A stretch of 64,000 nucleotides of DNA, taken from positions 190,713-254,712 of the forward strand of contig CAZALK010000005.1 in NCBI GenBank assembly GCA_964486045.1, given 5' to 3'. Every line of letters starts with the position of its first letter. Position 1 is the stretch's first letter. The DNA is from an uncultured archaeon (GTDB taxonomy: Archaea; Asgardarchaeota; Lokiarchaeia; Sigyniarchaeales; SOKP01). Shown here piece after piece: positions 1 to 64,000 of this stretch. The position numbers were made by a program, and so were the translations under genes. The notes beneath the pieces are model-generated. The model was not told the origin of the DNA, did no database searches, and saw only the letters and a program-made list of their open reading frames with translations.

Positions 1-348
1 ATCTTCAATCCAATCAATTTTAGCTAGCACTTCCACATCCTCATATTTAATTATTAATTCAGCTCGAATGATATTTCCCGTGATTTCGTCATAATCGAAT
101 GTTGTGGATTTATCTCCTACTATTTTATCTTTATCTAATTTAATTTTAACTGATTTGACAAAAGGCTGGCAACTAATTGCTGCTTCAATTCCATTTTCTA
201 TAGAACTAATAATTTTTTCGTCTGAACTTATAGGAATTCCACACAAAATATGATAAAGAGTACCTAGTTTAATTCCTGTTTCAAAACAAGCTCTCTCTCT
301 TAAGTTTAAACTCGATGAGAAATAGATCTTTTCATTTTTTCTTGACAT
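1..348 (-). CDS. mptD: Archaeal dihydroneopterin aldolase (MptD/DUF381 family), 3' end runs off the window
   Basis: Manual translation from ATG at 348: MSRKNEKIYFSSSLNLRERACFETGIKLGTLYHILCGIP...AAISCQPFV. The ERAxFExGIKLGxLYH motif is typical of the family, and the gene follows the RFAP synthase. Confidence 0.8.
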   Translation of the reverse strand, partial: MSRKNEKIYFSSSLNLRERACFETGIKLGTLYHILCGIPISSDEKIISSIENGIEAAISCQPFVKSVKIKLDKDKIVGDKSTTFDYDEITGNIIRAELIIKYEDVEVLAKIDWIED

Positions 349-354
349 AAAATA

Positions 355-1374
355 TCAGTCGAAATATTCAATTTTTGCTCCTGTATTATTCGGTTTACAG
401 ATATAAATATGCCCTCCACCGTTCTTCCGATTTTTTTGCACTTCTTTTAGAATAGCTTCCACTTCTGAATCAGATTCTACAATCCCAATAACGCTAGGAC
501 CAAATGAAGACATCCCATAAGCTTTTAATCCATATTCATCAAAAAATGTCAAAAGATTCTTAACAATTTCATTCTGAAGGTCAATTTCGATCTTTTTAAA
601 GCCAATATTTTGAATTCTTTTCAACCCTTCCCCAAAACACTTTAAGTCATTCTTTATAATCCCTGGAATCATTTTCATTATAATTTGATGAGAAACCTCA
701 TTTACTTCCTTTTGGGGAATTGGCGCGTAATTCTGAAAAACCCTAATTTCTTCATCCCCAAAAGCACCTTTTTTGACATCAGGAATTACTAATAAAAATC
801 TCCAATTTTCAGGGATGTTATGCCGAGAAATTGTTAATGCTGGATTCACTGAAGGGGAAGCAGATGAGGGTAAAAAAGTTTCTTTTTCTTTTCCAAACCC
901 AAAGTCATGTCCACCATCTAATATAAAACCTCCTGTCTCAAAACCACTCCAACCAATCCCAGATGTACCTCCCCTATTTACCATTTGAGTCATTTGTTTT
1001 ATAGATAAATGATTAATATTCTTCAATTTGGTTATCGCACTGATGATAGCTAAAGATAGTTGAGTTTTTGACCCTAGTCCTACGTGTGAGGGAAAGTATC
1101 TTTTAAGGTTGAAGTGGAAATTTTTATTACTAATATTAAATGTTTTAAATACTTTTGAAGCAATTTCATTGATTACTTCTATTGACTCTCTATAATATTT
1201 ATGAGCTTCAATCTGAAACTCCTCAGCACTATTTGAAGCCTCAAACACGACGTTAGGCTGATCTAACATAAGACCTATACCGCCATCAACTCGACCAGTA
1301 TACCCATTTTCATCTATTAAAGAAAGGTGTATGCGACATGGGGTTGTAATTCTTAAGGATGTCATATTTTTCAA
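355..1374 (-). CDS. Beta-ribofuranosylaminobenzene 5'-phosphate synthase (GHMP kinase family)
   Basis: TPCRIHLSLID, GRVDGGIG, PSHVGLGSKTQL, RGGTSGIG and GMSSFGP motifs. Confidence 0.88.
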   Translation of the reverse strand: MKNMTSLRITTPCRIHLSLIDENGYTGRVDGGIGLMLDQPNVVFEASNSAEEFQIEAHKYYRESIEVINEIASKVFKTFNISNKNFHFNLKRYFPSHVGLGSKTQLSLAIISAITKLKNINHLSIKQMTQMVNRGGTSGIGWSGFETGGFILDGGHDFGFGKEKETFLPSSASPSVNPALTISRHNIPENWRFLLVIPDVKKGAFGDEEIRVFQNYAPIPQKEVNEVSHQIIMKMIPGIIKNDLKCFGEGLKRIQNIGFKKIEIDLQNEIVKNLLTFFDEYGLKAYGMSSFGPSVIGIVESDSEVEAILKEVQKNRKNGGGHIYICKPNNTGAKIEYFD

Positions 1375-1586
1375 TTTAGAAGAGCAATTTCAACTATGAT
1401 TAAGAGTTTTTATAATAATTTAAATGTTTAATGTCTTCTAAACATAAATTTCTCAATAAATGGGAAATGTGTAGATTATTGACTCAATTAAAAGCAAATA
1501 ATCAGATTATTAATGATCAAAGAATTTTTCTTTTAGATTTTGCTATAAGATTTATTGCTAAAATTCGTAATAATAAGGTTGTTATA

Positions 1587-2099
1587 TTGAGTGATCTAGA
1601 AGGATTGACAAGGAATTTATTGAGTAAAGGATATACGGACCAACAAATTATTCAAAGATTGGTTCAGGAATATCATGACTTTAAAGAAATTGAAGATGCT
1701 TCAGCAGTTAAGCTTGCGGAAGCTATCTTAGATGAGTGCAGAAAAAGTGATAAAAATCTAATAACTGACTCCGTTATCAAAGATATATTAGATATAAATA
1801 AATCTGAAGTTACAGTAGGTAAGCAAGGTGTGGGATGTAGAGGTGCAGGAGATTTTTTTGTTCATAAATTAATCGCTGAATTGTCAGAAACAGGATCAAA
1901 AGCTTATTTAACTCCAGTTTCCTTAGATGATGCAGGAGCAGTCAATTTACTAGACATTAATGATAATATAAATTTATCAGGCTTAAAAGAAAATTTATTT
2001 ATTGTCTCAAAAATGGAAGGAATTCATTCTCGATTAAGCGATTTTCCATTTATCTGTGGTTTTCATGTTACTCGAGCGTGTTTAAGGGATTTACCTTAA
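1587..2099 (+). pseudogene. Truncated, intronless 5' paralog of the AIR-synthase-like gene at 4087
   Basis: Starts TTG-SDLEGLTR like the 4087 copy and shares GKQGVGCRGxGDFFVH and SKMEGIHSRLSDFPF. It stops at FHVTRACLRDLP*, where the full copy continues RDLYVKG. Confidence 0.8.
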
Positions 2100-2283
2100 A
2101 CTTTATACTATTATAAATAATTAAAATAATGAAATTATTATTATTTACAGAAATTCTGAAATTTAATACTGATACATCAGTATCAACTGTAAAGCCCTTT
2201 AGATTTATTGATAACTCTACATCAGAATAAGTTCGAAAATTTCTAGAAAAAAGATAATATCTATAAATTTGATTTCCTTAATT

Positions 2284-2502
2284 TTAACTTTTCTTTCTAT
2301 TTATTAAATAATCAAGTATATTCTCAATTTCTTCATCTTCTTTAAAGTAGATAGGTTGATCTCTTAGAGCAGATCCAAAGATATTTTGTATAAATTGTCC
2401 AAATCTCAAATCTGGGGAATTTTGCCACAGTTTTTCTATTTTTTCTAATATTCTCTTTATCCTCTTAGGATCGCGGTCTTCACTCCAAAGTTCTATAATC
2501 AT
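2284..2502 (-). CDS. Small hypothetical protein of the RDPKRI...PDLRFGQ type often seen in mobile or phage DNA
   Basis: 72-aa ORF with RDPKRIKRIL..W...PDLRFGQ; family recognition is from memory only. Confidence 0.55.
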   Translation of the reverse strand: MIIELWSEDRDPKRIKRILEKIEKLWQNSPDLRFGQFIQNIFGSALRDQPIYFKEDEEIENILDYLINRKKS

Positions 2503-2844
2503 GACCTCTTTTTCTTTACTGATTTAAATATGTTATTCTTTAACTCCCAAAAACAAAACTTAATAACAATTCTCCCAATCTTTGTTGAGGAAAATGGCTC
2601 CAAACCTCTTCTAATAATCGACATATCCTTTTAATTCTCTTCTTATCTCGCATAGTATATCCAATCTTCTAAATAATTTAAAAAAAAAAGACCACATCGA
2701 ATTATTAATTAAATCCTCACACTTTCATTTCTTTTTTTCAATAATCGGTTTTTTTATATCTAACAGAATCTTATGTTTAAAAAGATATTAATTAAACAAC
2801 CACAATTATGTAGATTATTCATAAAAAGGTTTTACAAATAACCC

Positions 2845-3073
2845 ATGAAATTAAAAAAACTATGGTTATTATATGAAATAATAGATAAGAACCCAGGATA
2901 TACCATTGATGAATTGCAACAGAAGGTAAAGTGGACAAGAAAAAAAATCACAAGATAATGCTAAAAAATTAGTTAGAGACAAAATAGTGCTACAACCAAA
3001 ATATTTTCCTACTCCATTCAAAGACTTAATTAATTGGGATGAAATAAAATATGCCAAAAAACCAATAGATTAA
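2845..3073 (+). pseudogene. Frameshifted small winged-HTH-like protein
   Basis: MKLKKLWLLYEIIDKNPGYTIDELQQKVKWTRKKITR* continues in the +1 frame as AKKLVRDKIVLQPKYFPTPFKDLINWDEIKYAKKPID*. The extra base lies near 2955. Confidence 0.5.
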
Positions 3074-3355
3074 ACAATTTCTTCCAAGTTAATCAAAAGA
3101 AGTCATTCATCAACTAAAAAATCGATAAATAGGATTTTCCATTGATAAATAGATTTTATCTTATCTGATTTAAGTAAAACTGTCGTCATTGAAATTAACG
3201 AAGAATACTTTCTTAACCTTCGAATTTTCTTAATACTATTGATCTTTGGGTTTTACTATAAAATCATATTATTTAAAAAATAAGGAAGTAGATGTAAGGC
3301 TATAAAAAAATGAAAATATATTTTATTTGATTATTAATGGGCATACATAATAGTA

Positions 3356-3469
3356 TTATGGTCCTCCTCCATCCCCCCAATGGCCCAATACCATGCTAGC
3401 CATAGGTATAAAGGAGGTAATGCCAACCAATACAAATAAAAGAACCTTATATAATTTAGTTAATTTCAT
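3356..3469 (-). CDS. 37-aa signal-peptide-like micropeptide
   Basis: MKLTKLYKVLLFVLVGITSFIPMASMVLGHWGDGGGP*: basic N-terminus, hydrophobic core, locally higher GC than the flanks. Confidence 0.4.
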   Translation of the reverse strand: MKLTKLYKVLLFVLVGITSFIPMASMVLGHWGDGGGP

Positions 3470-4086
3470 ACTACTAACCTTGTTATAAAATGAAATGAAT
3501 TTCCAGTGCTTTTACTGGTGTTATTATTTCTAAATACTTCTATTTAAACTGATATAATTTTCTTAATGAAGATTTTAATTAGATCAAATTGCTCTGGAAG
3601 TAATGCGAAAATATTAATAAAATCCTTATTAGGTTTTTAATAAAAAAATTCTAGCTAACTGGATAAGTATTTTATATTTCATAAAAAGAATTTTCTCTAC
3701 TTTCCATCAAGAAGTATTTTAATCGATAAAATAGAATTTTTCTAAAAAAAATATAGCAAGTTTTGAGGAATATAAGATTTTGTTGACTAAATACGTCTTT
3801 CTGATTTACAAAATTTTTGATTGTTCGGGATTTTGAATTGATTAATAGCTTAACTTATATTTTTTCATATCTTAGGTTAAATGGGCATATCTAAAATTTC
3901 GTTATATTATTCGTTCAAAATTATCAAATATATTTTGATTTGAGTAATATTCTTTTTAACTTATAGAAGTATAAGTAATAAAAGAGACTTTTCCTTAAAA
4001 AAAATAGATTTGATGGGGTAATATATTTTATAATCTCTATATTTAATAAATTAATATAGAATGATTTACATGCAAAGGTTTTATTT

Positions 4087-5493
4087 TTGAGTGATTTAGA
4101 AGGATTGACTAGAAAGTTAATGGAAAAAGGTTTTAAAAAGGAAGAAATCATTGTAAGGCTTGTTAATGAATATATGGATTTTAAAGACATTGACCAAGAG
4201 TCCGCAACTCTTCTTGCTGCAGCAATTTATGAAGAATGTAAAAAGAGCGATATAATAACTGTTTCAGATCCCTTTATAAGAAATTTGTTAGATATTAATA
4301 TGGCAAATGTAACTATTGGAAAACAAGGAGTGGGTTGTAGAGGATCAGGCGACTTTTTTGTTCATAAACTCGTTGCAGAGTTATCTGAAACAGAAATAAG
4401 GGCATATTTATCACCTAACTCCTTAGATGATGCTGGAGCTGTGAAGATTAGTGATATTGACGGATTTAAAACAGAAGATGATCTAATCATTGTATCTAAA
4501 ATGGAAGGAATTCATAGCCGCTTAAGTGACTTTCCATTCTTGTGTGGTTTTCACGTAAATTCATGTAATGCGTTTGTGTGAAGCGTATCGAGAGCTGCAC
4601 TACGAGATCTCTATGTTAAAGGCGCTAAGCCTATTTCAATAATGGTTGATGTACATCTAGGAGATGATGCAGACGTAGGTAAACTTTTTGATTTTATGGC
4701 AGGTATATCTTCTGTTTCAGAATTAGCAAATGTTCCAATAACAGCAGGTTCAACTTTGAGAATAGGTGGTGATATGGTTATAGGTAATCGATTGGTAGGG
4801 GGTGTAAGTGCTGTAGGTATCTGTACCAACTTATTGGCTAGGAGAAATATTAAAATTGGTGATAAGATACTAATGACTGAGGGAGCTGGTGGAGGTACAA
4901 TAACTACAACAGCGATCTATTCTGGGAATCACAATGTTGTCAAAGAAACAATGAATGTTAAGTTTCTTGAAGCTTGTGAAGTGTTATTAAATTCGGATTA
5001 CCTAAAAGACATTAGTGCTATGTGTGATGTTACAAATGGAGGACTTCGAGGAGATCTCTATGAAATTAACTATGAAGCTAACTGTGGTATGACAATATAT
5101 GAAAATGAGGTAAAAAAACTTGTAAATCTAAACGTTTTAAATCTTTTAGAGAAAGTGCAAGTTGATTATTTAGGTGTTTCTCTTGATGCTCTCCTAATTT
5201 ATTGTTCTGAATCTGCTTCAAAAAAAATTATTTCAGATTTAAAAAGAATAAGTATAAGATGTGCCGAGATTGGTTTCGTGAATGACTCAAAGGAAATATC
5301 CATGATATATTCCGATAAATCGAAAGAAAAAGTCCTTCCACGATTTCGAGAATCGGCATATACAAAAGTTAAACAAGTAATTGGTGAAGAAACTCCAGAA
5401 TTGATTAAAGTAATGGAAAAGAAAATTGAAGTCGCAGCCAACGCTGCTTTAGAAAAGCGTAACAATATTATAAGAATTATCAAAAATCTTTGA
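4087..5493 (+). CDS. AIR synthase/HypE/SelD-superfamily protein, 458 aa after removal of intron 4559-4588
   Basis: ORFs 4087-4581 and 4642-5493 are in the same frame, separated by a 30-nt insert containing TGA. The spliced junction reads FHVTRAALRDLYVKG. Also has the CDVTNGGLRGD motif. Confidence 0.88.
4559..4588 (+). other. BHB mRNA intron, 30 nt
   Basis: Outer helix tgtggttttc/gagagctgca, central helix acgt/gcgt, bulges aaa and atc, inner helix ttcatgtaa/ttgtgtgaa. Cuts aa|a and at|c give cac gta acg aga (HVTR). Confidence 0.9.
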
Positions 5494-5495
5494 TC

Positions 5496-6320
5496 TTAAG
5501 TGAGTGTGAGAACTTCATTCATTGAGCCAGAACGAAATCCTTCTAAATCAATGGTTATATAGTTAAAACCAATTTCCTTGAATTTCTTTTTAATTAAGTT
5601 TAAATTCTCAGATTTAAATATATTTGGTAAATCAACCTGTAAAAGTTCAATACGAGCTAGACCATTCTCATGATGTCTTACTCTTAATTGTGTTAGGTTA
5701 AAAGTTTTTTTCAAAAATCTCTCTCCTTCTCTTATGCGATATAATTTTTCTTCATTTATCTCTTGACCATATGGAACTCTTGAGGAAAAACATGCCATTG
5801 AAGGTTTTGAGTGAACAGATAAGTCAAAATATTTACAAATTTCCCGAATTTCTTGTTTGTTCATATTATATTCAACATATGGCGTGAATATATCTAAATC
5901 TTTCAATGCTTGCATTCCAGGGCGGTAATCTAAGAGATCATCTGCATTTGATCCGTCTAAAATGGTTTCAAAGTTTCTTTCTTTCTTCACTTTTATGATA
6001 TCCTGATAAAGACCAGTTTTACATAAGTAACATCTATTTTCAGGATTACATTGAAATTCTTTGTCGTTTAAAGGATGACGCTCAATAATCTCATGTGGGA
6101 TATTGTGGGAGCTAGCAAATTTACTAGCTTCTTCAATTTCTTCATCAGGATAAAGGATAGATTTTTCGGTTAAAAGTAGAGTTTCTTTAGCATACCGGCT
6201 TGACAGATAAGCTAAAAGTGAACTATCAACTCCTCCAGAAAAAGCCACTAATACTTTTTTTCCACTTAAAAATGAAGTAATATCATTTAACTTCTTTTTT
6301 ACAATGTTCGATAATTCCAT
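5496..6320 (-). CDS. larE: LarE-like ATP-dependent sacrificial sulfur transferase (PP-loop)
   Basis: AFSGGVDS, RCYLCK, DYRPG, KPSMACFSSRVPYG and GFRSGSMN motifs. Confidence 0.85.
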   Translation of the reverse strand: MELSNIVKKKLNDITSFLSGKKVLVAFSGGVDSSLLAYLSSRYAKETLLLTEKSILYPDEEIEEASKFASSHNIPHEIIERHPLNDKEFQCNPENRCYLCKTGLYQDIIKVKKERNFETILDGSNADDLLDYRPGMQALKDLDIFTPYVEYNMNKQEIREICKYFDLSVHSKPSMACFSSRVPYGQEINEEKLYRIREGERFLKKTFNLTQLRVRHHENGLARIELLQVDLPNIFKSENLNLIKKKFKEIGFNYITIDLEGFRSGSMNEVLTLT

Positions 6321-6425
6321 AATATTTACGAATGCCTTAGATAAACTATGTAGATTATTTAACAAAATAAAAATTACGATTATATATTAAAAATTAATCT
6401 CGAATAAATTAAAGAGGTAAAATAA

Positions 6426-7229
6426 TTACCACTTAAAGCTTGGGTTGAAAAATAGGAGAGTGTTAAGCTTCTGTAATGTAATGAAAACTATGACATAATA
6501 CCAACTTAAGGCAGAAAAAAGCATTATCCATTCAAGAAACTGCCTTGTCAATGGTTCTGGGCTAATAAGAAATAATATTGTAGCAGTCGAAGGTCCTAAT
6601 ATCATGAAGTATCCAATGGGTTTTGGAAATAATTTTTTCTTTATGACAATCGCGAGGCCCGTGAAAAAAGCACCAAAAGCAAAACCACCAAATGCTAATG
6701 TAGAGAAGAAATAGTGTATATCAAAGATGGAACGATCTTCACTAAAGACACCAACAAAGAACAATCCAAATATTCCTACTACAAGAAAGACTACACCTGT
6801 ATAACCAAATATTCTTCTAAATTTATTTACATAATGGGTACGCTTCAAATTATCGATATTCTCAACCATAGTTGAACTATACAGCCGATTTAAATTAAGT
6901 ATTAAGGGTACTATAAAGACTGATGAAACAATGCAAGTTATATCGAGTATAAACGGTGCTGGAGTATATTTAATCGACCCTAAATCACTGATGTAATTGA
7001 ACCATATACTATATGGAAGGGGACCAAAATTTAATGCAACAATCAAACCTAAGATTAATCCGGGTAAAAAGGTTGCTAAACTAATGTAAATTGATATCTT
7101 AACAATTTTAGGATCGGTTATTTTGTCGTAAAATTTCCTACCGTTTTGCTTCATCTTTTTGAATTTCGGATTTACAAAAGCAACATAAAACTTATTAAAT
7201 CGTTCCAAATAAGATACCTTTTCACTCAT
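6426..7229 (-). CDS. DUF998-like multi-pass membrane protein
   Basis: NYISDLGS and GVFSED...IH motifs, several TM segments. Confidence 0.65.
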   Translation of the reverse strand: MSEKVSYLERFNKFYVAFVNPKFKKMKQNGRKFYDKITDPKIVKISIYISLATFLPGLILGLIVALNFGPLPYSIWFNYISDLGSIKYTPAPFILDITCIVSSVFIVPLILNLNRLYSSTMVENIDNLKRTHYVNKFRRIFGYTGVVFLVVGIFGLFFVGVFSEDRSIFDIHYFFSTLAFGGFAFGAFFTGLAIVIKKKLFPKPIGYFMILGPSTATILFLISPEPLTRQFLEWIMLFSALSWYYVIVFITLQKLNTLLFFNPSFKW

Positions 7230-7412
7230 TTTATTCCCTCAAATTAGTTAATTTAATCTCCCATTCGTATTAAAGTTATTTTAACTCCGAAATTGAATTC
7301 AATATATTCTTAACCCGTTTTCTTATCTATTTCATATATTTTATATTTATATTTCTATCTTTTTTATCAAATTACGTTTAAAATGGACAGATTTTAAAAA
7401 TACAAAGATTTA

Positions 7413-7430
7413 TATACTATTCATAGTATA
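7413..7430. promoter_or_regulatory. Inverted repeat, probable PadR-family operator
   Basis: tatacta-ttca-tagtata about 65 bp upstream of the PadR gene. Confidence 0.5.
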
Positions 7431-7495
7431 GTATTCATAAGATAATATAAAATAAATACTATATAAAACAAAAATTAGCAAATGAAAAAGAGGAG

Positions 7496-8053
7496 TTGAT
7501 AACAATTATCAAACGTGTAAAGGAATTAGGTTCTGATGCATTAATCGCTTCAAAAAAATTTAGAGATTATGTTGAAAAGCAAGAAACTGAGATTAATAGA
7601 GGAATTAGCTCGCTTTGTATATTATCAACAATTATGCAGTCTGAAGAAAAGGAACTACATGGATACAAAATTTTAAAAGATCTTACAGAAAAGACAAATG
7701 AGATGTTAGTTATCGAGGAAGGAACGCTTTACCCAATATTACGAAAATTAGAACAAGATAATATTATTACATCGAGAAGAGAAGAATCTGGAAGGAAAAG
7801 GAAATTTTATAGCATGACTAATCATGGAAAACAAGTCCTTAATCACCTAGTAGGATTTTATTCGAAATTGACAGAGGCTATCGCGCCTTTATTTGATGTA
7901 AAGGTTGATTTAAAGCAAGAAAAATATTTTTATTGTCCAATGTGTGCCAACAAATTTGAGATTTCATCAATCTCTGAAGAGTTGAAATTTTGTACGATTT
8001 GTGGGTTTAATATTGAACAAGAATTAGAAAAACGAGGTTTAAGAAATGAATGA
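7496..8053 (+). CDS. PadR-family transcriptional regulator with C-terminal zinc ribbon
   Basis: HGYKI...EGTLYPILRKLE...RKRKFYSMT; CPMC...CTICG. Confidence 0.85.
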   Translation: MITIIKRVKELGSDALIASKKFRDYVEKQETEINRGISSLCILSTIMQSEEKELHGYKILKDLTEKTNEMLVIEEGTLYPILRKLEQDNIITSRREESGRKRKFYSMTNHGKQVLNHLVGFYSKLTEAIAPLFDVKVDLKQEKYFYCPMCANKFEISSISEELKFCTICGFNIEQELEKRGLRNE

Positions 8054-9074
8054 AAACGAAATGAATAATATGATTAAAGAATATTTAAAGAATGTAAAAG
8101 ATAAACTCCCCGAATGGCTAAAAGACAAAAAAGAACATGAAGAGATATTGGCTGAACTTGAAGACCATATTTGGAGTAAGGCAGAAGAATTATCGCAAAA
8201 CAGTCAACCCAGTTTAGATTCAGTTCAAATGGCAATTGAGCATATGGGAACACCAGAAAGCATTGGTAAAGAATACAAACGTCGTGGAACCCCAAAAGTT
8301 TACATCACTGAGGAATTGTGGCCATATTACAAAAAAGCTATAGGTGGAGTGTTTTCATTAATATTCGTCATTGTTGTAATAATCCAGGTCGTAAATTTGA
8401 TATTCGGAAACTTTGATTCATTTTGGGATGGAGTAATGGGTTTTCAGATTGGATTACTTATAGCTTTTGCAGTGTTAACCATTATTTTTGTGGCTCTAAG
8501 CCTTGAGGGCTATTTTCCGGAAGATTTCATGTCTGCAAAATCGTTAGATAAGATGAAAGACGAGAAAGGTATAACAGAAGAAAAGGAACGACCTTCAAAA
8601 CCTTTCATAAAGCCAGTAGGAGAAATTATAGGAGGATTGTTTGGTCTTATCATCGGAGTGCTATTCATTGTACAACCTTTTCCATTTTTAACGGCTATTA
8701 TTGACGCAGAGTTTCTTTTATTCCTTCAATTTGCTGGTGCTTTTATGTTGGCAGAAGGAATTATAGATTTAATCCGAGGACTAATAGGAAATAGACAGCT
8801 AAGAATTCATCAAATGATTCATGGTATTCTTATTGTTGTAAAACTTTCTTCAATTTCTGTAGTAATTTTGATGATGAATCGACCAGAAATATTTCCAATA
8901 TTGATTACGAATACCCCAGGGGGTCCACTTATTAATATTGGAATTGTTCCCGGTTTCTATAATATTTTTAGAGCAATAGCAGGTCTTGTAATAGCTGCAG
9001 TCGCACTTAGCACAATTGAAGATTTCTATAGAATATACAAGGCAGAAAAATATCTAAACTTAGAAAATAATTAA
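8046..9074 (+). CDS. Membrane protein with N-terminal HAAS-like domain (usual PadR partner)
   Basis: EYL...EILAELEDHI...MGTPESIGKEY followed by TM helices; overlaps the padR stop. Confidence 0.7.
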   Translation: MNENEMNNMIKEYLKNVKDKLPEWLKDKKEHEEILAELEDHIWSKAEELSQNSQPSLDSVQMAIEHMGTPESIGKEYKRRGTPKVYITEELWPYYKKAIGGVFSLIFVIVVIIQVVNLIFGNFDSFWDGVMGFQIGLLIAFAVLTIIFVALSLEGYFPEDFMSAKSLDKMKDEKGITEEKERPSKPFIKPVGEIIGGLFGLIIGVLFIVQPFPFLTAIIDAEFLLFLQFAGAFMLAEGIIDLIRGLIGNRQLRIHQMIHGILIVVKLSSISVVILMMNRPEIFPILITNTPGGPLINIGIVPGFYNIFRAIAGLVIAAVALSTIEDFYRIYKAEKYLNLENN

Positions 9075-9205
9075 TTATTTTTTTTTTTACTTTTTTTATT
9101 GTTAATGAGTGATTTGAAATTTGGGACTAGTGAGGGTTACTAACCTTTTTAAGCAAATTACATTTACCATTATTATGCTATTTTCAAAAAAAGAGGAGTT
9201 GATGT

Positions 9206-10660
9206 ATGGGGCTTAAAACACGGAACGATTATTTGATAAAAATTAGAAAGATGCGCCCAAATATTTATAAGTTTGGTGAATTGATTGAGGATCTTACCAC
9301 ACATCACGCTACAATGAGAGTAATTGAAAGTCATGCCATGAACTATGATGCCTCTCACGATCAAAAGCTTGAAAAGATATATACAACAAATTCAAGTTTA
9401 ACAGGAGAAAAAATATATCGGTGGAATTCGTTAATTCAAAATTCTGAAGATCTTATCACTAATATGAAATTAAAACGTCAGAATTTTCGGCGGACTGGCT
9501 CATGTACAGGAGCTGTTTGTGTTGGGTGGAACGCACAGAATGTGATGTGGGCAATTACTCAAGAAATGGATAAAGAATACGGCTCAAATTTCCAGGAAAG
9601 GTTAAAAAAGTGGATTATTCATGCTCAAAACGAAGGTTTGACAGTAGCAGGAGCTTTAACTGATGCGAAAGGTGATAGGAGCTTAAAACCTTCAAAACAA
9701 CCAAACTTGGATGCAAATCTAAGAATTGCAAAAGTTCTAGATAATGGAATAATAATTCGTGGAGCTAAATTAATGATAGCGGGTACAGCTGCTTCCCAAG
9801 AAATATTTCTTCTTCCTGGAGCGATTTACAAAGAGTCTGACAAAGATTACGCATTAGCTTGCGTTTTACCAAGAGATACAGAAGGCTTAACAATAATTGA
9901 AGCAACCCGTCCTAGTGATCAGCGGGATTTAGATGATAATTCAGGCTTTGAAGTACCTAACACTGGTCCAACTCAAGGTCTTTTATTTTTTGAAGATGTA
10001 TTTGTACCTATTGATCGAGTTTTTATGTGTGGAGAATATAAATATACTTCTAAGCTCATTCAATATTTCACAGCCAATTATCGGGCCTGTATTGGAGCTT
10101 GTGTTTCTGGGCAAGGAGATGTAATGATTGGAGCTTCAGTTTTAATGGCTCGAGCCAATGGTTTATCTTCAAAGACCTTTATGAACAAACTAGTTGATAT
10201 GTCAATAAACAATCAAATTAATTACGGTTTAGGTGCAGGAGCCTGTGCTATGGGAACAAAACATGCTTCTGGTGCATTTTTTGCTGATCCCTTAACTGCT
10301 CATACAAATAAGGTTATGGTCGCAAAATTACCTTATGAGACTAAAAGGCTTACACAAGAAATTGGTGGGGGAATTGTAGAAACGGGATGTATGCCGTCTT
10401 ATAAAGATTTTAATGGGGCAGAATATAGCGATATGGTCCGAAAATACTATAAAGCAGGTAATTGCTCTCCAGAAACTCGATATAAAATTGCGAGACTATC
10501 GGAATGGCTTACCATTGGTGGCGGTGTACCTGGTTGTATGCATGGAGGAGGTTCTCCTGATGGGGCTAGATTAGTTGTTAGGTTCAATACGCCTTTTGAT
10601 GAGTATGTGGATTATGCTAGAAAAATCATGAATATTGAAGAAGACGTTCCTGAACCTTAA
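9206..10660 (+). CDS. 4-hydroxybutyryl-CoA dehydratase / HpaB family protein
   Basis: GALTDAKGDRS, IIRGAK and CMHGGGSP motifs. Confidence 0.85.
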   Translation: MGLKTRNDYLIKIRKMRPNIYKFGELIEDLTTHHATMRVIESHAMNYDASHDQKLEKIYTTNSSLTGEKIYRWNSLIQNSEDLITNMKLKRQNFRRTGSCTGAVCVGWNAQNVMWAITQEMDKEYGSNFQERLKKWIIHAQNEGLTVAGALTDAKGDRSLKPSKQPNLDANLRIAKVLDNGIIIRGAKLMIAGTAASQEIFLLPGAIYKESDKDYALACVLPRDTEGLTIIEATRPSDQRDLDDNSGFEVPNTGPTQGLLFFEDVFVPIDRVFMCGEYKYTSKLIQYFTANYRACIGACVSGQGDVMIGASVLMARANGLSSKTFMNKLVDMSINNQINYGLGAGACAMGTKHASGAFFADPLTAHTNKVMVAKLPYETKRLTQEIGGGIVETGCMPSYKDFNGAEYSDMVRKYYKAGNCSPETRYKIARLSEWLTIGGGVPGCMHGGGSPDGARLVVRFNTPFDEYVDYARKIMNIEEDVPEP

Positions 10661-10786
10661 AAACCAAGTACCCCTTTAATGCCGATCATTCAGTTAACAG
10701 AAATCCAGTTAATCATAAACTATATTGAGGTTTACTAATTAATAAAAGTATTTGAATGTCTAGTCAAAAAATTTTTACTACAATTT

Positions 10787-12205
10787 ATGGGAAATAAAAT
10801 AGAATCTCTAAAGGAAAGTCTTCATCGAAGGTCATTTGGAGTTCATTTAACTTCGAGTGATATATTCTTGAAGTTTATCTTTCCTATAATAAAAGAAAAA
10901 TTATGGGACTATAGATGGATTGATCTATATGCCGGAGAAGGAAATTTGATCTTACCCATCCTGGATTCAATCCCCCCCGAAGATAGGGTGCGTTTTTTTA
11001 AAAACCACATTTACTTATCTGATATACAAGAGGAGATGCTGGAAAAATGTATTAAAAAAGCGGAGGTTTATGGTATTCCTAATGAAGTAGCTTCTAGTAA
11101 TATAAATCTACGAGATAATCTTGGAAGTTTTCCTGATTTTTTAAGAAATAGCCAACATCCGGTATTCCATATAACAAATCCACCATACCTCTACCTAGGA
11201 TATATTAGAAAACATAATGAAACTCAAAAATATTTAAAACTTTTTGAAGGAAGGAATGAGGGATATCAAGATTTATATCAAATCGCAATGATAAACGATT
11301 TAAAAAATGATGTTGACGACCTCATATATATTATCCCTTCGAATTTTTTGTTTGGTGCTTCTGTTTCTAATAAGTTCCGCAAAGATTTCTTAAAATTTTA
11401 TAAAATTAATCAAATGATAATATTCGAGACGAAGATATTCGAGTTTACAGGAACAAACATCTGTATTGGTTTTTTTGAAAAGAAAAGAATCCCTAAATCA
11501 GAGATTGCAAAATTTTATGGTGTTAAATTTAAAAAGCAAAATGAAGAAATAAAAAAAACATATATTCTTAAACCAAAATATAAATATCGTGCTGGTTCTG
11601 AATTCAACGAATTCCTTGAAGAAAGTCGAGTAAATACCCGATTGAATATTAACTATTATTTATTAAAGAAAGAATTAATGAATAATAAAGGAACTAATAA
11701 ATTAAGTGTGATAGATGCTAATAACTATAAAAATAGTAGTTATAATAGATTAAACATTCGAGTAAATGATAATTTAAAGAGCAAAATAGAATCTAATATA
11801 TTATATGTTCGAACAGTTGATACTGGTTCAATAGATGGCAGAGTTGGATTAGGAATAATTACAGAAGATTTTAATGTTAATGGTATATATGTATCTGGAA
11901 ATACATACAGAACTCATCCTATCCAAATATTTTTTGAACCTGAAATATCGCATAATAAGCAAATATTGTTGAAAAATTATTTCAATTTATTATTAGAATC
12001 GTTTAGGAAAAAGTTAGATAGTGAGTTTCTCACAACCTATAAATATTCTAAAGCGGAGTATACGAGAAAGTATCTTGGGTTAACTCAGGTCAGAAAACTA
12101 ATACAAACTTTCCCGTATAAAAAGTTGAATCAAAATTTTATAGAAAAATTGATTAAATATATTGATAAAAAAGACTTAGAGAGATTAAAAGAATTATTTT
12201 CTTAA
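10787..12205 (+). CDS. N6-adenine DNA methyltransferase (NPPY), no adjacent endonuclease
   Basis: DLYAGEGN (motif I), ITNPPY (motif IV), YIIPSNFL. Confidence 0.8.
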   Translation: MGNKIESLKESLHRRSFGVHLTSSDIFLKFIFPIIKEKLWDYRWIDLYAGEGNLILPILDSIPPEDRVRFFKNHIYLSDIQEEMLEKCIKKAEVYGIPNEVASSNINLRDNLGSFPDFLRNSQHPVFHITNPPYLYLGYIRKHNETQKYLKLFEGRNEGYQDLYQIAMINDLKNDVDDLIYIIPSNFLFGASVSNKFRKDFLKFYKINQMIIFETKIFEFTGTNICIGFFEKKRIPKSEIAKFYGVKFKKQNEEIKKTYILKPKYKYRAGSEFNEFLEESRVNTRLNINYYLLKKELMNNKGTNKLSVIDANNYKNSSYNRLNIRVNDNLKSKIESNILYVRTVDTGSIDGRVGLGIITEDFNVNGIYVSGNTYRTHPIQIFFEPEISHNKQILLKNYFNLLLESFRKKLDSEFLTTYKYSKAEYTRKYLGLTQVRKLIQTFPYKKLNQNFIEKLIKYIDKKDLERLKELFS

Positions 12206-13077
12206 AAACTTAAACTTGCGAGTAAGAATGTAAGTAACCCAAGAAAAGCCCCGATTTTTAGAAGTAAACTCACTTTTTTAAAATCTTTATTTACAAGATT
12301 ACGTCCTAGCATTAATATTATCGCAAATATAACTACAGCTAAACCAAAAACCATTGAAATTAAAAAAAGTAATTGGTTTATCACAGTAAAATATGGTAAA
12401 ATATAGAAAACCACGGCTACAACTGCAAATATCATAGATATCATTGTTGATTTTTTTATTCCAATCCGTATAGCCAGTGTTTTGACACCCTCTTCTTTAT
12501 CTCCTTCAACATCTTGGCATCCTTTAATAACTTCTCGAGAAAGAAGAAGGAAGAATGATGTTAAGAAGAAATAATATATATATGGAGGTATTCCTGAATT
12601 ATTTAAAATAGCTCCGTAGATTAGTCCAATAGAAAATGATATCCCCACAATTATATTTCCGATAAATCCACTTTTTTTTCCCCAAGCAGCGTATAGCCAC
12701 CCTATAAAAGCCATAAAAACAACTATAATAATATTTAGATATCCAATATTAAACAAAAGACTATGGAGGGTTGATAGAATAATCCCAATTAAAATAGTCG
12801 TTATCCATAAAATCTTTGCTTGACTTAAAGTTATTGAACCTCGGGGAATTGGCCTTTCTGGACGATTAATTTTATCAATTTCTACATCATAATAATCATT
12901 TATAACCATTGAAGAACCGGCAATAAAAAAATAGGTAAGAACACCAAAAATTATATTAAAAATAAATGTTAATAAATCAACCCCTATTCGAGTATTCAAA
13001 ATTCCAATAATAACCGTTAAACCTCCCATTAAATCATTAATGGGACGTAGTATTTCAATAGCATCAGTAAATTTCAT
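12202..13077 (-). CDS. Digeranylgeranylglyceryl phosphate synthase (UbiA family)
   Basis: NDYYDVEIDKINRPERPIPRG and REVIKGCQDVEGD; adjacent to GGGP synthase. Confidence 0.88.
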   Translation of the reverse strand: MKFTDAIEILRPINDLMGGLTVIIGILNTRIGVDLLTFIFNIIFGVLTYFFIAGSSMVINDYYDVEIDKINRPERPIPRGSITLSQAKILWITTILIGIILSTLHSLLFNIGYLNIIIVVFMAFIGWLYAAWGKKSGFIGNIIVGISFSIGLIYGAILNNSGIPPYIYYFFLTSFFLLLSREVIKGCQDVEGDKEEGVKTLAIRIGIKKSTMISMIFAVVAVVFYILPYFTVINQLLFLISMVFGLAVVIFAIILMLGRNLVNKDFKKVSLLLKIGAFLGLLTFLLASLSF

Positions 13078-13100
13078 AGTCAGTATCCACGCAAAATATT

Positions 13101-13919
13101 TTACAATTCAGAAAAATTTTTCTTCTGGATTTTTCCAGCTTTTTTAATTTCTTCAATTATTAATGTCAAAGAAGTTCCATTATCTTTTAGAATATAATTT
13201 TCGAGAAAAGTACCCATAACTATAATATCTGCTCCTGCTTCTACAAAAGCTCTTGCATCCTCTTTATTTTCGACACCACCCCCAGCAATTATTGGAATAT
13301 TTAGGATTCGTGAACATGTTGCTATATGCTCCGTAGGAATCTTTTCACTACCTGATCCTGCTTCTAAATAGACCATTTTAAATCCATACATTTCAGCAGC
13401 TAGAGCATATGCAGTTGTTAATTTAGGTTTGTTTCTCGGCAAGAGTTTCGCATTTCCTACCCACCCTGCGCTTGCTCCTGGTTCAATTATTAAATACGCC
13501 ATTGAAATATATTCTAAATTAATGCTTTTTATTGTAAAAGAGGCGAGAGCTTGTTGACCAACAATAAAGTAAGGATCTGAAGAATTCAATAGTGACATAA
13601 ACAAAATAGCATCGGCATGGTGAGAAATATTACTTGCTCCACCGGGAAAAATAATTACTGGCACATTTACTTTGCTTTTTACAGCTAAAACAGTTTTATC
13701 TACAAATCCTTGATTAAAGACAGTACTTCCGCCAATTAGTATCGCATCTGTACCTGCACCTTCAGCGAATTTAGCCATTTTTGCAGCTTTGTCTGGACTT
13801 TGTCTCATTGGATCTGGATCAATTAAAGAGAAATGTAAAGCACCTTCTCTATTTAATTTTTTAATGATATATTCATAGGTACTTTTTTCAATATACTCAT
13901 CAATCACCATATCAACCAT
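13101..13919 (-). CDS. Geranylgeranylglyceryl phosphate synthase
   Basis: HFSLIDPD, ILIGGS, IFPG, YLEAGSG and GGG motifs; start codon approximate. Confidence 0.9.
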   Translation of the reverse strand: MVDMVIDEYIEKSTYEYIIKKLNREGALHFSLIDPDPMRQSPDKAAKMAKFAEGAGTDAILIGGSTVFNQGFVDKTVLAVKSKVNVPVIIFPGGASNISHHADAILFMSLLNSSDPYFIVGQQALASFTIKSINLEYISMAYLIIEPGASAGWVGNAKLLPRNKPKLTTAYALAAEMYGFKMVYLEAGSGSEKIPTEHIATCSRILNIPIIAGGGVENKEDARAFVEAGADIIVMGTFLENYILKDNGTSLTLIIEEIKKAGKIQKKNFSEL

Positions 13920-13935
13920 ATTTTCCACCTTTAAT

Positions 13936-15333
13936 TCAAATTCCTTTTTTTTTAGAATTGACAATCATTTTTCTAATTTTATCATAAATTCCTATAACTT
14001 TTTCCTTCCATTCGGGAAATGTATCTAATCTATCAGGAAAATTTCTATAGAGTTTGGAAATTTCGTTCATTTTTATTCTGAGAAAATTTAAATCTAATAG
14101 TAAATTTGGGCGGGAAATTCCTTTAATTGCCTTTACTGCCATATTAACTAATGATAAGTTTAATCCCCCTTTAGAAGACATTTCTATAATTTCCTCTCCA
14201 CTTAATAAATCACGCTCTAAGCCAAAATTTAAATCATCATTAGAAAGGGTTTGAAGGACAATTCTTAATAAGTCTAATGCAGCAAATTCTGCACCAAAAC
14301 CAGTCATTACACGATGATTGTAACCCCACAACTCATTGATTGAATAATCACTCTTTTCAATAGCGTTTGTTGCTGAATTTGCGGCATAGAATCCTGCTCT
14401 CATTGAAGCATCAATCCCACCACCATGGAGTGGATTCACTTGACAAGCTGAATCCCCTATAAGTATAATTCCATTATCAGCACAAGACCATAATGGCCTT
14501 CGAACAGGAACAACTCCCCCACCCGAAGACAATATTTTATATTTTGAAGTTTTAATATATTCTTGAAAAACATTTTTGGTGTATAGTTCTTTTACTTTTC
14601 CTTTAAACTTCATAAAAGCTCCTAACCCAATATTTACTGAAGATTCATTCTTTGGAAAGTACCAGATATACCCTCCTGGAGCTTTTTCTTGATCAAGTAT
14701 AATTGAAATATACTCGGGATCTTGTACCTCAAGATCATTAGGGGAAAATTCCACAATCTCTCGATAGCATAAGATGCTATCTTCTCTTGAAAGATTTTTT
14801 TCGATTAATGAACTTTTTACTTGTTTTCGTAAAGGAGAATAAAATCCGCTTCCGTCAATTACTATTTTAGCTTTAAAATTCGTTTTTTCCCCATTTTCTA
14901 ATTTAACTTTTAATCCTGCAACAGTCCCATTTTCATAAATTAAATCCAATGCCATAGTTTTATCTAAAAACTGTTTTATGCCCACATCAACAGCTTCGTT
15001 AAGTAATCGCTGGCCAAATTCTAATCTATTAACGATATAACCAGCTTGCTTAGGATCAATTAAAGTAAGGCATTTCTTAAGATTTGGGGAGTACAATTTT
15101 GCACCCTTAATATGACATGATAATTCTGTTTCTCTTGGAGGGTTAATCTTTAAAAGCCCGAAAATTTCATTTCCTACAGCATCACCGCAGATTTTATTAC
15201 CAATTTGATCTCTTGGTTTACTGTCTATTAAACATACATCTAAACCTTTTTTTGCTGCGAATCTCGCAGCAGTGGCACCTCCAGTACCTGCTCCTACGAC
15301 AATGATATCAAAGGACTGCTTAATGTTTTCCAT
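13936..15333 (-). CDS. Digeranylgeranylglycerophospholipid reductase (geranylgeranyl reductase)
   Basis: VVGAGTGG, KICGDA, GYIWYFP and GDSACQVNPLHGGGI motifs. Confidence 0.9.
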   Translation of the reverse strand: MENIKQSFDIIVVGAGTGGATAARFAAKKGLDVCLIDSKPRDQIGNKICGDAVGNEIFGLLKINPPRETELSCHIKGAKLYSPNLKKCLTLIDPKQAGYIVNRLEFGQRLLNEAVDVGIKQFLDKTMALDLIYENGTVAGLKVKLENGEKTNFKAKIVIDGSGFYSPLRKQVKSSLIEKNLSREDSILCYREIVEFSPNDLEVQDPEYISIILDQEKAPGGYIWYFPKNESSVNIGLGAFMKFKGKVKELYTKNVFQEYIKTSKYKILSSGGGVVPVRRPLWSCADNGIILIGDSACQVNPLHGGGIDASMRAGFYAANSATNAIEKSDYSINELWGYNHRVMTGFGAEFAALDLLRIVLQTLSNDDLNFGLERDLLSGEEIIEMSSKGGLNLSLVNMAVKAIKGISRPNLLLDLNFLRIKMNEISKLYRNFPDRLDTFPEWKEKVIGIYDKIRKMIVNSKKKGI

Positions 15334-15401
15334 GATAACTGATTATAATTGTGTATTAAATTTGTTGGTGTTTTTTTTTGGGTTTAATAAATTAAAATTG
15401 A

Positions 15402-16148
15402 TTACATTAATGCTAGAAGATATATTATAAAAGTACTACCAATCGGAACAGTTAAATCATCATATGTACTTGGGGAAATTAATTCAATTATGGTTGCACT
15501 TCCACTAGTAATTAATGAATAGATTAAAATCGTTACAAATGATAATGTTTCTTGGACAGGAATTAGGAACCCAAACAGAAAAAATAAGAGAAAACATATT
15601 AGACTCGCCGTTATGAAAAATGTCAAAGAACCCTCTAATGTTCTTCTTGAATTCGTCCAAGGTAAACTTATATTAATTTTTCCCCAACTTTTGCCTATTA
15701 TTGAAGCTAAAGTATCTGAAACAATCATTATTAAAATCCCCGCGATTGGAAAATAAAAATTTTCAGGGGCGACAAGCCCAAAAATAAAAACTAGTAATGT
15801 AATTGAAAGACAGTAAAAAAAGGGACCTTGAAGAAAGGCTCGCTTTAATCCTTCTTCTTGTTCTTCTGATATTGCATTATATAAATCTTTTAGTGGCTTA
15901 ACCTTAGATTCTTTAGAACTAAAGTATACGAAAAGAGTAAGAGTACTCGCGATAATGCTTGGCCACAATGGCCAGAAATAAAAGGGGGAACTTAGAATTG
16001 ATAGTCCAGCAGATAAATGTATAGCTTTTCGTGCTGTAAATTTAGAAATTTTTTCTTTCTTATATAAAATTAAAGGAATAAAAATGGTCAAAATGACATA
16101 AAAGTATGTAATTCCAACAATTCCGAGGTCAGAGATAATCTTATTCAT
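15402..16148 (-). CDS. Phytol/dolichol (polyprenol) kinase family membrane protein
   Basis: ARKAIH, SDTLASIIG, RTLEGS and IELISPSTYDDLTVP motifs. Confidence 0.8.
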   Translation of the reverse strand: MNKIISDLGIVGITYFYVILTIFIPLILYKKEKISKFTARKAIHLSAGLSILSSPFYFWPLWPSIIASTLTLFVYFSSKESKVKPLKDLYNAISEEQEEGLKRAFLQGPFFYCLSITLLVFIFGLVAPENFYFPIAGILIMIVSDTLASIIGKSWGKINISLPWTNSRRTLEGSLTFFITASLICFLLFFLFGFLIPVQETLSFVTILIYSLITSGSATIIELISPSTYDDLTVPIGSTFIIYLLALM

Positions 16149-16244
16149 ATTATTAAACCAAAGAATTATTCGTGCCTTAAAGACTTTTTTCACATTCCTT
16201 TACTTGATTATAACGAATAATATGATCAAGAGTATGAATATTCA

Positions 16245-16490
16245 TTATAGGGATAAAGAAGGAACTTCATTATTCTTCCATTTCCTAACAACGGGATCTT
16301 TCCACCAATGTTTGGGAAGGTTTTCATAAACACCATATTTTTCTAACCCACTATTAAACGCGTTAATATTTGATTCAGGGGCTTGAATGTGATCTGTTTG
16401 AGGGTAAAAGTAAGCACCGAACCCACCTCCACGAGTTCCTAGATTGCGAACCATATGCCAGACTTCTCGTTCACATTTGATATAATCGAC
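16245..16490 (-). pseudogene. C-terminal remnant of a uroporphyrinogen-decarboxylase-like protein
   Basis: EREVWHMVRNLGTRGGGFG...APESNINAF resembles the URO-D-like C-terminus; the N-terminal part is missing. Confidence 0.5.
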
Positions 16491-16580
16491 TATAATTAAT
16501 TTAATACATTAAATAAAAAACATTATTATTGAATATCAAATTTCAACTCAAAAGAAGTAAATTAATTATAGATTCTATAT

Positions 16581-19280
16581 ATGAAAGAAAAAGATAATAT
16601 TGGAGAAACTATGACAAAAAAAGTATTTGGTTCGGGATATTTTGGTGAATGGGTTGAGGATGAATTTGGATTGCCTGCCTATCATTATACTTGTGATCAA
16701 ATTAATGATCCTAAAGCAATAACACCTATGAATGAAATTTGGCGTTCAAAAACAGACCATATTCATCTAGTTGGAAATGATCGCTTGGCGGGGGTGGCTT
16801 CAAACTATGGGTATATTCAAGTTCGTCAAGATGAAGGAAGTCCTAAATTTCTTAATGAATATGATCCAAAACATGGTCATTATGCGGGAGGTTTTGGTTA
16901 TCTAATTGATGGTAAAAATTTCCTTAATACATTCTATCCTGGGAATGGAGATAATTTTGATAGAATATTTGGGATTGGGTATTATAGAAAAAAAGTTTCT
17001 GGTATGGGTTTAAGCGCTGATCAAATTGTTTTTGCTCCTTATGGGGATGATCCAATTTTGATATCTCAAATAACAATTACAAATAGTAGAAATAAAGCAG
17101 TTAATCTACGATGGGTTGAGTATTGGGGATGTCAGATGTATCAATTTTCACCTGACGCATATCTTGTTGCTTTACAAAGCAAGAACGTGTCTCTTACAAG
17201 AGAATATAGATATCAATTCAGTAATAAATTTATTCATGATTTTCAAATGTTAAAGGAGGATATAGGGTTTTTAGAAACAAAATATTTTAAAAATCAAAGA
17301 GAGGAAAAACAAGAGTCTACATTAAAAGCAGTAATGAAAGATATGAATCCTCCGAAAACATTTCTTGTATCACTAGATGCTAATGCGGATGGCTTAAGTA
17401 CTAAAGCATCTAGTTTTTTCGGGATAGGAGGAGTAACATCCCCAGAGAGATTAATTGAACCTTTGAACTCAATTAATAACGAAGACGGTATTGAAAATGG
17501 GATGCTATTGGAACGAAAAATCTACTTAAATCCTAATGAGAGCCAGACTATTTATTTTGCATATGGATATATTACTCCTGAATTTAATATTGAGACACTG
17601 ATCAATAAGTATACCCAAAATTTTTCTGACCTTTGGGAAACTTCCTGTGAAAAATGGAAAGAAAATCGCATTTCATTAGAACTACCAGAGGAATCATGGG
17701 TAAATCGAGAATTATTATGGCATAACTATTATTTACGTGGATGTATGACTTATGATAGCTATTTCCAGGAGCACATTCTCTCACAAGGTCAGGTATATCA
17801 GTATATCATTGGTTTTCAAGGAGCTCTACGTGATCCGTTGCAACACGCCTTACCATTTATATATTGCGAGCCAAAAATAGTGAAAGAAATAATAAAGTAT
17901 GTATTAAAGACTACACTACCAGATGGTGAAATACCATATGGAATTGCAGGTAGTGGTATGATATTACCGGCTCCTTATAAACCATCTGATCAACAGATGT
18001 GGCTTTTATGGTTAGTAAGTGAATATGTACTTGTAACAAGAGATATAAAATTCTTAGATGAAGAATTACCTTGTTATCCCGTTTACGGCCCAAAAGTTCA
18101 AATCAAAAAGGTAAAGGATTTTTTATTGATATGTTATGATTATTTAACTGAAAATATTGGTACTGGGGAACACTCGCTTCAACGTATATTTAACGGTGAT
18201 TGGAATGATGGTGTTATATTAGGCCATTTTCCTAAAGAGACTCACGAAGATATTATAAGAAATGGTGAAAGTGTGTTAAATGCCGCAATGGCATCCTATA
18301 CACTCAAGATTTTCGGGGAATTATTAAGATATATTGGAGATTATGATAATTCAAGAAAAGCACTGGAATATGCTGATACCCAAATGAAAGCTGTGAAAGC
18401 CCAATGGATGGGAAAATGGTTTAAACGTGCCTGGCTTACAAAAGATATTGGTTGGAAAGGAATAGATCAACTTTGGCTTGAGCCTCAACCTTGGGCAATT
18501 ATTGGAGGTGCAGCTGATATAGAACAATCAAAAATCTTAGTAAAGTCGATAGACAAGTTAGTGCGCCAACCTTCTAAAATTGGAGCTAGACTTTTAAGTA
18601 AAGGGATGGAAGCAATAGAACGAGAGTTAGGGATGAGAGTAAACGGAGGGATATGGCCATCCATAAATGGAACGTTAATCTGGGCTTTATCCTTAATAGA
18701 TAATGAAATGGCATGGGAAGAGTGGAAGAAAAATTCTCTTGCTTATCATGCTGAGAATTACCCCGAAGTTTGGTATGGAATCTGGAGTGGTCCTGATGTT
18801 TATAATTCAAGTCTTTCTGAATTTCCTGGTCAAACTCATTTTACTAAAGAATTAATTAGTTGGAAAAAGAAAAAAGATGAACCAATTTTTGATGATACTC
18901 TGGGAGTGAATTGGACGGATTTTCCGGTAATGGATCTTCATCCTCATGCTTGGCCTTTATATAATACACTACACTTTATCGGTGCAAAATTCACGGTTGA
19001 AGGCGTAGAATTAACACCAGTTCTACCGAAAGATGAGTATGAATTTTCATCACCGATATTGGGATTAAAAAAATCTAAGCATGAATATTCAGGTTGGTAT
19101 TCACCATTAGTTGAAGGTACTTGGAAGATAACATTGAAGCTTAATCCTGTAGAAATCGGGAAAATAAGATCTTTGGAACTAAATGGCAAAAAAGAAGAAT
19201 TTGTGATTGACGGTGATAAAATCATTTGGAAAGGAAGAAGTGAAATAAACAATCCTTTAAGCTGGAAAATTGATATGTAA
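16581..19280 (+). CDS. GH94-like glycoside hydrolase/phosphorylase
   Basis: RDPLQH, GDWNDG, ESVLNAAM, LEPQPWAI and NGGIW motifs; 899 aa. Confidence 0.75.
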   Translation: MKEKDNIGETMTKKVFGSGYFGEWVEDEFGLPAYHYTCDQINDPKAITPMNEIWRSKTDHIHLVGNDRLAGVASNYGYIQVRQDEGSPKFLNEYDPKHGHYAGGFGYLIDGKNFLNTFYPGNGDNFDRIFGIGYYRKKVSGMGLSADQIVFAPYGDDPILISQITITNSRNKAVNLRWVEYWGCQMYQFSPDAYLVALQSKNVSLTREYRYQFSNKFIHDFQMLKEDIGFLETKYFKNQREEKQESTLKAVMKDMNPPKTFLVSLDANADGLSTKASSFFGIGGVTSPERLIEPLNSINNEDGIENGMLLERKIYLNPNESQTIYFAYGYITPEFNIETLINKYTQNFSDLWETSCEKWKENRISLELPEESWVNRELLWHNYYLRGCMTYDSYFQEHILSQGQVYQYIIGFQGALRDPLQHALPFIYCEPKIVKEIIKYVLKTTLPDGEIPYGIAGSGMILPAPYKPSDQQMWLLWLVSEYVLVTRDIKFLDEELPCYPVYGPKVQIKKVKDFLLICYDYLTENIGTGEHSLQRIFNGDWNDGVILGHFPKETHEDIIRNGESVLNAAMASYTLKIFGELLRYIGDYDNSRKALEYADTQMKAVKAQWMGKWFKRAWLTKDIGWKGIDQLWLEPQPWAIIGGAADIEQSKILVKSIDKLVRQPSKIGARLLSKGMEAIERELGMRVNGGIWPSINGTLIWALSLIDNEMAWEEWKKNSLAYHAENYPEVWYGIWSGPDVYNSSLSEFPGQTHFTKELISWKKKKDEPIFDDTLGVNWTDFPVMDLHPHAWPLYNTLHFIGAKFTVEGVELTPVLPKDEYEFSSPILGLKKSKHEYSGWYSPLVEGTWKITLKLNPVEIGKIRSLELNGKKEEFVIDGDKIIWKGRSEINNPLSWKIDM

Positions 19281-19512
19281 CTTAATAAATATTATGGTAT
19301 AATGATATAATGGATTCAATCTAGAAAGTTACATTTTTGCAGATTTTCTTTATTCTTAATTCTAGCTGTTTTTTACAGTATAGAACAAAATCTTATTTTA
19401 TCAGTATTTTAACTCTTAATGAATTGAAATAAAGTTTTCACCAAAAACCAAAAAAAAAAAATAAATAATAAAATAAATCTATTTGAAAAAATTACTTATT
19501 CAAATTAATCTA

Positions 19513-19938
19513 TTATTCTAAGAGATCGGCACCAAGTTCTGTAGCGAGTCCTTGAATCTCTCCATAAGCAATTGCATCCTGGAGATTTCCTTCAATGACA
19601 AGATCTCCGGACATATATGCGCTGGTACCATCAACCTCTCCTGAAGTAATGCCAGCGAATGTAGCTTGTGATGCTTTCATAGTAACAGTTGCGCCATCAT
19701 TTTCTCCTTCACCATAATCTACAGAACCTTCACCGAATTTAGTCCAAAATTTATAATCTATATCAGTTACCACAATTTGGACAAGAATTGTATCAATATC
19801 TTCCAGTTCTTCTTTAAATTCCTCATTTTCAGCTGCAAGTTGTTTAGCGAATTCATAAATTTTTAAGGCATCAGAAGGTTGGCTTTGGCCTTTTTCCCTC
19901 AATGTCTTTAATTCCTTAATCAAATTTTCGTCAACCAT
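19513..19938 (-). CDS. SCP2 sterol-carrier domain protein (copy 1)
   Basis: GEVDGTSAYMSGDLVIEGNLQDAI motif; 141 aa from ATG 19938. Confidence 0.85.
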   Translation of the reverse strand: MVDENLIKELKTLREKGQSQPSDALKIYEFAKQLAAENEEFKEELEDIDTILVQIVVTDIDYKFWTKFGEGSVDYGEGENDGATVTMKASQATFAGITSGEVDGTSAYMSGDLVIEGNLQDAIAYGEIQGLATELGADLLE

Positions 19939-20410
19939 TTTAATTATCAACCTATTTTTTTTTAAAACCAAAAAAAAATTTATAGTTAAAATATGCAATG
20001 TCATTTACTTTTAAAGTTTTATTTTAATTCTAAGATCTAGGTATAATAACAAGATTAACATTTGAGCAATTTTATAAATTATCTCATCTCAAGCAATAAC
20101 CGTTGTTATAAGTCTTCCCACCCAAACTCTCATAGCACTTGATAACCCGGAGAACCAATTAAAATGGCCTATTGAGTACCAATAAAGATCAGAATTACTC
20201 GAGCCAAAAGCTAAAACTCCGTTTGGTTAATGTGAGTTAATTTTCCACTTATCCACTAGATTATCTAATTTATGCCATTAAATTCTAAAATCGTTAAAAT
20301 AACTAATCTTAAAAGATTAAATACAGAATTTCCTTAACTTTAAATATGATTTTAATAGAATAAATTAAAAAAAAAGTAAATTATAAAATATATTTCAGTT
20401 GAGAAAATTC

Positions 20411-20836
20411 TTATTTAAGAAGATCTGCACCTAATTCCATGGCGAATGAAAGGATTTCCCCATATGCGATAGCATCCTGTAGGTTCCCTTCAATGACAAG
20501 ATCTCCTGACATATATGCACTTGTAGAATCAATTTCTTGTGAACTCAATCCAGCCCAAGTTGCTTGATTTGCCTTCATAGTGACACTCGCTTCATCACTT
20601 GGTCCTTCACCGTAATTTACTGCTCCTTCACCAAATTTTACCCAAAATTTATAATCTATATCTGTTATTTCTTGCTGGACAACTATTGTATCAATATCTT
20701 CAAGTTCTTCCTTTAATTCTTCATTTTCGGCACCGAGTTGCTTAATGAATTCATACAATTTAAGAGCATCAGAGGGGTTGGTTGAAGTCTTCCCTCTCGA
20801 TTCTTTTATTTCTTTTATTAAATTTGCGTCAACCAT
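20411..20836 (-). CDS. SCP2 sterol-carrier domain protein (copy 2)
   Basis: Same length and motif as copy 1; tandem paralog. Confidence 0.85.
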   Translation of the reverse strand: MVDANLIKEIKESRGKTSTNPSDALKLYEFIKQLGAENEELKEELEDIDTIVVQQEITDIDYKFWVKFGEGAVNYGEGPSDEASVTMKANQATWAGLSSQEIDSTSAYMSGDLVIEGNLQDAIAYGEILSFAMELGADLLK

Positions 20837-20978
20837 TTTAATTATCAGTTTATTTTTTTTTAACTGTAAAAATATTTAGTTATAGAATGCAATGTCATTT
20901 ACTTTTAAAATTTTATTTTATATCAAACAAATCGGTATAATAAACAAGATTAACATATGAGTAATTCTATTAATAATC

Positions 20979-22187
20979 TCATCTCAAACAACAATCTTTG
21001 TATTTTATTTTGCTTCCACATGGGCAAAGTGCATTACGACCAATTTTTTTTACTTTTATTTGAAATTTTGAGTCAATTTTTGAATTATTTTTGATTTTTT
21101 CTGCTAGAACTTTAAATCGAGGCAAATTGTTAACGTAAAATTTTCTCCATCCTTTGCATAATACACTTAAAGCTTTTGAGGACTCTATGAGATTGTACCG
21201 ATGTTTTTGACAGTCTCCATGACATAAATTAATGAATGGACAAGAAAGGCACCTGTTATTGGACTTAACTTTAAGACTACCGAAGTTTTGATACATTGCT
21301 GAATTTAAGAAATCATTCCAGCCTTGCGTTCTTACATTCCCTAACAACAGGCCTTTTTGAACAAAGAAATCGCATGGATAAACGTTACCATTATATTCTA
21401 CCACGAAATATTGACAACAATTATTTCCCATATAACAAACGCTATAGGTTCCAGATACCAAAAAATTCAAGATAGAATCAAATAATCGAATTGAGACCTT
21501 GTTAATGTCTTCTTTTATCCAATGTTCAAATAATTCACAAAGAAAATCCCCCCAATCTTCTCCCGTGATAGAAAATGGTTTAAGTTTACCATTTTCACCA
21601 AATTCAACACAAGGAATATACTGATGATAGAGAAAATCTTTTTCTTTTAAATAGTGGTATATCTCACTTGCTCTCATTACGGTTTTATTATTAATTAGAG
21701 TAAGAATGTTAAATTCAACATTATGTTTCTTTAAGTGACTTATTCCACGTAATACTTGGGAATGAGTGGGTTTAAAACCTCTTGTTTTTCTATAAAAATC
21801 ATGTAGATGTTCTGGTCCATCAAGGCTAACACCAAGAAGAAATTTATATTCAGCAAAAAATTCAGCCATTTCATTGGTAATAAGAGTTCCATTTGTCTGC
21901 AACCCATTACTTATGACCGCATTAGGAGGAGCGTATTTTGTCTGAAGTTCTACTGCTTTTTTAAAAAATTTCAAACCCATTATGGTTGGTTCTCCACCCT
22001 GCCACCCAAAAGCATAATTATTGTCTTGATTAGTCTGCATGTAGCCAGATATCATACTTTCTAATATGTCTTCTGACATTCTAGGGTGATTTTCTACGAT
22101 CTTTAAGTGATCAATATAAAAACAATATTGACATCTAAGATTACAATCAGCAGAGGCAGGTTTGATTAGTAATGAAAAGGGTGTCAT
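20979..22187 (-). CDS. Anaerobic sulfatase maturase (radical SAM/SPASM, C-terminal SEC-C)
   Basis: CNLRCQYC, WQGGEPT, YPCDF and GRNALCPCGSKIKYKDCC motifs. Confidence 0.92.
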   Translation of the reverse strand: MTPFSLLIKPASADCNLRCQYCFYIDHLKIVENHPRMSEDILESMISGYMQTNQDNNYAFGWQGGEPTIMGLKFFKKAVELQTKYAPPNAVISNGLQTNGTLITNEMAEFFAEYKFLLGVSLDGPEHLHDFYRKTRGFKPTHSQVLRGISHLKKHNVEFNILTLINNKTVMRASEIYHYLKEKDFLYHQYIPCVEFGENGKLKPFSITGEDWGDFLCELFEHWIKEDINKVSIRLFDSILNFLVSGTYSVCYMGNNCCQYFVVEYNGNVYPCDFFVQKGLLLGNVRTQGWNDFLNSAMYQNFGSLKVKSNNRCLSCPFINLCHGDCQKHRYNLIESSKALSVLCKGWRKFYVNNLPRFKVLAEKIKNNSKIDSKFQIKVKKIGRNALCPCGSKIKYKDCCLR

Positions 22188-22227
22188 TTTAATAATAATT
22201 TATTTTCATCATCATAACTATAAACAC

Positions 22228-24000
22228 TCATTTTGCTTTTCTTTTAACTAATTCCGGAAGATTTCTAAAATATCCTTGAAATCTTTTTGGAATATATTGA
22301 TTAAAAGATTCGGCAATGAACTTTTCATCTATTTTAAAAATTTTCTTGCTTTTTATTATTCTTTCTACTTCTAGAACCCATGAATCTCGTATTGGTAAAG
22401 GAATATAATTTAAACAGAGATAAAACATACTTTTTCCCTTATTTTTCCATATTATTTCGGTTTCACCAATTATATCATTTATATCTGCTCGATCTTCCCT
22501 CAATAAACAGTGCTTACTTAATATTTGATTGTCAATGGGTATTCCTAGACGTTCATATTGCTCAATTGGAGCATCATTTTTTTTCATTTCTTTAATCATT
22601 AACTTTATCATCCTTTTCTCAATTTCGGGATCAAAGATTGGATGTTCTTGATTCGGATCGTTTTGTAGGTCAAATAGGAAACTACCATATATAAATGGGT
22701 TTATCCAAGCTCTTGAGTTAAATCGCATTGTCTTACATCCTTTTGTAAAATCAAAAGGATCAGCCAAATTAACGGTTTTTATTTGATTAAGAGATAAAAA
22801 TCCACGCATTACTGTTGGTATGAGAGTGTAATTATAAAGGGGTTTGTTCATCGGATTTACAGGACTTCTCATATATACGTATCGTCCGTCTGTTATATTT
22901 ACATGAGCACCATGTACACCAAAGAGTGCTGTGTCCCTCACTTTGACATCTGTATCAACTGTTTCTTTTAAAATATTACCTTGCATATCTTTTGGACGTT
23001 TAACATTAAAAAATTCTAGTATAGTCGGTGCAAAGTCAGTCGTTTGTACGAGAGCATTTCGATTTTCATTCCGTTTTCCTGATCTTGGATCCCATATAAA
23101 TAACGGTATCTGGGCAATTTCATTATAAACGGGTTGTATCATTTTTCCCCACCAATCTTTTTCACTTAATAGAAATCCATGATCGGTTGAAACAATCAGC
23201 AAGGTGTCCTTCCACATATTATTTTTATCCATGAAATCTAATATTTTGCCAAGGTAATTATCACACATGCTCACAGAAGCAGCATATTGTTTTCGACAGT
23301 GTTCTATTTCTTCAGGAGATTCAGTTACTACTGAATAATTCGGCCAATCAAAATGAGGTCCATCATAATCATCTCTATATAAATCTTTATATTTTTGCGG
23401 TACAAAAAAGGGTTCATGAGGATCAAACGTTTCCAAGTGTAAGAACCAGTTATCTTCCATATGATTTTTTTCAAGAAACTCTAATCCTAATCTAAAAGTT
23501 TTTGCTTGAGGCATGTCTTCTTCTTTTTGCATATATTTTCTATTAACCCAATCTTGGCGCCAATGTTCATTACCCGTTCGCATATTCCTAATATGTTTAG
23601 GTATTTCTGGATCTTTTACTTCACCTTTCCAAGCATCTCCCTCATGTCCGCGAACAATCTCCCATGAAGTATACCTATTATGGTAAGTTCCACCTCCATC
23701 TTCCCAGTAGTGATAATGATCACTAACAAGATGAGAATAAACCCCATTTCTTTTTAAAATTTCAGGCATAGAATCATCAAATGGTTCCAAGGATCCCCAA
23801 CTTCTGTGTAGAAAATTATATCTCCCTGTGTGTAATTCCCGTCTTGCAGGCATACACGGAAGACTTCCAACATAATGGTTATCAAAAAATACAGTTTTTT
23901 CCGCAAGTCTTTTAAAATTTGGAGCATGAACCCAATCATATTCTAAAAACCTTTTATTCAGAGTATCAAAAAGAATCAGAATTGCCTTCATTTTTTCCAC
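22228..24000 (-). CDS. Cys-type sulfatase
   Basis: CMPARRELHTG, FDPHEP and STDHG motifs; upstream of its maturase. Confidence 0.92.
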   Translation of the reverse strand: MEKMKAILILFDTLNKRFLEYDWVHAPNFKRLAEKTVFFDNHYVGSLPCMPARRELHTGRYNFLHRSWGSLEPFDDSMPEILKRNGVYSHLVSDHYHYWEDGGGTYHNRYTSWEIVRGHEGDAWKGEVKDPEIPKHIRNMRTGNEHWRQDWVNRKYMQKEEDMPQAKTFRLGLEFLEKNHMEDNWFLHLETFDPHEPFFVPQKYKDLYRDDYDGPHFDWPNYSVVTESPEEIEHCRKQYAASVSMCDNYLGKILDFMDKNNMWKDTLLIVSTDHGFLLSEKDWWGKMIQPVYNEIAQIPLFIWDPRSGKRNENRNALVQTTDFAPTILEFFNVKRPKDMQGNILKETVDTDVKVRDTALFGVHGAHVNITDGRYVYMRSPVNPMNKPLYNYTLIPTVMRGFLSLNQIKTVNLADPFDFTKGCKTMRFNSRAWINPFIYGSFLFDLQNDPNQEHPIFDPEIEKRMIKLMIKEMKKNDAPIEQYERLGIPIDNQILSKHCLLREDRADINDIIGETEIIWKNKGKSMFYLCLNYIPLPIRDSWVLEVERIIKSKKIFKIDEKFIAESFNQYIPKRFQGYFRNLPELVKRKAK

Positions 24001-24097
24001 TAAAATTATTTATATTGAAGAACTTTTAATTAAATTTATTTAATCTCTATTGGTAATTATAGTTATCTGTAGTATAGATAAATTTTTGATGACCTTA

Positions 24098-24859
24098 ATG
24101 TTTTCACATGGTATTGTTAGAGCCCCTTCAAAAAATTTTCATGATGGTTTAACTACTTCTAATTTAGGAAAACCATATTATACTAAAGCAATTAAGCAGC
24201 ATTCGAATTATGTCAATGCATTAAAAAAATGCGGAATAGATATAATAACATTAAAAGCTGATGAAAGATTTCCAGATTCAACATTTGTGGAAGATGCTGC
24301 TGTTGTCAATGAAGATATAGCAGTTATAACTAACCTAGGGGCACCAAGCAGGAGAGGAGAAGAAGGAGATGTAAAAAACGTTTTAGAGAACTATTACAAC
24401 AATGTAGAGTCAATTGAAAATCCTGGGACATTAGAAGGCGGAGATGTCTTAAGAATAGAGAATGAATATTTTATTGGGCTATCGTCGAGAACAAATAAGG
24501 AAGGCGCGAAACAATTTGAAAATATATTAAAAAAGTACGGATACTCATGTATGTTAATCCCATTAACAAAATTTCTTCATCTCAAAACAGGAGTGGCTTA
24601 TATTGGGGACAATAATTTGATTGTATCAGGAGAATTAAGTGGTAATCCTATTTTCAATGATTACAATCTCATAAAAGTTGAAGAAGAAGAAAAATATGCT
24701 TCTAACTGTATAAGAGTCAATAATTATGTGCTAATTGCTGAAGGATTTAAAAAGTTTAAAGATACTATTATGAGTTTAGGATACAAAACCCTTGAAATAG
24801 ATATGTCAGAATTTAAAAAGATGGATGGTGGGCTTTCATGTCTATCATTAAGATTTTAA
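24098..24859 (+). CDS. Dimethylarginine dimethylaminohydrolase family amidinotransferase
   Basis: FPDSTFVEDAA, LEGGDV, LHLKT and DGGLSCLS motifs. Confidence 0.9.
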   Translation: MFSHGIVRAPSKNFHDGLTTSNLGKPYYTKAIKQHSNYVNALKKCGIDIITLKADERFPDSTFVEDAAVVNEDIAVITNLGAPSRRGEEGDVKNVLENYYNNVESIENPGTLEGGDVLRIENEYFIGLSSRTNKEGAKQFENILKKYGYSCMLIPLTKFLHLKTGVAYIGDNNLIVSGELSGNPIFNDYNLIKVEEEEKYASNCIRVNNYVLIAEGFKKFKDTIMSLGYKTLEIDMSEFKKMDGGLSCLSLRF

Positions 24860-24925
24860 GTTTGATTTCTATCAAAATAAAAGAACTGAAAGTGTTGATT
24901 AGGAATAGAATTCAATAATAAAGAA

Positions 24926-26449
24926 TTGGGAGTTGTTCTTACACCTCCAAAAACAGCAGAATATATTATATCCCGATTAGGACAAATCAAAGAAGAACAG
25001 AAGATTTTGGATCCATGTGTAGGTCCTGGAATGTTTGTAACAAAATTACTAGAATCAGGTATTGATAACAGTCAAATTTATTCCTTCGATATTAATAATA
25101 ATTATAAATTTGAAATTGAGAAGCTTGGAATTTCCTTTAAAAAGCAAGACACACTTTTAACTTTATATCCTGATTCTTATAATGAATTTGATATTATTCT
25201 AGGCAATCCACCATACCTAAATAAAGCAAGTGCATACGTAAAAAAAAATAAAACTAAGCTAAGAAATATTTATGGAAAAATAAATTCTCATGAAACTTAT
25301 TCAATGTTTATAGTAAATAGCATTTGGAGATTAAAAGAGGGGGGAAAATTAGGATTTATAACCAGTGATTCATTTTTAACTCTAAGCACCCATAAAAAGC
25401 TAAGGAGATTTATCCTTAATAACTGCCTCATTAATGAAATTCTTCTTGCACCTAAGGGATTGTTTTCAAATCAAAAAGTAAGCACAAGTCCTGTTATTTT
25501 GATTTTAACGAAATATACAGGTCATAAGAATAAAATAACTAGAGAAAATAATATAATGAGAATTATTCCTCGTGTAAATAGTGAAGATGATTATAAATCA
25601 CCGAAAGAGATTAATGAATTAAAGCAAGTGAGATATAGATCTTTCCCATTTAACATATTTTATATCGATGTTGAAAAAGAAGTTATAGAATTATTTGAAA
25701 AATCCCCTAAGTTAGAAGAATTTGTTAAGGGATTTATTGGAATGCATACCCATAATAATAGAAAATATATTGGTGCTGTTGAAGGTACAGATTTGGCAGA
25801 GATTTTTACCAAGCGAAATAAGAGCATACATAATCTAGATAATAAATATAAGATCGTTAAAAATAAGGATTTAGAGGCTCATAAGTGGAAATCTTATTTA
25901 AAGCGAGGTGGTGCGGATCTGTATTATAGACCAATAATGGAAGCCTTAGATTGGAGTGAAAAGTCAATAGAAGTGTATGATATTCCAAAAAGCGTTCCTT
26001 TTGAAGAAGAAGGATTGGTAATAAGTGGAGTTAGTTCTAGATTAGCAGCGCGTTATATGCCAAGAGAATGTTATTGGGATTCTAATAAAGCAATTGGATT
26101 TATAATTATCAAAAAATCTGTTTCTATTTATTATGTATTGGGTTTATTGAATAGTTCTTTATACAACTACCTAGCTAAGGGGATTATTAATAATACGTTT
26201 AGTATACAAATTTCAGGAATCCATGCTTTGCCATTTATTACCCCCGATAAAGAAACTAAGGAAATAATTGAACTTCAAGTTGATAAAATAATTAAAAATA
26301 AACGAAATAACCTTCAATTTGATTTCCATAAAGAGCAAAGGGTAATTGATGATACAATTTTCAATCTTTATGCCAAAAAATTCAATTTTTCCATGAAACT
26401 TAAAAAAAAACTAGATGAAAAGTTTTCTACATATAGAAAAGAGATTTAA
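24926..26449 (+). CDS. N6-adenine DNA methyltransferase, TaqI/Eco57I-like
   Basis: ILDPCVGPG, GNPPY, LGFITSDSFL and the TRD-like LGLLNSSL. Confidence 0.85.
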   Translation: MGVVLTPPKTAEYIISRLGQIKEEQKILDPCVGPGMFVTKLLESGIDNSQIYSFDINNNYKFEIEKLGISFKKQDTLLTLYPDSYNEFDIILGNPPYLNKASAYVKKNKTKLRNIYGKINSHETYSMFIVNSIWRLKEGGKLGFITSDSFLTLSTHKKLRRFILNNCLINEILLAPKGLFSNQKVSTSPVILILTKYTGHKNKITRENNIMRIIPRVNSEDDYKSPKEINELKQVRYRSFPFNIFYIDVEKEVIELFEKSPKLEEFVKGFIGMHTHNNRKYIGAVEGTDLAEIFTKRNKSIHNLDNKYKIVKNKDLEAHKWKSYLKRGGADLYYRPIMEALDWSEKSIEVYDIPKSVPFEEEGLVISGVSSRLAARYMPRECYWDSNKAIGFIIIKKSVSIYYVLGLLNSSLYNYLAKGIINNTFSIQISGIHALPFITPDKETKEIIELQVDKIIKNKRNNLQFDFHKEQRVIDDTIFNLYAKKFNFSMKLKKKLDEKFSTYRKEI

Positions 26450-26603
26450 AAATTTATATTCAATTTTCACTCAAATTTAATTGGTTTTTATCAGAGGATA
26501 AATTAGTACTTTTATCGTATTTAAGACTAGAAAATGAATTATTAACAAAATTGAAAAGCATTATACCAAAAGAAATAATAAAAACATAACAAAATGATGT
26601 TAT

Positions 26604-27638
26604 ATGGTTATTGAGACAAACATAACTAAAATGTTTGGGATTAAACATCCTATAATTGGAGCTCCAATGGGCCCTTTTTATACTACTGATTTAACTATTG
26701 CAGTTTCAGAAGCCGGTGGTTTAGGGGTATTAAGCCATACTAACTTATTTGGAGGGAGTCCAATCGAGGAAATGAAAAATCATATGTTAAAAGTGGTAGA
26801 ACATACCGATAAACCATTTGGTTTCAATGTTAGGACAGCCCGGATGCAACCAGACGCACCTACTCTTTGTAGAAAAATACCGAAATTTATAATGGATAAT
26901 CCTAAAATAAAGGAACAATGTAAATATGTAATTACAAGCGCAGGTTCACCTAAAATGATGAAATCAAGAAGTTTCCAGAGATTAAAGGAGAGTGGTTCGG
27001 ATATTAAGCATTTTCATGTCGCTCCAGCATTATGGCTTGCAGATAAATGTATGGCAGCTGAAGTTGATGGGATGGTAATAACTGGAAGCGAAGGAGGTGG
27101 TCATCAATCATATGAAAAGGTTAGCACGTTAGTTTTACTTCAACAAGTAGTAGAGAAATACCCAGATGTTCCTATTATTGCTTGTGGAGGATTCGCTACT
27201 GGTCAAGGACTAGCCGCAGCTTTGGCTATGGGCGCTGGAGCAGTAGCAATGGGTTCGAGATTTATCGCATCAAAAGAAAGTGAATTTCACGAAAATTATA
27301 AAAATATCGTCCCTCCTGCTAAAGCTCAAGATACTGTTCTAGTAACTGGATTTTTCGGACCTATTAGATTGTGGAAAAATAAATATGCTTCATCTCATGG
27401 CCTAGTTGCTAGTAAAGAGGAAAAAATCGCAATAGAGGTCGCTTTAACTGCTGATGAAATGATGAATCAACTAAAAAAAGGTGAACTTGCTTATGAAGGA
27501 AATATTGAAGATGGTAGTATTCTATTAGGTCAGAGTATAGGAATTATTAACAAAATTGAAAGTGTAAAAGATATTATCAATACGATTGTCTCAAATGCAG
27601 AGGATTCTCTAAAAGGCGCTTGTACCCAAATTAAATAA
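26604..27638 (+). CDS. Nitronate monooxygenase / FabK-like flavoprotein
   Basis: AVSEAGGLG, GSEGGGH, IACGG and GAVAMGSRF motifs. Confidence 0.88.
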   Translation: MVIETNITKMFGIKHPIIGAPMGPFYTTDLTIAVSEAGGLGVLSHTNLFGGSPIEEMKNHMLKVVEHTDKPFGFNVRTARMQPDAPTLCRKIPKFIMDNPKIKEQCKYVITSAGSPKMMKSRSFQRLKESGSDIKHFHVAPALWLADKCMAAEVDGMVITGSEGGGHQSYEKVSTLVLLQQVVEKYPDVPIIACGGFATGQGLAAALAMGAGAVAMGSRFIASKESEFHENYKNIVPPAKAQDTVLVTGFFGPIRLWKNKYASSHGLVASKEEKIAIEVALTADEMMNQLKKGELAYEGNIEDGSILLGQSIGIINKIESVKDIINTIVSNAEDSLKGACTQIK

Positions 27639-27799
27639 CAAAATTTTAAAAAACTTCTCGCTGATCAATGAATTTTTTTAATTTTTCCTTTTTCTTATCT
27701 TGAAATTATTTGAAAAAGTTTGAAAATTCAATATGCCCCTACGATTTATAAATTAAACACCAAGAGATAGAATTAAAAACTATCCATAAAAATTGTGAA

Positions 27800-29128
27800 A
27801 TGTCTCCTTCCATTCTAACCAAGATTCGTGTTTTAGGGGAAAATTCAAAATATGATATTTGTGCAAGTACCGCTTCCAGTCGTAGCACTAAATATCCAAA
27901 ACTTTTTGGGGATTCAAAAAAATGGATAGGAGCTACAGAAAGTGCCGGGATTTGCCATAGTTATACTCCTGATGGTAGATGCATGAGCCTTTTCAAAACC
28001 CTTTATACAAACAAATGCATTTATAATTGTAAATATTGTTTTTCTCAATCTTGTAAGAAAAAGATGAGCTTCACACCAGAAGAATATGCTCGTACATTTA
28101 TGAAGCTTTATACTATGAATACTGTAGAAGGTGTATTCATATCATCTGGAGTTTGTGGGAGTGCCGATAAAACAACAGAGGACATGTTAGAAGCGATACG
28201 ACTTTTAAGATTCAAGTATAATTTCCAAGGTTATGTACATTTCAAGTGTTTACCTGGTGTAAGCAAATATCTGCTCAAAGAAGCAATAACTTTATCAGAT
28301 CGTATCTCAATCAATACGGAAGCCTCTACTAAGGATTATCTAGCTGAAATTGCAGATCAAAAAGATTTTAATAATGATATTCTAACTCGTCAACACTGGT
28401 TAAAGCAAATTCGTATTAAACATAATGATGAAACCCTTAAAATATTGAGGGATTTGCAACAAGACGAAAAATTAGACTATCAAGAAAAAATGATTAAAGA
28501 TAGAAGAGAAAATGGGTATAAGAAATTTCGATGGGACGGAGCACCAATTCTTAATAGTGGACAAACAACTCAGTTTGTGGTAGGGGCTGCCGAAAGTGAA
28601 ACTGATTATGATTTACTTAAAAGGATTGATTGGGGATATCGAGAAATTGATTTAAGGCGTGCTTATTTTTCATCTTTCATTCCGATTGAAGGTACACCTT
28701 TAGCAGGTAAGCAGGCTGCCTCACTAGCAAGAGAGCATCGGTTATATCAAACAGATTGGCTACTGAGGATATATCATTATAAATTGAAAGATATAGAAGA
28801 TGTGATTACCGAGGAAGGTAATTTACCACAAGGAGATCCGAAAATTCATTTAGCTAGGCAATATTTTAAAGATCATAGTTTAGTAGATCCAAATCAAGCA
28901 TCCTATCATGAATTATTGCGAGTTCCTGGAATTGGTCCTATTTCAGCGAAGAGGATAATAAACTTACGAGCAAAAAAATTTATTTTTAAGCATCGTGAGA
29001 ATTTAAAGAATGTTGGTGTAGTATTAAAACGAGCTGATCCCTTTCTTCAAATAAATGGGCAAAATCAAACAACGCTTCATGATTTTATTAATAATGACAA
29101 TCTAACAATTGAAGGTGAAATCAAATGA
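27800..29128 (+). CDS. Putative DNA modification/repair radical SAM protein with HhH
   Basis: KYDICAS, GICHSYTPDGRC, CIYNCKYC, REHRLYQTDWL and LLRVPGIG motifs. Confidence 0.88.
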   Translation: MSPSILTKIRVLGENSKYDICASTASSRSTKYPKLFGDSKKWIGATESAGICHSYTPDGRCMSLFKTLYTNKCIYNCKYCFSQSCKKKMSFTPEEYARTFMKLYTMNTVEGVFISSGVCGSADKTTEDMLEAIRLLRFKYNFQGYVHFKCLPGVSKYLLKEAITLSDRISINTEASTKDYLAEIADQKDFNNDILTRQHWLKQIRIKHNDETLKILRDLQQDEKLDYQEKMIKDRRENGYKKFRWDGAPILNSGQTTQFVVGAAESETDYDLLKRIDWGYREIDLRRAYFSSFIPIEGTPLAGKQAASLAREHRLYQTDWLLRIYHYKLKDIEDVITEEGNLPQGDPKIHLARQYFKDHSLVDPNQASYHELLRVPGIGPISAKRIINLRAKKFIFKHRENLKNVGVVLKRADPFLQINGQNQTTLHDFINNDNLTIEGEIK

Positions 29129-29787
29129 CCAGGAGTGGAAATAAGCAAGATCCGTTAGAAGTTGTAGGTTGTGCCAAAGGATATTCACATGAAGAATTAA
29201 TTAAAAATCTACCACGTCATTGTAAATCAACTCCTGGTCTAATAGAACAGATAAAGAAAATACCTGAAGTAGTTTTTCGCAATTCAGGTACACTTTTTGC
29301 TAAAAAAGTAAATAAAATGATGCGGGAAGTTAATACTGAAACTTATCGTGCGAATCAATTTACACGGACAGAAATAAATAACCATGGTGTACTATTTGGG
29401 GTCGTTTTGCTCAAACATCAGGTTATAGATCTAGTTCTTGATTATTTCCACAAAAGATTTCCAGAATCGATAATATGTCTATACAATGAACACACGAAAA
29501 AAACAACTTCTATGGATGAAAAAAGAAAGATATTGGTTTCTAAATCTTCTTTAAATAAAGTTGTGGAGAAAGTTAGTGAAAATCGTCCCATTGTTCCCTT
29601 TTTTGAAGATATAAACTTCACCAGTGAACAGATCTTTGAAACTCTTTACAAATCACAGTTTATTCCTGAGCGAGAAAACAAAGATTTTTTTAAAAAAATG
29701 ATACCAGACAAATGTTTTGAATTACCAGGGATGAAAGGTGGAGTGGAAAAACGTTTTCGAAATAAAGATATTAGTGACTTTCTTTAA
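29125..29787 (+). CDS. DUF4130-like partner of the DNA-repair radical SAM protein
   Basis: 4-bp overlap with the radical SAM gene; YFHKRFP and LYKSQFIPEREN resemble the family. Confidence 0.65.
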   Translation: MTRSGNKQDPLEVVGCAKGYSHEELIKNLPRHCKSTPGLIEQIKKIPEVVFRNSGTLFAKKVNKMMREVNTETYRANQFTRTEINNHGVLFGVVLLKHQVIDLVLDYFHKRFPESIICLYNEHTKKTTSMDEKRKILVSKSSLNKVVEKVSENRPIVPFFEDINFTSEQIFETLYKSQFIPERENKDFFKKMIPDKCFELPGMKGGVEKRFRNKDISDFL

Positions 29788-29789
29788 GG

Positions 29790-30566
29790 TTATATTATCT
29801 TAGCAAACAAATCTTTAGCAGTCTTATAGGCGTCGTTCTCGTTATTCAGGAATAGGAGATTTTCACCAATTAAGTTAATTCTACTGATTTCTTCACTATT
29901 TGATACAAAACCTAAAAGTTTTACATTCTTTTCATTAATATTAGCAACTTCTTTTTTTAATATTTCTCTTACATTTTCTGGAAACCGATTTCCCAATATC
30001 CAAATATTTTCAAACAATAAATCTACCTCTTTAGTTAATTCTATAATCCGTTTCATCGTGTGAATACCCATTTTGCTAGGATCAGTTACAATAACTAAAT
30101 CTGTGACATTTCGACCGGTTTTTCGGGAAAAGTATTCTAACCCTGCAGGTGCATCTATAAATGTCACATCATAATTTTTGGAGAGAATGTCAATTACTCG
30201 CTTTAAGGTGTTATTTACACTACAGTAACATCCTTCACCTTCGCTACGCCCCATTTCAAGGATATCGAATTCATCCATTTCGAGCAAGGCACTGAAAACT
30301 TCAGACTCAATAACTTGATCTTTTGAGACATCTAGGGGTATTTGGCGTTTCTGTATTTTATTTTTGAGAACTGTCATTTTTCCGCCAATTGTTTCTTTAA
30401 AGTTTATTTCTTTTCCAATTATATCTCCTATATTTGCATCGGGATCGGCATCAATTACGAGGATATCGAGTTTTTCATATTTTTCAAGGAGATACTTTAA
30501 CATTAAAACCAGGAGAGTAGATTTTCCGACACCACCTTTACCAGAAAATGAAATTATTTTTTTCAT
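29790..30566 (-). CDS. cooC: CooC-like nickel-insertion ATPase
   Basis: GKGGVGKS, IDADPD, GEGCYC and DAPAGLEYFSR motifs. Confidence 0.85.
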   Translation of the reverse strand: MKKIISFSGKGGVGKSTLLVLMLKYLLEKYEKLDILVIDADPDANIGDIIGKEINFKETIGGKMTVLKNKIQKRQIPLDVSKDQVIESEVFSALLEMDEFDILEMGRSEGEGCYCSVNNTLKRVIDILSKNYDVTFIDAPAGLEYFSRKTGRNVTDLVIVTDPSKMGIHTMKRIIELTKEVDLLFENIWILGNRFPENVREILKKEVANINEKNVKLLGFVSNSEEISRINLIGENLLFLNNENDAYKTAKDLFAKII

Positions 30567-30800
30567 GAAGATCCACTTCATATTTGTATTTAATCTAATT
30601 TATGATAATTGATTTAAAGTTAAAAATTTGCTATAAATATTTTAAAATGGGAAAGTTTATTCTAGTAAGAATTAAAAGCTTCATTCATAGAGAAACTAAT
30701 AAATAATAGAAAAGTAGAGAGAAATTATGATAATAATAGATATTAAGAATAACGAGATGAACAATTGCATATGATTTTTAGTATTAGGGGTGATTAAAGC

Positions 30801-31469
30801 TTGAAAAATGCAATAAATGATATTAAGGGAATTATCTTTGATTTTGACTATACATTAGCAGATTCTTCAAAAGGTGTTGTAGAGTGTGTAAATTATGCAT
30901 TGAAAAAGTTAAAGTTCTCAGAAATCCCCGATGAGGAAATTAAAAGGACTATTGGTCTTACACTTGACCAAACTTTTATAACATTAGCGGGAAGACAACA
31001 ATTAGATAAAACCGACCAATTTAAATGTTTTTTCGTTGAAAAGGCAGATGAAATTATGACAGATAATACTAAACTTTTTACAGAAACACCCCGCGTCATC
31101 AGATTATTACATAATAATGGTATTAAATTAGGGATCGTATCTACGAAATTTCGATATAGAATAACAAAAATTTTAGAGAGGGAAGCTCTTTTAGATTATT
31201 TCGAAGTTGTAATAGGTGGAGAAGATGTTTTGATCCTTAAACCGGATCCAATTGGTTTATTGGAAGTGATAAAAAAATTAAATTTATCTGTTTCACAAAC
31301 TATCTACATAGGAGATAGCATAACTGATGCTGAGACTGCACGGAGAGCAGGAATATATTTTATAGCAGTACTTACTGGTGTTACATTGCGAGACGATTTT
31401 GAAAACTATCCAGCTACTCAGTTTCTTAAAGATATCTCTGAAATCCCTAGATTATTAAATATTGTATGA
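30801..31469 (+). CDS. HAD-superfamily phosphatase
   Basis: FDFDYTL, KPDP and YIGDS motifs. Confidence 0.88.
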   Translation: MKNAINDIKGIIFDFDYTLADSSKGVVECVNYALKKLKFSEIPDEEIKRTIGLTLDQTFITLAGRQQLDKTDQFKCFFVEKADEIMTDNTKLFTETPRVIRLLHNNGIKLGIVSTKFRYRITKILEREALLDYFEVVIGGEDVLILKPDPIGLLEVIKKLNLSVSQTIYIGDSITDAETARRAGIYFIAVLTGVTLRDDFENYPATQFLKDISEIPRLLNIV

Positions 31470-31558
31470 AAATTTTCACCTAAATGTCGCTGTTTTAGAG
31501 TTGGTAATTAAAAGTATAAAATAGAAATTATAACGTCGGTTTGAGGGTATAAGTTTAA

Positions 31559-32416
31559 TTATCTCCTTTGATTTGGGCGTCTTTGATCTGATCGCCTTTG
31601 ATCTGGTCGCCTTTGATCTTGACGATAAACTGGTACAATTTTAGAAGTGAATTCTTCAAGGGAGTAGGGAAATTCCTCCTCGCTCGCAATTTTCCCTAAT
31701 TCGAGCATAATTTGTCTAGCTAAGAACCAAAATGCTAAACCTAAGGCTTTTTTACCACGATTGTTTGCTGGAATTGCGAGATCTATTCCTGTAAGAGTAT
31801 CATCAGTGTCAAAAAGGGATGCTACGGGGATTCTTGCTAATTTAGCTTCTTGCAGAATAACTTTATCTGCATGTGGATCGACTATTACTACGACACTAGC
31901 ATCTTTTATATAAGTATCTATAAGTGGGTTGGTTAAGCTCCCAGGAATAAATCTAGTGGTAATTGCTTTACATCCTATAACCTCACAGAATTTTTTCACT
32001 GGTTCTTTTCCGTATCTTCTAACTGAAGTTACAATGACCCTATCGCTTCCTTCCTCTATGTACTTACTCAAGAATTTAGCCGCAATTTGTAATCTCTCAT
32101 CAGTTTTGGTCAAGTCAATAACATATAATCCATAATTAGTTTGTCGATATATAAATTTTCGAGCATCTCCGGTCAATAACTTTGTGCCGATATGTATACC
32201 ACAACTTAAGTAGAGCTGCTTCCGTTCCTCGTCTTTATCAACTAATATTTCTTGAGTTCCTAATTCTGTTTCAATATCTTCCGTATCTAATAAATCGAGT
32301 TCTTCTTCTAAATCTAAATCTTCTTCGAAATCAATTTCTAAATTTTCCTCAAAGTCTTCAATGGATTCCTCTTTATTTTCACTTTTTTCACCAGTTTTTT
32401 CCTTCTTTTTAGCCAA
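31559..32416 (-). CDS. rps2: 30S ribosomal protein uS2 with acidic N-terminal and repetitive C-terminal extensions
   Basis: GIHIGT, RFIPGSLTNP and IPANNRG motifs. Confidence 0.95.
   Translation of the reverse strand: MAKKKEKTGEKSENKEESIEDFEENLEIDFEEDLDLEEELDLLDTEDIETELGTQEILVDKDEERKQLYLSCGIHIGTKLLTGDARKFIYRQTNYGLYVIDLTKTDERLQIAAKFLSKYIEEGSDRVIVTSVRRYGKEPVKKFCEVIGCKAITTRFIPGSLTNPLIDTYIKDASVVVIVDPHADKVILQEAKLARIPVASLFDTDDTLTGIDLAIPANNRGKKALGLAFWFLARQIMLELGKIASEEEFPYSLEEFTSKIVPVYRQDQRRPDQRRSDQRRPNQRR
31565..31619 (-). repeat. About 4 x 15-bp tandem repeat encoding DQRRP/DQRRS
   Basis: ctttgat recurs every 15 nt; the protein ends DQRRPDQRRSDQRRPNQRR. Confidence 0.8.
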
Positions 32417-32635
32417 AATAATAGCCTTGTTTGTTTTATTCTTTTAAAATTTCTATTAATATTCGAAAGAAATGAATATTTGATTAAATAAGACATAGCT
32501 TTAATATTTTATTGAGGGTTTCACACTAATTAAAACAGATCTAAAGTATTAATATAGCAAAAATGATTTTAATTATTAATATAATTTATCATTCATAATC
32601 AATTATAATAAATTGTTTTTATACAGGTTGGCATA

Positions 32636-33124
32636 ATGGCTTCTTACCGATTTATTTTTGGAATACTAGTAGGGATAATTTTAAGTTTTTTGACCGTGTT
32701 TTTTTTCAATATGGAAAGTATCTTTAGTATTATAGAAACTACTGCAACATCTAATTTGTGGAAGGCTGTCGCGTTATTACTTGGAGCAAACTTTAAATTT
32801 GATATTGTAGCTTTTTTTTCTGGATCATTTACTGTGGCAGGGTTTTTTGCAGCTCAACTTCTCGCGTGGCTTTTTATCGGTTATATTAGTGGAACAATAG
32901 CAAAAGGAACACGAAGAGGTCTAATTGCAGGTTTATTAGTCGTTGTTATGGACATATTGTTGTGGGTTATTTTAAACATAGTATCTGGTGAGGATTTAAT
33001 GGCATTATTCCAAGGTGTTCAATTATCTGAAACTTTGGGGGGAATAATAAGCGCACTCTTAGGAGCTTTTATAGGAGGCTTATTTGGTGGATTAATCAGT
33101 GGACCTTACGAAGAATTCTACTAG
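32636..33124 (+). CDS. Hypothetical 4-TM membrane protein
   Basis: Gly-rich hydrophobic helices. Confidence 0.7.
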   Translation: MASYRFIFGILVGIILSFLTVFFFNMESIFSIIETTATSNLWKAVALLLGANFKFDIVAFFSGSFTVAGFFAAQLLAWLFIGYISGTIAKGTRRGLIAGLLVVVMDILLWVILNIVSGEDLMALFQGVQLSETLGGIISALLGAFIGGLFGGLISGPYEEFY

Positions 33125-33263
33125 GATTCTCTCATTACTACTCAAATTTTTTACGATATTTATAAATTTTTAGTCAAATTTACCATTTCTTTAATGATTA
33201 GGTTTAATTGATTTATTAATTTCTAATAATAGCTATCACCTATTTGAATTGATCATAAAGATA

Positions 33264-33800
33264 ATGGTTAAAAAAGGAGAAATTTTACCAGATCGGAATT
33301 TTGCTTTGGATTTACTTAGAACATTGAAAATCCAAGATTCAATTAAACGACATTCTGAAAAAGTTGCTGATAAAGCGCTAGAAATTGCAGATAAAATAGT
33401 TAAAGCTAAAGTTGATTTGAATTTGATAGAAATAGGTTCAATACTGCATGATATTGGAAGAACTAAAACCCATGGTTTTAACCATGCATTAATAGGTGGT
33501 AAAATATTAAGAGAAGGCGGTTTTTCCGAAAAACTTGCTAAAATATGCGAAACTCATATTTTGGGAGGTTTAGACAAAGAAGATGCAAGAAATTTTGGTT
33601 TACCTGAGAAAGATTATCTACCAAATTCACTAGAGGAAAAAATTGTATGTTTGGCTGATAAATATATTGCCGGAACAAAAGAAGTGTCAATAAATGAGAG
33701 ATTTAATAAATGGTTTTCTAAGTATGGACAATCTACAATACTAATAAAATCGAAAAGAAGAATTAAAGAAATACAAAAAGAATTAGAAGACCTAATGTAA
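33264..33800 (+). CDS. HD-domain phosphohydrolase
   Basis: RHS, LHDIGR and EEKIVCLADK motifs. Confidence 0.85.
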   Translation: MVKKGEILPDRNFALDLLRTLKIQDSIKRHSEKVADKALEIADKIVKAKVDLNLIEIGSILHDIGRTKTHGFNHALIGGKILREGGFSEKLAKICETHILGGLDKEDARNFGLPEKDYLPNSLEEKIVCLADKYIAGTKEVSINERFNKWFSKYGQSTILIKSKRRIKEIQKELEDLM

Positions 33801-33813
33801 ATCTTAGATTTCT

Positions 33814-34305
33814 TTATAATTTCTTCACTAACTGGTTTAAAATACCCCCATCTTCTAATATTTTAGTTAAAAACGCTGGTAATTTTTCAAATTTAATCTT
33901 CAAATTTTTAGTTTTGTTTAAAATCTCACCTTGGTTTAAAGTTATTTCTACATAATCTCCGTAATTAAACATGTCTTTATCCCATAATAATTGAATTCCA
34001 GGTATACCCAAATTTATTAAATTCCTAAAATAAATTCGCGCAAAAGATTTTGCAATAACGGTATTTACACCAAGAATTCTAAATACATGTACTGCTTCCT
34101 CTCTAGAACTACCTGTTCCAAAATTTTCACCAGCTACTAATATACAATGTTTCTTAACCTTTTCAACAAAATTTGGATCGATGTGCTGAAGGGTATATTT
34201 AGCCATTTCATTAGAATCTCTAATTGTTAAAACGTGACTAGGAATAATATCATCTGTATTAATATCATCTCCTAAAATATAAACATATCCTTCAATTTTA
34301 TTCAT
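33814..34305 (-). CDS. 3-isopropylmalate dehydratase/homoaconitase small subunit
   Basis: DINTDDIIP, NFGTGSSRE and SFARIYFRN motifs. Confidence 0.9.
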   Translation of the reverse strand: MNKIEGYVYILGDDINTDDIIPSHVLTIRDSNEMAKYTLQHIDPNFVEKVKKHCILVAGENFGTGSSREEAVHVFRILGVNTVIAKSFARIYFRNLINLGIPGIQLLWDKDMFNYGDYVEITLNQGEILNKTKNLKIKFEKLPAFLTKILEDGGILNQLVKKL

Positions 34306-34308
34306 CTA

Positions 34309-35574
34309 TTACAAAACCTCCCTAGGATCTGTTATTTCCCCTTTTAAAGCAGAAGCTGCAACAGTTGCAGGCGAAGCTAAGTAAACTTGAGAACTATGTG
34401 CGCCCATTCTTCCAACAAAGTTTCGATTTGAACTAGAAATGCAAATTTCTTCGGGTCCAAGAACACCCAAGTGACCTCCTATACAAGGACCACATGTAGA
34501 GTGACCAACTACTGCTCCAGAATTTATAAAAGTTTCAATTAATCCTTCTTTTAAGGCTTCTTCGTATATCTTTTTAGATGCAGGAATAATAATAAACCGA
34601 ATTTTTGAATTTATAGCTTTTCCTTTAAGAATTTTGGCAGCTATGCGGAAATCTTCCATTCTACCATTTGTACAGCTACCTAAAAATGCCTGATCTATTT
34701 TAATTCCTTCCACTTCCTCAATTTCAGCAAGATTGCCAGGATTGGATGGCTTTGCAACCACAGGTGTCATTTCTGATAGGTTATAATCGAAAATTCTTTC
34801 ATACACTGCATCATTATCAGGATATACAAATTTAAAGGGCTTTTCAGTTCTTCCTTCCATCCATATTCTCAATTTATCATCTGGTAAAAAAATACCAAAT
34901 TTTGCACCTGCTTCTACAACCATATTTGCGATTGTCATTCTCCCATCTATAGATAAACCAATTGCCCCGTCACCCTGGAACTCTAATGATTTATAGATCG
35001 CACCATTAGTTGACAAATCCGCTATAATTTTTAAAATAATATCTTTTGACATTACACCATTAGGTAATTTCCCATTAAGGTTTATTTGAAAAGATTCTGG
35101 TACTTTAAACCACAATTTCCCCGTTGCAAACACAACTGAAACGTCAGTTGCACCGATACCGGTAGATAAACAATTAAAAGCACCATATGTAGTAGTGTGA
35201 CTATCTGAGCCTACAATTAACATACCAGGACGAGAAAAGCCCATCTCTGGTAAAACTTGATGACAAATTCCTTTATTAACTTGATACCCGTAATTATGAA
35301 CAAACTTATACTTTTCAGCAAACAATCTCGCATCTCGATGCATTTCAGCAGCTGAAATCGTCGGAGCGGGTACCCAATGATCTAAAATAAAAAAGATCTT
35401 ATTTGGATCCCAAACATAGTCAATTTCTAATTTTTCATACTCTTTATGGATTCTTCCTCCTAATTGCTCATGAACCATTATCATATCAATTTCACAATTA
35501 ATAAATTCTCCAGGAGAAATTTCTTGAAGGCTTGAATGATTTAGAAGTATTTTTTCAGCAATCGTGTGACTCAA
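34309..35574 (-). CDS. 3-isopropylmalate dehydratase/homoaconitase large subunit
   Basis: GICHQ, DSHTTTYG, GSCTNGR, CGPCIG and NRNFVGRMG motifs. Confidence 0.92.
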   Translation of the reverse strand: MSHTIAEKILLNHSSLQEISPGEFINCEIDMIMVHEQLGGRIHKEYEKLEIDYVWDPNKIFFILDHWVPAPTISAAEMHRDARLFAEKYKFVHNYGYQVNKGICHQVLPEMGFSRPGMLIVGSDSHTTTYGAFNCLSTGIGATDVSVVFATGKLWFKVPESFQINLNGKLPNGVMSKDIILKIIADLSTNGAIYKSLEFQGDGAIGLSIDGRMTIANMVVEAGAKFGIFLPDDKLRIWMEGRTEKPFKFVYPDNDAVYERIFDYNLSEMTPVVAKPSNPGNLAEIEEVEGIKIDQAFLGSCTNGRMEDFRIAAKILKGKAINSKIRFIIIPASKKIYEEALKEGLIETFINSGAVVGHSTCGPCIGGHLGVLGPEEICISSSNRNFVGRMGAHSSQVYLASPATVAASALKGEITDPREVL

Positions 35575-35588
35575 TTATCTTCACATTT

Positions 35589-35822
35589 TTATTCTTCATT
35601 TTTACATAAAATTTTATAATCACTTTCTAACAGTAATACAGCTTTTCGAATTATTAAATAAGCGTCTAATAATACTCTTGAGTCGGTTGTCTCGATGGTG
35701 AGTTTAACAGCTTCTCTTTCTCCCTCTGTCCCTGCTAGACGAGGGAAGCTAAACTTATTTACCAACTTAGACAATCTTTCTATACATTGACTCTGATTCT
35801 GACTAGAAATCTCCTGCTTCAA
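35589..35822 (-). pseudogene. Internally deleted M28-peptidase-like gene
   Basis: The N-terminal FSFPRLAGTEGEREA is joined directly to a C-terminal-like helix; only 77 aa. Confidence 0.5.
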
Positions 35823-35917
35823 TTTTAATCGAGATTTTTCAGTTTATTTTAATAGAACTATTCCAGTACTTAAAGTTATAAGAATGATTTATGCTTTTTG
35901 TTTGAAGTTATAATTTT

Positions 35918-36520
35918 TTACATATTTTTTAGCTTATCTAATACAATTTTCTGGATCTTTTCTTGGACAAATTCTATGATATCATCTGAGTTGATAATAT
36001 AGTATTCTTCTTGCTTAGCACGAGTAAGATAAAGATTTCTAACTTTTTCTAAAAACAATATGTCTTCAAATTTTTCTAATTCATTCTCATTTTTACGAGC
36101 TAAAGCTATTTTAGGATCAACATCTAAAATAATTGTTAAATCTGGTTGTCCTACAAATTTATTTAACAGTTTTACCCATTCCACAGAAATTTTATCTGAT
36201 TGAATGGATTGATATATAATTGATGATTCTATATAACGATCTGAGATTACAATATGTCCTTCATCAAGCTTTTTCTGAATCTCACTATGATAATGATAAT
36301 CTCTATCTGCTGCGAATAGTAATGCATCTGTCGTGGGAGGAATTTCTTTGTTTTTCAGAAATTTTCTTAGAATTTTTCCGATTTCACTATTAGATGGTTC
36401 GTGGGTTAAATGGACTTTAAAACCTTTATATTTTAAAAATCCTGTTAGAAGTTGGCTGTGTGTGCTAGTTCCAGCCCCGTCACCACCATCTAAAACAATA
36501 AAAAAAGGCTTAAGATTCAA
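35918..36520 (-). CDS. tmk: Thymidylate kinase
   Basis: THEP, LLFAADR, SDRY and PDLTIILD motifs; variant P-loop GGDGAGTST. Confidence 0.88.
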   Translation of the reverse strand: MNLKPFFIVLDGGDGAGTSTHSQLLTGFLKYKGFKVHLTHEPSNSEIGKILRKFLKNKEIPPTTDALLFAADRDYHYHSEIQKKLDEGHIVISDRYIESSIIYQSIQSDKISVEWVKLLNKFVGQPDLTIILDVDPKIALARKNENELEKFEDILFLEKVRNLYLTRAKQEEYYIINSDDIIEFVQEKIQKIVLDKLKNM

Positions 36521-36722
36521 AATGATTTATAACTACTAAATATTTTATATTGAAAGAGATTATGAATCATAAGTAATTATTGATTTTAATTTTAATTAAC
36601 TCAATATTTAATATTTAATTAGTAAAGCATCGTAAAGTAATTGAATCGAAAAGTATATGAATCTTCCATAAAAATTAAAAGGATTGAATATTCTTTAAAA
36701 AATAAAATGGTCATATCTTAAA

Positions 36723-37070
36723 ATGCCAACTAGTACTATTACCGGTTTTTGTCCGCGTTGTAATCAACAAGTTTTATTAGCTCGTAAAGAGTTTGACACT
36801 TGTCTAGCGATAGTATTATTACTTTTTACAGTAATTGGCTTTTTTATCTACCTCGCTGTCTATTATAATAAAAAGGAAGATAGATGTGTGCACTGTCAAA
36901 CACAAATTACCTTCTCACAAGGTCAAGTACAATTTCAATCGTCTACTTCAAGAAATACATCAGAAGCAGAAGAAATAGAGGTAATTACAGCAAAATACTG
37001 CCCTTTATGTGGGGAAAAATTTGTGGTTGGGATAAAATTTTGTCCTAATTGTGGTAGTAAAATAACTTAA
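36723..37070 (+). CDS. LITAF-like membrane zinc-ribbon protein with C-terminal double zinc ribbon
   Basis: CPRC - hydrophobic hairpin - CVHC, then CPLC..CPNC. Confidence 0.65.
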   Translation: MPTSTITGFCPRCNQQVLLARKEFDTCLAIVLLLFTVIGFFIYLAVYYNKKEDRCVHCQTQITFSQGQVQFQSSTSRNTSEAEEIEVITAKYCPLCGEKFVVGIKFCPNCGSKIT

Positions 37071-37219
37071 GATTCAATTTAAGTGAAAATCCACGCCATA
37101 TTTAATTTCAAAGAGGACCTGACATTTTTTTCCTTTCAAAAATTGGACTCGAGATCTTTTTAGTATCCTCTTTCTTTTCATTGAATTAAATAATAATATA
37201 AAAAAAAAAAGGTAATAAA

Positions 37220-37597
37220 ATGTCATTAAGGTATTGTCCAAAATGTAATATGAATGTTCAGACAAAAAAGATGGAGTTTAATATTGTCCTAGTAATAATC
37301 TTAGCTATTTTTACAGGTGGTATTGGTATATTAATTTATGTTGCGATATATCTAGATAGAGAGAAAAGACCTCGTTGTATACATTGTAATAGTGTTAGCA
37401 CTGCTCAACTAGTCAATAATCAATCAAATTCAAATTATCAATTAGTTAGTAATTCTAATCAGATGATGAGTCAAAAGTCTGTTGTTCAAACACAACTTTT
37501 AGTAGAAGGAACCAAATTTTGTTATAGTTGTGGAACAGAGTTAGATCAGAGTGAGGATGCTAAATTCTGTAGATTTTGTGGGACTGGTATTCAATAG
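37220..37597 (+). CDS. LITAF-like membrane zinc-ribbon protein (tandem paralog)
   Basis: CPKC - hydrophobic hairpin - CIHC, then CYSC..CRFC. Confidence 0.65.
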   Translation: MSLRYCPKCNMNVQTKKMEFNIVLVIILAIFTGGIGILIYVAIYLDREKRPRCIHCNSVSTAQLVNNQSNSNYQLVSNSNQMMSQKSVVQTQLLVEGTKFCYSCGTELDQSEDAKFCRFCGTGIQ

Positions 37598-37662
37598 TTT
37601 AAAATCTCTTTTTATTTTTTATTTTTTTAATATTGACTTAGCCTATTAAGAATTATATTTTT

Positions 37663-38868
37663 TCACTTATTTAGACTCTTTTTAATCCTCATTAAAATCG
37701 TAGATTCGACTGGAGTGCACCCTTTTATGAATAATCCATTTTCTTCTTGATTGGATGTGCAATTTCCAATGAGGAAAGTATCTGAGTAAAGATCTGACTC
37801 ATTCATTCTCTTACCTATTGCTAAATTTAGGGGTTTTTCAGGAGTGAAATTTTCATCTATAAATTCTTTATTATTTTTAAGTAAGTTAAATACTGTTGAC
37901 AAACAAGCAGAACATGATTCTATATCTATAAGATTAACATTTTTATATTGTATTGTTATTGATGTTGGGGGGGGTTTCAATGGCTTCATAAAATCTTGAA
38001 TATTTTTGGGGATTGTTTTAATATCATATTGAGTTTGTGGCATGTTTTGTATCGATTCTGAGATTAATTTTAAATGTGGAACTTCTTGCAAAGTCCATTC
38101 TGGCTGGGTCAATGCAAGAGCAATGATATCTGCTGCAAGAAAGTTTGTTGATGCAATTATAGTGTCCATCCTTACGCAATTTCCTGAAGATGGGCCCATT
38201 CCTTCTTGGACGTATGATGCATCTACAATAGCTAAGGAAGGTTTTATTATATATGCAAGATCTGCTATGGCAATATCTAATTCCTTGACTTTTTCTATTT
38301 TATCTCTTATTTGATCGATTAAATTAGGGGCTTGGAGGTGGTGTAATGTAATTTTATCTCTTTTATGAATCAATCCTTTTAAGTTTTTGAAGCTTAATGA
38401 GGCACCAGTATGCATATGCATTTTAAGTACGGGTATCGATATAATATAGTCAATATCGTTCAAATAACCTGTAAGTCTTATTTTTTTTAATACTTTCCCC
38501 TGGGGGATCTTTTTTACGATTGGAGGGGGTTCGTCCAAATCTAAAAAATGAAGATCTTTATCTTCTAACAAATTAGAATAACCGGACTTCTCAAATGCCA
38601 TCTGAGTATTTGTATTTATGATAGGAGAATCACCAATGAAAAATTTAGCGTTATATCGTTCCTTTAAGTAATTATAAATTGCGGATACTACATCGGGGTT
38701 TGTATTGATACCCGTTCGAGGTTCAGCATCTCTACCGACATTAGGTTTTAATAAAATGTTCTTCCCTGTCATATCAGGAATGATAAGGTTATCAAGGCAT
38801 GAAATTACTGATTTAAGAATATTACTATTTCGAGCTAATGAAACAATAGGCATTTCTTTACTTTTCAT
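37663..38868 (-). CDS. DUF362 domain Fe-S protein
   Basis: LLKPN, PVLKMH, SFKNLKG, EGMGP, CSAC and GCTP motifs. Confidence 0.85.
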   Translation of the reverse strand: MKSKEMPIVSLARNSNILKSVISCLDNLIIPDMTGKNILLKPNVGRDAEPRTGINTNPDVVSAIYNYLKERYNAKFFIGDSPIINTNTQMAFEKSGYSNLLEDKDLHFLDLDEPPPIVKKIPQGKVLKKIRLTGYLNDIDYIISIPVLKMHMHTGASLSFKNLKGLIHKRDKITLHHLQAPNLIDQIRDKIEKVKELDIAIADLAYIIKPSLAIVDASYVQEGMGPSSGNCVRMDTIIASTNFLAADIIALALTQPEWTLQEVPHLKLISESIQNMPQTQYDIKTIPKNIQDFMKPLKPPPTSITIQYKNVNLIDIESCSACLSTVFNLLKNNKEFIDENFTPEKPLNLAIGKRMNESDLYSDTFLIGNCTSNQEENGLFIKGCTPVESTILMRIKKSLNK

Positions 38869-39737
38869 TATTTTATCCCTAAAAACTCGATAATCTTCTT
38901 TTTCATTAGACTCCTATTAGGATTTTGATTTGTCCACCATTCAAACGCTAAAATCCCTTGATTAACAAGCATATCTAAACCTCCTAGTGTTTGACATCCA
39001 ATTTCTACCGCTTCCTTAATCAATCTCGTTTCTAGCGGATTATAAACAACGTCAAATACAAAAAGATCTCCATGGAGCAAATCTTTTGATAGAGGAGTAT
39101 CTTTGACCTTAGGATACATCCCTATGGGGGTTGCATTGATAAGAATGTCTGCTTTCTTTAACCCTTCGTAAATATTATTTTTGTTGCTTATTTTTCCTTC
39201 AATATCTGCGTTCATTTTCTCTTTAATTTCATTAGCAACTGCAATTGCTCTTTCAACAACCAAATCAGTCAATATAATGTGATTGGCTTCTTCTGCCATA
39301 ATATATGCTAAAGATCTAGCCACACCTCCAGATCCTAAAAAAACAATATTTTTACCAGATATTTTACACCCTATATCTAGGAGAGCTTTTTTAGCACCGC
39401 TAGCGTCAGTATTTCTTGCTTTTAAAAATCCTTCCTCGTTTTTTATTGTGTTTACCGCACCAATTTTTAGAGCAATTGGATCAATTTCATCTAAGTATCT
39501 AATAATTGATTCCTTATGAGGTGATGTAACATTTATACCCTTAATGTCCAAACTTCTTATGCCACTGATAGCTTTTTCAAGATTCTTTGGATGAACATCA
39601 ATAGCCAAATACACATAATCAAGCCCTAGCTCTTGAAGAGCAGGATTCCACATAATAGGAGACATGCTATGTTCAATAGGGTGCCCAATAACACAAAAAA
39701 TCTTGGTTTTTGAAGTAATAAGTTTTCCAGAAGACAT
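38868..39737 (-). CDS. aroE: Shikimate dehydrogenase
   Basis: HSMSP, GAVNT, NTD, INATPIGM and GLDMLVNQG motifs. Confidence 0.93.
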   Translation of the reverse strand: MSSGKLITSKTKIFCVIGHPIEHSMSPIMWNPALQELGLDYVYLAIDVHPKNLEKAISGIRSLDIKGINVTSPHKESIIRYLDEIDPIALKIGAVNTIKNEEGFLKARNTDASGAKKALLDIGCKISGKNIVFLGSGGVARSLAYIMAEEANHIILTDLVVERAIAVANEIKEKMNADIEGKISNKNNIYEGLKKADILINATPIGMYPKVKDTPLSKDLLHGDLFVFDVVYNPLETRLIKEAVEIGCQTLGGLDMLVNQGILAFEWWTNQNPNRSLMKKKIIEFLGIK

Positions 39738-39842
39738 CCTTAAAGCAGAAGTTTTAAATTTTATTTAATAATATGTTTAAGAAAAAATGTAATTTATAAT
39801 TATTTAGCCATTATCAAGGAATATTAGGAGGAAAATAAGAAA

Positions 39843-40397
39843 ATGAGTAAAATATCTTTAAGTCGGGGGTTAACCACTTTCCCTATGCCAGCAGCAGTAA
39901 TTTCTGTGGGTACAGGAGATGAAGCCAATTTAATTACTCTTGCTTATGTTGGAAAAGTGTGTTCAAGGCCTCCAATTATTGCTATATCTATACAACCCGT
40001 TCGTCACTCTTATCAATTAATAGAACAGCTTGGAGAATTCGTGATCAATTACCCAACTATCAATCAATTAAAAGAAATGGATTATTGTGGTACGAGATCT
40101 GGGAGAAATGTGAATAAATGGAAAGAGTTAAATCTAACAAAAGAAAAAGCTTTAGTTGTGAATGTGCCTTTAGTAAAGGAATTCCCTTGGAATATGGAAT
40201 GTAAGGTTGTCAATAGGTTAGAACTTGGCACTCACGTATGTTATTTTGGTGAGGTAGTAGCCGTTCATTCTGATGAAGAATTCGTTAAGAATAATTCACT
40301 GGATCCTGATAAATTCAATTTTTTCGCTTATGTTTCAGGCAATTATATTGCTTTGAATAAAGGAGCAATAGAAAAACATGGATTTTCATTATCATAA
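39843..40397 (+). CDS. Flavin reductase family protein
   Basis: GEFVIN, CGTRSGR and ECKV..GTH motifs. Confidence 0.88.
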   Translation: MSKISLSRGLTTFPMPAAVISVGTGDEANLITLAYVGKVCSRPPIIAISIQPVRHSYQLIEQLGEFVINYPTINQLKEMDYCGTRSGRNVNKWKELNLTKEKALVVNVPLVKEFPWNMECKVVNRLELGTHVCYFGEVVAVHSDEEFVKNNSLDPDKFNFFAYVSGNYIALNKGAIEKHGFSLS

Positions 40398-40446
40398 TCT
40401 TTAGAATGATCTCTATGAATATTTGAATTATACAGTTAGAGGAATT

Positions 40447-40977
40447 ATGTCTAAAAGTAATATCACGCTAATTGGATTTATGGCAACAGGGAAAACTACA
40501 GTAGGGAAGGCACTAGTAGAATATCTAGGAAGCACATACTTCTTCATTGAAACAGATCAAATAATAATAGAGAATGTCGGAAAGGATATCCCAAAAATTT
40601 TCGCTGAAGAGGGTGAAAAGAAATTTCGAGAATATGAAATAACCGCATGTAAACAAGTTTCCTTGCTAAAAAATGTTGTAATTTCATGCGGAGGTGGTGT
40701 TGTGTTAAATAAGGTAAATATTGACAATTTAAAAAAAAAATGCCATATCATTTTATTAAAAGCATCAATTCAAGAGATATACACTAGAGCTATGAAAAAT
40801 GGAAAGGAAACTAGACCTATTATTAATAAAGAGGACCCCAAAGGTGAAATAAGAAATGTTCTAAAATTCCGTAATCCGTTATACGATAGAGCTGCAGATT
40901 TTATTATCGAAACAACTGGTAAGAAAATTAATGATATTGTTTTGGAGATTGTAAAAAAAACCTATCTAAAAACCTAA
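40447..40977 (+). CDS. aroK: Shikimate kinase, bacterial AroK type
   Basis: GFMATGKTT, GEKKFREYE, SCGGG and RP motifs. Confidence 0.9.
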   Translation: MSKSNITLIGFMATGKTTVGKALVEYLGSTYFFIETDQIIIENVGKDIPKIFAEEGEKKFREYEITACKQVSLLKNVVISCGGGVVLNKVNIDNLKKKCHIILLKASIQEIYTRAMKNGKETRPIINKEDPKGEIRNVLKFRNPLYDRAADFIIETTGKKINDIVLEIVKKTYLKT

Positions 40978-41035
40978 GTTTAAATTTTTAAAACATACTA
41001 ATATAATGTAAAATAATTGGTTAAGAGTTAAGACT

Positions 41036-41244
41036 ATGACTGAATATAAAAGGACTAAATGCCCAAAATGTAACAATGAGAATCCACGCATGCTCCATGA
41101 TGAACCCGATAAGAGTAATATTCTTTACTACAGTATTGGAAACGTTATTTAAACTTTCCGCTGAAGCAGGGTACTCCAGTTTATGCGCGCATCATAAAAT
41201 GTGGCGACTGTGGAACCACTTTTTCTAAATCTGCTACGGCATAA
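41036..41244 (+). CDS. 59-aa zinc-finger protein after removal of intron 41137-41165 (absent from the ORF track)
   Basis: Spliced product MTEYKRTKCPKCNNENPRMLHDEPDKSNILYYSMQGTPVYARIIKCGDCGTTFSKSATA joins two CxxC knuckles. Confidence 0.8.
41137..41165 (+). other. BHB/BHL mRNA intron, 29 nt
   Basis: Central helix cagt/gctg, bulges att and aag, inner helix ggaaa/tttcc. Cuts at|t and aa|g create agt ATG cag. Confidence 0.82.
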
Positions 41245-41343
41245 AATAACATTAGAGAGATTAAACTATAGGTAATATAACCTAATCATAAGAAAGATAA
41301 GGTTTTTCCCTTCTTTTTTTAATTCTTTTTTATATGAAAGGAG

Positions 41344-42096
41344 TTAAATACTAAAATTTAATAAGTTCAGAATTTCTCTAAGTTTAGTAATATTTATTTG
41401 ACCTGGTGCTGTTTTTTCTGAATAGGAACTATATGTTAAAAAAGAATTGCTAAAATTACATAAAATTCTTGAAAATAATCCCTGATCACCCATGCAAAAG
41501 GAGATTATTCTTAATTTCTTGCTAGATTTTGTTTTGCATAGTTGTAAAGGGACTAAATTATCTTCAAAAGATTGTGCTGTAAATATAAGTTTAAAGATGC
41601 CTTTTTCTATTATCTTGTGGTCAATAAGCAACTCATTTTTCAACTTATTCAAAAAAATTTCTAAGGATTTGATAGCTTCACCGTAAGTAGGAGTTCTTTC
41701 AAAATCGTGTACAGAATAAATTAGGTTTACTTTATTATTTGAAGCTATTTGAATTATTTCGCTTAAAATACTGCTTTCTGTGTTAATTTCAATATCAAAA
41801 TATCGTGGTCCTGATTCGATTAGAAGTTTCATTATTTGAACTCGCTCACTGACATCAATTTCTAACTGCCCACCTTCAGAGCGATCTCTTAACGTACATA
41901 TCACTGGAATTTTGGGTTGAATTCGATTTAAAAGACTTACTACAAAGTCTTTTGTAATTTTTTGAATTTCAGTCATATAATCTAATCTTAATTCGATTAA
42001 ATTTGGGTTTAGCTCTACAACTTTTTTAATAGTAGGAGCGATTTCGCTGATATTTATAGATTTAACTGGAATCGGCACACAAATATTGTATTTCAT
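41344..42096 (-). CDS. aroD: Type I 3-dehydroquinate dehydratase
   Basis: IELRLD, TLRDRSEGG, SVHDF and TAPGQ motifs. Confidence 0.9.
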   Translation of the reverse strand: MKYNICVPIPVKSINISEIAPTIKKVVELNPNLIELRLDYMTEIQKITKDFVVSLLNRIQPKIPVICTLRDRSEGGQLEIDVSERVQIMKLLIESGPRYFDIEINTESSILSEIIQIASNNKVNLIYSVHDFERTPTYGEAIKSLEIFLNKLKNELLIDHKIIEKGIFKLIFTAQSFEDNLVPLQLCKTKSSKKLRIISFCMGDQGLFSRILCNFSNSFLTYSSYSEKTAPGQINITKLREILNLLNFSI

Positions 42097-42122
42097 GATA
42101 AAAAACAAACACATTAATAAAA

Positions 42123-42796
42123 TTAAATTTCTACTATTTCTTTTATATCTTCTTCTGTGAACTTTAAGGTGTTTTCAGCATTTACCTTTTTGATCTTATC
42201 CATTTCATCATAGTATTTAATTATTGGTTCAGCGTTTGCTTCATAAGCATCTAACCTGTTTTTGAGCGTTTCTTCATTATCATCACTTCTTTGTTGAAAC
42301 TTTATTTCTGAATCGCATTTATCACATAAACCTTCTACCTTAGGCGGGAGAGTATATTTGTTGTATAGTTTTCCACAGTTAGGACAGGAGTATCTACCTA
42401 AAATTCTTTTCATAATTAACTCTCTTGGGACTTCTAGGAGAAGTAATAAATCGATTTCGGTTATACTTGTTAATGCTTTTGCTTGGGAGATTGTACGAGG
42501 GAAACCATCAAGAATGAAACCTTCTGCCTTCACATCTTCCCTAGTTAGCCGATCTCGTACTATATCGATGGTTACATCATCAGGAACAAGTTCTCCCTTG
42601 TCCATATAGCTTTTTGCTTTTAATCCTAAAGGTGTTTCATTTTTTAGGTTTTCTCTAAATATATCTCCTGTACTGATATGGATAATATCTGGTAATACTT
42701 TTTTGATTTGCCCGGAAAATGTACCTTTTCTGGATTTTGGGACGCTCCCTAAAATTTTCCAGCCCCGGGGGGTCCAAATAATATTAATTTTTTCAT
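42123..42796 (-). CDS. adk: Adenylate kinase (bacterial type, Zn-LID), 214 aa after removal of intron 42728-42756
   Basis: Spliced N-terminus MKKLILFGPPGAGKGTFSGQI; HISTGDIFR, GELVPD, LDGFPRT, CPNC..CDKC and QRSDD motifs. Confidence 0.93.
42728..42756 (-). other. BHB/BHL mRNA intron, 29 nt, inside the adk P-loop
   Basis: Sense strand ctgg AAA atttt-a-ggga-gcg-tccc-aaaat ccag AAA. Cutting aa|a in both bulges gives gct gga aaa ggt (AGKG). Confidence 0.9.
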
Positions 42797-42880
42797 TTCG
42801 AGCTTCCTTATTAATTATATAAATATTTAGATTAGACATCTAAAATAATTAAAGAGATAAATTAATACATTAAAAAAAAC

Positions 42881-43468
42881 TTAACCCGTGAAATAAGATT
42901 TTTCAACTTCTTTTATTAAATTTTCTACCCTTCTCTTTTCTCTCCTGCTAAATAGTTTAGCAAAATCCCGTTTTATGGAGGAACCATAATAAGAGTTTCC
43001 AAAAAAGGTTTTAGATTTTTCAATTGCCGTTAATAGTGATTCTTTCCTTCCAACATGAAGATATATCGAAATGTCATTAATAATGAGCACGGGGGTTGGT
43101 TTTTCATTGAACAAATTAAGTATTTTAGATGTCTTCTTATAATTTTCACATGCATTTTGATAAACCTCTTTTTCATTGTTGGCTTTTAGTCGCGGTGGTA
43201 TAATTTCTCCTTTATATAAGATATTGTTACATTTATTAGCTCCATCGTAAAAATCCTGAATTTTGCCACCGAATTTCAAATTATTTATCATACTTAAGGG
43301 GGGGGCAAAATCTAAGATGCTAATTTCTTTTGGATGAACTTTATTTAACTCTACAAGAAATTGAATAAAATTTGAAGCAAAATAAGTCTTTTTAGTATTA
43401 GTTTCTCCATATAATAGTGTGTGGTGGTCGATTAAGTCGTTGAAATTTAAATTTTCGAGAAAAATCAT
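42881..43468 (-). CDS. Hypothetical protein, degenerate P-loop NTPase-like
   Basis: LLYGETNTKKT, LDFAP and LIINDISIYLH motifs. Confidence 0.6.
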   Translation of the reverse strand: MIFLENLNFNDLIDHHTLLYGETNTKKTYFASNFIQFLVELNKVHPKEISILDFAPPLSMINNLKFGGKIQDFYDGANKCNNILYKGEIIPPRLKANNEKEVYQNACENYKKTSKILNLFNEKPTPVLIINDISIYLHVGRKESLLTAIEKSKTFFGNSYYGSSIKRDFAKLFSRREKRRVENLIKEVEKSYFTG

Positions 43469-43494
43469 AAAATTAGAAATATTCTATTTTATTT

Positions 43495-44046
43495 TTAAAA
43501 AAAGTCTTCTCTGTTTATATTTGCTTTCTTTAATGCTAAAAGAATTATAAAACCAATAATACTCCCAGGAATACAACTAGCCGCAAATAATCCCCACCAA
43601 GTAAATAAACCTTCAATACCCCCTATTGGTGCAATTAACTGAGCGATCGTTCCCCCTATAAAGACTGTTCCAATTGGTTCAAATAAGGCAGCAAGTTCTA
43701 CATATTTAGGTGATTTTTTCCATAATAAGTATGCTACTAATCCTACAACAACCGCTCCAGACATCCCTCCATGAAAAGCATGAATTGAGCCTATTGTTAA
43801 TGAAAATCTAAGTACTGCTATTGTTGAAGCAGTAATTAATGCAAAGATAGTGCCTACTAAAACACCCATAATTGCATTGACAATGTGTGCAAAAGGATTA
43901 ATCCTCGCACCAAATATTGTGAAGTAAGCAAATGGATTTAAATAACTTAAGACAAGCCCAACTCCTACCATGATAGCTGAAGTTGCAACTCTTTTGGATA
44001 TACCAGTTCGTAATATTTTTTTCCCACTTAATTCATTAGTACTCAT
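43495..44046 (-). CDS. thiW: ECF transporter S-component ThiW
   Basis: PFAHIVNAIMGVLVG and EPIGT motifs; next to thiN. Confidence 0.85.
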   Translation of the reverse strand: MSTNELSGKKILRTGISKRVATSAIMVGVGLVLSYLNPFAYFTIFGARINPFAHIVNAIMGVLVGTIFALITASTIAVLRFSLTIGSIHAFHGGMSGAVVVGLVAYLLWKKSPKYVELAALFEPIGTVFIGGTIAQLIAPIGGIEGLFTWWGLFAASCIPGSIIGFIILLALKKANINREDFF

Positions 44047-44120
44047 TTTAAAAAAACCTAATAGATTGTATTTTCATTTTTTTCTAGTTTAATTTAATTT
44101 AAAAGGTTTAGGGTATCTCT

Positions 44121-44711
44121 TTAAATTATTTTGATAATTTTTTCTAGTTTTTTAATTATATCACGTGAATCCCTTCCAAATACACGGATCATTGGTTCTT
44201 TACCAATAGATCCCTTGTCCCAAATAATATCTGGAATCCTCCCATTCTTCTCTAAACTCTCCTTAATTAACCACTGCATTGTTGAAAATTCTTTATCTTT
44301 TGTTTCTTGGGGTTCAGCCTCTCGGAAAATTTCTATTAACATTAAATCTGTTTTTTCTTTAATCTTTTTTATTATTTCAGGTGTGAATTTCAGGTTCATA
44401 ACAAAATTTATTGATTTATCAAATGATTTTGCTGTAAGTACCAATCTGGCTGTGTGTTCAGCAACCCCAAATCTAATTTCTCCAGCAGCTTTAGGCATTC
44501 CATCTACAATAGTAATCCTTCCATCAATACCTGCCACATCTTCCCTTCTCGTGGCATTAAATAAAGCCCCAGCAATATTTGTACGTACTTCGGGTATTAA
44601 ATTACAAAATTTCTTAAGTTGAATAAAATTATAGATCTCTTTTATTTGGTTTATAATTCTTAATTTTTCGTCAGTAATTGCTGCTTCTAAGGGCTTATTG
44701 CCATCCATCAA
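44121..44711 (-). CDS. thiN: Thiamine-phosphate synthase ThiN domain protein
   Basis: LIPEVRTN, DVAGIDGRI and DKGSIGKEPM motifs. Confidence 0.85.
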   Translation of the reverse strand: MMDGNKPLEAAITDEKLRIINQIKEIYNFIQLKKFCNLIPEVRTNIAGALFNATRREDVAGIDGRITIVDGMPKAAGEIRFGVAEHTARLVLTAKSFDKSINFVMNLKFTPEIIKKIKEKTDLMLIEIFREAEPQETKDKEFSTMQWLIKESLEKNGRIPDIIWDKGSIGKEPMIRVFGRDSRDIIKKLEKIIKII

Positions 44712-44779
44712 ATCTATAAGTAATATTAGCTTATTTAATTTATCGTTTATTCATATATTTGTAGGAAGAGCATAATTTT

Positions 44780-45469
44780 ATGATAACAATAGGAGATTTT
44801 ACAATAAGCCCAACAAAGATCATTTGTTTAGGTATAAATTACATGGATCACATCGAAGAGACTAATATGAAAATACCGGAAGAGCCATTACTCTTTCCAA
44901 AAACACTTAATTGCCTAATTACAAATAACCAACCAATTTTATACCCAAAATACTTATATAATAATAGACGATATAATCGGGTTGATTACGAAGTAGAATT
45001 GGCGTTTATTGTGAAAGATAAATGCAAGGATATATCAGCGAGTGACGTATACAATCATATCTTAGGATACACCGTTTTTAACGACGTGACCGCTCGTAAA
45101 ATGCAAACAAAGGATATAACTTCCCAAAAACCGTGGTTTCGTTCTAAGTCATTTGACACATTCGGACCAATCGGCCCCGTAATTAAAAAAGTTAATGAAA
45201 TCAATGATCCCCATAATCTTAATATTGAATTAAGGGTAAATGGAGAGTTAAAACAATCTTCAAATACAAAATATTTATTATTTAAGATTCCTGAAACTTT
45301 TGAGTATATTAGCCGACTTTTTACTATGGAACCAGGTGATATAATTGCTACAGGTACTCCTGCAGGGATAGGACCTGTTAAACCTGGAGATTTAATTGAA
45401 GCAACGATAGAAAATATTGGTACTCTAGCAAATAAAGTAATTCTAGAAGGAGAAGAAGAGAATTTATGA
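44780..45469 (+). CDS. Fumarylacetoacetate hydrolase family protein
   Basis: KIICLGINY, DYEVEL, NDVTAR and GDIIATGTP motifs. Confidence 0.92.
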   Translation: MITIGDFTISPTKIICLGINYMDHIEETNMKIPEEPLLFPKTLNCLITNNQPILYPKYLYNNRRYNRVDYEVELAFIVKDKCKDISASDVYNHILGYTVFNDVTARKMQTKDITSQKPWFRSKSFDTFGPIGPVIKKVNEINDPHNLNIELRVNGELKQSSNTKYLLFKIPETFEYISRLFTMEPGDIIATGTPAGIGPVKPGDLIEATIENIGTLANKVILEGEEENL

Positions 45470-46143
45470 GAATTGGTAAAACTGACATTGCACCAACCAA
45501 AATTATATGTATAGGTCGTAACTATTTAGAACATGCTAAAGAACTAAATTCTCCTATACCTACTGAGCCAGTTTTTTTCGTTAAGACGCTAAACTCAATT
45601 ATAACTGATGGAAACCCAATAATTTATCCCAGAATTTTATATGAAAATGATGAATTCAACAGAGTAGATCATGAAGTAGAACTTGCTTTTATTATGCAGA
45701 AGACATGTAAAAAAATTTCATCTGCTAAAGCTTGTGATTTTATTCAGGGATTTTCTATTTTTTTAGATATAACTGCTAGAAAAATGCAAATTTTAGATAG
45801 AAACAGAAATTTACCTTGGTATCGAAGTAAGAATTTTGATACATTCTCGGTTATAGGTCCTCGCGTAGTTCCTCTAAATGAAATTAAAGATCCTCATAAT
45901 CTTAATATTGAATTAAAAGTTAATGGAGTAATAAAGCAATCATCTAACACAAAACACATGATTTTTAAAATTCCAAGAATTATGGAATATTTATCCAGCT
46001 TTTTAACTCTCGAAAAAGGAGACATTATAGCAACAGGTACACCAAGCGGGGTTGGACCAATTCAACCGGGAAATATTATTGAAGCCTCAATAGAAAATAT
46101 TGGGACAATTACTCATCAAGTCGTTTTAGAAAGAGAAGATTAA
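45466..46143 (+). CDS. Fumarylacetoacetate hydrolase family protein (tandem paralog)
   Basis: Same motifs as the upstream copy; 4-bp overlap. Confidence 0.92.
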   Translation: MRIGKTDIAPTKIICIGRNYLEHAKELNSPIPTEPVFFVKTLNSIITDGNPIIYPRILYENDEFNRVDHEVELAFIMQKTCKKISSAKACDFIQGFSIFLDITARKMQILDRNRNLPWYRSKNFDTFSVIGPRVVPLNEIKDPHNLNIELKVNGVIKQSSNTKHMIFKIPRIMEYLSSFLTLEKGDIIATGTPSGVGPIQPGNIIEASIENIGTITHQVVLERED

Positions 46144-46249
46144 GAAATCTTTTGCTTTCATAGTCTAGCATCAACCCTTATTTTTCATTACGACATATAT
46201 TTAAATTTTTATTTTTTCTATTAAACAAAAGAATAACTCAAATTCAAAA

Positions 46250-47428
46250 ATGCTAAAGAAAGTTTTAATTGCTTCGGAATCGGCATTTCGTAGAACTCTT
46301 CTTTCTGAAATGATTGCATCTCACAAGGAAATAGTGATAGTTGGTAATGTAAGGAACGATAGTGAAGCAATCGATGTAATAAAAAAAAAAAATCCACATG
46401 TTTTAATTTTAGATATTGAATTTGATAATAAGGATTGGTATACACAGTTCTATCCCATTGTGAAATTTTATCTCATTAGTACTATTGTTTTGACTGACGT
46501 CAATCCTAAAAACATTGATGTATTTGAAGTTCCGATTCTATTAAAATCCTATGATTATATTTTGAAGCCCAATGGGATTTGGAAGGATGAATTACCTAAA
46601 ATTAAGGAAAACATATTTTCAAAAATTTTAATGGTGGATATTCCTAAAATTCATAAAATTGATAATAAGACAAGAATAATGAATAAAAATGTTTTTATTC
46701 GCCAAAGTCAGAAATTAAGGATACAAGAATCAACTAGATCGAGTCAGATTGAAGACACAAGAATAAAAACAGAAATTAATCCAGAACTTAAACCAACTAT
46801 TGAACCACGGTTAGAAGAATATTTCTTAGAATTCGCTCCAGTTACCTTTACTAAATTAGAAACCAAAATAGTGGTAATTGGTGCTAGTGTGGGGGGTCCT
46901 AGAACACTAAGATTAATATTAAGTGAAATTCCTAGATACTTTTCAGCCCCCATTTTAGTTGTACAACATTTAAATCATTTTTTTATGAGACAATTTGTTG
47001 TTTCTTTAAAAGCTGTTTGCAAAGCGAATGTAAAAATGGGCAATAATTATGAAGAAATTCATCCGGGAACCATTTACTTTTCCCCTGGGGATAAGCATAT
47101 GCAAGTCACAGTAAAGAATAATAAACCTTGTATTAGGACATTTGAAGGTGAACCCATAAATTTCTGTAGACCTTCTGTTGATGTTTTATTCTATTCAACT
47201 GCTAGAATTTTTAAGAATAAAGCACTTGGAGTTTTGCTAACTGGAATGGGAAAAGATGGGGTTGCGGGACTTCATGCAATTAAATATGAAAGAGGTAGAA
47301 CTATAGCTGAATCCGAAGAGACAAGTATTCTATATGGTATGCCAAAAGCAGCAGCAGAAACTGGTGCTGCAGATTTAGTTATCCCAAATTATAAAATTAT
47401 TGATGAAATAATAAAATTTGTGAATTAA
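46250..47428 (+). CDS. cheB: CheB-like methylesterase with degenerate receiver domain
   Basis: GASVGGP, VVQH, RPSVDVLF, LTGMGKDG and YGMP motifs; the receiver acidic pocket reads ASES. Confidence 0.85.
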   Translation: MLKKVLIASESAFRRTLLSEMIASHKEIVIVGNVRNDSEAIDVIKKKNPHVLILDIEFDNKDWYTQFYPIVKFYLISTIVLTDVNPKNIDVFEVPILLKSYDYILKPNGIWKDELPKIKENIFSKILMVDIPKIHKIDNKTRIMNKNVFIRQSQKLRIQESTRSSQIEDTRIKTEINPELKPTIEPRLEEYFLEFAPVTFTKLETKIVVIGASVGGPRTLRLILSEIPRYFSAPILVVQHLNHFFMRQFVVSLKAVCKANVKMGNNYEEIHPGTIYFSPGDKHMQVTVKNNKPCIRTFEGEPINFCRPSVDVLFYSTARIFKNKALGVLLTGMGKDGVAGLHAIKYERGRTIAESEETSILYGMPKAAAETGAADLVIPNYKIIDEIIKFVN

Positions 47429-47459
47429 ATTTTTTATAAGTGACTACTTTTAATAAATC

Positions 47460-47645
47460 ATGGAACCATCAGTAAGTGAGGAATCTAAAAAAGAAATTCT
47501 GAAATTAATCTCAACCCCGGGTATTGAAATTGAAGATATTGTAAAAAAGGTTGGATTAGATTATAAACTAGTAATGAATTTCTTATCTGACGAATTCCTA
47601 AAATATAATTTTGATTATGGCAGAAGAATCTGTTGTAGGTTTTAA
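47460..47645 (+). CDS. Small hypothetical HTH-like protein
   Basis: 61 aa with an HTH-like PGIEIEDIVKKVGLDY segment. Confidence 0.5.
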   Translation: MEPSVSEESKKEILKLISTPGIEIEDIVKKVGLDYKLVMNFLSDEFLKYNFDYGRRICCRF

Positions 47646-47709
47646 AGCAAGTTCATTATAATAAAACTTATTAATTCTCAATTATTTTATAGTTCACTAA
47701 GTTCATAAC

Positions 47710-47809
47710 ATTTTAAAGGACTTAGGACGCAAATTAAAGCGGTTTCGATATACTCTATATATTGAAGTGAGTTGTTATAATCTTGATTTAGCGTTCTTAG
47801 TCTTAAATG
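47710..47809 (+). promoter_or_regulatory. Long hairpin upstream of the uL11-uL1-uL10-P1 operon
   Basis: Nested pairings aggact/agtctt, aggacgc/gcgttct, aaattaa/ttgattt and ttcgatata/tatattgaa. Confidence 0.55.
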
Positions 47810-47849
47810 ATTTTGAATTTAAAATTACTAGAAAAAGTAGTGAGATTAT

Positions 47850-48375
47850 GTGAGTGAAAAAGGAAAAGTTGTTGTAATGGCTCTTGTAACTGGTGGTAGT
47901 GCATCAGGAGGGCCACCCATTGGACCCGCAGTTGGACCTACAGGCATAAACGTAAATCACCTCGATTATTGATGTATACATTAAAGATGTTGTTGACGAA
48001 ATAAATAGTCAAACAATGGTCTTTAAGGGTTTAACTGTACCGGTAAGAATAGAATGTGATCCCGAAACAAAACAATTTAAGATATTTGTTGAAACTCCTT
48101 CCACAGCATCATTATTACTTAAGGAGACTGGAGTAGAAAAGGGGAGCTCATCATGTTCAGAAGAAAAAATTGGTGATCTAACGATTGAGCAGGTTGTTGG
48201 TGTCGTTGAAGCAAAGAAAGGAAAGTTTTTAGATAAAACGTTTAAATCTGCTGTTAAAACAGCTCTAGGGACTGCATTATCTATAGGAATTACAGTTGAA
48301 GGTGAAGACCCCAGAGAAATTCAAAAAAAATTAGAAAATGGAGAATTTGATGACAAAATCAAAGGTGTATTGTAA
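47850..48375 (+). CDS. rpl11: 50S ribosomal protein uL11, 165 aa after removal of intron 47950-47977
   Basis: GTG start; MSEKGKVVVMALVTGGSASGGPPIGPAVGPTGIN|IKDVVDEINSQTMVFKG. The ORF track shows only the 3' exon. Confidence 0.93.
47950..47977 (+). other. BHB/BHL mRNA intron, 28 nt
   Basis: Central helix gcat/atgt, bulges aaa and ata, inner pairs cg/tg and aatc/gatt. Cuts aa|a and at|a give ggc ata aac att aaa (GINIK). Confidence 0.85.
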
Positions 48376-48377
48376 AG

Positions 48378-49109
48378 TTGAAGGTAGATGATAAATTATT
48401 AAAAAAATCCTTAGGTACCGCAATAGATTTTTCATTGATTAAGAAAGAAGGTTTTGAAGATAAAGTTAGAAAGTTCGATGAAACGATTGATCTTATTATT
48501 AACATAAAGGATGTGAATCTAAATGATCCTAAAAACCGAATTGATAAAGAAATTATCCTCTCACATCAAGTGGTTGCTGGTGAAAAACCAAGTGTATGTG
48601 TGATCGCTTCAGATGAGATATTGAATGAAGCTAAGAAGGCAGATATAGACACTCTTGATGCTGAAGGGCTAATTAAATTAAATACTGAAGAAAAAAAGTA
48701 TAAAAAGAAATTTGCTAAGAAGTATGAATTTTTCATAGTTGAGGCGAAGATGATGCGAGATGTTGCACGTTACTTAGCAAGATTTCTAGGCCCCTTAGGA
48801 AAAATGCCTAAACCCTTCCCTACTGGCTATGGAATTATATCTACTGCCGATGATTTAAAAGTTGCTTTCGAAAGATATAAAAAAGTAGTTCGAATTCAAA
48901 TGAAGAAACAACCAATCATTTTTACTAAAATAGGGAAAAAATCAATGGATAGTGAAAAATTATTTGAAAATATCAAAACTATAGTTGACTTTATTGCTGA
49001 TCAAATGCCTCATAAGTTCAATAACTTTAAATCAATGTATTTAAAAAGTTCAATGGGGAGGCCATGTAAGGTAGATGAAGCTTTTCTAAAAACTTTAGAG
49101 GTGAATTAG
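48378..49109 (+). CDS. rpl1: 50S ribosomal protein uL1
   Basis: RKFDETIDL, LGPLGKMP and KSSMG motifs; operon position. Confidence 0.93.
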   Translation: MKVDDKLLKKSLGTAIDFSLIKKEGFEDKVRKFDETIDLIINIKDVNLNDPKNRIDKEIILSHQVVAGEKPSVCVIASDEILNEAKKADIDTLDAEGLIKLNTEEKKYKKKFAKKYEFFIVEAKMMRDVARYLARFLGPLGKMPKPFPTGYGIISTADDLKVAFERYKKVVRIQMKKQPIIFTKIGKKSMDSEKLFENIKTIVDFIADQMPHKFNNFKSMYLKSSMGRPCKVDEAFLKTLEVN

Positions 49110-49113
49110 TAAT

Positions 49114-50007
49114 TTGATAAAGAAGAAGCATATTCCCGATTGGAAGTTAGAGGAAGTTAACATATTATTAGATTTATTTGGAAAATATAAAAATGTTGCT
49201 GTTATCGAGGTTGGTCACATACATGATATACAAATTCAATCAACTCGTAAGATTTTAAGGGGAAAATCTGTGTTTAGAATGTCGAAAAAATCTTTACAGC
49301 TACGATCGATCCAGGAATTTAAAAAAAGATCAAAGAAATCAAATTTAGATGAATTGGCAAATCATATTCCTGGTCAATCAAGTTTGGTATTTACAAATCT
49401 TGACTTTATGGAGTTAAAAAAGATCCTTCATGAAAATGAGTGGATGGTTCCAGCAAGGCCAAATGAAATAACACCAGTAGATATCTGGGTTCCAGAAGGA
49501 GATACTGGGTTACCTACAGGGCAAGTAATTAGCGAACTGAATATGACTTTAAAACTCCCTACAAGAATAATCAATGACACTATTCACATTCGTGAAAATA
49601 CTAGAACACATAAAACAGGAGATTTAGTTTCTGTTAAACAAGCAGCCGTTCTGAAAAAATTAGGGATAACTCCAATAGAATCGTTAATAAAGATACATTT
49701 TGCTTGGAGTGATGGGGAAGTTGTACCAATTGATATCCTATATATGGATGTAGAAGAGTTTAAACGAGATGTCACAATAGCCTATAAAGCAGCACTTGGT
49801 ATTGCTTTTGAGATGCCATATTACATAGAAAATATACATGAAGAATATATTAGAAAAGCTGCGGCTGAAGCTAACACACTTGAAGTAATGATATTTAGTG
49901 AAGGGATCACTATACCTACAAAAACCAAACCTGAAGTTGAAGAAAAAGAAGCAGAAGAAGAGCCTGATGAAGGGGAAGAAGTGGGAATTGGTGGATTATT
50001 CGGTTAA
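49114..50007 (+). CDS. rpl10: 50S ribosomal protein uL10 (P0)
   Basis: IPDWK, GDTGLPTG, LKKLGITP motifs and acidic tail ending GIGGLFG. Confidence 0.93.
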   Translation: MIKKKHIPDWKLEEVNILLDLFGKYKNVAVIEVGHIHDIQIQSTRKILRGKSVFRMSKKSLQLRSIQEFKKRSKKSNLDELANHIPGQSSLVFTNLDFMELKKILHENEWMVPARPNEITPVDIWVPEGDTGLPTGQVISELNMTLKLPTRIINDTIHIRENTRTHKTGDLVSVKQAAVLKKLGITPIESLIKIHFAWSDGEVVPIDILYMDVEEFKRDVTIAYKAALGIAFEMPYYIENIHEEYIRKAAAEANTLEVMIFSEGITIPTKTKPEVEEKEAEEEPDEGEEVGIGGLFG

Positions 50008-50071
50008 AAAAAAAAAATAACAATAAAAAATTAATATAAAATTAAAAGTATTAAATTGGAGGTTTTAAGTA

Positions 50072-50362
50072 ATGGAAAGTATCTATGCTGCATTATTGCT
50101 TCATAAAGTTGGAGGAAAAATTACCGAGGCAAATGTAGAAAAAGTGTTGACTGCCGCAGGTGGAAAAACTGATAAAACAGAAATAGCTAAACTAATTGCA
50201 GGGTTAAAAGAAGCAGATATTGATGAAATCATAAAGTCTGCTGGTACTGCGTCTGTTGTGGCTGCTCCCTCTGGAGGCAAAACAAAGGAAAAGAAGGAAA
50301 AAAAGAAGGAAAAAGAAGAAGAAGTTGAAGAAGAGCCTACAGGTATTGGAAGCCTATTTTAA
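50072..50362 (+). CDS. rpl12: Ribosomal stalk protein P1/aL12
   Basis: YAALLLH, acidic tail ending GIGSLF. Confidence 0.93.
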   Translation: MESIYAALLLHKVGGKITEANVEKVLTAAGGKTDKTEIAKLIAGLKEADIDEIIKSAGTASVVAAPSGGKTKEKKEKKKEKEEEVEEEPTGIGSLF

Positions 50363-50400
50363 CTGAAAATGGAGCTTGGAAAAACTCTATAATCAATCTT

Positions 50401-50430
50401 TAAGATTGGGCGGAATTCGCCTAATTTTTA
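50401..50430 (+). terminator. Stem-loop downstream of the r-protein operon
   Basis: aagattgggcg ... cgcctaatttt hairpin. Confidence 0.5.
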
Positions 50431-50679
50431 AAGAATTGGTAATAATTTTTGGTATTAGATGTAACAACTATTTTTTTTTATTTATTATAATAATCTTTAA
50501 GTATTTTTTTTGAGAAACCATTTCATATAAACTAATTTATTTGAAAGAACTCCCCAAATCAAAAACTTTTTTTTTAATTCAATTTTTTAAAAATTACTGA
50601 TTAGATTTGAGATTTTAATATTATATGATTGATAATCTTACGATAATTTACCTAAAATGACATCCGTTGTTGTATAAAT

Positions 50680-52164
50680 ATGGCAGGAAAATTCCTTAAA
50701 TTCTTCGCACCATTCGTAAAAGCAATGCCCGAAATAAAAAATCCTCAACGTGAGGTTTCTTTTAAAGAGAAGTTTATTTGGACCGCTGTTGTACTAATTA
50801 TCTATTTAATAATGTCAAACATCCCTCTCTATGGTATTCAGATTGAAGATTCAACTGACTATTTTTATTGGTTACGTGTAATTCTCGCAAGCCAGAGGGG
50901 AACACTTACTGAACTCGGTATTGGTCCTATTGTGACTGCAGGACTTATCATGCAATTATTATTAGGCTCCAAAATCATAAATGTAAATATGGCTGATCCC
51001 TATGATAGAGCTTTATTTAGTGGGTCTCAGAAGGTTCTTGCCATATTCTTAACAACTTTTAATGCTATTGCTTATTTACTCGGTGGTGCTTTTGGAAGTT
51101 TATCAGAAATAGGGATTCAAGGTGCAGTCTTTGTATTTGTTCAATTACTTTTTGCAGGAGTAATTATAATTCTCCTTGATGAATTACTTCAAAAAGGATG
51201 GGGTCTTGGTAGTGGTGTATCCTTATTTATTGCTGCTGGTGTGGCGGGTCAAATATTTTGGAATAGTTTCAGTTTTATTACTACCCCAGCTCCCCCTGAG
51301 GGGGATGGATTACCACGAGGAATTGTTATTGCGTTTTTTACTGCAATCTTTGATAACAATCCTAATACTAATGTAGGAGATCTTTTTCTTAGGGGATCAC
51401 TCCCATCACTACTAGGCATCGTAACTACTGTGGGTATAGTTTTCTTGGTCGTTTGGTTTGAATCAACCCGTGTAGAAATTCCCCTTACATATCGAGGCTA
51501 TCGAGGATATAAAGGTAAATATCCAATGAAACTACTGTATGTATCAAATATTCCTGTAATACTAGTTAATGCATTATATGCAAATTTTCTATTTTTTGGG
51601 CAGTTACTTGCTGGACCAGCATCTGGTATACGTGGAAGTAATGGAGGTCTTATCCCCGATATGTGGATTGACCTAATAGGAGTTTTTAAGTCGCAGCAAG
51701 GTGGAGGAGGTGGTCAGCTAGTACCTACAGGGGGATTAATTTATTTGCTTACACCTCCATTAGGAATGGCTCAGTTAGTAGCAGATCCCTTTAGGGCTGT
51801 TTTTTATTTACTTATTTTCATCTTCCTTTGTATAATACTCGGACGCGTGTGGGTGGAAGTAAGTGGATTAGCGCCTCGCGATATAGCAGGGCAGATAATA
51901 GATTCAAAGATGCAAGTACCCGGATTCAGGAGCTCTGAGAAAATATTGGAACGGATATTAAAACGGTACATCCCGACCTTGGTGATTCTTAACGGAATTC
52001 TTATAGCTACACTGAGTTTCTTCGCAGATAGTTTAGGAGCTTTAACATCCGGTACAGGTTTATTAATAAGCATTGGTATTATTCACCAATATGGTGAGAC
52101 CCTTGCGAAAGAAATGGCCGCCGCCCAATATCCTGGAATGCGCGGATTGCTTGGAATGGATTAA
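50680..52164 (+). CDS. secY: Preprotein translocase SecY/Sec61 alpha
   Basis: LGIGPIVTAG, GWGLGSGVSLFIA, YPMKLLYVSNIP and GTGLL motifs. Confidence 0.97.
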   Translation: MAGKFLKFFAPFVKAMPEIKNPQREVSFKEKFIWTAVVLIIYLIMSNIPLYGIQIEDSTDYFYWLRVILASQRGTLTELGIGPIVTAGLIMQLLLGSKIINVNMADPYDRALFSGSQKVLAIFLTTFNAIAYLLGGAFGSLSEIGIQGAVFVFVQLLFAGVIIILLDELLQKGWGLGSGVSLFIAAGVAGQIFWNSFSFITTPAPPEGDGLPRGIVIAFFTAIFDNNPNTNVGDLFLRGSLPSLLGIVTTVGIVFLVVWFESTRVEIPLTYRGYRGYKGKYPMKLLYVSNIPVILVNALYANFLFFGQLLAGPASGIRGSNGGLIPDMWIDLIGVFKSQQGGGGGQLVPTGGLIYLLTPPLGMAQLVADPFRAVFYLLIFIFLCIILGRVWVEVSGLAPRDIAGQIIDSKMQVPGFRSSEKILERILKRYIPTLVILNGILIATLSFFADSLGALTSGTGLLISIGIIHQYGETLAKEMAAAQYPGMRGLLGMD

Positions 52165-53327
52165 TAGGTCAATCTACTTCGCTTTTGACAAAAGATGGAC
52201 TCTCTGGGAGTCACCTTATAAGATGTTTCATCCCGGAAAATCCGAACTCTAAATCTATTCAGAGTACATTGATTTAAATTAATAAATTTACTTATAATAT
52301 AATGATTAAATATTATCAAAAACATAAATTTCAGCAAGAAATATATGATTCATAGCGAATTTAAATATTTAGGAACAACCAAGCTAAGAAAGAGAGAAAT
52401 AGGGAGCAGAAAAGTCACCAAAGAGACTTATATTAACCATTTGCTTTCAATTAAGTTAGTAAATAAATATACTTTAATTTGTGTCAATGAATTAGAGTTA
52501 ATGGAGTATTCCCGTAGAGGAAGTGAATTCGATTCTATAGCTGACAAACTAAGAAATTGGTATGAAAGTGACTATGAGATCAATATCTCTGATTACGACT
52601 TTACATTTCCTATTCTTAATGAACTTGCGTATATGGGGGAACAAGAAGCACTACAAACCTATAATAAACTTATTTCTAATAGAGCAATAATTGAAAAGCT
52701 TATAGACATTGATTTTAATAATTTTTTCAAGGATATCTATGATATTTATCTAGAACAATTAGAGAAGGGGGAAGTAAATATGGATCTAGCAAAACGAATT
52801 AAATTAGAAGATTTATGTTCATTTTATTATTATCAATACAAAGCTGATATATTAGAAAATGATTTTTACCTACATATTTGGGATAAAATAAAATTTAACC
52901 TGAAAATTCCCATATCTCTAATTGATGAGGATATTATTAAAGAATTATTCAAAGCTTTTGAGGTAAAGCTATGGACTGACGATCCAGATTTGAATTATGA
53001 AGCTTATAGCAGTGAATATAATTCAAAATATAATAGGACATTCTTTAAAGAAATAATCGATCCAATTTTAATGGAAATTCTAACAACTAGACCAAAACTT
53101 AAAACCCAATTTATTTTAGAATTTAATAATAAAATTAACTCTTTAAATAAACTTAATTCACCTGAAATAATATTGATAGACGTTGTTTTAAAGTGCTCCG
53201 ATCTTACCGAAGATTTGTTCGAATATAATTCATGCGTTTCAAAAGTGTATAGCAGTATTAGCTATCTATCGCAAATTAAGTTAAACGTAGGTTAGTTGAT
53301 GTATTTGCTTCTTGGAATGGATTAATA
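52150..53327. mobile_element. Insertion of about 1.16 kb bounded by 17-bp direct repeats at the secY 3' end
   Basis: cttggaatggattaata occurs at 52150-52166 (including the secY stop) and at 53311-53327. Confidence 0.7.
52345..53295 (+). CDS. Hypothetical protein (cargo of the insertion)
   Basis: 316-aa ORF with no recognised motif. Confidence 0.65.
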   Translation: MIHSEFKYLGTTKLRKREIGSRKVTKETYINHLLSIKLVNKYTLICVNELELMEYSRRGSEFDSIADKLRNWYESDYEINISDYDFTFPILNELAYMGEQEALQTYNKLISNRAIIEKLIDIDFNNFFKDIYDIYLEQLEKGEVNMDLAKRIKLEDLCSFYYYQYKADILENDFYLHIWDKIKFNLKIPISLIDEDIIKELFKAFEVKLWTDDPDLNYEAYSSEYNSKYNRTFFKEIIDPILMEILTTRPKLKTQFILEFNNKINSLNKLNSPEIILIDVVLKCSDLTEDLFEYNSCVSKVYSSISYLSQIKLNVG

Positions 53328-53398
53328 CGATTGTAATGATGAATTTGGGTTCCTTCTATAAAGTTTATAATTGTTTTTAATTTACTTAAAGTATAATA

Positions 53399-53995
53399 AT
53401 GATTTTATTAACATTCAATTTTGCAGATTGGCTTTCTTCACCACCAATATCAATGTTTTTTGTGCTAATTTTATCTTGTCTTACCGCATTAATAAGTGCT
53501 TTCTTAACTAGGTGGCTAGTTGATACTGATGAACTTGAGCGTAAGCAAAAACAAGTCAAAGGTCATGGAGAAGAGAAAGAAAAGATAGTTGAACTAGCTG
53601 AAATTGATCCAGAACGTTATCAAAAGCAACGAAAAAGATGGGAGCGTAAAGAAGCAATGTTAAAGCAATCGCAGCAGAAAATGTCACTTCAGAGATTGAA
53701 ACCAACTTGTATAACTTTTCTTCCTATGATTATAATTTTTGGTATTCTGAATACTATTTTTAGTGGTGCACAAGTGGCACTTAGTCCTATGCACGCTAAT
53801 GATCTCCCACTTATAGGAGGCTTTATAAGCGCAGGACCCGTTTGGATAAACTTTACGGCATGGTATTTTCTGTGCTCTTTAGGGATTAATACTTTAGTTC
53901 AAAGGTTACTTAAGTTACAGACACAGGCATCAGGTGGAATGGGGCAGATGATGGGCGCTACTAAAGCTAAGGGTATCGAGTTTCCAGATGTATAA
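53399..53995 (+). CDS. DUF106 / EMC3-TMCO1 (Oxa1 superfamily) membrane protein
   Basis: TM - coiled coil - KPTCITFLP - WYFLCS; usual position downstream of secY. Confidence 0.88.
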   Translation: MILLTFNFADWLSSPPISMFFVLILSCLTALISAFLTRWLVDTDELERKQKQVKGHGEEKEKIVELAEIDPERYQKQRKRWERKEAMLKQSQQKMSLQRLKPTCITFLPMIIIFGILNTIFSGAQVALSPMHANDLPLIGGFISAGPVWINFTAWYFLCSLGINTLVQRLLKLQTQASGGMGQMMGATKAKGIEFPDV

Positions 53996-54093
53996 ATAAA
54001 TTCAACTTTGAAAACAAACTTATTGAATTCATGTATAATAAAGCAACGGGGAGTATTTCTTTAACTTCTTTTTATGAGTATAAAGAAATGATA

Positions 54094-54192
54094 CGCAGAC
54101 AGAGGGATTCGAACCCCCGAGTGCATTCGCACACTGGCTTTCTGGGAGTATTCCCGCTCCAAGCCAGCGCCGTACCGCTAGGCAATGTCTGC
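54094..54192 (-). tRNA. tRNA-Ser(GGA) with canonical 37/38 intron (54140-54156, 17 nt)
   Basis: GCAGACA/TGTCTGC acceptor stem, CTGGC-TTGGAGA-GCCAG after splicing, long variable arm, TTCGAAT, G73. BHB is ttgg AGC ggg..ctc ccag AAA. Confidence 0.92.
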
Positions 54193-54392
54193 AAAAAATC
54201 TGATCAGATTATTTCAGTATTATTTTCAATATAAGGATTCAAAATTTTAATATTTTATCTAATGAATTTTGAAAATAAAAATCGAAAATAATTTATTTTT
54301 ACTTGAATTTACTAAGTTACTTCAAATTGATGTAATTTACTGGAAATATACTACACCAGTAACTAAACAAATAATTTGGTGACAAATTACAT

Positions 54393-54665
54393 ATGAGCGT
54401 GTATGATATAGGAAGGCTCTGCGTTAAAACAATGGGCAGAGAAGCTGGACATTATTGTGTTATCATTGACATAATTGATAAAAATTATCTCCTAATTGAT
54501 GGCTTAAATATCAAAAGAAGAAGGGTCAATTATAATCATATTGAGCCAATTCCGGAAACAATTGATATTAAAAAAAGCGCTAACCATGAAGAAGTTGAAA
54601 GCGCGATAAAAAAGGCAAAACTAGACAAAAAAATGAAAGAAATTGTTTCTTTCCCTATAAAATAA
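54393..54665 (+). CDS. rpl14e: 50S ribosomal protein eL14
   Basis: IGRLCVKTMGREAG and KRRRVNYNHIEP motifs. Confidence 0.93.
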   Translation: MSVYDIGRLCVKTMGREAGHYCVIIDIIDKNYLLIDGLNIKRRRVNYNHIEPIPETIDIKKSANHEEVESAIKKAKLDKKMKEIVSFPIK

Positions 54666-54835
54666 TTTTTTTTTATCCTATTTTTTTTATGTAATTGTTT
54701 AAACTTCTTTAATTGTAAATTAAAATATGAAAATGCATAAACTGTCCCATTTTAATCGTTAAACGAGCCTATACGAATGTTAAGATACAAGTTATTTGTT
54801 GTGTTTAGTTTGTGTCTTACAGGATTTTAATACAG

Positions 54836-55384
54836 TTAAAATAATTCCTTTTTTTTTAAAGCAGAGAATATCAGTTCTAAAATTTCTTCAATAGTCGATT
54901 CTGCTGTATCAATAATCAAATCATAGATCTCCTCTATTTTTAATTGATTATTTAGATCAATATTATATAGTTTGTTAAATCGAGCTAGTTCTGATTTTTC
55001 TCTTATGGTTGTCTCCTTTAATTTATCATCGTACATTGAATTATCTCTTTCAACCATTCTATTAACTCTTATTTTCAATGAGCAAGTTAATAAAATTTTA
55101 AAATCTGCTATTGACTCAAGATTGTAGGCACTTAGTTGGCTATCTATTACTACGTTATCTTTTAAAGCTATCCCCATTATTTTATCATCTAATTTCCTAT
55201 CGATATCCGGATTCTTTTCAACGTAGTCTGTGAATTCTTCTAATGTAAAATTCATATCTTTCGCCAGATCTCTAAAATCCTGTCCTGTACTATAATATTT
55301 CAATCCTAATTTTTGAGAGAGCAATTTCCCAATTGTGCTTTTACCAGTTCCATGCAGTCCTGAAATTGTTAAGATCATTATCAA
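54836..55384 (-). CDS. cmk: Cytidylate kinase (archaeal type)
   Basis: ISGLHGTGKST, STGQDFR, IDRKLD and YDLIIDT motifs. Confidence 0.9.
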   Translation of the reverse strand: MIMILTISGLHGTGKSTIGKLLSQKLGLKYYSTGQDFRDLAKDMNFTLEEFTDYVEKNPDIDRKLDDKIMGIALKDNVVIDSQLSAYNLESIADFKILLTCSLKIRVNRMVERDNSMYDDKLKETTIREKSELARFNKLYNIDLNNQLKIEEIYDLIIDTAESTIEEILELIFSALKKKELF

Positions 55385-55469
55385 ATAAATTTTAAATATT
55401 AATGGAATCTCAAATGAAGTAATATATCTTTAATATTTAAATAGTAGAAGTTGATTAAATGAAAAATAA

Positions 55470-55739
55470 TTATGAGTTCCAAATTGACTCTTTTATTAAA
55501 GTTTTCAGACATAAAGAACAATACCTTCCACTTTCTGTTCTATTTGCTCTTCTAGCAGTTTTATCTGTTTTTTTCATTTTTGAGGTGCGCAATCGTGGAA
55601 TAGATTGAATAGGTCTCTTACAAATTGTACAATGTGCTCTTTTAGGTTTTCTTCTCCAATAATGAGTAACTTTTTTGTTACCTGGTGTTCTTAATTTTTT
55701 CCTAGCTTGGCTTCTGGATCTCAAACCTGGACGTGGAAT
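55470..55739 (-). CDS. rpl34e: 50S ribosomal protein eL34, probable ATT start
   Basis: (M)PRPGLRSRS...RTPG...CTIC...ANR...CSLC. ATT at 55739 follows an in-frame TAA and a GAGGT element. Confidence 0.88.
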   Translation of the reverse strand: MPRPGLRSRSQARKKLRTPGNKKVTHYWRRKPKRAHCTICKRPIQSIPRLRTSKMKKTDKTARRANRTESGRYCSLCLKTLIKESIWNS

Positions 55740-55832
55740 TTAAATAACCTCTTAGAGTATTATTATAGGGGAATATTAATTAAGCTAATATTATGTTAAA
55801 ATAAGAAAAGAATATTAATTTTATTGTTTTGC

Positions 55833-56480
55833 TTATGCTTTTAGAGTTAATTTGCTTTGAAATTCCTTGAAGATTTGATATATTTCATCTCCAATTTCAT
55901 CACTAGATATAATTCCTCTGTCTTCACTTTTAAATTTAGCTAGTGTGTTTTCATAAATCCTTTTAATTTTTATACGAAGATCATCCATTCCAGGAAATCT
56001 CTTTATATTAATTTTTAGTTCTCTAAAAAGGTTATCTATAAGCTCAATATTATGCAATCCTTTTAATTTCAAGGCATCCATCAATGTTATAAATGAGGAA
56101 GTTATTTCTAAAGTGATACCCGGAAGTTCTAATACAGTAGAGCTTATATTCCTTCGAACAATTGTTCGATCCAATAAATCACTCTCATCGGCGTTATGAG
56201 CGAATTCCAGAGAAGAAAGTTTATTGATTATGTCAATTGCATTATAGTATTGTTCCATAAAGTTCATTTTCTGAAGAAGGAGGGAAAGATCAATCTTTCT
56301 TTCATTTAGATAGAAATTAAATCTTAATAATTCTTTAATTGCATTTTTAACTGTTCTTCTGAAGAAATTATTATTAATAACACCTTTCTCGAATTTTTTA
56401 TAAGCGTTAAGAATGGTATGAATTAATGCGTATAATTCCGATTCAATTTCCTTGCTAGAGTTAAATTTATCTCTTACCAT
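55833..56480 (-). CDS. Vps28-like (ESCRT-I) protein
   Basis: ELYALIHTI in the N-terminal region and ITSSFITLMDALKL...IYQIFKEFQSKL in the C-terminal bundle resemble Vps28. Confidence 0.7.
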   Translation of the reverse strand: MVRDKFNSSKEIESELYALIHTILNAYKKFEKGVINNNFFRRTVKNAIKELLRFNFYLNERKIDLSLLLQKMNFMEQYYNAIDIINKLSSLEFAHNADESDLLDRTIVRRNISSTVLELPGITLEITSSFITLMDALKLKGLHNIELIDNLFRELKINIKRFPGMDDLRIKIKRIYENTLAKFKSEDRGIISSDEIGDEIYQIFKEFQSKLTLKA

Positions 56481-56543
56481 GTTATTGTTAACAGATTAAA
56501 AATAAGATATTTTGTAAATTTTATTAAATATTATATTATAAAT

Positions 56544-57458
56544 TTAGCCGAATAATGTAGGGCGCAAGAAATAGAATAAAATAGCAATTATAGCACCAAT
56601 AATAATAGTTGCAATTAATACTCGAGTTGTTGAAGAATTGCTTAACTCTCTTATTGCCAAGGTCATCAATATAGGAATCCAAATAGCAATTGTAAGTGCA
56701 TCTATTACATCTAGTACTGCCCAAATTCTAGAGTTAAACATTTGGTCCAAAGCACCAACAACATCTGTTACTGTTATCTGAGGGAATCCAACTAAAACAA
56801 TAAGAGCTTTGATTGCATTAATTAATAAGAACGGAGAAAACGCGCATAACATCATTTTAAATTTATGGGATGCTTCTAATTGGAGCATAGTACCACCTTT
56901 ATAAATACTAAATGGACTAATTTCTGCTTCTTTATATTTCTCTTGAGATTCCTTTAATCCTCCAAAACGTGCTTCTAATCTTTGACTAAACCCAACGGCG
57001 TAATTTGCACCCTTAGTAAATAACCAAATTAAAATTGCAAAAAATGTAAATTGAAAACATATTCCAAAAATAAAGAATGATGCGAAAAAACTTATATTAT
57101 AAACAAATTGAATTAACGTAAATGCCTCAACTCCAGGAAAACTAAAGTGGGAGAAGAGTGCTAAGCCCATAACTCCATAAAGTAAAGAGCTAAAAAATAA
57201 GATTAAACCGCCAGGTGCTTTACTTCTTTTATGATTGATGTCCCAAAAGCTACGAGAGGGACTTATGAAAAGATAGAGAATTTTTAAATACCATGGGTAG
57301 GGACTAATCCATTCTGCCTCATATCTTCTAAAGAAACCAACTGTTTCAATTTTCTCTATCTTTAATCGAAAACCACAGAAATTACATGCAAAACTATCAG
57401 AAGTATTCTCATTTCCGCATCGAGGACAACGTTGGAAAGAAGCAACTGTTTGGGACAA
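56544..57458 (-). CDS. Zinc-ribbon plus Yip1-like membrane protein
   Basis: CPRC..CNFC; LFISPSRSFWDI followed by about 5 TM helices. Confidence 0.65.
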   Translation of the reverse strand: MSQTVASFQRCPRCGNENTSDSFACNFCGFRLKIEKIETVGFFRRYEAEWISPYPWYLKILYLFISPSRSFWDINHKRSKAPGGLILFFSSLLYGVMGLALFSHFSFPGVEAFTLIQFVYNISFFASFFIFGICFQFTFFAILIWLFTKGANYAVGFSQRLEARFGGLKESQEKYKEAEISPFSIYKGGTMLQLEASHKFKMMLCAFSPFLLINAIKALIVLVGFPQITVTDVVGALDQMFNSRIWAVLDVIDALTIAIWIPILMTLAIRELSNSSTTRVLIATIIIGAIIAILFYFLRPTLFG

Positions 57459-57623
57459 AAATTTCTCACACGTTCATTACTTTTTTTAATAATCATATAA
57501 TAAATTAATCTTTTAAAGATTTCTTTTAAACTTGGGAGATCTCAGTAATCAAAAATTTTAGGGTATTCGATTTATTTACTATTTCTTATCTAATTGTATC
57601 TTAATCCAAAAACAATAAGCACT

Positions 57624-58697
57624 TTAAAAAATTTCTATGATGGAGTGACTATTCTTTTTAATAAACTTGTAATTTTTTCGAGTAAATAATTTAAGCAATT
57701 CTAAATTGGTTTTTGTGTGGTTAGTTATTTGGAGTACTTTTATTCTTGAAGGTTCTTTACTATAAGCCATTAATGGAATTAACTGATCGCTTAAATAGTT
57801 ATCAACGGGAATGTCATTTTCAACATACTTAATTATTTCATTTGCAGCGCTAATTCCTAAATCCTCAGATTTTATATGTCTTTCTCCTAGTATTGTTCCT
57901 GTAGAAATTATTGCCCCTGTGTCGGAACAAGACCATAATGAAAGACCCACCCCCGGACTTGTAGAAGATACCCAATGGAATTTTATATCCGTCTCAATTT
58001 TTAATTTTCTTTTAATCTGTTGTTGAATAGATTTTCTAATTCTTGTTCCGACATTGTCTCTGCTTCGTTTTAATTGGTTAGTGATAATAATCTCTCCTTG
58101 TATTAAATTAATATTTCCTAATTCTGTCAAATTTATTGGATTTATAGTTACTTTTGAAGGAAATATGGTACATTTTACTCTAGCTCCACCTTTAGGATAA
58201 AATCCGTGTTTCAGTATTTCTAAATCAATTTTACTTCCAGACCTGCTGAAAATCTTATAAACTACTTCCTTAAGATAATTAAGACTCGGAGCATACTTGC
58301 CATGGGTTCCACCTCCACTAAGAGAAATCTCAATTTTCTCTTTTTGTTTAATTTCAAGGCTTGCTATTTGAATTGGTTGTAATAATAGTCCTACGTTTGC
58401 TGCAGTGCTAATATTTACATGAATGTGATCTTTCCATTCCAGATTGGGATTTGGAATAAATATGAGTTCTTCAGTCCCTACTTTACAATCGCTTAATTTA
58501 CTATTTGTTAATTCTGCTATAGCTTTTAGACCGAGTAAATGTTGTGTTCTTAACCCAGGTTTGGGTCGATTAGCACGAATATTTCTTATTTTAATTGGAA
58601 GGTTATATAAGTAAGAGAATCCTATTGCAATTCGAAGTATGGAACCTCCACCTTCTCCGAAAGAACCGTCTAATTCTAAAAATCTCAACTTCTTCAC
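57624..58697 (-). CDS. rtcA: RNA 3'-terminal phosphate cyclase
   Basis: LDGSFGEGGGSILR, IRANRPKPGLRTQH, GFYPKGG, DQLI and HTKTN motifs. Confidence 0.93.
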   Translation of the reverse strand: MKKLRFLELDGSFGEGGGSILRIAIGFSYLYNLPIKIRNIRANRPKPGLRTQHLLGLKAIAELTNSKLSDCKVGTEELIFIPNPNLEWKDHIHVNISTAANVGLLLQPIQIASLEIKQKEKIEISLSGGGTHGKYAPSLNYLKEVVYKIFSRSGSKIDLEILKHGFYPKGGARVKCTIFPSKVTINPINLTELGNINLIQGEIIITNQLKRSRDNVGTRIRKSIQQQIKRKLKIETDIKFHWVSSTSPGVGLSLWSCSDTGAIISTGTILGERHIKSEDLGISAANEIIKYVENDIPVDNYLSDQLIPLMAYSKEPSRIKVLQITNHTKTNLELLKLFTRKNYKFIKKNSHSIIEIF

Positions 58698-58797
58698 AAA
58701 AGAAACATTTTTTATAATTTGAATAATTTGAATTTGTTCTAAAAATTTTCCTAAAGAAAGAGCTAAAGAAATTAATTATAAAAAACTATCCCTTATT

Positions 58798-59322
58798 TCA
58801 TTTTTTGATAATGTAATCAATTGAAGTCTTATTCGGAGCAACAATTAAAGGATAGTTTGTATCGATAAGCCCTTGGTTACGCATTTTTTCTACAACTTGA
58901 TTTTGTGTCTCCCAAGTAATTATAGTTTCTACACCCTCTTGATACGATTCAATTTTCGTACGAAACTCAGATAGATAATAAAACCTCTCGGCCCTATCTT
59001 TCTCATTAAATAACTGATTCTCTTCATATTCCCAACGTGAATGTATTAGAATAAGTTCTTTCAAACAATTTGTCATCCTTGCCCCAAACTTCATCAAAAA
59101 AACACCAAGAACTTGATAAGCTAACATAGACCTGTGACTAATAGCAATGTCTACTAGATCTTCATATCGTTCATTAATGAGAGTTCTCCATCTCTTCTCG
59201 GGAATATACCGAAATTCCTTTCTCTCAACTTCATTCAAAGAAGAATCCACTAACTCAGAAAACTGAAACCAATATGTAGAAGCCATGCTGCAACCCATAA
59301 TGGTATATGACCAAGTTCTCAT
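58798..59322 (-). CDS. Hypothetical protein
   Basis: 174-aa ORF with no recognised motif. Confidence 0.6.
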   Translation of the reverse strand: MRTWSYTIMGCSMASTYWFQFSELVDSSLNEVERKEFRYIPEKRWRTLINERYEDLVDIAISHRSMLAYQVLGVFLMKFGARMTNCLKELILIHSRWEYEENQLFNEKDRAERFYYLSEFRTKIESYQEGVETIITWETQNQVVEKMRNQGLIDTNYPLIVAPNKTSIDYIIKK

Positions 59323-59511
59323 ATATTTTAGAAACTAAACTTTTATTTTAATAATATTAATTAACAAAAAAAAAAATTAAATTTGAGTTATTTTGAAGTA
59401 AATGGTGAAAGAACTTACCATTTTTCCAAATTCTCTAAATAAATATTTTTCTTTTTTTCTCTTTTCTTTTATTTTAAAATTTATTAAAATATTCATATAA
59501 TAAAATAATCT

Positions 59512-60657
59512 TCATAAATCATCAGCAGTAATAAGAGATTTCAAACGATTAATTCCATCAAACTCTTCTATTAATTCTATAATCTCTTTAGGTACTAAAG
59601 GTTTCCAAGATTTATTATTTTTAATAATTAACTGTCTAATATTACTTGAATTGAATTTTTTTTTAAAAATTGTGATTTTTTTCCCCACCCTGAAACCCTC
59701 ATTCTGAAACAATTCTCTAATCCAATCACTGTTAGAAAAAATAGCGTCAAATTCTCCTACAATGGACACCACATGATCTACCCATTCTTTTGCATTAAAA
59801 ATATCAGGAACATCGTAGATATCGTATCTTTTAATAGAGATATGTCTTTTTTTAAGAGTAGTTTGGAGAAATTCTCGCCTTTCAATATTCGTAAAAGGAT
59901 CATTAAATGTATTTGACAATTGAGAGCTACCTATTCCAATCTTTACTGTTCTATATGATTTCAATATATTCTTTAGAATATATATATGTCCATGATGAAG
60001 AGGTTGAAATCTTCCGATAAATAATGCACTATTATTACTTTGTGAAAATTTTGGTACAGCTTCATTTTCAAAAAGAGAATTAATGTCAGTAGTAAATAGC
60101 TTTTTCCAAATTTTCTTTGTATATCCGATAGATTTTTCATTTTTTAATATATTTTCAAGTTCAGCTCTTCCATAAAATCTGCTTCCTTTAATGTCTAACT
60201 CATTTGGATTTGGTTTTATAATTACATCATAATCTACTAATCCAAAAAAGACATAGCTTATTTCTCTTTCTTTATCATCAGTTTCATTCTTTAATTCATA
60301 AAATTTGATCCTATTTAGTGCTCTGGATGGGATTCCAAATTCTTCTTCAAGTTCCCTCATGGCATCCTTTTTTATTTTCTTAAGATCCATACTTTTTTTC
60401 CATAATAGATGCCCAGAAGATGAATCTGTGAAATATTCTGGATACTCTGCTTTGTTGTTACTTCTTTTTTGGACTAAATATCTAATTTCCCCATTAGATG
60501 AATGCGAAATTATGAAAAATCGGGTAATTAAGTGAATAATTTTTTTCTTATGTGCTTCTTGTCTTTCCAAAGGAAATATAACTTTAGATATCTGACCTGA
60601 TTCTAAATATTTTAGGTTATTCTTTTTTATACAGGCCACGATCTCTTTTTCCATCAC
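59512..60657 (-). CDS. NUDIX plus nicotinamide-nucleotide adenylyltransferase fusion
   Basis: N-terminal QKRS..K..YP...SSGH...AMRELEEEFGI (NUDIX); C-terminal FIGRFQPLHHGH, GSSQ, DPFT and SSNIR. Confidence 0.88.
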   Translation of the reverse strand: MMEKEIVACIKKNNLKYLESGQISKVIFPLERQEAHKKKIIHLITRFFIISHSSNGEIRYLVQKRSNNKAEYPEYFTDSSSGHLLWKKSMDLKKIKKDAMRELEEEFGIPSRALNRIKFYELKNETDDKEREISYVFFGLVDYDVIIKPNPNELDIKGSRFYGRAELENILKNEKSIGYTKKIWKKLFTTDINSLFENEAVPKFSQSNNSALFIGRFQPLHHGHIYILKNILKSYRTVKIGIGSSQLSNTFNDPFTNIERREFLQTTLKKRHISIKRYDIYDVPDIFNAKEWVDHVVSIVGEFDAIFSNSDWIRELFQNEGFRVGKKITIFKKKFNSSNIRQLIIKNNKSWKPLVPKEIIELIEEFDGINRLKSLITADDL

Positions 60658-60667
60658 TTTTTTCCTC

Positions 60668-61504
60668 TTATAATCTTATTTTTATAATGTCTCCTACTTT
60701 AAAATCGAATATATTTGCGGCGTGTCCTTGATTTATCGAAACTTCAAGAAAACCAGTAGATCCAACGAGAAATAACATAGAATCTTTAGGAACGCTTGAA
60801 AAGTGAGAAGAAAATATCCCTTCATACTTATTATCATTAATAAAGATGGAGATTTTTTGGTCATCCTCTAGTATTAAATCTGAATCTTTTATTTTATTTC
60901 CAATCATAGGAATTGTTGTTGTCACATTTCCGAAAGAATCTATACATTGAATTGAACTCAAGATACTTCTTTTTACTAAATCTATTTTCAAAATAATCGG
61001 TATTTTCATTAGACTATTAAAATCAAATGTTGAGCCCAGATTACTTAAAGGAAAGTTCTTTTCTCTCTTGATATAAGCACCAACTGGTGCCATGATATCT
61101 CTCCCATGAAATGTCGATGAGACAGGTTGATTAAAATATTCCTCATTTTGAATACTAATACACTCGGATATTTCCACTATATCAAATGTATTTGGGAAAA
61201 TCCCATTATCAGGACCAATGAAAAAATAATTTGAATGTGTTTTAAGTGCTATTATTCTTCTAGTACTACCAACTCCAGGATCCACGACAATTATAAATAC
61301 TGTGGTTTTTGGAAAATGTTTATAGGTAGTCTTTAATATGTAAGACGCCTCAATTATTGAATATGAAGAAATTCCATGTGAGATATCAATTATATTTACA
61401 TTGGGATTGATATTCAATATAACCGCTTTCATGACAGCTACATAATGTTGACCTTTCGGACCGAAATCTGTTAATAATGCAATGATGTGTTCCATGTTAT
61501 TCAA
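60668..61504 (-). CDS. SAM hydroxide adenosyltransferase (DUF62)
   Basis: LLTDFG, VVDPGVG, GPDNG, STFHGRD and DSFGN motifs. Confidence 0.92.
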   Translation of the reverse strand: MNNMEHIIALLTDFGPKGQHYVAVMKAVILNINPNVNIIDISHGISSYSIIEASYILKTTYKHFPKTTVFIIVVDPGVGSTRRIIALKTHSNYFFIGPDNGIFPNTFDIVEISECISIQNEEYFNQPVSSTFHGRDIMAPVGAYIKREKNFPLSNLGSTFDFNSLMKIPIILKIDLVKRSILSSIQCIDSFGNVTTTIPMIGNKIKDSDLILEDDQKISIFINDNKYEGIFSSHFSSVPKDSMLFLVGSTGFLEVSINQGHAANIFDFKVGDIIKIRL

Positions 61505-61608
61505 AAAGGATGGATGAATTTCTTTTTAGGAGAACTTTTTATTCACTATTTTATAAACACAACAAGATATATTCATAGAAAAAATTTATGAATATTAAAT
61601 GATAAAAA

Positions 61609-62511
61609 TTAGTTCTTCCGGTATTTTTGATCTACCTTATGGAAATCCTCAAGAGCTTTTGATTTCAGCCTATATTCTTCCTCTTTATCGAACTGCACTA
61701 ACTTTTTAGAAATTTCACTTGCACGTCTATATGTAATATAAGCTTTATGAAAGTCCTCATTCCTTAATGAATTACGTGCTTCTTCGACCAATTTTTCCCT
61801 CTCCTTTGATAATTCAGGAGTGCGCTTTGAAAATTCTCCTTTCTCTTTTAATGAATCAGCTATATCTGTTATATATAATTGTTCTGCTAATTCCCCCGCT
61901 TTGAAATAAAATTTTGCTGCTTTTTCGTGATCCTCAGTTTTTATGGCATTTTCAGCTGTGATATAGAATTCAGAGATTTTACTGTGTTCTCCATCTTCAA
62001 TTTTCTCTAATAAGTCTTGAGCTATTTTTCTTTCTTTCTTTCCGCCGCTCAGCATGAATTTTGTTATATTAATGATACTCTTCTTCAATTGTTCAGGTTG
62101 AAGGATATCAATTAATGGTTCTAAATGCTCGAGGTAAATGTCTTTCAATATAATTTCAAACTTCTCTTGAGGAATACCTAAGATGTTAAGACTTGGCATT
62201 TCTAATACTTCAGCAGCTTCTTTAAGAGAGGATCGGAATTTTTCTGTTTCATCTTCTTCATTTAATAACATCCCTATTATAACTCCTAAAGCTTTTCTGG
62301 CATTCTTTCCTTTAAATTTGTAATTAAATGAAAAAATATGATGATCTTTTAGCTTTAACAGATTATAATCGCTTTTTGAATGATCCAGATTTAATCTCAA
62401 GAAGAGATCATTTGAAATTTCAAAATCTGATTTTCCTTCTTTAAAATAATATCCTAATATTTGATAGTCGGAATCTGTGGGGAGTAATATTACAAAACAG
62501 CCACTTGGCAT
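61609..62511 (-). CDS. Hypothetical protein with longin/uDENN-like N-terminus and helical-repeat C-terminus
   Basis: Beta-beta-alpha-beta-beta-beta-alpha pattern, then two TPR/MIT-like repeats (EDHEKAAKFY / EDFHKAYITY). Confidence 0.5.
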   Translation of the reverse strand: MPSGCFVILLPTDSDYQILGYYFKEGKSDFEISNDLFLRLNLDHSKSDYNLLKLKDHHIFSFNYKFKGKNARKALGVIIGMLLNEEDETEKFRSSLKEAAEVLEMPSLNILGIPQEKFEIILKDIYLEHLEPLIDILQPEQLKKSIINITKFMLSGGKKERKIAQDLLEKIEDGEHSKISEFYITAENAIKTEDHEKAAKFYFKAGELAEQLYITDIADSLKEKGEFSKRTPELSKEREKLVEEARNSLRNEDFHKAYITYRRASEISKKLVQFDKEEEYRLKSKALEDFHKVDQKYRKN

Positions 62512-62580
62512 CTAAAATTAAACACCTCTTTAGTTATAAGTGAAAAATTCATTTGAATGAAAGTTTATTTAAATTTATTC

Positions 62581-63000
62581 TTACTCCTTGGTACCGATTA
62601 TTCTGTTAGTTTCTTCTCTTATCGATTGAATTATATTTAATAATTGGGCATAATATAGATTATCTGCAACTGTTTTTGAGGCTTGTTTTATTGTATCAAT
62701 AGCTTTCTTTTCTTCCTCAGCTATTACTTCAATTGATTTTTCGTCCCAAAGTTCTTTTATTTGGTTATTAAAATCATCACTTAAATCTTGGAGGTTCTTA
62801 CTTGATTGAATTCTGAATTGCTTCAACACTTCTACAATAAGCCTTATATTTTCTGTTATAGAAACCGTTTGTTCAGAAAAGTTTTGGGTCATATTAGTTA
62901 TTGAATCACTCATTTGGTTAATTTGAGCAATTGTTCCATCTAATGAGCCCATTATCTGATTTATCTTTTGGATCATCTCTTCCAATAATTGTTCTGCCAA
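62581..63000 (-). CDS. Coiled-coil protein
   Basis: Heptad pattern over the full 139 aa. Confidence 0.7.
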   Translation of the reverse strand: MAEQLLEEMIQKINQIMGSLDGTIAQINQMSDSITNMTQNFSEQTVSITENIRLIVEVLKQFRIQSSKNLQDLSDDFNNQIKELWDEKSIEVIAEEEKKAIDTIKQASKTVADNLYYAQLLNIIQSIREETNRIIGTKE

Positions 63001-63033
63001 TTTTTTTCACCAATTAATTATTAATAAATTACT

Positions 63034-63447
63034 TTATTCCATTATTTCCTCTTCTTTGAGGGAATCTTTAAGACTTTTTACAGAATCGATTGCCTCGGAT
63101 AATAGTAGATTCACAGTTTCTTGATTCAAAAGCCCCTCAGAGAGATTTGAAAAATCTTCAAGTTTTTTGATTAGGTTATTTAAGGCATCCAATCCTAATC
63201 CTTCTTGAATAACTTTCAATTCCTTTGTTGTTCCCTTGCCTATTTCTCTTACAGCATCAATATGCTTCGTTTGAGTTACATTAATCTCGCTTGAAAATTC
63301 CTCCAACTTCTCTGTAAGGCTTGAAATTTTTTCCTCAATATTTTCATTGAGAGCATTCAGTGATGTATTTAGGTCTTGTATTGATTTTCCTAATTGTGCT
63401 ATCCGCTTATAGATGTTCTGTAAAAGATCCGTTAACATCTCAGCCAT
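63034..63447 (-). CDS. Coiled-coil protein
   Basis: Heptad pattern; N-terminus similar to the downstream gene (MAE.L..L.Q.I). Confidence 0.7.
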   Translation of the reverse strand: MAEMLTDLLQNIYKRIAQLGKSIQDLNTSLNALNENIEEKISSLTEKLEEFSSEINVTQTKHIDAVREIGKGTTKELKVIQEGLGLDALNNLIKKLEDFSNLSEGLLNQETVNLLLSEAIDSVKSLKDSLKEEEIME

Positions 63448-63683
63448 GGTTTATTCACTTAATCAATATTTTTTGAAGGTTTATTTAACACTCATTTTTT
63501 CATATTATAAATATAACAGATTACATCAATAAAAAAATATTCAATAAAAAAATATTTATCTTTTTTCTTATTTAATTAGAATATAAACACAATTAAGATT
63601 AATAGCCATCGGATTAATTAATAAATAGAAAACAGTAATAATAAGAGATACTTTAGATAGCAAATTTGTGTTTCTAACAATCA

Positions 63684-63859
63684 GGGCCATTTGCTTAGCC
63701 TGGTTAACAAGGTTTTATATGCTTGGTCAACAAGCGCAGGTCTTATAAATGACCGTCGGACATACAAGAGTATAATTGTCCGAGAAAGTAAAAACCTGAG
63801 ATCCGGGGTTCAATTGATGATTGGGATTCCCTTCGTCAGAATCCACCCCCGATGGCCCA
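63684..63859 (+). tRNA. tRNA-Ile(UAU) with three non-canonical introns (63707-63731, 63749-63793, 63814-63844)
   Basis: Removing the three BHB/BHL introns gives a 75-nt cloverleaf: GGGCCAT TT GCTT AGCCTGGTTA AAGC G CAGGT CTTATAA ACCTG AGATC CGGGG TTCAAAC CCCCG ATGGCCC A, followed by a T-tract. Confidence 0.85.
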
Positions 63860-64000
63860 TTTTTTTTATTTTAAAAATTATTTTCGTGAAACATCAATTT
63901 CACGATGATTCATCAATATCAGAAAGATATTAAAAGAAAAAGGTCTAATTGACTAAATTTTAACTTTTAATTTTATTATTTTTTTAGCTTATTCTTATAT

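Follow-up and report, generated by a model that had tools for sequence, protein, structure and literature searches.

A predicted BHB intron in the ribosomal protein uL11 gene of an Asgard archaeon, and the turnover of similar inserts at four sites among its relatives

Protein-coding genes of archaea are treated in the searchable literature as essentially intron-free, and the exceptions that are cited are cbf5 and one 5′ untranslated region. The cbf5 pre-mRNA of Crenarchaeota contains a BHB intron, the removal of which has been attributed to the hetero-oligomeric splicing endonuclease (PMC2738675; Watanabe 2002; Yoshinari 2006), and reviews up to 2025 cite cbf5 as the archaeal mRNA intron together with a Haloferax intron in a 5′ UTR. 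For the HVO_1309 mRNA of Haloferax volcanii, cleavage at a BHB intron in the 5′ UTR was shown both in vivo and in vitro (PMC7714728). Among Asgard archaea, some tRNA genes are heavily interrupted by introns, with repeated gains at positions where a BHB can form (bioRxiv 10.64898/2026.10.13.758758). A full-text search of the literature outside subscription journals turned up no description of a BHB intron in any protein-coding gene of the Asgard archaea, and a 2026 review of the group does not mention introns.

Short inserts in coding sequences are also dealt with in other ways. The HAC1 and XBP1 mRNAs undergo unconventional cytoplasmic splicing, in which IRE1 works together with the RtcB or the Trl1 ligase, and the XBP1 intron is 26 nt long. 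In T4 gene 60 and at the mitochondrial 'byps' elements, the ribosome skips the insert, for which matched take-off and landing codons are needed. The uL11 gene analyzed here has something in common with each of these systems. With cbf5 it shares a short, here predicted, BHB intron that lies inside the reading frame of a translation-apparatus gene and that relatives have gained and lost; with HVO_1309, an mRNA as the (for uL11, predicted) substrate of the tRNA-splicing endonuclease; and with the Asgard tRNA introns, the phylum and presumably the enzyme. As in XBP1, a small frame-shifting mRNA intron would be removed with no spliceosome involved and a tRNA ligase would join the exons, and as in T4 gene 60 and byps, a short stop-containing insert lies in an otherwise intact gene. 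From the genomic data described below, we conclude that positions 47950-47977 very probably constitute an archaeal BHB intron within the uL11 coding sequence, and one of a population of such introns in the protein genes of this family.

The stretch of DNA that was analyzed (hereafter the window) is 64 kb long and AT-rich (G+C of 31%), and it comes from a metagenome-assembled genome with an estimated contamination of 7.8%. It includes a stalk operon of the archaeal type, with the gene order uL11-uL1-uL10/P0-P1. The first gene, uL11, occupies 47850-48375 on the plus strand, beginning with a GTG start codon at 47850 that is preceded by a Shine-Dalgarno-like GTGAG motif and ending with a TAA stop. 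The other three genes lie on the same strand: uL1 (48378-49109; PF00687), which is 2 nt past the uL11 stop, uL10/P0 (49114-50007; PF00466 and PF17777), and the gene for the stalk protein P1, the archaeal L12 (50072-50362; PF00428). Directly 5′ of the operon (46250-47645 of the window) are a gene for a CheB-type methylesterase and a 61-aa ORF, the latter with only a sub-threshold winged-helix match.

Within uL11, the codons GGC ATA AAC are followed by 28 extra nucleotides, GTAAATCACCTCGATTATTGATGTATAC (47952-47979 by protein alignment), after which the gene resumes with ATT AAA GAT. When the message is read unspliced, the frame runs from MSEKGK...GPTGIN into ...GPTGINVNHLDY and ends at an in-frame TGA (47970-47972), and the rest of uL11 (IKDVVDEINSQ...) lies in a different frame from exon 1. 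Exon 1 (47850-47949, plus strand) encodes MSEKGKVVVMALVTGGSASGGPPIGPAVGPTGI and the first base of an Asn codon, and matches positions 3-26 of the Pfam domain Ribosomal_L11_N. Exon 2 (47978-48375, plus strand) completes the Asn codon with its first two bases, continues with IKDVVDEINSQ... up to the TAA, and matches positions 27-58 of L11_N as well as the Ribosomal_L11 RNA-binding domain. Deletion of the 28 nt yields a 165-aa uL11 with no internal stop, in which the exons join exactly at L11_N positions 26|27; thus, no residue is lost or gained at the junction. The initial sequence-only reading of this locus had proposed that a TGA-containing insert of 28 nt interrupts the GPTGIN-IKDVV segment between two intact exons, and that its removal restores a normal uL11 of 165 aa. 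Frame reading and the Pfam matches confirmed both statements. With 'AC' occurring at each end of the insert, three different cuts lead to the same mRNA; among these three, all of which yield GIN|IKD, a fully paired central helix is found only with removal of 47950-47977.

This predicted intron (ACGUAAAUCACCUCGAUUAUUGAUGUAU; 28 nt, plus strand), which holds the in-frame TGA, can be drawn with its flanking exon bases as a BHB motif. The 5′ strand of the central helix is the exonic GCAU (47944-47947), which pairs at 4/4 positions, one G-U pair included, with the intronic 3′ strand AUGU (47972-47975). The 5′ bulge is AAA (47948-47950), with cleavage predicted after 47949, and the 3′ bulge is AUA (47976-47978), with cleavage predicted after 47977; each bulge is 3 nt long, the two lie on opposite strands, and each is 3′ of its own strand of the central helix. 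The inner hairpin, h′ (47951-47971), consists of 2 bp, a 2x2 mismatch, 4 bp and a 5-nt loop. A cut after the second base of each bulge takes out 28 nt and leaves GIN|IKD as it is in intronless orthologues, with a predicted spliced junction of ...GGCATAA|ACATTAAAG... (codons GGC AUA AAC AUU AAA).

The window's copy is nevertheless the least convincing BHB of the uL11 set. Its inner helix is degenerate, with 6 of 8 positions paired compared with 7-8 bp in most orthologues, and its outer helix has only 1-2 bp, which places the motif in the relaxed HBh′ type. In addition, when the 76-nt segment is folded in isolation, the structure of minimum energy (−6.5 kcal/mol) is one other than the BHB (−2.5 kcal/mol for the constrained BHB fold). 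RNAalifold also reported a small conserved hairpin at the opening of exon 2, directly after the 3′ bulge (47978-47990; ACAUU AAA GAUGU), and this hairpin might act as a stand-in for the absent outer helix.

Comparative data came from 64 uL11 loci of the same family, 24 of them drawn automatically from the genus and 40 chosen by hand; because the hand-chosen loci were selected mostly for short open frames, that set is enriched for interrupted genes. Each locus was aligned to an intronless gene to locate its inserts, three of which were mis-registered by the aligner. The 64 loci contained 64 inserts of 27-38 nt, all falling at one of four sites, none of them further than ~105 nt into the coding sequence: site 1, after GGS (20 inserts of 28-38 nt); site 2, after PPI (14 inserts of 30-36 nt); site 2b, within GPAV and in one genus only (5 inserts of 27-30 nt); and site 3, after GIN, which is the site occupied in the window (25 inserts of 28-31 nt). 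Interrupted genes made up 13 of the 24 loci in the unbiased genus draw. Six further uL11 loci were collected from other families of the order, and outside the family the open frames were at least 162 aa long among the matches listed. Three genes each contain three introns, at sites 1, 2 and 3, within ~60 nt of coding sequence (L010 in genome G005, L045 in G209 and L059 in G274), and the exons between these introns are ~21 and ~28 nt long.

The BHB structure recurs throughout this collection. For about 54 inserts out of 64, the central helix paired at 4/4 positions, in every case with the register from which VTGGSASGGPPIGPAVGPTGINIKD is recovered; most of the others paired at 3/4. The site-3 insert is kept in 25 loci from several genera with its structure conserved; the central helix was paired in all 23 introns scored, and the bulge was AAA in 21 of the 23. 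Across nine aligned species, the site-3 central helix was 100% paired and the inner helix 93% paired, compared with 23-44% for slid partners, and two inner-helix pairs showed compensatory changes on both sides. RNAalifold predicted the same BHB structure unaided at this site, and in the orthologue from G021 the BHB is the unconstrained minimum-energy fold (−14.2 kcal/mol). At site 1, covariation extends across the exon-intron boundary: exonic UGGG occurs with intronic CCCA or CCCG (n = 13) and AGGG with CCCU or CUCU (n = 7), with no non-pairing combination. The covarying exon base is synonymous, and forms U-A or U-G in the one group versus A-U in the other with its intron partner. Site-2 introns differ in that they have an outer helix of 5-6 bp.

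The lengths and contents of the inserts bear on whether they are translated. Insert lengths modulo 3 were distributed 33/15/13, and multiples of three were not favored. The in-frame, 36-nt site-1 inserts that were read through contain in-frame stops, which argues that the inserts are removed and not translated. None of the four sites has additional residues in the uninterrupted orthologues.

Occupancy of these sites changes between close relatives, and near-identical uL11 genes differ in the sites that are occupied. On a gene tree built from exon 2 (387 columns, with limited resolution and a biased sample), the minimum number of state changes was at least 18 for site 3, 15 for site 1 and 12 for site 2. 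The closest sampled species (G013; 91% amino-acid identity) has no insert at exactly this uL11 position. A survey of intron presence and absence in related genomes had been proposed along with the intron reading; it revealed a scattered distribution in which the closest species is without the intron. The uL11 segment that contains the four sites is the most GC-rich part of the gene (53% versus 34% in the rest), suggesting that introns are retained in places that permit a stable 4-bp helix.

An assembly error was considered as the cause of the insert and rejected, with contigs from a second sample and from another study also holding it. Specifically, the insert is unchanged in Logan contigs of the source study, both in X1 (at 270x), a sample that may be the assembly's own source, and in a second sample, X2 (at 75x). 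A contig from a different study, representing a slightly diverged relative (X4, record 13), spans both junctions with no gaps (47889-48221), and two short contigs from a third study (X3) overlap the insert. We also observed, in X4 (a seawater metagenome), a contig that departs from the window after GGS at 47901 and continues as site-1-intron-like sequence; thus, a relative that carries such an intron occurs in an independent data set.

A second intact rpl11 elsewhere would have counted against an intron. Both L11 Pfam domains were used to search the genome (5.18 Mb in 45 contigs, estimated to be 99% complete), and no second L11 gene was found. For uL11 as a whole, dN/dS was 0.068 at a dS of 0.62 in comparison with the uninterrupted gene of the closest sampled species; for the two exons taken separately against this intronless orthologue, it was 0.025 (exon 1) and 0.079 (exon 2). 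These low values in both exons indicate that the two halves are selected as one protein.

Similar introns were found in other genes of the window. All indels of at least 14 nt were examined in a comparison of this genome with 124 kb from the closest relative. Two clean BHB introns were present here and absent in the closest relative (G013), one in uL11 and the other in adk. The adk intron (29 nt, at about 42728-42756 on the minus strand) lies in the P-loop and has a CUGG/CCAG helix, AAA bulges and a 9-bp hairpin; the unspliced reading is ...GPPGAGKF* and the spliced reading is ...GPPGAGKGTFSGQ..., with the P-loop restored. An AIR-synthase-like gene has a BHB intron of 30 nt (4559-4588, plus strand) that is in frame and contains a stop, with an ACGU/GCGU helix and an AAA bulge, and its spliced product reads ...FLCGFHVTRAALRDLYVKGAKP... 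The number of short BHB introns verified in the 64-kb window is three. A tRNA gene on the minus strand (54094-54192) is 99 nt long versus a 71-position model, and ARAGORN assigns it an odd 4-base anticodon; this gene probably holds one or more introns. A genome-wide de novo scan that combined the BHB motif with ORF rescue gave 4685 matches, versus 5011 and 4776 in slid controls, with enrichment at no inner-helix length or intron length. Because noise from gene junctions swamps the signal, the scan is uninformative either way.

Other classes of interrupting element were also considered. No Rfam family matched 47700-48200 at E ≤ 1, and a group I or group II intron was rejected, given this result and the 28-nt length of the insert compared with a ribozyme core of hundreds of nucleotides. 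With regard to a homing-endonuclease-associated intron, a search of the genome for the LAGLIDADG family found no such gene near rpl11; the sole match (G000 C14:39756-39992, L086) is on another contig, within a 1429-aa open frame that is probably an intein. An intein in uL11 itself was rejected for an insert that is 28 nt long and contains a stop, and a split gene making two polypeptides was rejected for an exon 2 that does not open with a start codon.

The (alpha-beta)2 form of EndA with an L1 loop has been described in Asgard archaea and linked to relaxed substrates (PMC5829648). This genome encodes two EndA paralogues of ~200 aa each, located at G000 C7:36262-36867 and C10:136871-137473, and a single RtcB. 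Of the two paralogues, one corresponds to the catalytic half of the fused enzyme model and the other to its structural half. [quoted passage not shown] The RNA structure, the comparative data and the enzymes present in the genome support reading the uL11 insert as an intron, and we infer that the transcript is cleaved and ligated in vivo. In the pre-mRNA, exonic GCAU would pair with intronic AUGU to form a 4-bp helix with bulges AAA and AUA, closed by the intron hairpin. The tRNA-splicing endonuclease, made of the two EndA paralogues, would cut after the second base of each bulge, and RtcB would ligate the exons to give ...GGC AUA AAC AUU AAA... and with it the normal 165-aa uL11. An unspliced uL11 message would specify only a 40-residue peptide.

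One alternative to splicing is that the ribosome bypasses the insert by hopping, or by programmed frameshifting, and that the RNA stays uncut. For example, peptidyl-tRNA-Tyr could leave the message at UAU (47967-47969) and land at UAC (47977-47979) to give the product GINVNHLDY-IKD; the arrangement here of UAU-UGA and, 7 nt on, UAC-AUU in the exon-2 frame is a layout like that of T4 gene 60. However, the inserts of orthologues that we read by eye do not keep this layout (in G021, for instance, the exon-1 frame meets different codons); what the orthologues do keep is the BHB helix, with covariation. Furthermore, the 36-nt in-frame inserts at site 1 hold stops and present no frame that needs repair, and the extra residues are absent from uninterrupted orthologues at all four sites. 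We therefore regard bypassing as very improbable. Another explanation is that uL11 is broken, either as a pseudogene or by a recent lesion, and that the organism lives without full-length uL11 or makes its C-terminal part from an internal start. Such damage would fit the intron hairpin of the window, which is weaker than those of orthologues, and a metagenome-assembled genome with 7.8% estimated contamination. It is difficult to reconcile with strong purifying selection on both exons (dN/dS of 0.025 in exon 1), with a site-3 insert of conserved structure in 25 loci from several genera, with the lack of any other L11 gene in the genome searched, or with an insert that is identical in two samples (270x and 75x). 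In addition, exon 2 opens with neither a start codon nor a ribosome-binding site, and its first ATG (48016) lies inside the N-terminal domain. A broken gene is thus a highly unlikely explanation.

Given that the insert is most probably a BHB intron, two questions concern its exact limits and its role. The sequence-only reading had noted that an alternative 5′ site might be used, and this site could be used also or mainly, giving a 22-nt intron (47956-47977) and a 167-aa uL11 with GINVNIK. The register does exist: all four bases of ACGU (47950-47953) pair with the AUGU that the 28-nt register also uses, the two 3-nt bulges read AAA and AUA, and the reading frame is kept in the product. However, its constrained energy is −0.3 kcal/mol versus −2.5 kcal/mol for the 28-nt register, and it has no inner helix. 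It depends, moreover, on a base that is specific to the window, the same base that weakens the window's inner hairpin; the other eight aligned site-3 introns have ACGA or ACGG, which pair with H3 at only ~2/4 positions by eye. Uninterrupted orthologues all lack the two additional residues at this point. We consequently think it improbable that the 22-nt intron is removed as well or instead, and retain the 28-nt intron at 47950-47977.

The earlier suggestion was that stalk-protein synthesis might be linked, through splicing of the lead cistron, to the capacity for tRNA/rRNA processing. This would make the intron a dedicated regulator, gating the stalk operon by the capacity of EndA and RtcB. 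The intron is indeed in the first cistron, uL1 starts 2 nt past the uL11 stop, and the premature stop at 47970 could reduce downstream translation through a loss of coupling. On the other hand, presence and absence are scattered, with at least 18 state changes at site 3 and a closest species that is without the intron, the same kind of intron occurs in the unrelated adk and AIR-synthase-like genes, and the sequence holds nothing specific to a sensor. The suggestion therefore found no support, and we consider a regulatory role unlikely. Because of the scattered presence and the introns in unrelated genes, tolerated or selfish elements fit better than a control device, and the uL11 intron is most likely such an element.

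Our judgment is evenly divided on a broader proposal, namely that uL11 is one case of genome-scale mRNA splicing by protein enzymes in one Loki-type Asgard family, occurring preferentially in GC-rich 5′ motifs rich in Gly and Pro (the uL11 N-terminus, P-loops), with rapid gain and loss at recurrent sites. Under this proposal, GC-rich motifs would allow a stable 4-bp helix despite an AT-rich transcriptome. If the rate of three introns per 64 kb were uniform, extrapolation would give a few hundred per 5.2-Mb genome. Splicing on this scale, if true, would imply an active and so far undescribed route of intron insertion and precise deletion, and would constitute a prokaryotic parallel to the 5′-biased introns in ribosomal protein genes of intron-poor eukaryotes.

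Splicing of uL11 would have several consequences. It would compete with translation in a cell that has no nucleus. Gene callers would split or truncate genes of this kind, so that annotation errors would be systematic in Asgard proteomes and marker-gene sets. The pairs of loci with and without an intron across the family should be useful for studying how BHB introns are born and lost. The role in mRNA that is already known for the EndA/RtcB pair would be widened; the eukaryotic counterparts of these enzymes splice tRNAs, and RtcB also acts on XBP1.

In their details, the described systems depart from the uL11 locus in different respects. HAC1 and XBP1 are cut by the IRE1 nuclease at twin stem-loops and not at a BHB, and their splicing is regulated by stress; no such sensor is evident at uL11. 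Unlike the inserts of T4 gene 60 and byps, the uL11 insert has a conserved and co-varying BHB structure. The HVO_1309 intron is located in an untranslated leader, where it interrupts no reading frame, in contrast to that of uL11. The study of Asgard introns was confined to tRNA genes, and the families that it describes as intron-rich are members of other classes (Jordiarchaeia and Atabeyarchaeia; bioRxiv 10.64898/2026.10.13.758758). In the case of cbf5, the intron is in one gene, at one site, in Crenarchaeota, and its splicing was shown experimentally, whereas here splicing is predicted for a ribosomal protein gene of Asgard archaea. In uL11, four sites fall within ~60 nt, a single gene can have as many as three introns, and occupancy changes between close species; it is this multi-site, fast-turnover pattern that exceeds the cbf5 precedent.

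What the first reader, a model, noticed from the sequence alone, without database searches (positions are those of the whole stretch)
63684..63859. tRNA gene with three non-canonical introns (D-loop 21/22, anticodon 38/39, T-loop 58/59)
The 176-nt gene collapses to a perfect 75-nt cloverleaf after removing 25, 45 and 31 nt at motifs tggt-TAA/gtca-ACA, ttat-AAA/gtaa-AAA and gttc-AAT/gaat-CCA. Established: multi-intron tRNAs are best known from Thermoproteales. This shows the lineage has a permissive endonuclease and active intron gain, consistent with the mRNA introns.
Basis: partly seen in the sequence, partly recalled or inferred. Interest (0 to 1): 0.8.

Follow-up and report, generated by a model that had tools for sequence, protein, structure and literature searches.

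The report
Three-intron Asgard tRNA-Ile(UAU), self-guiding intron
This is a real isoleucine tRNA gene of an Asgard archaeon cut by three introns, which is already a known kind of gene, but its middle intron carries a deeply conserved stem plus ACA signal that probably steers an enzyme to modify the anticodon, and that I did not find described.

Summary
Confirmed. Removing 25, 45 and 31 nt at bulge-helix-bulge (BHB) motifs (21/22, 38/39, 58/59) gives a 75-nt tRNA-Ile(UAU), conserved in 34 of 36 genus relatives, many lacking the T-loop intron. The host is a Promethearchaeota (Asgard) archaeon with a two-subunit splicing endonuclease bearing the broad-specificity loop. Multi-intron Asgard tRNAs are published, so the headline is not new. 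(1) The anticodon is UAU, and TiaS, the usual archaeal AUA-decoding enzyme, was found in none of about 130 genomes from eleven Asgard families; the scan noted this before on other DNA. (2) The anticodon intron is old (it slid from 37/38) and keeps a G, 13 bases, then ACA, in ten families, built with two different stems, and restored by nested-intron removal in two. This geometry matches the tRNA T-arm/acceptor/CCA and H/ACA spacing, placing U34 where U55 sits. I infer the intron presents U34 to Cbf5 (or Pus10) for pseudouridylation, as eukaryotes do with Pus1, preventing AUG misreading (about 50%). No RNA data exist.

The parts
63684..63859 (+). pre-tRNA-Ile(UAU) gene, 176 nt, no encoded CCA, single copy
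63684..63706 (+). exon 1 (positions 1-21)
63707..63731 (+). intron 1, D-loop 21/22, 25 nt; central helix TGGT/GTCA, 4-bp inner helix; present in all 30 genus homologues
63732..63748 (+). exon 2 (positions 22-38)
63744..63746 (+). anticodon UAU (U34 at 63744)
63749..63793 (+). intron 2, anticodon loop 38/39, 45 nt; central helix TTAT/GTAA, relaxed motif; homologous to 37/38 introns of other genera and families
63739..63754 (+). predicted alternative hairpin: exon G29-C32 (63739-63742) paired with intron GACC (63751-63754), U33-U34 in the loop
   Evidence: prediction
63756..63783 (+). covarying intron stem, 63756-63762 with 63777-63783 (P1 or acceptor-stem-like)
63764..63766 (+). invariant unpaired ACA, 13 nt after the G at 63751 (candidate ACA box)
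63794..63813 (+). exon 3 (positions 39-58)
63814..63844 (+). intron 3, T-loop 58/59, 31 nt; full BHB (GTTC/GAAT, 6-bp inner, 3-bp outer helix); in 3 of 30 homologues
63845..63859 (+). exon 4 (positions 59-73, discriminator A)
63860..63867 (+). run of eight T directly after the gene, probable archaeal terminator (inference)

Best explanation
The gene encodes the cell's AUA-reading tRNA-Ile(UAU). SHOWN from sequence and comparison: three BHB introns, the splicing enzymes, absence of TiaS, and a conserved stem-plus-ACA element in the anticodon intron. INFERRED: the two-subunit EndA cuts each intron and RtcB joins the exons. Introns 1 and 3 are passengers. Intron 2 is functional: before it is spliced, its first bases pair back on exon G29-C32 and stack on a 7-8-bp stem followed by ACA. 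This copies the T-arm/acceptor-stem/CCA shape (13 nt from base 61 to CCA; 13 nt from the G to ACA) and the H/ACA 15 +/- 1 spacing, with U33/U34/A37 in the places of U54/U55/A58. Cbf5 with Nop10 and Gar1 (less likely Pus10) binds the ACA and turns U34, perhaps also U36, into pseudouridine. The RNA then refolds into the BHB and is spliced. Pseudouridine 34 blocks Elp3 modification and keeps the tRNA from reading AUG. Confidence by step: real spliced tRNA-Ile(UAU) 0.97; main AUA reader replacing TiaS/Ile2 0.9; element under selection for something beyond splicing 0.85; that function is pseudouridylation of U34 about 0.5.
For: Splicing; EndA pair with specific loop and RtcB. AUA is 3.3% of codons; TiaS in 0 of 61 relatives and in none of eleven Asgard families while 156 of 301 Asgard genomes have it; tblastn with four Asgard TiaS proteins gives best E 0.33; only initiator and elongator Met CAU genes found. 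Element: in 48 distinct introns the box reads A 48, C 47, A 48 while the next six bases have 1.5-1.7 bits of entropy, and the stem keeps pairing through several pair types per position (six of the 48 were found with an ACA-containing pattern). Same G-13-ACA spacing in verified tRNA-Ile(UAU) genes of families f2, f3, f8, f17, f18, f21, f25. In f8, f17, f18, f21, f25 the lower stem is instead formed with the exon D-arm strand and covaries with it, 7-8 of 8 pairs in all 12 genes. In f6 and f7, removing a nested 4-bp-helix BHB intron restores exactly 13 nt. Controls: 0 of 13 other tRNA genes tested. The alternative fold is the predicted minimum (-62.0 against -58.5 kcal/mol). Cbf5, Nop10, Gar1, Pus10 and Elp3 are encoded. 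Literature: Cbf5 modifies tRNA U55 without a guide and needs the 3' CCA, likened to ACA (PMC1616971); spacing rule and double modification of UVUN needing the ACA box (PMC7075261); U34 mutants of archaeal tRNA-Ile misread AUG (PMC3895270); the yeast intron gives pseudouridine 34/36 and prevents ncm5U34 (PMC11408192).
Against: No RNA, modification or cleavage data. The conserved G also forms the first inner pair of the BHB in 37/38 introns, so it is not independent evidence, and it served as an anchor. The exon-intron top helix is only 2 bp in some f2/f3 genes and has an A-C mismatch in many others. Three genes lack ACA (L133 in f4; L174, L175 in f2) though their genomes keep Cbf5. There is no upper stem or K-turn, which Haloferax guides need in vivo. 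Cbf5 alone did not modify a T-arm/acceptor mini-substrate, while Pus10 did without needing CCA. The most 5' unpaired U is preferred in a run of U, which could point to U33. The families are related, so they are not independent trials. The tRNA census of the genome is incomplete.
Confidence: 0.55

Rival explanations
1. All three introns are passengers. The ACA and stem are kept only for folding, splicing efficiency or order, and U34 is left unmodified or is handled by another enzyme or by the ribosome, as in Mycoplasma mobile.
For: M. mobile reads AUA with unmodified UAU (PMC3575796). The G can be explained by the BHB. Three genes lack the box. A preprint on Asgard tRNA introns reports no guide or modification role.
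Against: An unpaired ACA held at fixed spacing across ten families, with two unrelated stem designs and recovery after nested-intron removal, has no role in known BHB recognition. The conserved pairings compete with the splicing fold rather than help it.
Confidence: 0.25
2. The element does recruit a protein, but for another end: a different CCA/ACA-binding enzyme (PUA or THUMP domain), pseudouridine at U33 or U36 only, or a trans-acting guide on another RNA, like the box C/D guide in the tRNA-Trp intron.
For: 5'-most-U rule; Pus10 present; the tRNA-Trp intron guide acts in trans; several other PUA-like hits in these genomes.
Against: In five families half of the stem is exon, so the excised intron cannot form it alone. 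The ANA pattern (one ATA variant) fits the H/ACA box. Spacing points at U34.
Confidence: 0.17
3. The locus is a pseudogene or a chance parse, or it is spliced in another register to give a UAA (Leu) anticodon.
For: Standard finders miss it; the Atabeyarchaeia orthologue is published as 'possible pseudo'; 45-nt deletions further 5' would give UAA.
Against: Near-identical exons, synteny and kept motifs in 30 homologues; only the 38/39 register pairs 4 of 4; short variable loop and Ile-like body; no other AUA reader found.
Confidence: 0.03

Closest known systems
Multi-intron tRNA genes of Asgard archaea (Valentin-Alvarado 2024, PMC11291895; Goswami et al., bioRxiv 10.64898/2026.10.13.758758) and of Thermoproteales
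   Same: Several short BHB introns per gene at non-canonical D-, anticodon- and T-arm sites, missed by finders, with a two-subunit EndA; up to five per gene are reported.
   Different: Those papers focus on Atabeyarchaeia, Freyarchaeia and Jordiarchaeia; the preprint's text names neither Loki-type archaea nor tRNA-Ile(UAU), sliding, nesting or guides.
tRNA-Ile3(UAU) of Nanoarchaeum equitans, Ca. Korarchaeum cryptofilum and ARMAN-2/4/5 (PMC6000648, PMC3239211, bioRxiv 10.1101/614032)
   Same: UAU anticodon in place of Ile2(CAU); TiaS absent (stated for ARMAN); intron-bearing in Korarchaeum and ARMAN-2.
   Different: Described as rare (2 of 167 genomes); here it spans eleven Asgard families. Whether their introns hold the ACA element could not be tested.
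Eukaryotic pre-tRNA-Ile(UAU), with intron-dependent pseudouridine 34/36 by Pus1; Cyanidioschyzon merolae gene with three introns in D-, anticodon and T-arms (PMC9602550, PMC11408192)
   Same: Same anticodon, an anticodon-loop intron, and in C. merolae the same three-arm layout with the anticodon intron removed last.
   Different: The enzyme there is stand-alone Pus1 with no ACA signal. Most other Asgard families, including the large TiaS-positive ones, use Ile2(CAU), so convergence is at least as likely as shared descent.
Box C/D guide in the archaeal tRNA-Trp intron; H/ACA sRNA guiding pseudouridine 35 in Sulfolobales pre-tRNA-Tyr (PMC2651775); guide-free Cbf5 on tRNA U55 and a T-loop-like 23S rRNA site (PMC1616971, PMC6138745)
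   Same: An intron that directs modification of its own tRNA; Cbf5 acting on an anticodon loop or on T-arm-like hairpins.
   Different: The Trp guide is C/D and acts in trans; the Tyr guide is a separate RNA with a K-turn. An ACA-bearing Cbf5 substrate built into a tRNA intron was not found in the papers searched.

Membership tests
Archaeal BHB tRNA introns | 4-bp central helix with two 3-nt bulges at each intron | tested here: met
   introns 1 and 2 lack the outer exon helix (relaxed form), intron 3 is complete
Archaeal BHB tRNA introns | Removal gives a standard cloverleaf; empty-site alleles exist | tested here: met
Archaeal BHB tRNA introns | Broad-specificity EndA and RtcB encoded | tested here: met
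Archaeal BHB tRNA introns | Cleavage and ligation shown on RNA | not testable with these tools
   no RNA run listed
tRNA-Ile3(UAU) of TiaS-less archaea | UAU anticodon in a class I body with A73 | tested here: met
   nearest non-UAU tRNAs are Ile(GAU) and Ile2(CAU)
tRNA-Ile3(UAU) of TiaS-less archaea | TiaS (and TilS) absent | tested here: met
   TilS hits below cut-off
tRNA-Ile3(UAU) of TiaS-less archaea | No tRNA-Ile2(CAU) gene | tested here: inconclusive
   only two Met-type CAU genes found, but the census is incomplete
tRNA-Ile3(UAU) of TiaS-less archaea | Charged with Ile; reads AUA, not AUG | not testable with these tools
   needs biochemistry
Archaeal box H/ACA guide RNA | ANA box just 3' of a lower stem | tested here: met
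Archaeal box H/ACA guide RNA | Target U 15 +/- 1 from the box | tested here: met
   13 nt to the C32 pair, so U33 is 14 and U34 is 15; two genes are one longer; rule
Archaeal box H/ACA guide RNA | Two-sided pocket, upper stem and K-turn or K-loop | tested here: not met
   no room above the pocket and no conserved left-side pairing; so not filed as an H/ACA guide, only as working like one
Archaeal box H/ACA guide RNA | Cbf5-dependent pseudouridine formation | not testable with these tools
   proteins present; activity untested

The most novel reading that the evidence does not exclude
TiaS-less Asgard archaea solve AUA decoding with a self-guiding tRNA intron: the anticodon intron of pre-tRNA-Ile(UAU) folds with its exon into a T-arm/acceptor mimic ending in ACA, so that Cbf5 (or Pus10) makes pseudouridine 34 (perhaps also 36) before splicing. 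This would be an H/ACA-like element built into a tRNA intron, a selective reason for keeping that intron, and an archaeal parallel to the eukaryotic intron-dependent pseudouridine anticodon.
Probability: 0.5. Interest if true: 0.85.

Novelty: new variant of a known kind. Interest (0 to 1): 0.6.

Why it matters
How archaea with a UAU anticodon avoid reading AUG is an open question (PMC3895270), as is why tRNA introns persist. The element found here gives one testable answer to both, in a lineage with cultured members, using five-protein in vitro chemistry already established for Cbf5. It would also show that the eukaryotic way of reading AUA has a counterpart in about four in ten of the Asgard genomes sampled. 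In practice, gene finders miss or mark as pseudogenes the only AUA reader of these genomes. The three-intron layout alone matters little, since it is published for Asgard archaea.

Tried and rejected
No RNA holder listed for this stretch; the four runs laid were DNA contigs, so expression and splicing are untested. Copying of these introns from other tRNA introns of the genome: no similarity above shuffled controls, no other copy. Common origin of the 58/59 and 59/60 introns: identity 0.31-0.48, like shuffles. Box C/D or K-turn reading of intron 2: boxes do not fit (inspection). Canonical 37/38 register in this gene: 1 of 4 pairs. Origin of the UAU tRNA from Ile(GAU) or Ile2(CAU): unresolved (51 of 67 against 45-48 of 67 matches). 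First genome-wide intron parser timed out; the later one is incomplete and often prefers the equivalent 39/40 register. Loose anticodon patterns gave many chance hits; four of 20 fetched ACA-pattern hits were not tRNAs. The flanking-gene tree has unsupported deep nodes. The sigma-70 promoter scan is not informative for an archaeon. Marck and Grosjean 2003 was not held. Intron sequences of Korarchaeum, Nanoarchaeum and ARMAN were not obtainable. I did not type the joined mature sequence into genome searches, as it has no reference. Paper searches for Asgard with TiaS or agmatidine found nothing.

Full report
Observation. The six motifs are at 63701, 63726, 63743, 63788, 63808 and 63839. Cutting each bulge after its second base gives introns of 25, 45 and 31 nt and a 75-nt product that ARAGORN calls tRNA-Ile(tat); the unspliced gene is invisible to ARAGORN and Rfam. 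All three central helices pair 4 of 4, which shuffled introns do together once in 10,000 trials. Intron 3 is a complete BHB; introns 1 and 2 are relaxed forms without the outer exon helix.

Host and enzymes. The nearest named relative by RtcA is a Promethearchaeota archaeon (76% identity); the source is marine sediment. The genome has two EndA paralogues, one with the Tyr-His-Lys triad and the crenarchaeal loop including the Lys44 equivalent, one without the His, and RtcB. This loop is published for Asgard EndA (PMC5829648).

Relatives. 34 of 36 genus genomes hold the gene, in the same gene context, with near-identical exons and two to four introns. Introns 21/22 and 38/39 are in all 30 examined; 58/59 is in 3, 59/60 in 8, the variable loop in 13, and near 17/18 in 8. 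On a flanking-gene tree the three 58/59 carriers sit in a 100%-supported clade with three non-carriers, so loss or exchange is needed as well as gain. Introns at 45/46 fall into unrelated sequence groups, which suggests repeated insertion. Heavily interrupted tRNA genes and repeated gains are published for Asgard archaea, so the finding as written is a new member of a known kind.

The anticodon. UAU is rare in archaea, which normally read AUA with agmatidine-modified CAU made by TiaS. AUA is 3.3% of codons here. TiaS was not found in this genome, in 60 relatives, or in eleven families of a 301-genome Asgard sample, about 130 genomes, while 156 genomes have it. I verified tRNA-Ile(UAU) genes in families f1-f4, f6-f8, f17, f18, f21 and f25 and Ile2(CAU)-type genes in TiaS-positive families. 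f18 is Atabeyarchaeia by matching coordinates, and the published table lists Ile TAT there and Ile2 CAT in Freyarchaeia. Earlier notes of this scan reached the same TiaS result; I tested it independently. These families are kin, so the number of losses is not known.

Intron 2 is old and carries a signal. It is homologous across genera and families, and sits at 37/38 in some and 38/39 in others, so the non-canonical site here arose by a one-base slide and not by new gain. Inside it a 7-8-bp stem covaries, and just 3' of the stem an unpaired ACA is nearly invariant while the following bases vary freely. A G able to pair with C32 lies 13 nt before the ACA (14 in two genes). The same spacing occurs in f2, f3, f8, f17, f18, f21 and f25. 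In the last five of these the lower stem is made instead with the exon D-arm strand and tracks its sequence. In three genes of f6 and f7 an extra insert breaks the spacing, and removing it as a nested BHB intron restores exactly 13 nt. Among families reached by exon-only searches, seven of eight show the element; exceptions are L133, L174 and L175. Thirteen other tRNA genes do not show it.

Mechanism (inferred). In tRNA, 13 nt run from base 61 to CCA along the stacked T and acceptor stems, and U55 is the second loop base. Here 13 nt run from the G to ACA along the exon-intron helix and the stem, U34 is the second loop base, and U33/A37 are spaced like U54/A58. In H/ACA terms U34 is at 15. Cbf5 modifies U55 without a guide and needs CCA, which the authors liken to ACA; with Gar1 it modifies a T-loop-like rRNA hairpin in vivo; an ACA box allows two U of UVUN to be modified, and U34-A37 reads UAUA. 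ViennaRNA favours this fold over the splicing fold by 3.5 kcal/mol, so intron 2 should be spliced late, as in the three-intron C. merolae gene. Cbf5, Nop10, Gar1, Pus10 and Elp3 are present. In yeast the intron gives pseudouridine 34 and prevents Elp modification, and modified-U34 archaeal tRNA-Ile misreads AUG, which supplies the selection.

Limits. Nothing here is shown on RNA. The G doubles as a BHB pair; the top helix is weak in several genes; there is no K-turn; Cbf5 alone failed on a mini-substrate; U33 could be the target; three genes lack the box. I therefore do not file it as an H/ACA guide and give the pseudouridine reading about even odds.

Verdict. Observation confirmed; interpretation partly supported. 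Three introns: known kind. UAU without TiaS: known strategy, wider spread than published. The conserved stem-ACA element in intron 2 is the part worth following. Novelty: new variant of a known kind; interest 0.6.

Noticed in passing
G000 tRNA genes genome-wide; genus loci L001-L030: Non-canonical tRNA introns cluster at about 30 nt (roughly 24 of 38 parsed are 28-33 nt); every lineage-variable intron of this tRNA is 27-32 nt, while the two fixed ones have drifted. Earlier scan notes report the same regularity.
   Followed up: partly
L169, L171, L172 (families f6, f7): Nested BHB introns (25, 25, 32 nt) inside the anticodon intron of tRNA-Ile(UAU).
   Followed up: partly
window 54093-54193 (-): tRNA-Ser(GGA) with a 17-nt intron in the anticodon stem region, mis-called by ARAGORN.
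   Followed up: partly
window 61609-63447 (-): Three genes divergent from the tRNA (137, 139 and 300 aa) with no convincing NCBIfam match, syntenic with it across the family.
   Followed up: no
G000:C1:655580-655653: tRNA-Ile(GAU) has an unusual acceptor start GGGAGAG, shared with tRNA-Ile(UAU) of some f2 genomes.
   Followed up: no
L080 (G263, TiaS-positive family f26): A weak, intron-less tRNA-like gene with UAU anticodon in a genome that has TiaS; may be mobile or degenerate.
   Followed up: no
G000:C1:583602 and C23:44547: Initiator and elongator Met tRNA introns (49 and 44 nt) contain TGATGA or CTGA boxes; possible C/D-like guides.
   Followed up: no
G071, G082, G079, G090 cbf5 genes: cbf5 is split near profile position 70 in families f18 and f21, consistent with the known cbf5 mRNA intron.
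   Followed up: no
G000:C1:527549-528757: cbf5 lies directly behind tRNA-Lys(UUU).
   Followed up: no
loci L002-L025, downstream of the tRNA: A 230-aa unknown gene and a gene that looks like SepSecS (from memory, untested) follow the tRNA in relatives; the window's contig ends before them.
   Followed up: no
window 63884-63905: Conserved inverted repeat (TCGTGAAA...TTTCACG) just downstream of the tRNA in many homologues; possible terminator or binding site.
   Followed up: no

Follow-up and report, generated by a model that had tools for sequence, protein, structure and literature searches.

The 64,000-nucleotide stretch of DNA analysed here (the window), from an Asgard archaeon of the Loki type (Promethearchaeia), very probably contains, at 63684-63859 of its forward strand (+), a single gene for tRNA-Ile(UAU), also named tRNA-Ile3 (PMC8450103), whose predicted product reads AUA codons directly and would replace the TiaS route of AUA decoding. 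The gene is 176 nt long and is interrupted by three introns with BHB motifs. At the level of sequence, the presence of a real gene, far beyond what could arise by chance, can be regarded as confirmed. The parts of the locus are as follows.

63653..63660, +: TATA-like box TTTAGATA, at -31 to -24 from the first tRNA base; putative archaeal promoter.
63684..63706, +: exon 1, with the acceptor 5′ strand GGGCCAT, U8, the D-stem 5′ strand GCTT and the D-loop part AGCCTGGTTA; conserved in orthologs.
63707..63731, +: intron 1, in the D-loop, 25 nt, predicted at 21/22; TGGT (63701-04) pairs with GTCA (63726-29).
63732..63748, +: exon 2, with the D-stem 3′ strand AAGC, G26, CAGGT and CTTATAA; the anticodon TAT is 63744-63746.
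63739..63754, +: alternative hairpin, GGTC (63739-42) with GACC (63751-54), in the minimum-free-energy and alifold structures.
63749..63793, +: intron 2, in the anticodon loop, 45 nt, predicted at 38/39 by BHB geometry; 37/38 gives the same product.
63794..63813, +: exon 3, with ACCTG, the variable region AGATC, the T-stem 5′ strand CGGGG and the T-loop part TTCAA.
63814..63844, +: intron 3, in the T-loop, 31 nt, predicted at 58/59; central helix GTTC with GAAT.
63845..63859, +: exon 4, with the T-loop part AC, CCCCG, ATGGCCC and the discriminator A at 63859; CCA is not encoded.
63860..63867, +: oligo-T terminator, eight T directly after the discriminator.

The acceptor stem is a perfect duplex of 7 bp formed by GGGCCAT (63684-90) and ATGGCCC (63852-58). 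The anticodon arm together with its intron occupies 63737-63798 and comprises CAGGT (63737-41), the loop CTTATAA (63742-48), 45 intron nucleotides (63749-93) and ACCTG (63794-98). Removal of the introns joins 63684-63706, 63732-63748, 63794-63813 and 63845-63859 into a product of 75 nt, which ARAGORN recognises as tRNA-Ile(tat) with a perfect cloverleaf. All pairs of the 7/4/5/5-bp stems are formed, the anticodon loop and the T-loop have 7 nt each and the variable region has 5 nt, so that the spliced molecule is a canonical class I cloverleaf. The encoded anticodon UAU lies between U33 and A37 in the loop CUUAUAA, and the discriminator is A73. Besides, the D-arm is nearly identical to that of tRNA-Ile(GAU) of the same genome, and A37, A38 and A73 are all present. 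The first-pass annotation had read the loop as CT-TAT-AA with discriminator A and had assigned the gene to isoleucine. The former claim is confirmed by the perfect spliced cloverleaf and by the conservation of the loop in orthologs, and the latter agrees with the Ile-type body, including the D-arm and the three adenines just mentioned. The assignment is also insensitive to small shifts of the D-loop and T-loop boundaries: in hundreds of such variants ARAGORN still reported Ile(tat) in every case.

A cloverleaf scan that allowed introns in the loops and covered the whole 5.18-Mb genome placed 63684-63859 fourth among 3753 loci. The unspliced gene gave no ARAGORN or Rfam match at the locus, even at E<=10 on 351 bases. 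The G+C content of the window, which spans C5:190713-254712 of the genome, is about 30%. The sole tRNA found in the window by ARAGORN and Rfam lies at 54093-54193 (-), where ARAGORN reports an undetermined, four-base anticodon (ggaa); with the intron option and a cloverleaf parse, it is read as a tRNA-Ser(GGA) whose anticodon loop contains an intron of 17 nt and whose variable arm is long.

The intron boundaries were placed by the BHB rule, according to which each strand has a 4-bp helix followed by a 3-nt bulge, with the cut between the second and third bulge bases. The basis of this rule is the pairing of position 32 with the intron base located three nucleotides before the 3′ splice site. 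A 4-bp central helix with two 3-nt bulges was found for all three introns (3/3). In intron 1, BHB enumeration gave four central pairs of four, the bulges TA-A and AC-A (the hyphen marks the cut) and an inner helix CAAG/CTTG of 4 bp. The central helix of intron 2 is formed by U33-U36, TTAT (63743-46), and GTAA (63788-91), and both bulges are AA-A. Intron 3 has the bulges AA-T and CC-A and an inner helix TGATGA/TCGTCA of 6 bp; it is the only top-scoring BHB candidate in this region that leaves a 7-nt T-loop. An alternative T-loop motif, 63812/63846, scored equally but was rejected, as the T-loop would have 5 nt. A C/D-box guide within the introns was also rejected on inspection: all bases of the UGAUGA in the T-loop intron take part in the inner helix of the BHB, and this motif is not followed by CUGA.

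The strict hBHBh′ form, with flanking outer helices, does not apply to the gene as a whole. Both flanking helices, of 6 and 3 bp, are present in the T-loop intron, but just the inner one in the D-loop intron; in the anticodon intron, a relaxed BHB, neither flanking helix is stacked directly on the central helix. The relaxed D-loop and anticodon introns need an endonuclease of broad specificity. The genome encodes the splicing endonuclease as two EndA paralogs (PF01974 over the cut-off, C7:36595-36819 and C10:137165-137410, a 202-aa ORF each), which is consistent with, but not proof of, a heterotetramer type of broad specificity that could cut relaxed motifs. Two-subunit enzymes of the type suggested by this pair are known to act on BHB introns of non-canonical form.

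A competing ggtc/gacc hairpin had been pointed out earlier, and it is indeed present: 63739-42 can pair with 63751-54, and minimum-free-energy folding prefers this structure. The hairpin pairs positions 29-32 with the intron, competes with the anticodon stem in the precursor and would expose UAU in a loop of 8 nt. Among 45 orthologs, every one of the four pairs is retained in 41-45 genes; the changes are all one-sided and mostly lead to wobble pairs, and one pair is broken in four genes. Since this is conservation and not covariation, any role of the GGUC/GACC hairpin is speculative.

The BLAST search with the unspliced gene as the query found an orthologous gene in 22 of the 24 other genomes of the genus, four of which gave a second match. 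The loop CTTATAA is invariant in all 20 full-length copies recovered in this way, and all of them carry GGTCTTATAA. An exact 20-mer spanning the 3′ strand of the D-stem, the 5′ strand of the anticodon stem, the loop and the first bases of the intron was found in 70 species-level representative genomes, almost all titled Promethearchaeota or Promethearchaeia. A 17-mer covering exon 2 (the D-stem 3′ strand, anticodon stem and loop), with one mismatch allowed, was detected in 84 of the 91 genomes of the family and, once chance matches were removed, in no other family. The 17-mer and 20-mer sets are selected on the anticodon loop itself, so the BLAST set alone constitutes an unbiased test of anticodon conservation. 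Matches of the 17-mer in two genomes of a TiaS-containing family (G046 and G093) lie inside a protein-coding gene and were discarded as chance hits; they do not show that TiaS and UAU occur together.

In 51 unique orthologs, the exons share 96.5% identity and the number of introns is two, three or four (10, 33 and 8 genes, respectively). An anticodon-arm intron was called in all 51, a D-loop intron at the site of intron 1 (after mature nucleotide 22-23) in 47, and a T-loop intron in about 20; additional introns lie at another site in the D-loop, in the variable region or in the T-loop. In 45 parsed genes, the intron side of the anticodon-intron central helix is GTAA in 41, ATAA in three and ATGA in one, and both bulges are AAA in every gene. 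The inner stem formed by 63756-62 and 63777-83 demonstrates compensatory changes (UA/AU/GC, CG/UA and GC/AU). A TATA-like A/T-rich box is located at about -33 to -24 in most of the 24 ortholog upstream flanks, and the consensus of 49 downstream flanks is T-rich from the first base.

A homolog of intron 3 occurs in one other member of the genus (locus L011, G004:C44), where GTTC/GAAC forms a perfect central helix and the first intron bases are GUGAUGA, which resembles a C box. The remaining members of the genus have an unrelated T-loop intron or none. This indicates repeated gain and loss at the T-loop site. Some genomes contain two copies, or a copy and a fragment, with differing intron sets, namely L005/L027 in G010, L007/L028 in G016, and those in G204, G231 and G293; true duplication, a mixture of strains or contamination of the bin may account for them. 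Outside the family, a tRNA-Ile(tat) gene is present in G032, a complete genome of 4.36 Mb that comes from a sister family and lacks TiaS; the only intron of this gene, 45 nt long, occupies the canonical 37/38 position. Its BHB is regular: CTTA pairs with TAGG, the outer helix is the anticodon stem and the inner helix is long. In this lineage the UAU trait extends through the family and probably through the class, and the gene has been identified in two families.

Two alternative readings of the locus concern the gene itself. According to the first-pass annotation, the anticodon call depends on the boundaries of the middle intron. It is true that two 7-nt loops, and only two, are obtainable between the stem strands, CUUAUAA (UAU) and CUUAAAA (UAA), but every admissible boundary gives UAU. 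Alternative or nested splicing with a different anticodon could thus produce only UAA, that of leucine. Some room for such an outcome is left by the runs of A at both ends of the anticodon intron, because of which the sequence alone does not define the boundary, by the relaxed BHB and by the competing hairpin; direct reading of the UAA boundaries gives mismatches, while the pair 63748/63794 is the only one with four central base pairs. UAA is contradicted by the lack of a central helix at its boundaries and by the variable region, which has 5 nt and is not the long arm of tRNA-Leu; moreover, a separate candidate for tRNA-Leu(UAA) exists at C10:104775. The gene of the sister family, in which UAU is unambiguous, establishes the anticodon without recourse to the relaxed motif, because its BHB is canonical, and the probability of a leucine anticodon is negligible. 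It is also very improbable that the locus is a tRNA pseudogene full of insertions that is decaying or not expressed. This impression might arise because a gene of 75 nt is interrupted three times, once with a non-canonical BHB at the anticodon, and goes unseen by ARAGORN and Rfam, but all four stems are perfect after splicing and the exons have stayed nearly identical in the 51 distinct orthologs while the introns vary and covary. The TATA-like boxes of most upstream flanks and the T-run of the downstream consensus also argue against decay, as does the position of the gene as the only candidate reader of a heavily used codon; heavy interruption is the norm for the tRNA genes of these lineages (bioRxiv 10.64898/2026.10.13.758758). 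A functional tRNA-Ile(UAU) gene remains the preferred reading.

As estimated from 1168 long ORFs, AUA accounts for 32.4 per 1000 codons and for 33% of Ile codons and is the ninth most common codon. In 408 pairs of orthologous ORFs formed with relatives from the family, ATA codons of this genome align with ATT in 33%, with ATA in 28%, with ATC in 9% and with ATG in less than 1.4% of cases, whereas for ATG codons the partner is ATG in 70.5% and ATA in 3.3%. The exchange of ATA with ATT and ATC, and not with ATG, indicates that AUA means isoleucine. Since AUA is among the most used codons of this AT-rich genome, the only reader that it has belongs to the core of the translation machinery.

The genome has been assembled into 45 contigs and is estimated to be 99% complete with 7.8% contamination. 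It had been suggested earlier to look in it for tiaS and for tRNA-Ile(CAU); neither was found, the latter in a search that covered genes with loop introns. In the case of tiaS, no Pfam TiaS_FLD match exceeded the cut-off in the genome, while four archaeal control genomes were positive. The sole weak match, in a 645-aa frame (585 aa within locus L001), is an aconitase. A tblastn search of the genome with six full-length Asgard TiaS proteins found nothing better than E = 0.076 over 27 residues; the ORFs neighbouring those tiaS loci match at 1e-62, which shows that the search works. TilS was not found in the genome either. A PP-loop ATPase encoded at 5931-6257 (-) of the window (G000:C5:196643-196969, a 296-aa ORF) demonstrates a sub-threshold match to the TilS N-domain (25 bits) and is presumably a tRNA thiolation-type enzyme, not TilS. 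Because the assembly consists of 45 contigs with 7.8% contamination, the absence of tiaS rests on the 99% completeness together with the 91 genomes of the family.

Of 301 sampled genomes of the phylum with a completeness of 80% or more, 156 have TiaS, and its presence or absence cleanly follows the families. In the class, six families with 106 genomes were sampled and gave 0/91, 0/9, 0/1, 0/1, 0/2 and 0/2; five further Asgard families outside the class also have none. In the remaining large families nearly every genome has TiaS, e.g., 65/71, 24/27, 19/19 and 9/9. A targeted search for CAU tRNAs, which allowed introns anywhere in the anticodon loop and T-loop and was blind to introns in stems, gave only two credible genes, the initiator and the elongator Met. 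The gene at C1:583602-583726 is the initiator, as it has A1:U72 and G29-G31:C39-C41, and that at C23:44547-44665, with a GCCGG acceptor, is presumably the elongator. BLAST searches with the spliced tRNA in five TiaS-containing and five other TiaS-less Asgard genomes gave only tRNA-Ile(GAU), Ser and Arg genes, so no orthologous tRNA-Ile2(CAU) ancestor was identified.

Two further alternatives concern the decoding of AUA. A tRNA-Ile2(CAU) hidden by introns in its stems and modified by an unrecognised enzyme might be the main AUA reader, which would make the UAU tRNA minor or redundant. The intron-aware finder is incomplete, giving about 33 tRNAs with several expected isoacceptors missing, against 29-32 found by the standard tools, and this leaves a place for a gene of this kind. 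Nevertheless, its probability is low, given the absence of TiaS by profile and by the full-length queries, of TilS from the genome and of TiaS from every sampled genome of the class, the result of the CAU search with loop introns at any position, and the family-wide retention of the UAU gene with near-invariant exons. Alternatively, AUA might be reassigned, e.g., to methionine as in many mitochondria, and the UAU tRNA would then not be an isoleucine tRNA. In principle, AUA and AUG could both be read by a UAU anticodon whose U34 is unmodified or xm5-modified; yet the ATA codons face ATT, ATC or ATA in 70% of cases and ATG so rarely that reassignment is largely refuted, and the D-arm and the anticodon loop match those of tRNA-Ile(GAU) from the same genome. 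There is hardly any probability left for reassignment, and direct reading of AUA as isoleucine by tRNA-Ile(UAU) is retained as the preferred interpretation.

The gene would be transcribed from the TATA-box promoter into a precursor of about 176 nt ending at the oligo-T tract. The archaeal splicing endonuclease would remove the three BHB introns at 21/22, 38/39 (equivalent to 37/38) and 58/59, the exact cleavage sites being predicted from the BHB geometry. A ligase would join the four exons and CCA would be added, after which the 75-nt tRNA would probably be charged by IleRS. Its UAU anticodon is expected to pair directly with AUA through U34:A and to replace the route consisting of tRNA-Ile2(CAU) and agmatidine formation by TiaS, which is missing from the genome and from the whole sampled class. 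It may be that U34 is kept from reading AUG by conversion to pseudouridine, as in eukaryotes, or by being left unmodified, as in Mycoplasma mobile. In yeast, Pus1 carries out the modification in an intron-dependent manner. In M. mobile, U34 of tRNA-Ile(UAU) is reportedly unmodified and the IleRS is said to be adapted to this. A second pseudouridine synthase of the TruA/Pus1 type was not found in the genome, and as there is only one TruA-family gene (PF01416), it has no obvious counterpart of Pus1.

It is conceivable, if rather unlikely, that the anticodon-adjacent intron is itself a functional determinant. In that case, its conserved ends, its covarying stem and the GGUC/GACC hairpin exposing U34-A35-U36 would direct an intron-dependent modification of U34 and/or U36, e.g., to pseudouridine, which would block the reading of AUG, as in the eukaryotic pre-tRNA-Ile(UAU). 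If this were true, eukaryotes would have inherited their mode of AUA decoding, a UAU tRNA whose intron is obligatory, from an Asgard ancestor that lacked TiaS.

Decoders of this kind are already known in archaea. Nanoarchaeum equitans and Candidatus Korarchaeum cryptofilum have tRNA-Ile(UAU) without TiaS or tRNA-Ile2(CAU) (PMC6000648, PMC8450103), and three ARMAN lineages have tRNA-Ile(UAU), the ARMAN-2 precursor being spliced in vitro by its own endonuclease (PMC3239211). The gene described here resembles them in its encoded UAU, in the absence of TiaS and probably in that of tRNA-Ile2(CAU), which the search allowing loop introns did not find; the intron adjoining the anticodon is shared with the Korarchaeum and ARMAN-2 genes. 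Unlike in these organisms, it belongs to the Asgard archaea (Promethearchaeota), resides in an AT-rich 5-Mb genome where AUA is a major codon, and has three introns instead of one. Furthermore, Nanoarchaeum, Korarchaeum and ARMAN are isolated reduced genomes, whereas here the trait is common to a whole family and probably to a class. The rarity of UAU in prokaryotes, as claimed in the first-pass annotation, holds for the literature, in which 2 of 167 archaeal genomes have it (PMC6000648), but not for this group. The view of UAU as the eukaryotic solution is also too narrow in light of Nanoarchaeum, Korarchaeum, ARMAN and some bacteria (PMC3239211, PMC8450103). In the literature searched, no paper was found that reports tRNA-Ile3(UAU) for Asgard archaea or links TiaS or agmatidine to Asgard archaea in this sense.

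Eukaryotic cytosolic tRNA-Ile(UAU) has pseudouridine at positions 34 and 36 (PMC8879553). The similarities of the present gene to it include a UAU anticodon dedicated to AUA, an intron adjacent to the anticodon and pairing between anticodon and intron in the precursor. The differences are the lack of a second TruA-family gene of the Pus1 type and the mode of intron recognition: the eukaryotic endonuclease measures the distance from the tRNA body, and the introns here carry BHB motifs. Several bacteria without TilS use tRNA-Ile(UAU) too (PMC3575796, PMC8450103), and in M. mobile and others of them, as here, the enzyme modifying C34 has been lost and a UAU isoacceptor compensates for it; the M. 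mobile gene differs in being bacterial and free of introns.

The tRNA genes of Asgard archaea are heavily interrupted, and their D-arm introns are missed by annotators (bioRxiv 10.64898/2026.10.13.758758, October 2026); the preprint makes no mention of Ile, UAU, AUA or TiaS. The gene of the window is similar to the multi-intron tRNA genes of Asgard archaea and Thermoproteales (bioRxiv 10.64898/2026.10.13.758758; PMC4090602) in having several BHB introns at canonical and non-canonical sites and, as in those groups, introns are rapidly gained and lost among close relatives. The phylum and the higher number of introns are new; this kind of AUA decoder is already known.

The results point to a second route of AUA decoding in Asgard archaea, in which a large clade without TiaS and agmatidine uses a UAU tRNA with an anticodon-adjacent intron. 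A decoding solution like that of eukaryotes is thereby located in their closest archaeal relatives, which raises the question how U34 is prevented from reading AUG; cultured Lokiarchaeia exist. The clean split of the phylum into TiaS-containing and TiaS-less families can also be used as a phylogenetic character.

For annotation, the consequences are practical. Standard finders give 29-32 tRNA genes in this 99%-complete genome, ARAGORN with the intron option gives 29 and the intron-aware finder about 33. Most of the tRNA genes have one to three introns, located in the D-loop, anticodon loop, variable region or T-loop. As the standard tools miss an essential gene entirely, annotations will wrongly report that there is no AUA decoder. 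Some ARAGORN calls had to be rejected as mis-spliced: 'Ile(aat)' at C26:7489 is really tRNA-Asp(GTC), and 'Ser(aga)' at C1:583602 is really the initiator Met. The intron mode also produced spurious 'Pyl' and 'Stop' calls. Further loci with interrupted or mis-spliced tRNA genes include C1:126761, C1:527548 and C2:36311. Contig C40 (about 5.6 kb) is GC-rich, compared with 30% G+C for the genome, and gave many spurious stem-loop matches; it looks like contamination, in keeping with the 7.8% estimate.
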